Below, in pieces: positions 1-13,779 of a stretch of 13,779 nt of DNA; within the stretch, counting starts at the first letter, position 1, and every line of letters starts with the position of its first letter. The DNA comes from a virus, in the IMG/VR virus record IMGVR_UViG_3300045988_103014, positions 1 through 13,779 of that record. One strand, written 5' to 3'. Made by a program: the position numbers and the translations under genes. The notes under the pieces are model-generated. The model searched no databases, was not told where the DNA came from, and was given only the letters and a program-made list of their open reading frames with translations.

Positions 1-468
1 TCCAGAAGTCACAGAAGTTGGAGTCGCAATCGGTTTAACCTCCAAACTCCACATTCCAACAGCCAAAGCAATAGGGTCCCAGTCATCTGCGACATAATGC
101 AGAAACTCATCTGCGGTCGTCGCCTTAAATCCCTCTGTCTGCTCAGTATGTGTACATTTATGAGAAGCCTGCGGCTTCTCTGTTTTCTGTGGCTTTGGCT
201 TTGGCTTATCAACTGCCTTTGAGCGCGAAGCGCTCAAATAGTCAAATGGATTATCATATTCCGTTACACCACCATCGGGACTAATATGACCTATAACCAC
301 CATATTTTTAACTAATATACTCTCATACTTACCCGGTTTAACCAGAGCATAAACAATATTTCTTTTAACCTGAGACAACTTATCAAACTCGTTTTGTGGA
401 ATAACAAAGACTTCATTTCCATTATACTGTCCAATAACGCCTCTTTCATCTCTAATATCCAAACTCAT
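1..468 (-). CDS. Hypothetical protein, 5' part only; the gene continues past the window start
   Basis: Hand translation of the minus strand from the ATG at 468-466 (MSLDIRDERGVIGQYNGNEVFVIPQNEFDKLSQVKRNIVYALVKPGKYESILVKNMVVIGH...) is open all the way to position 1. There is an in-frame stop just upstream at 489-487. A consensus promoter at 538-566 drives it. It is absent from the ORF track because it runs off the window edge. Confidence 0.6.
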   Translation of the reverse strand, partial: MSLDIRDERGVIGQYNGNEVFVIPQNEFDKLSQVKRNIVYALVKPGKYESILVKNMVVIGHISPDGGVTEYDNPFDYLSASRSKAVDKPKPKPQKTEKPQASHKCTHTEQTEGFKATTADEFLHYVADDWDPIALAVGMWSLEVKPIATPTSVTSG

Positions 469-537
469 TTTTCCAACCGTTCCTTTCTAAACTGAAAATC
501 CCTACTGTTCCTTTCAATTATTCTATCTTACATATAT

Positions 538-566
538 ATTGTATCATATTTATTTATATTTATCAA
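538..566 (-). promoter_or_regulatory. Sigma-A type promoter on the minus strand (TTGATA-N17-TACAAT) followed by the ATATATGTAAGATA leader; it drives the 1..468 gene
   Basis: The reverse complement of 561-566 is TTGATA and of 538-543 is TACAAT, with exactly 17 nt between them. The reverse complement of 524-537 is ATATATGTAAGATA. This is the same conserved post-promoter leader seen at the nine + strand promoters. Confidence 0.6.
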
Positions 567-639
567 CTAATATATACCCCCACTTTTGAAATGAAATTTT
601 ATAATGCCCTCTCTCCCTCCATGCCCCGGATTTAAAAAA

Positions 640-1200
640 TTCCGAGCGCCCCATGAGGAATTTTTAAGAATGGAGTCTGAGGACGAAGTCCGAAGACGGA
701 ATTCTTAAAATTCCGAATTCTTCTCTATATCTTAACTATTCAGACAGACAGAATTTAAGACAGAATTTAAGAATTTTATAAGACTTTTCGGAATTTTTCT
801 CCGAACAATAAATCAAAATTCCGAAAACAGACTCTGATTTTAAGAATTTCATCACAGTTTTAGGATAAAATTCTTAAAACTCTTCAGCATTTTTATCTTA
901 AAACTCAAATGAAATTCTTAAAACAGACTCCGATTTTAAGAAAAATATCCACATTTTCAGACACGGTTGGGATAAAATTCTTAAAACTGTTTTCGGAATT
1001 TTTGTCTGAAAACTCAAGTAAAATTCTTAAGAACAGAATTCTTTTTCAGAATTTCATCCAAAATTCCGAAAACGTTTTAGGAAAAAAATCTTAAAACCTA
1101 TATTCAGTTGTCTTAACTTCAGACTCTTTTTCGGAATCTGTCTCAGAATCATTTTCGGAATTTAAGACAGAATTTAGGAAATTAGGATTTTTTCTTTCTC
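640..1200. repeat. Dense non-coding block of iteron-like repeats. Three interleaved motif families are present: AATTCTTAAAAC (at least 10 copies, both orientations), TTCGGAATTTT/AAAATTCCGAA (about 8 copies), and GACAGAATTTARGA (tandem at 747-774, also at 1162-1179). A roughly 97-bp unit is directly repeated at about 826-922 and 923-1020.
   Basis: Read directly from the sequence. Example copies: 699-714 GGAATTCTTAAAATTCC; 866-877, 913-924 and 977-988 AAATTCTTAAAAC; 843-855 and 935-947 TTTTAAGAA; 787-797 and 993-1003 TTCGGAATTTT; 816-826 and 1061-1071 AAAATTCCGAA. The two long units both begin ACAGACTC(T/C)GATTTTAAGAA and end GGATAAAATTCTTAAAACT. Only spurious ORFs fall inside it. Confidence 0.8.
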
Positions 1201-1549
1201 GCCACCCCGGACTTGAATAAATAGTTTTCACATTGATGCCAAGCATTTCGGAAATCTCAGGCGCACGTTTGCCTTCATTAGCCAATTCCCAAACCACTTC
1301 ATCAGACACCAATTTGCGGCGACCGGTTGTTTTACCTATCTCAACTTTCTTATCATAAGAAACCTTCATATTATCAATTTGCGGAACTATAAAGTTCATA
1401 GCCATCTTGACCATTGGGTCATTTGAATTAGGCTCCTCTCCATAAATACCATAGCGAATCAACTGAAAATAGATTTCCTTCTGCTGCTCCACAGGTAATG
1501 ATTCACAAGAGGTAAGCCAGCTGGACATAACTCTCATACTATCGCGCAT
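1091..1549 (-). CDS. DNA-binding protein with a C-terminal helix-turn-helix, of the resolvase / IS630 / sigma-region-4 kind; possibly an ArpU/RinA-type regulator or an iteron-binding protein
   Basis: 152-aa ORF. The AAAGGAGGT Shine-Dalgarno site lies 7 nt upstream of the ATG at 1549-1547. The segment ...LVSDEVVWELANEGKRAPEISEMLGINVKTIYSSPGW fits an HTH pattern. The C-terminal roughly 35 aa are encoded by the repeat block, so the true stop is uncertain. Confidence 0.65.
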   Translation of the reverse strand: MRDSMRVMSSWLTSCESLPVEQQKEIYFQLIRYGIYGEEPNSNDPMVKMAMNFIVPQIDNMKVSYDKKVEIGKTTGRRKLVSDEVVWELANEGKRAPEISEMLGINVKTIYSSPGWRERKNPNFLNSVLNSENDSETDSEKESEVKTTEYRF

Positions 1550-1551
1550 AC

Positions 1552-1770
1552 TTATACCTCCTTTTCCAGAGGACCAAGTACCCTTTGCAGTGCTATGTCA
1601 AACTCTTCACTTCTTTCGAACACCCAGCAAGTATATTCTGGATTTTTTGGATTCGGCATTTCGTGCACAGGGAAGAATCCCATCTCAACTAAAGTGGTCA
1701 TCACTTTAAGCGAGTAAATGATTTTGTTTGGATGCTTCGCATCCAAAGAGTTAGATGTTTTGTTTTGCAT
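1552..1770 (-). CDS. Small hypothetical protein of 72 aa; it resembles small conserved Firmicutes-phage proteins
   Basis: AGGAGA Shine-Dalgarno site upstream of the ATG at 1770. Its stop at 1552-1554 sits directly next to the downstream gene's ATG at 1549, which suggests translational coupling. Sequence: MQNKTSNSLDAKHPNKIIYSLKVMTTLVEMGFFPVHEMPNPKNPEYTCWVFERSEEFDIAL... Confidence 0.6.
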   Translation of the reverse strand: MQNKTSNSLDAKHPNKIIYSLKVMTTLVEMGFFPVHEMPNPKNPEYTCWVFERSEEFDIALQRVLGPLEKEV

Positions 1771-1783
1771 TAGATTATCTCCT

Positions 1784-1936
1784 TTATAGAATTTGTTCTG
1801 CGATATATTCCTTTATCGCTTTGCGAATAACTTGCGACAGGGTCAAGCCTTCTTCCTTCGCGTAGTCTTGCAATACTTCTTTTTCGGCGGGGTCAATTCT
1901 AATAGTAATTGTTGCGCCGGTATTTTCATTCGACAA
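1784..1936 (-). CDS. Ribbon-helix-helix (CopG/Arc/MetJ-like) DNA-binding protein of 50 aa with a TTG start
   Basis: Hand translation of the minus strand gives (M/L)SNENTGATITIRIDPAEKEVLQDYAKEEGLTLSQVIRKAIKEYIAEQIL, then TAA (reverse complement of 1784-1786). The ITIRID stretch looks like a beta-strand, followed by two helices, which is the classic RHH layout. AAAGGAG sits 9 nt upstream of the TTG (reverse complement of 1934-1936). There is an in-frame TGA upstream and no in-frame ATG. The ORF track omits it because it is short and starts with TTG. Confidence 0.55.
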   Translation of the reverse strand: MSNENTGATITIRIDPAEKEVLQDYAKEEGLTLSQVIRKAIKEYIAEQIL

Positions 1937-2040
1937 ATGAATCAACTCCTTTCACTTATATATGAAAGTTAGAACTCAAATTTTGTCTTACATTGTCCTA
2001 CACGATTATCGTCATTTAGCGTTAAACACCGTCCCCATAG

Positions 2041-2079
2041 ACTCTGAAAATGTCCTAAATTCGGTCTTAATTTCAGAGT
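2041..2079. promoter_or_regulatory. Operator-like element in the divergent control region. A 9-bp inverted repeat (ACTCTGAAA ... TTTCAGAGT) flanks the 18-mer TCCTAAATTCGGTCTTAA.
   Basis: Inverted repeat at 2041-2049 and 2071-2079. The reverse complement of 2053-2070 is TTAAGACCGAATTTAGGA, which matches 1162-1179 (TTAAGACAGAATTTAGGA) at 17 of 18 positions and 755-772 (TTAAGACAGAATTTAAGA) at 16 of 18. Confidence 0.5.
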
Positions 2080-2262
2080 TTAGGATAAATATATAGAAAC
2101 ATTGCGGCTTTCCAATTTTCTGGGGCCTGGCAATGAGAATAAAAGGTCAATAAAATCCGTTACGATTTTTTTCTTAATTCAATTATACCAAATATTTCAC
2201 GCAAAATCAACCTAATAAGGCTTGCAGTTCACCTCCCCCTTTAAGAAACCTGAAGGTCACTA

Positions 2263-2291
2263 TTGATTTTTTATAAAAAATTTGTTATAAT
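2263..2291 (+). promoter_or_regulatory. Promoter P1: TTGATT-N17-TATAAT with an extended-10 TG, followed by the conserved ATATATGTAAGAT...GAAAGGGTTG leader
   Basis: -35 at 2263-2268, 17-nt spacer TTTTTTATAAAAAATTTGT, -10 at 2286-2291. It is the first of nine nearly identical + strand units. Confidence 0.75.
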
Positions 2292-2335
2292 ATATATGTA
2301 AGATGAAAGAAAGATAAATGAAAGGGTTGATGAAT

Positions 2336-2839
2336 ATGACACTTGAGCAGATTAAAGAGATAGCAAATGAATACGCAGCAAAGGTTGGTATGACTTTAGA
2401 TATTCCAGTAGTAATCAATGGAAGATTAACCAGAACATTAGGTTGTGTGCGCTCCGTTCGTAACACTCGTACAGGCTATGTTGAAGCAACTCAGATGGAC
2501 ATCTCTCGTCAAATGCTTGACACTTGCTCAGAAGATAGCATCAGAAGTGTCATTGGTCACGAAGTAGCCCACTATGTAGTAATCCAGGAGACACACGCAA
2601 GTCATGGACACGACGCAGTTTTCAAAGCTGCTTGCGCTCGTCTCGGTGTTGAGAACGACAAGCCTGCAACAGAGGTAGAAAGAGTTGTGGCTGTTCACTC
2701 TAAATATGAAGTATGGTGTGACACTTGTAATGAGAATGTTGGTAACTATTCTCGTATGTGTAAGACACTGCAGAACCTTGCGTTCTGCACTTGCAACAAG
2801 TGTAAAACAAGTAACCTTAGATTAGTTCAGAATTGGTAG
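2336..2839 (+). CDS. SprT-like zinc metalloprotease (HExxH) with a C-terminal Cys-rich zinc ribbon
   Basis: GRLTRTLGCV, then IRSVIGHEVAHYVV (the HEVAH motif), then HGHDAVFKAACARLG, all fit the SprT-like domain pattern. The C-terminus reads CDTCNEN...MCKTLQNLAFCTCNKCK. The track ORF starts at 2318, but the conserved GAAAGGGTTG leader (compare 3301-3318) argues for the ATG at 2336. Confidence 0.8.
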   Translation: MTLEQIKEIANEYAAKVGMTLDIPVVINGRLTRTLGCVRSVRNTRTGYVEATQMDISRQMLDTCSEDSIRSVIGHEVAHYVVIQETHASHGHDAVFKAACARLGVENDKPATEVERVVAVHSKYEVWCDTCNENVGNYSRMCKTLQNLAFCTCNKCKTSNLRLVQNW

Positions 2840-2849
2840 GAGGTAGAAA

Positions 2850-3044
2850 ATGGCAGATGAAATTATCAAACTGTATGAATATTTTTGCAACGACCCGGCT
2901 ATGCAAACACTGGCAATCGTAGTGTGTATTGGATTTGTCCTGTTTATTCTGCTATGGCTGTTTGTGTTCGGTTTCATTATGAAGCAGTTTTTCGGAATGA
3001 GAAAAGAGTTTAAGGATTTTGATAAGCATTTTAAGAACTGGTAG
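2850..3044 (+). CDS. Small predicted membrane protein of 64 aa with one hydrophobic helix
   Basis: TAGGAGGTAGAAA Shine-Dalgarno site, then the ATG. The stretch LAIVVCIGFVLFILLWLFVFGFI looks transmembrane and the tail is basic. Confidence 0.6.
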   Translation: MADEIIKLYEYFCNDPAMQTLAIVVCIGFVLFILLWLFVFGFIMKQFFGMRKEFKDFDKHFKNW

Positions 3045-3055
3045 GAGGTGACATC

Positions 3056-3214
3056 GTGAATCATACTCTGTTTCATATCTATATGATTGAATATAAGTAT
3101 CACGATAAAGCCAGTAAGAAAGATTATTTGAATGGGCGTGTCAATGAGATGCACGCCCAGAAGGCTCAAGAAGCCAAAGATAAGATGCGGGCTTTATTGC
3201 AGAGAGGGAAGTAA
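3056..3214 (+). CDS. Small hypothetical protein of 52 aa with a GTG start
   Basis: GGAGGTGACATC followed by the GTG at 3056. Hand translation: MNHTLFHIYMIEYKYHDKASKKDYLNGRVNEMHAQKAQEAKDKMRALLQRGK*. It ends inside the terminator stem at 3201-3236. Confidence 0.4.
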   Translation: MNHTLFHIYMIEYKYHDKASKKDYLNGRVNEMHAQKAQEAKDKMRALLQRGK

Positions 3215-3249
3215 CCATTTAGCTACTTCCCTCTCTAATTGATTTTTAT
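3201..3249 (+). terminator. Intrinsic terminator; its T-tract overlaps the -35 of promoter P2
   Basis: 13-bp stem: AGAGAGGGAAGTA (3201-3213) pairs with TACTTCCCTCTCT (3224-3236), loop of 10 nt, then AATTGATTTTTAT. Confidence 0.7.
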
Positions 3250-3267
3250 AAAAAAAAATGTTATTAT
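3239..3267 (+). promoter_or_regulatory. Promoter P2: TTGATT-N17-TATTAT, then the ATATATGTAATAAAGATAAAGAA leader
   Basis: -35 at 3239-3244, -10 at 3262-3267, TG at -15/-14. Confidence 0.75.
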
Positions 3268-3318
3268 ATATATGTAATAAAGATAAAGAATGTAATCACG
3301 AAAGGGTTGGTGGAATAT

Positions 3319-4041
3319 ATGGTAGCAAAGTCTTATCAGAATTTGAAAGTTGTTAAAGAGCCTTATATGGTAAATGGCAGAATGTATGTTCAGGTGGAAC
3401 TCGGCAATGGTTCTGCAAAACAGGTGCGCTGGTATTCTGACGCAGAGTATAAGAAGATGTATCCTGATGCAGTAATCGACCATAGCAACGACCCTTACTG
3501 GAAGAGCCAGAAGGAAGTGCTTGGATTTAAGGCTGGTTTCATTACCATCTTTACAGGCAACACATATGAGAATAAGGAATGGTTCAAGGAAATCGGTTGT
3601 ACTTACCGTAAGTTCTGGGGCTGGGGACTTCCTGGCGATATGGAACTTCCTGCTGAGCTTCCTGAGGGAATTGCGGCTGTTCGTCTTGACTGGGAGCTTG
3701 TAGGCAAGGACGACGAGGTTCTCAAGACTGATGCTGAAGTTCAGAAGGCAGTTGCATCTCTTACTGAAGAGCCAAGCGTTTCTGAGTATCAGGGTACTAT
3801 CGGTGATAGAATTACTGTTGAACTCACAGTTAAGAAGGCTATCAAACTCAATGGCTTCTATGGTGAAAGCACTATGCACATTATGGAAGATGCTGCTCAG
3901 AATGTATATGTATGGACAACTGCATCTAAGACCTGGGCAGAGGGTGCTGTTAAGGTAGTTGCGGGAACCATCAAAGACCATAGAGAATATAAGAATACAA
4001 AGCAGACTGTTCTTACTCGTTGTAAGGAAGTTGTGAAATAA
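3319..4041 (+). CDS. Hypothetical protein of about 240 aa; the C-terminal third may be an OB-fold-like domain
   Basis: The long ORF in the track starts at the TTG at 3307. The ATG at 3319 lies behind GAAAGGGTTGGTGGAATAT and is more likely. No recognisable catalytic motifs. Confidence 0.7.
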   Translation: MVAKSYQNLKVVKEPYMVNGRMYVQVELGNGSAKQVRWYSDAEYKKMYPDAVIDHSNDPYWKSQKEVLGFKAGFITIFTGNTYENKEWFKEIGCTYRKFWGWGLPGDMELPAELPEGIAAVRLDWELVGKDDEVLKTDAEVQKAVASLTEEPSVSEYQGTIGDRITVELTVKKAIKLNGFYGESTMHIMEDAAQNVYVWTTASKTWAEGAVKVVAGTIKDHREYKNTKQTVLTRCKEVVK

Positions 4042-4056
4042 GGGAGGAAGAGAAGA

Positions 4057-4215
4057 ATGAGAAAGTTGAATATTGTTTTGGTAATACTGTGGGCAATCTG
4101 TCTGATTATGGATATTGTGAGCTGGGCGAATGGCGGCTCCCCTAATTGGCTCAATATGATACTTGCCCATGTGTGCTTGATTATCAATAACCTTGATTTG
4201 TCGCTGAGAAAGTAG
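4057..4215 (+). CDS. Small predicted membrane protein of 52 aa
   Basis: GGGAGGAAGAGAAGA, then ATG. Sequence: MRKLNIVLVILWAICLIMDIVSWANGGSPNWLNMILAHVCLIINNLDLSLRK*. Two hydrophobic segments. Confidence 0.5.
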   Translation: MRKLNIVLVILWAICLIMDIVSWANGGSPNWLNMILAHVCLIINNLDLSLRK

Positions 4216-4226
4216 GAGGTGCGGAT

Positions 4227-4376
4227 ATGCAGGTTGTGATTGAAATTTCTGAAGATGAGATGTTTGAGTTATCCAGAGGAGTGAGAAGCATGAGCGACCT
4301 GGATATTGTGATTAAAGAAAATCTGATTGAAGACCCCGAAGCTATTTTAGGGGCAGAGATAAGGGTGGTGAAATAA
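4227..4376 (+). CDS. Small acidic hypothetical protein of 49 aa
   Basis: GTAGGAGGTGCGGAT, then ATG. Sequence: MQVVIEISEDEMFELSRGVRSMSDLDIVIKENLIEDPEAILGAEIRVVK*. Its TAA overlaps the next ATG (TAATG). Confidence 0.45.
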   Translation: MQVVIEISEDEMFELSRGVRSMSDLDIVIKENLIEDPEAILGAEIRVVK

Positions 4377-4624
4377 TGGCAGTATCTGGTTATCATCATT
4401 CTGGTGCTTGTCATTTTGACCTATGGGCACCAGGAGAGAGAACTGATGTCGAAAACCGAGCATTTTCTCCATATGCCAAACATATGCAAGAGCTTGAGGA
4501 TATAATTCAAAGTTGTGTCGAGGCTGCGCTGAGAGGAGAAACTAATTTAACATTTGACCTTGATGATGACTTGTCTGACGAAGATTTGGCTTATATTCAA
4601 TCGGAAATTCAGAAAAGGGTATAA
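4376..4624 (+). CDS. Hypothetical protein of 82 aa
   Basis: ORF from the track. Its start is coupled to the upstream stop. Acidic C-terminal half. Confidence 0.55.
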   Translation: MAVSGYHHSGACHFDLWAPGERTDVENRAFSPYAKHMQELEDIIQSCVEAALRGETNLTFDLDDDLSDEDLAYIQSEIQKRV

Positions 4625-4629
4625 TAACA

Positions 4630-4660
4630 GGGAGCTTGCGGGCTCCCTTGATTTTTATTA
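4630..4660 (+). terminator. Intrinsic terminator overlapping the -35 of promoter P3
   Basis: GGGAGC (4630-4635) and GCTCCC (4642-4647) form the stem; TTGATTTTTATT follows. Confidence 0.65.
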
Positions 4661-4676
4661 AAATTTATGGTATTAT
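4648..4676 (+). promoter_or_regulatory. Promoter P3: TTGATT-N17-TATTAT plus the conserved leader
   Basis: -35 at 4648-4653, -10 at 4671-4676, then ATATATGTAATAAAGATAAAGGAAAGG. Confidence 0.75.
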
Positions 4677-4716
4677 ATATATGTAATAAAGATAAAGGAA
4701 AGGTAAGGTGTTGATT

Positions 4717-4860
4717 ATGAGAAAGTTACCTGAAAGCGATTTAGAACAGATTTTAGAATTACCTGAGTACATTCAGGACCAGGTACTTCTTAAGGGTGAA
4801 CACTTTGATGCAGATAAATGGGATAAGTATTTAGCAGATAAGGAGAGTGGTCGTAAATGA
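4717..4860 (+). CDS. Small hypothetical protein of 47 aa
   Basis: Sequence: MRKLPESDLEQILELPEYIQDQVLLKGEHFDADKWDKYLADKESGRK*. Its TGA overlaps the next ATG (ATGA at 4857-4860). Confidence 0.45.
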   Translation: MRKLPESDLEQILELPEYIQDQVLLKGEHFDADKWDKYLADKESGRK

Positions 4861-5291
4861 GAAAAATGAGAAAAACTTATCAGAGAAAATTTAACGCAGT
4901 AATGCGTAAGTTAAATAGAAATATTGCCAATGATGATTTGTGGCGCGGACGCTTCTATTTCTTCCAGAAGGATATGAGCTTTGAAGAGTTCGAGGACCAT
5001 TCCGGTGGAATGATGCACATTGTGATAAGAGCCTATGATAAAAAAACTGGCTATTACAAGGATTTCATTGTTGAGTGGGCGCCATATTTAACCTTTGGTG
5101 GACATAGAATATGGGAAATGGCTAATCATTTTATCGCAGAAGACAGCGGCGTGTGGTATGAAGAGCCAAGAATAAATAGAGTAACTGCGCCGGATTGGAC
5201 TGGTGTTCGAGTGGACACTGGTAAAGTTGGTGCTTATGAACCGAACTATTATGTGAGTTATAAATATTGGAAGGAGAACAACAATGGGTAA
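4857..5291 (+). CDS. Hypothetical protein of 144 aa
   Basis: ORF from the track. Its start is coupled to the upstream ORF, and its last 8 nt overlap the phosphatase gene. Confidence 0.65.
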   Translation: MRKMRKTYQRKFNAVMRKLNRNIANDDLWRGRFYFFQKDMSFEEFEDHSGGMMHIVIRAYDKKTGYYKDFIVEWAPYLTFGGHRIWEMANHFIAEDSGVWYEEPRINRVTAPDWTGVRVDTGKVGAYEPNYYVSYKYWKENNNG

Positions 5292-6075
5292 GACATATGC
5301 AGTAAGTGATATACACGGCGTGATGGACCTGTGGCGACAGATTTCTGAATACTGCGGTCCAGACGACACTATATATTTTCTCGGTGATGCTTCAGACAGA
5401 GGTCCTCAGTGCTGGACAACTCTGATGGCAATTTACAATGACCCGAGAGTAAGGTTTATTAAGGGAAACCACGAGGATATGCTTGTTAAGGCTATCCAGC
5501 AGGAAAGAAGTGACCTGCCTTGGCGTGATGACATTCAGTTGCTTTATCACAACGGTGGAGAGCGCACACTTGAAGGTTTCCTTGCTATGAGTAAGGAAGA
5601 GCAGGATAAGTGGTATGCTACTCTTGTTCAGCTTCCTACTCGTCTTGATTATGTAAACACAAGTGGACAGAAGATTGCGTTGACACATGCGGGCTTCGAC
5701 CCTTGGCAGGATGAGGAGTGGCGTGATTATATCTGGGATAGAGACCATATTAGTAGCCATTGGTCATATCCAGAAGATGAAAAGTGTGAAGGCGATGAAA
5801 CCGATACTCTTGATTTCATTGTTCATGGTCATACTCCATTTGAATATCTATATACTTGGCATTACAGAGGCTATGATGTAATTTCTCAGGCTCAGTCTGC
5901 GGATGTTCGTCTAACTCCTGATGACCCAATTCATGCAGTAAGATATTGTGGCGGAAAGAAGATTGACATTGATTGCGGTGCCTTCTTCACTGGAGAGACT
6001 CTGCTTCTTGACCTTGATACATTCGAGGAAGTTCACTTTAAGACTGACCTAACTCAGGAAGAGGATGAGGACTAA
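5284..6075 (+). CDS. Metallophosphoesterase of the calcineurin-like PPP family; a Ser/Thr phosphatase of the lambda-phosphatase or ApaH-like kind
   Basis: The PPP motifs appear in order: DIHG, GDASDRG (GDxxDRG), GNHE, and then HAG and HGH further on. 263 aa with an acidic tail. Confidence 0.85.
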   Translation: MGKTYAVSDIHGVMDLWRQISEYCGPDDTIYFLGDASDRGPQCWTTLMAIYNDPRVRFIKGNHEDMLVKAIQQERSDLPWRDDIQLLYHNGGERTLEGFLAMSKEEQDKWYATLVQLPTRLDYVNTSGQKIALTHAGFDPWQDEEWRDYIWDRDHISSHWSYPEDEKCEGDETDTLDFIVHGHTPFEYLYTWHYRGYDVISQAQSADVRLTPDDPIHAVRYCGGKKIDIDCGAFFTGETLLLDLDTFEEVHFKTDLTQEEDED

Positions 6076-6096
6076 TTCTAAAGAGAATTGATACGA

Positions 6097-6140
6097 GGGA
6101 GACTTTTAGGCAACTAAAAGTTCTCCCTTGATTTTTTATA
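6097..6140 (+). terminator. Intrinsic terminator overlapping the -35 of promoter P4
   Basis: GGGAGACTTTTAG (6097-6109), loop gcaa, CTAAAAGTTCTCCC (6114-6127), then TTGATTTTTTAT. Confidence 0.75.
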
Positions 6141-6156
6141 AAAATTATGTTATTAT
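6128..6156 (+). promoter_or_regulatory. Promoter P4: TTGATT-N17-TATTAT plus leader
   Basis: -35 at 6128-6133, -10 at 6151-6156, then ATATATGTAAGATAAAGAAAGGAAGG. Confidence 0.75.
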
Positions 6157-6190
6157 ATATATGTAAGATAAAGAAAGGAAGGTAATGGTT

Positions 6191-6355
6191 ATGGGTATTA
6201 AAGAGTTTCTCTGTAAACACAGTGTATATACTATAATTAAGAGTGAAAGAGCTGATACAAAATATGTTTGCCAGTGTCAGAAGTGCGGACACCAGTGGAC
6301 AAAGATGAAGGCAGCTGGTGAAGATTACGAAGTCGGAACTGTTGTTCATAGATAA
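6191..6355 (+). CDS. Small Cys-rich hypothetical protein of 54 aa; the CQCQKCGH stretch could bind zinc
   Basis: AAAGGAAGG sits 8 nt upstream of the ATG at 6191. An alternative ATG at 6185 exists. Sequence: MGIKEFLCKHSVYTIIKSERADTKYVCQCQKCGHQWTKMKAAGEDYEVGTVVHR*. Confidence 0.45.
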   Translation: MGIKEFLCKHSVYTIIKSERADTKYVCQCQKCGHQWTKMKAAGEDYEVGTVVHR

Positions 6356-6369
6356 GGAGGTCGGTCAGT

Positions 6370-13779: not shown

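Follow-up and report, generated by a model that had tools for sequence, protein, structure and literature searches.

A phased array of putative binding sites that begins inside a DUF6291-HTH gene, a candidate phage replication origin

Plasmid iteron origins, such as those served by pPS10 RepA, R6K pi and RK2 TrfA, consist of 17-22-bp direct repeats, employ winged-helix Rep proteins and usually contain DnaA boxes. In bacteriophage T4, oriE combines a cluster of iterons, which are direct 12-mers, with the small early proteins RepEA and RepEB. At the partition loci parC/ParR and parH/ParG, a large array of short repeats lies beside the gene of the binding protein and a second cluster is located at the operon promoter, whilst pac sites, including those of P22, SPP1 and P1, are often situated within or beside the small-terminase gene and carry repeated boxes. 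The DNA complexes of gamma-delta resolvase and Hin have established that the DNA-binding domain of these proteins reads a hexamer plus an A/T tract, and at hixL these elements form inverted pairs with hexamers 20 bp apart and A/T tracts inside. Phage replisome organisers are described in Pfam and TIGRFAM as possessing a low-complexity tail that is encoded by repeats. One of them, SPP1 gp38, binds the direct repeats of oriL, which are part of gene 38 itself and adjoin an AT-rich unwinding element (PMC6316719).

Here we describe a locus that shares features with several of these systems. It is located in a stretch of viral DNA of 13,779 nucleotides (IMG/VR record IMGVR_UViG_3300045988_103014, positions 1 to 13,779), hereafter the window. 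The element to which the window belongs is a large gut phage with a tRNA array, a ROOL RNA and its own sigma factor; stop-codon recoding was considered as the reason why, in relatives, the 6 kb right of the window contain few genes, and was rejected, as this region is the tRNA/ROOL island. A preliminary description, made from the sequence alone, had reported a repeat-packed block at 640-1200 downstream of a small operon. The block is indeed found there, is real and strongly non-random, and follows an operon of three genes encoding a ribbon-helix-helix (RHH) protein, a small protein and a helix-turn-helix (HTH) protein (Table 1). A known non-coding RNA was dropped as an explanation, since a search of the window against Rfam returned nothing and ARAGORN identified no tRNA in it. 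Whole-window megablast against phage and plasmid collections gave no match and an NCBIfam search nothing informative.

Table 1. Coordinates of the array, its flanking elements and the adjacent operon in the window
Feature	Position	Strand	Remarks
Promoter of the downstream 158-aa gene (start 468, - strand)	526..566	-	conserved phage promoter element
GC-rich, purine-rich spacer, then AT-rich segment	531..650	.	from 40-bp GC profile
62-nt palindrome, potential cruciform/hairpin	655..716	.	distal end of array; arms are inverted motif copies
Site array	664..1187	.	34 copies in both orientations of degenerate (G)TTTT-MR-GAATTT, core TTMRGA
Conserved array core, 43 nt	735..777	-	AAAATTCTTAAATTCTGTCTTAAATTCTGTCTGTCTGAATAGT on - strand; includes tandem GACAGAATTTAAGA
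Three diverged super-units, ~96-109 bp	772..1085	+	772-867, 868-976, 977-1085
152-aa DUF6291 + resolvase/Hin-type HTH gene	1091..1549	-	proposed array-binding initiator
72-aa DUF5659-like protein gene	1552..1770	-	from synteny and alignment
CopG/Arc-type ribbon-helix-helix gene (DUF6290/RHH_9)	1784..1936	-	first gene of the operon
10-bp tandem TTGTCCTACA / TTGTCTTACA	1983..2002	.	just upstream of RHH start
Second TTMRGA cluster, 5 sites	2043..2085	.	leader/promoter of the RHH-DUF6291 operon

Between positions 630 and 1200 the core TTMRGA/TCYKAA occurs 34 times, compared with 4.2 +/- 1.9 copies, and a maximum of 12, in 2000 dinucleotide-preserving shuffles of the block, and with approximately 1.2 copies per 500 bp in the rest of the window. 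The commonest k-mers in the block, counted without prior bias, are GAATTT (n=18) and TTAAGA (n=16), and the copies reduce to a single degenerate site with the consensus T-T-T-T-[A/C]-[A/G]-G-A-A-T-T-T, the central dinucleotide of which is AA in 16 cases, CG in nine, CA in five and AG in four. As these variants, which swap at equivalent positions of the super-repeats, belong to one degenerate family, the three interleaved iteron families originally proposed were wrong in detail. The copy numbers were also set too high: exact AATTCTTAAAAC, put at ten or more copies, occurs three times (869, 913 and 976) and the 9-mer AATTCTTAA seven times over both strands, whilst TTCGGAATTTT, put at about eight, is present five times (two forward, three reverse) and TTCGGAAT seven times in the block. 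The tandem GACAGAATTTARGA does occur as claimed, at 747, 759 and 1166. Neighbouring sites are spaced mainly by 20 bp (nine instances) and by 12-13 bp (nine instances), and the question of helical phasing, raised with the block itself, is answered by a periodicity of 10.75 bp between site centres, with a Rayleigh power of 8.4 that falls at about the 99th percentile of random placements. Several inverted pairs (820/840, 916/936 and 1025/1045), like those of hixL, have their hexamers 20 bp apart with the A/T tracts inside. The 28-bp site TTCCGAAAACAGACTCTGATTTTAAGAA is a putative dimer target. The block is AT-rich (approximately 27% GC), and the near-identical contigs that cover 293-1255 have zero mismatches over this interval, compared with 15 SNPs in the neighbouring gene.

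The array also possesses a higher-order structure. A direct duplication of approximately 97 bp had been placed at 826-1020; repeated units are present, but there are three diverged ones, spaced by 96 and 109 bp, the second and third of which are 75% and 65% identical to the first. Each contains approximately five sites at conserved positions, with spacings of 13, 20, 20 and 20 bp and interchanging motif variants, and the mean column identity of the three-way alignment is 78%. The 43-nt core, which harbours a tandem repeat of period 12 at 746-772, is 100% identical in a relative (L006) whose protein is only 64% identical. The palindrome, with CCGTCTTCGGACTTCGTCC at its centre on the - strand, gives predicted DNA folds of -11.9 and -13.4 kcal/mol (z -3.8 and -4.7), and its position matches that of a hairpin with an invariant loop, TCGCTTCGCTCG, in relatives. 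An AATGAAA-repeat cluster located 3' of the hairpin is clear in several clades; being weak in both the window and L006, it was kept out of the evidence. Beyond the palindrome, the spacer at 611-650 has 55% GC. The GC content then drops to 12% at 531-570, the lowest in the region, in a candidate DNA-unwinding element that overlaps the promoter of the next gene. This promoter (566->538, TTGATA-17-TACAAT with TG) is one of the six copies in the window of a phage promoter element, TGnTAynATATATATGTAAGA, for which 0 matches are expected. Contig ends near the module were considered as genome termini and rejected, as other contigs read through them and the breaks occur at this repeated element.

The 152-aa protein encoded next to the array is composed of a helical bundle (residues 1-74), a GRRK arm (76-79), an HTH (83-117) and an acidic Ser-rich tail that ends Y-R-F (last residues ...EVKTTEYRF). 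Residues 9-78 match Pfam DUF6291 (PF19808) with 53.3 bits (cutoff 27.2, E 3.1e-14), and a C-terminal [FWY]xF motif is present in 34 of 102 family representatives. The block had been described as spanned by no convincing ORF, and within it only a 61-aa low-complexity ORF is found (909-1094, +), but the gene for the 152-aa protein shares its last ~110 nt (1091-1200) with the array, which overlaps the codons for residues ~117-152 (NPNFLNSVLNSENDSE...). Upstream, the gene of the 72-aa protein has a homologue directly before the DUF6291 gene in every clade whose upstream region was read (A-D), and this protein may therefore be a cofactor; one homologue (L019:217-408) matches DUF5659 at 1.2e-4. The RHH gene, which the ORF finder extends to 1945, probably starts with the TTG at 1936, 9 nt after AAAGGAG. 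Its product is probably an autorepressor, and the tandem before the gene (period 10, two copies), which is conserved upstream of the RHH gene in L006 and L007, is its probable operator.

Sites of the array type recur at the head of the operon. The five in the second cluster compare with 0.56 +/- 0.74 expected (P about 5e-4), and one more, at 2172-2177, follows the -10 hexamer of the - strand promoter (2210->2182) by approximately 5 bp, near the expected transcription start; a divergent + strand promoter is located at 2263->2291. Both sets of sites are proposed to be autoregulatory. No intrinsic terminator was found 3' of the 152-aa gene.

By profile comparison, the C-terminal part of the 152-aa protein is a resolvase/Hin-type (HTH_7) DNA-binding domain. 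The family profile matches resolvases at E-values of 7e-6 to 2e-5, including Tn3 resolvase (5cy1, E 6.6e-6) and gamma-delta resolvase (1gdt, E 1.2e-5), over residues 124-177, which cover the end of helix E, the G-R-R-R arm and the HTH, and relatives match Pfam HTH_7. In family alignments G76 and R77 are invariant or nearly so, and the AF2 model places the helices of the HTH at 83-91, 96-103 and 107-112; Foldseek ranks the same resolvase proteins at the top, without significance. The HTH also resembles that of LuxR/GerE and sigma-70 region 4 regulators. The likeness to gamma-delta/Tn3 resolvase and Hin, with their res and hix half-sites, further extends to the hexamer with its adjacent A/T tract. 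The two differ, however, in that the 152-aa protein gave no match to the Resolvase catalytic domain and has the DUF6291 helical bundle at its N-terminus, that there are dozens of sites rather than two to six and that there is no evidence of recombination. A serine recombinase system was rejected because the N-terminal catalytic domain with its active-site serine is absent.

A profile search recovered 472 clusters (at 50% identity), and in relatives from five clades, with 27-64% identity, an array occupies the same position. Wherever the flanking DNA of a clade was retrieved and read, this array starts at the 3' end of the gene for the DUF6291-HTH protein or within it. The motif is TTMRGAATTT in clade A (the window, L006 and L011), TTTGCAAA in clade B (L019, L027), TTTTAACAAAAA in clade C (L021, L029, L030), TTTGTAAAATTTACAAA in clade D (L067) and TTTTGCAAAA in clade E (L069), and the recognition helix varies in parallel (KTIYSS, YSSITKS, PSAVYKT, VDSVYHS, VSSVNHS); that of clade C is predicted to read TTAACAAAA. 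In the four arrays of relatives that were analysed, periods of about 10.5-11.25 bp score highest or nearly so, although against random placements only the L021 array passes the 95th percentile. Neither L011 nor clade C has the RHH gene, and both still carry arrays. Since the array co-occurs with the DUF6291-HTH protein, motif and helix covary by clade and the RHH gene is dispensable, it is probably the DUF6291-HTH protein, and not the RHH protein, that binds the array, and 664-1187 is most likely its docking array. The relatives' repeats at the same place, with motifs that shift with the protein, bear out well the earlier view of a cooperative array tied to adjacent small DNA-binding proteins. 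Other searches were less productive. Peptide-pattern scans of IMG/VR, designed from the 152-aa protein or from an alignment, recovered no relatives, and the 60-sequence alignment was so diverse that no pattern could be designed from it; when phages were searched by tblastn with the 152-aa protein, there were only two matches, both weak and unannotated, and the relatives P0023, as query against phages, and P0020, against plasmids, gave none.

What such an array might do is suggested by DUF6291 proteins of cultured temperate phages, which fill the slot of a replication initiator. In the Riemerella phage PJN03, the DUF6291 protein is encoded between ERF/exonuclease and primase-helicase/SSB, and directly after the DUF6291 domain its gene carries three 39-bp repeats and 12-bp tandem repeats. 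The Riemerella CRP19 protein consists of DUF6291 and Phg_2220_C, the latter being also the C-terminal domain of a classical replisome organiser, the Streptococcus phage Javan290 'replication initiation protein', where it follows Phage_rep_org_N, so that in CRP19 DUF6291 replaces Phage_rep_org_N before the same domain. In Vibrio phage D478, the DUF6291 gene contains approximately seven 10-bp iterons and follows, at a divergent junction, a gene annotated 'transcriptional regulator', which on our own reading is a Cro-like slot; DUF6291 is there in the position of the O gene. The Riemerella and Vibrio genes, like that of the window, thus carry repeats inside the gene, and hhalign shows the N-terminal domain of the window family to be homologous to that of CRP19 (98%, E 2.7e-13). 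With phage replisome organisers (SPP1 gp38/oriL, lambda O/ori-lambda, lactococcal TP901-1 Rep and Javan290) the locus shares binding repeats within or abutting the protein's own gene, because of which part of the protein is low-complexity. With SPP1 it also shares an AT-rich segment beside the repeats (PMC6316719). The array is thus probably a set of candidate replication-origin iterons, and the option of an iteron origin, already raised in the preliminary description, gains comparative support from the initiator slot, the in-gene iterons and Phg_2220_C.

Several observations nevertheless weigh on this reading. The 13.8-kb window contains no recognisable gene for a helicase, primase, polymerase or loader, nor do the Pfam matches of the flanking contigs (L001, L002, L015-L018) include one, and the assignment is consequently one of guilt by association from distant relatives, with approximately 30% identity and another C-terminal half. 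Only in these distant relatives is a partner-recruiting C-terminal domain found together with a neighbouring helicase or loader; the short DUF6291-HTH form of the window has, in place of Phg_2220_C, the resolvase-type HTH and a short disordered tail ending YRF. No homology was detected to Phage_rep_org_N, DnaD/DnaB_2 or TP901-1 Rep: hhalign of the DUF6291 family against Javan290 (Phage_rep_org_N) and TP901-1 Rep gave a probability of 0.1% and, in the absence also of a Pfam match, membership of the classical replisome-organiser families was rejected. The locus differs further from replisome organisers in having approximately 34 sites in both orientations rather than four to eight direct iterons, and no adjacent helicase or loader. 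It resembles plasmid iteron origins in its phased repeats next to the initiator gene and in the extra sites at the initiator promoter for autoregulation, but has 12-13-bp mixed-orientation sites, a resolvase-type HTH and no consistent DnaA box. A search for DnaA boxes (TTATCCACA) gave one 8/9 match in the window, at 945-953, and in relatives none or scattered ones, so that the arrangement of a DnaA-dependent origin, a cluster of such boxes beside an unwinding element, is not seen. T4 oriE is comparable as an iteron cluster of a large lytic phage that has small dedicated early proteins and lacks a canonical initiator-helicase cassette; its iterons, however, are direct 12-mers, and the likeness is one of arrangement. 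GC skew, suggested earlier as a check, follows the coding strand only and carries no origin signal. The module is small, runs antiparallel to its surroundings and adjoins a divergent promoter, a setting in which immunity or maintenance modules are also typically found, and its 34 mixed-orientation sites exceed the four to eight direct repeats of classical iteron origins and resemble centromeres or silencing arrays at least as much. With this evidence taken together, the best reading of the locus is a phage replication origin with an autoregulated DUF6291-HTH initiator, to which we assign an even chance.

A regulatory role is an unlikely alternative. The array would then be an operator hub or silencer with no replication role, coated by the DUF6291-HTH protein, that blocks read-through from its own operon and controls the promoter at 526-566 and, via the 2043-2085 sites, the divergent early promoters. 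The recurrence of the motif in the operon promoter and leader (five sites, and one at 2172) is expected of such a hub, as are the location of the array directly upstream of a conserved phage promoter, the phage-switch-like setting of the module at a divergent promoter and the resemblance of the HTH to LuxR/GerE and sigma-70 region 4 regulators. As no intrinsic terminator follows the 152-aa gene, transcription might be halted by a protein roadblock or by the palindrome. At least 34 sites over 560 bp are, however, far beyond what repression of a single promoter needs, and this explanation leaves unaccounted for the palindrome and core conserved in several clades, the iteron-in-gene layout and the initiator slot of DUF6291 in cultured phages.

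Distinctly less probable is a centromere-like role in partition or anchoring, in which the DUF6291-HTH protein would be a ParR/ParG/omega/TubR-like adaptor whose aromatic-x-Phe tail docks a motor or a host structure. The array beside the gene of its binder, with a further cluster at the promoter, reproduces the layout of parC/ParR and parH/ParG, and the disordered tail with its terminal hydrophobic motif recalls the C-terminal tail of ParR that binds ParM. As at RHH-type centromeres (R1 parC/ParR, TP228 parH/ParG and the pSM19035 omega sites), dense repeats in both orientations lie by an RHH-containing operon and recur at its promoter. In contrast to these systems, neither the operon nor the rest of the window nor the syntenic contigs gave a Pfam or PHROG match to a partner NTPase of the ParA/ParM/TubZ type, and the presence of an array follows the DUF6291-HTH protein and not the RHH protein, which is dispensable in L011 and clade C. 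Moreover, the context is a large phage with no sign of a plasmid lifestyle, DUF6291 relatives are found in replication and not partition modules, and a search of 72,556 plasmids with one family member as query gave no DUF6291 match. The RHH-bound parC-like centromere originally suggested is disfavoured in particular, because arrays exist without the RHH gene, and the RHH protein has a likelier operator at 1983-2002; that first interpretation as a whole is partly supported.

A pac site, with the DUF6291-HTH protein as an atypical small terminase that would oligomerize on repeats in or near its own gene, is very improbable. The repeat-bearing character of pac sites and their common location in or beside the small-terminase gene are reproduced here, the protein combines small size, a helical fold and probable oligomerization with a docking tail at its C-terminus, and its HTH has a weak match to Pfam Terminase_5 (E 0.004, below cutoff). 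Against this, no large-terminase gene is adjacent or recognisable in the window, the order of oligomerization domain then HTH is the reverse of that in known small terminases, the DUF6291 genes of cultured phages lie in replication/recombination modules far from packaging genes, and the repeated promoter element, not termini, explains the nearby contig ends. Non-functional low-complexity DNA, generated by slippage or duplication and lacking a specific binder, is barely tenable: base composition and the tandem and super-repeat structure would allow it, but the enrichment holds against dinucleotide-matched shuffles, variants are kept within a strict consensus at equivalent positions, arrays with clade-specific motifs recur at the same position in five clades, the 43-nt core is fully conserved despite the divergence of the protein and strains show no SNPs in the block.

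For the replication origin with its DUF6291-HTH initiator, the following mechanism is proposed. The ~34 helically phased sites would be bound by the 152-aa protein encoded immediately upstream, whose HTH would recognise the hexamer TTMRGA in the major groove whilst the conserved G-R-[RKP]-K arm recognises the A/T tract from the minor-groove side, an arrangement known from gamma-delta/Tn3 resolvase and Hin. With many copies of the protein aligned on one face of the DNA, 20 bp or 12-13 bp apart and probably oligomerized through the N-terminal helical domain, a large nucleoprotein complex would form that ends at the 43-nt core, the palindrome, the GC-rich spacer and the 12%-GC segment with its phage promoter. 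The DUF6291-HTH protein would thus be the initiator, or 'replisome organiser', the array its iterons and the AT-rich segment the unwinding element, with the disordered acidic tail ending in aromatic-x-Phe recruiting a component of the replisome. The five or six sites in the operon promoter and leader would provide autoregulation, alongside the RHH repressor. From what is shown, namely the array with its statistics and phasing, the covariation of protein and motif, the resolvase-type domain and the initiator-slot context of DUF6291 in cultured phages, we infer both that the 152-aa protein occupies the sites and that replication is started by the resulting complex. A more speculative and rather unlikely proposal is that DUF6291-HTH proteins and their arrays constitute a previously unrecognised, widespread class of phage origins with 15-35 half-sites, in which the tail recruits the replisome and the palindrome loop acts as a priming or nicking signal. 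It is similarly conjectural that the initiator of this class, built from a resolvase-derived domain, polymerizes on phased half-sites. Also doubtful is the idea that the 12-14-nt loop TCGCTTCGCTCG, in most clades, might be a signal that also occurs in unrelated phages and in elements scattered through Campylobacter, Bacteroidota and Bacillota genomes.

A literature search found no published function for DUF6291 (PF19808), and the locus offers a testable assignment for it: a protein with a resolvase-type HTH together with a cognate array that begins inside its own gene. The clade-specific pairs of motif and recognition helix, in addition, provide a ready-made specificity code. Should the array prove to be a silencer or centromere instead, it would still be an unusually large and well-defined protein-DNA assembly for the study of cooperative binding. 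If it is an origin, it would explain how replication starts in a group of large, almost unannotated gut phages that carry a sigma factor, a tRNA island and a ROOL RNA, supply an origin/initiator pair for building vectors for the hosts of these phages and give an annotation to the 'hypothetical protein' that fills the O-gene slot in temperate phages of Riemerella, of Vibrio and of the Flavobacterium type.

There is good support for the view that the largely non-coding repeat block at ~640-1200 is a binding array whose cognate protein is the DUF6291-HTH protein encoded beside it, in an operon with an RHH protein and a 72-aa DUF5659-like protein. The window appears to be a segment of a phage genome, with nearly all genes on the + strand from 2318 onward and one small - strand island. 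Pfam places the 53-aa protein of this island in DUF6290/RHH_9/CopG-type RHH and its 152-aa protein in DUF6291 (E 3.1e-14). A PHROGs search of the window proteins gained no functional assignment for the island, and Rfam and ARAGORN returned no match in the window. Six copies of a promoter-like element, (A/T)TG(T/A)TAynATATATATGTAAGA, occur in the window against 0 expected from shuffles, and its layout is that of an extended -10 with a conserved initial transcribed sequence; similar elements are present in relatives, coinciding with assembly break points. Two further window proteins, of 562 aa (7145-8833) and 463 aa (11525-12916), both match phrog_18912, a family of unknown function, and appear to be paralogues; the C-terminal segment of the former is Cys-rich (CECMACG...CEDCEE...CDDCGD...CESC).

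Coordinates and properties of the features discussed (L-numbers are loci of relatives; clades A-E are groups of DUF6291-HTH relatives, the window belonging to clade A)
Feature	Position	Strand	Detail	Basis
RHH protein	1784-1936/1945	-		ORF calls
72-aa protein	1552-1770	-		ORF calls
152-aa protein	1091-1549	-		ORF calls
Gene beyond repeat block	start 468	-	runs off left end of window	ORF calls
N-terminal domain, 152-aa protein	residues 9-15, 20-36, 45-74		three helices	family alignments and AF2 models
Linker, 152-aa protein			nearly invariant G-R-[RKP]-K	family alignments
HTH, 152-aa protein	residues 83-112		three helices, then conserved G-W-K-x-R-K	family alignments and models
Tail, 152-aa protein			disordered, acidic, Ser-rich	family alignments and models
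Tail endings in family	1091-1102 (window, ...EYRF)		EYRF, TWEF, FDF, WNF (examples)
Promoter-like element	526-547	-		conserved sequence
Promoter-like element	2282-2303, 3258-3279, 6147-6168, 7093-7114, 8890-8911	+		conserved sequence
Promoter-like sites, RHH operon region	2210->2182 (-); 2263->2291 (+)			promoter prediction
10-bp tandem	1983-2002		TTGTCCTACA/TTGTCTTACA, just upstream of RHH start
Clade A	L006/L007, L011		protein identity to window 64%, 53%; motif AATTCTGAAAA / AATTCCGAAAA type
Clade B	L019, L027		protein identity ~37-41%; motif TTTGCAAA
Clade C	L021, L029, L030		protein identity ~29-31%; motif TTTTAACAAAAA, 13-18 or more copies
Clade D	L067		array motif TTTGTAAAATTTACAAA
Clade E	L069		array motif TTTTGCAAAA / CTTGCAAAA
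Hairpin loop TCGCTTCGCTCG(TT)	L006 2014-2027; L021 4216-4229; L029 3098-3111; L030 2498-2511; L067 ~2040-2052; also L034-L066
AAATGAAA repeat clusters	L021 ~4290-4400; L023 ~7955-8065; L029 ~3180-3250; L067 ~2158-2205; L069 ~740-800		3' of hairpin

Contigs of relatives extend past the window, where they carry genes for a sigma-70 factor, a ROOL RNA and tRNAs. In L015, which continues to the right of the window, a 302-aa sigma-70-family gene (10451-11359) lies just upstream of an RNA-gene island of ~6 kb with almost no called genes (12000-17931), which includes a full-length ROOL RNA (RF03087, 207 bits, 12463-13064) along with 14 or more genes for tRNAs. This content indicates that the element is a large, poorly annotated gut phage, of whose genome the 22-35-kb contigs are fragments.

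Repeat finders return many short direct and inverted repeats within 636-1183. The preliminary description divided these among three iteron families, all of which are variants of one site: orientation and alignment of every TTMRGA/TCYKAA match yields a single degenerate consensus, T-T-T-T-[A/C]-[A/G]-G-A-A-T-T-T, with the T's that flank the core and the A-T-T-T after it standing well over background. The copy numbers claimed for exact strings were too high (AATTCTTAAAAC is counted three times and TTCGGAATTTT five times); the positions of GACAGAATTTARGA are correct (747, 759 and 1166). The 34 core matches in 630-1200 compare with ~1.2 per 500 bp in the rest of the window and with 4.2 +/- 1.9 (maximum 12) in dinucleotide shuffles of the block itself, their central dinucleotides being AA (16), CG (9), CA (5) and AG (4). 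The reported 97-bp duplication consists of three diverged units (772-867, 868-976 and 977-1085), at equivalent positions of which variants such as TCCGAA, TCTTAA and TCTGAA interchange; what is selected would accordingly be the degenerate consensus and not one particular word. Spacings between adjacent sites are mostly 20 bp (nine) or 12-13 bp (nine), and a check of phasing gives a best period for site centres of 10.75 bp (Rayleigh power 8.4, ~99th percentile of random placements). In the arrays of four relatives, too, periods of 10.5-11.25 bp are the strongest or among the strongest, but only in L021 do they lie above the 95th percentile of random placements. Given this helical-repeat periodicity, the sites tend to share one helix face. 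Outside the block, a second cluster of five sites at 2043-2085 (0.56 expected, P ~5e-4) and a single further site at 2172-2177 are situated in the promoter-leader region of the RHH operon.

A word-indexed search finds few homologues of the 152-aa protein, and an exhaustive profile search gave 472 clusters. In every clade whose flanking DNA was retrieved and read, the array starts at or within the 3' end of the DUF6291-HTH gene and its motif is clade-specific, the presumed recognition helix varying in parallel (KTIYSS, YSSITKS, PSAVYKT, VDSVYHS, VSSVNHS). A DUF5659-like small gene lies directly upstream in clades A-D, where that region was read. The RHH gene is absent from L011 and clade C, and thus the array tracks the DUF6291-HTH protein and not the RHH protein. 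For the latter, the tandem at 1983-2002, which L006/L007 also keep in front of the RHH gene (TTGTAGGACAAAGTAGGTAAAAG) and which is distinct from the array motif, though loosely similar, is probably the operator and a better candidate than the array. Two other features of these loci were observed. The clade C DUF5659-like gene of L021 (2990-3169) has two in-frame TAG codons (MTNKIIYSRKVMN*LVESG...PEF*CWIF) where homologues have ordinary residues, which suggests that this phage clade may read TAG as a sense codon; and 3' of the clade B array, L019 (1700-2400) is GC-rich with at least three copies of a ~40-nt repeat, (g)ctgctagaag...gcatatgg...ggctag.

A 60-member family profile matches residues 124-177 of Tn3 (E 6.6e-6) and gamma-delta (1.2e-5) resolvase, a stretch that takes in the last part of helix E together with the GRRR arm and the HTH. 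Longer relatives match Pfam HTH_7, HTH_23 and Sigma70_r4_2, and the highest-ranked Foldseek hits, none of them significant, are the resolvases of Tn3 and gamma-delta and the DNA-binding domain of Hin. Solved complexes show that the resolvase/Hin domain recognises a hexamer through the major groove and, with its arm, a neighbouring A/T tract through the minor groove; a hexamer and an A/T tract are exactly the composition of the array site. The tail of the protein is genuine coding sequence, its codons being the first array repeats, read as NPNFLNSVLNSENDSE. A disordered acidic linker precedes a terminal [FWY]-x-F in 34 of 102 family representatives (110-200 aa); this is a short linear motif that resembles a handle for docking a partner.

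At the distal end of the array, a 43-nt core (735-777) is identical in the window and L006, with proteins 64% identical and the rest of the arrays rearranged. Adjoining this core is a 62-nt palindrome (655-716; DNA fold energy z-scores -3.8 and -4.7). In clades A2, C and D the equivalent place is taken by a hairpin, its stems diverged yet complementary and its loop carrying an invariant TCGCTTCGCTCG, which in clade E and the window is replaced by a CTTCG-containing variant. The hairpin is followed by a GC-rich spacer with G-tracts, after which the window has a 12%-GC segment (531-570) that also holds one of the six promoter elements. Clusters of AAATGAAA, independent of the clade-specific iteron in several clades, are a possible second conserved binding element; the window clade has only two copies (589-598 and 907-916 in the window). 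The hairpin 20-mer TAACTTCGCTTCGCTCGTTA was also encountered in two unrelated IMG/VR contigs (~0.2 expected by estimate) and at 31 GTDB genome loci (~1 expected by estimate), mostly at the tip of locus-specific inverted repeats. Campylobacter majalis LMG 7974 alone has at least nine scattered copies, an Ignavibacteriota MAG has a 229-bp tandem x4, and other loci are in Draconibacterium, Bacteroidales and Bacillota MAGs. No Rfam family matches this hairpin element.

Searches by tblastn with family members also found DUF6291 proteins in cultured temperate phages, all annotated 'hypothetical protein'. In Riemerella phage PJN03 (L024, 6992-7663; Pfam E 1.3e-23) the gene lies between ERF and a PD-(D/E)XK exonuclease on one side and a primase-helicase and SSB on the other, with three 39-bp and 12-bp tandem repeats right after the DUF6291 domain. 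The Riemerella phage CRP19 protein (L025, 4986-5690) combines DUF6291 with Phg_2220_C and has intragenic tandem repeats of 10 bp (TAGCAAAAA) and 12 bp (AATGTAAATGAA). In Vibrio phage D478 (L032, 4001-4744) the gene, with ~7 10-bp iterons (AGCAAAnGnn), follows a 'transcriptional regulator' at a divergent junction, which may be read as a Cro-like slot with the DUF6291 protein where lambda O would be. These three proteins are likely to be unannotated replication initiators with intragenic origins. The window family is homologous to the CRP19 N-terminus (hhalign 98%), and the 'replication initiation protein' of Javan290 has Phage_rep_org_N at its N-terminus and Phg_2220_C as its C-terminal domain. 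Since Phg_2220_C is shared and no similarity of the DUF6291 family to Phage_rep_org_N or TP901-1 Rep was detected, DUF6291 represents a non-homologous replacement of the N-terminal domain of the replisome organisers, with their hallmark retained, namely origin repeats that form part of the gene itself. In SPP1, the direct repeats of oriL to which gp38 binds lie within gene 38, adjoining an AT-rich unwinding element (PMC6316719).

Of the individual readings, the best is that the DUF6291-HTH/array complex serves as a replication origin, with roughly an even chance of being correct. This reading is based on the initiator-slot context of DUF6291, on iterons that lie inside the gene, on clade-specific sites occurring together with a clade-independent palindrome and AT-rich segment, and on the putative recruiting tail. 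Against it, Pfam/PHROG annotation of the window and fetched flanking contigs recognised no replication genes nearby in this phage, the short DUF6291-HTH form is missing Phg_2220_C, and 34 mixed-orientation sites exceed the number usual for classical iterons. Consistent DnaA boxes were also not found in the window or its relatives; the one near-consensus (ATATCCACA, 8/9, 945-953, within the array; ~0.16 expected) is compatible with chance and is not kept in relatives. A regulatory hub or silencer is a minority prospect, and a role as centromere or anchoring site is less probable again. A pac site is very unlikely, and junk unlikelier still; near-identical contigs show zero differences across 293-1255, and the adjoining gene has 15 SNPs.

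A literature search found no paper mentioning DUF6291 or PF19808. Systems that pair an iteron-like array with its own autoregulated binding protein are of a known kind; new here are the protein family, its resolvase-derived reader, the conserved hairpin, and an array of this size and mixed polarity.
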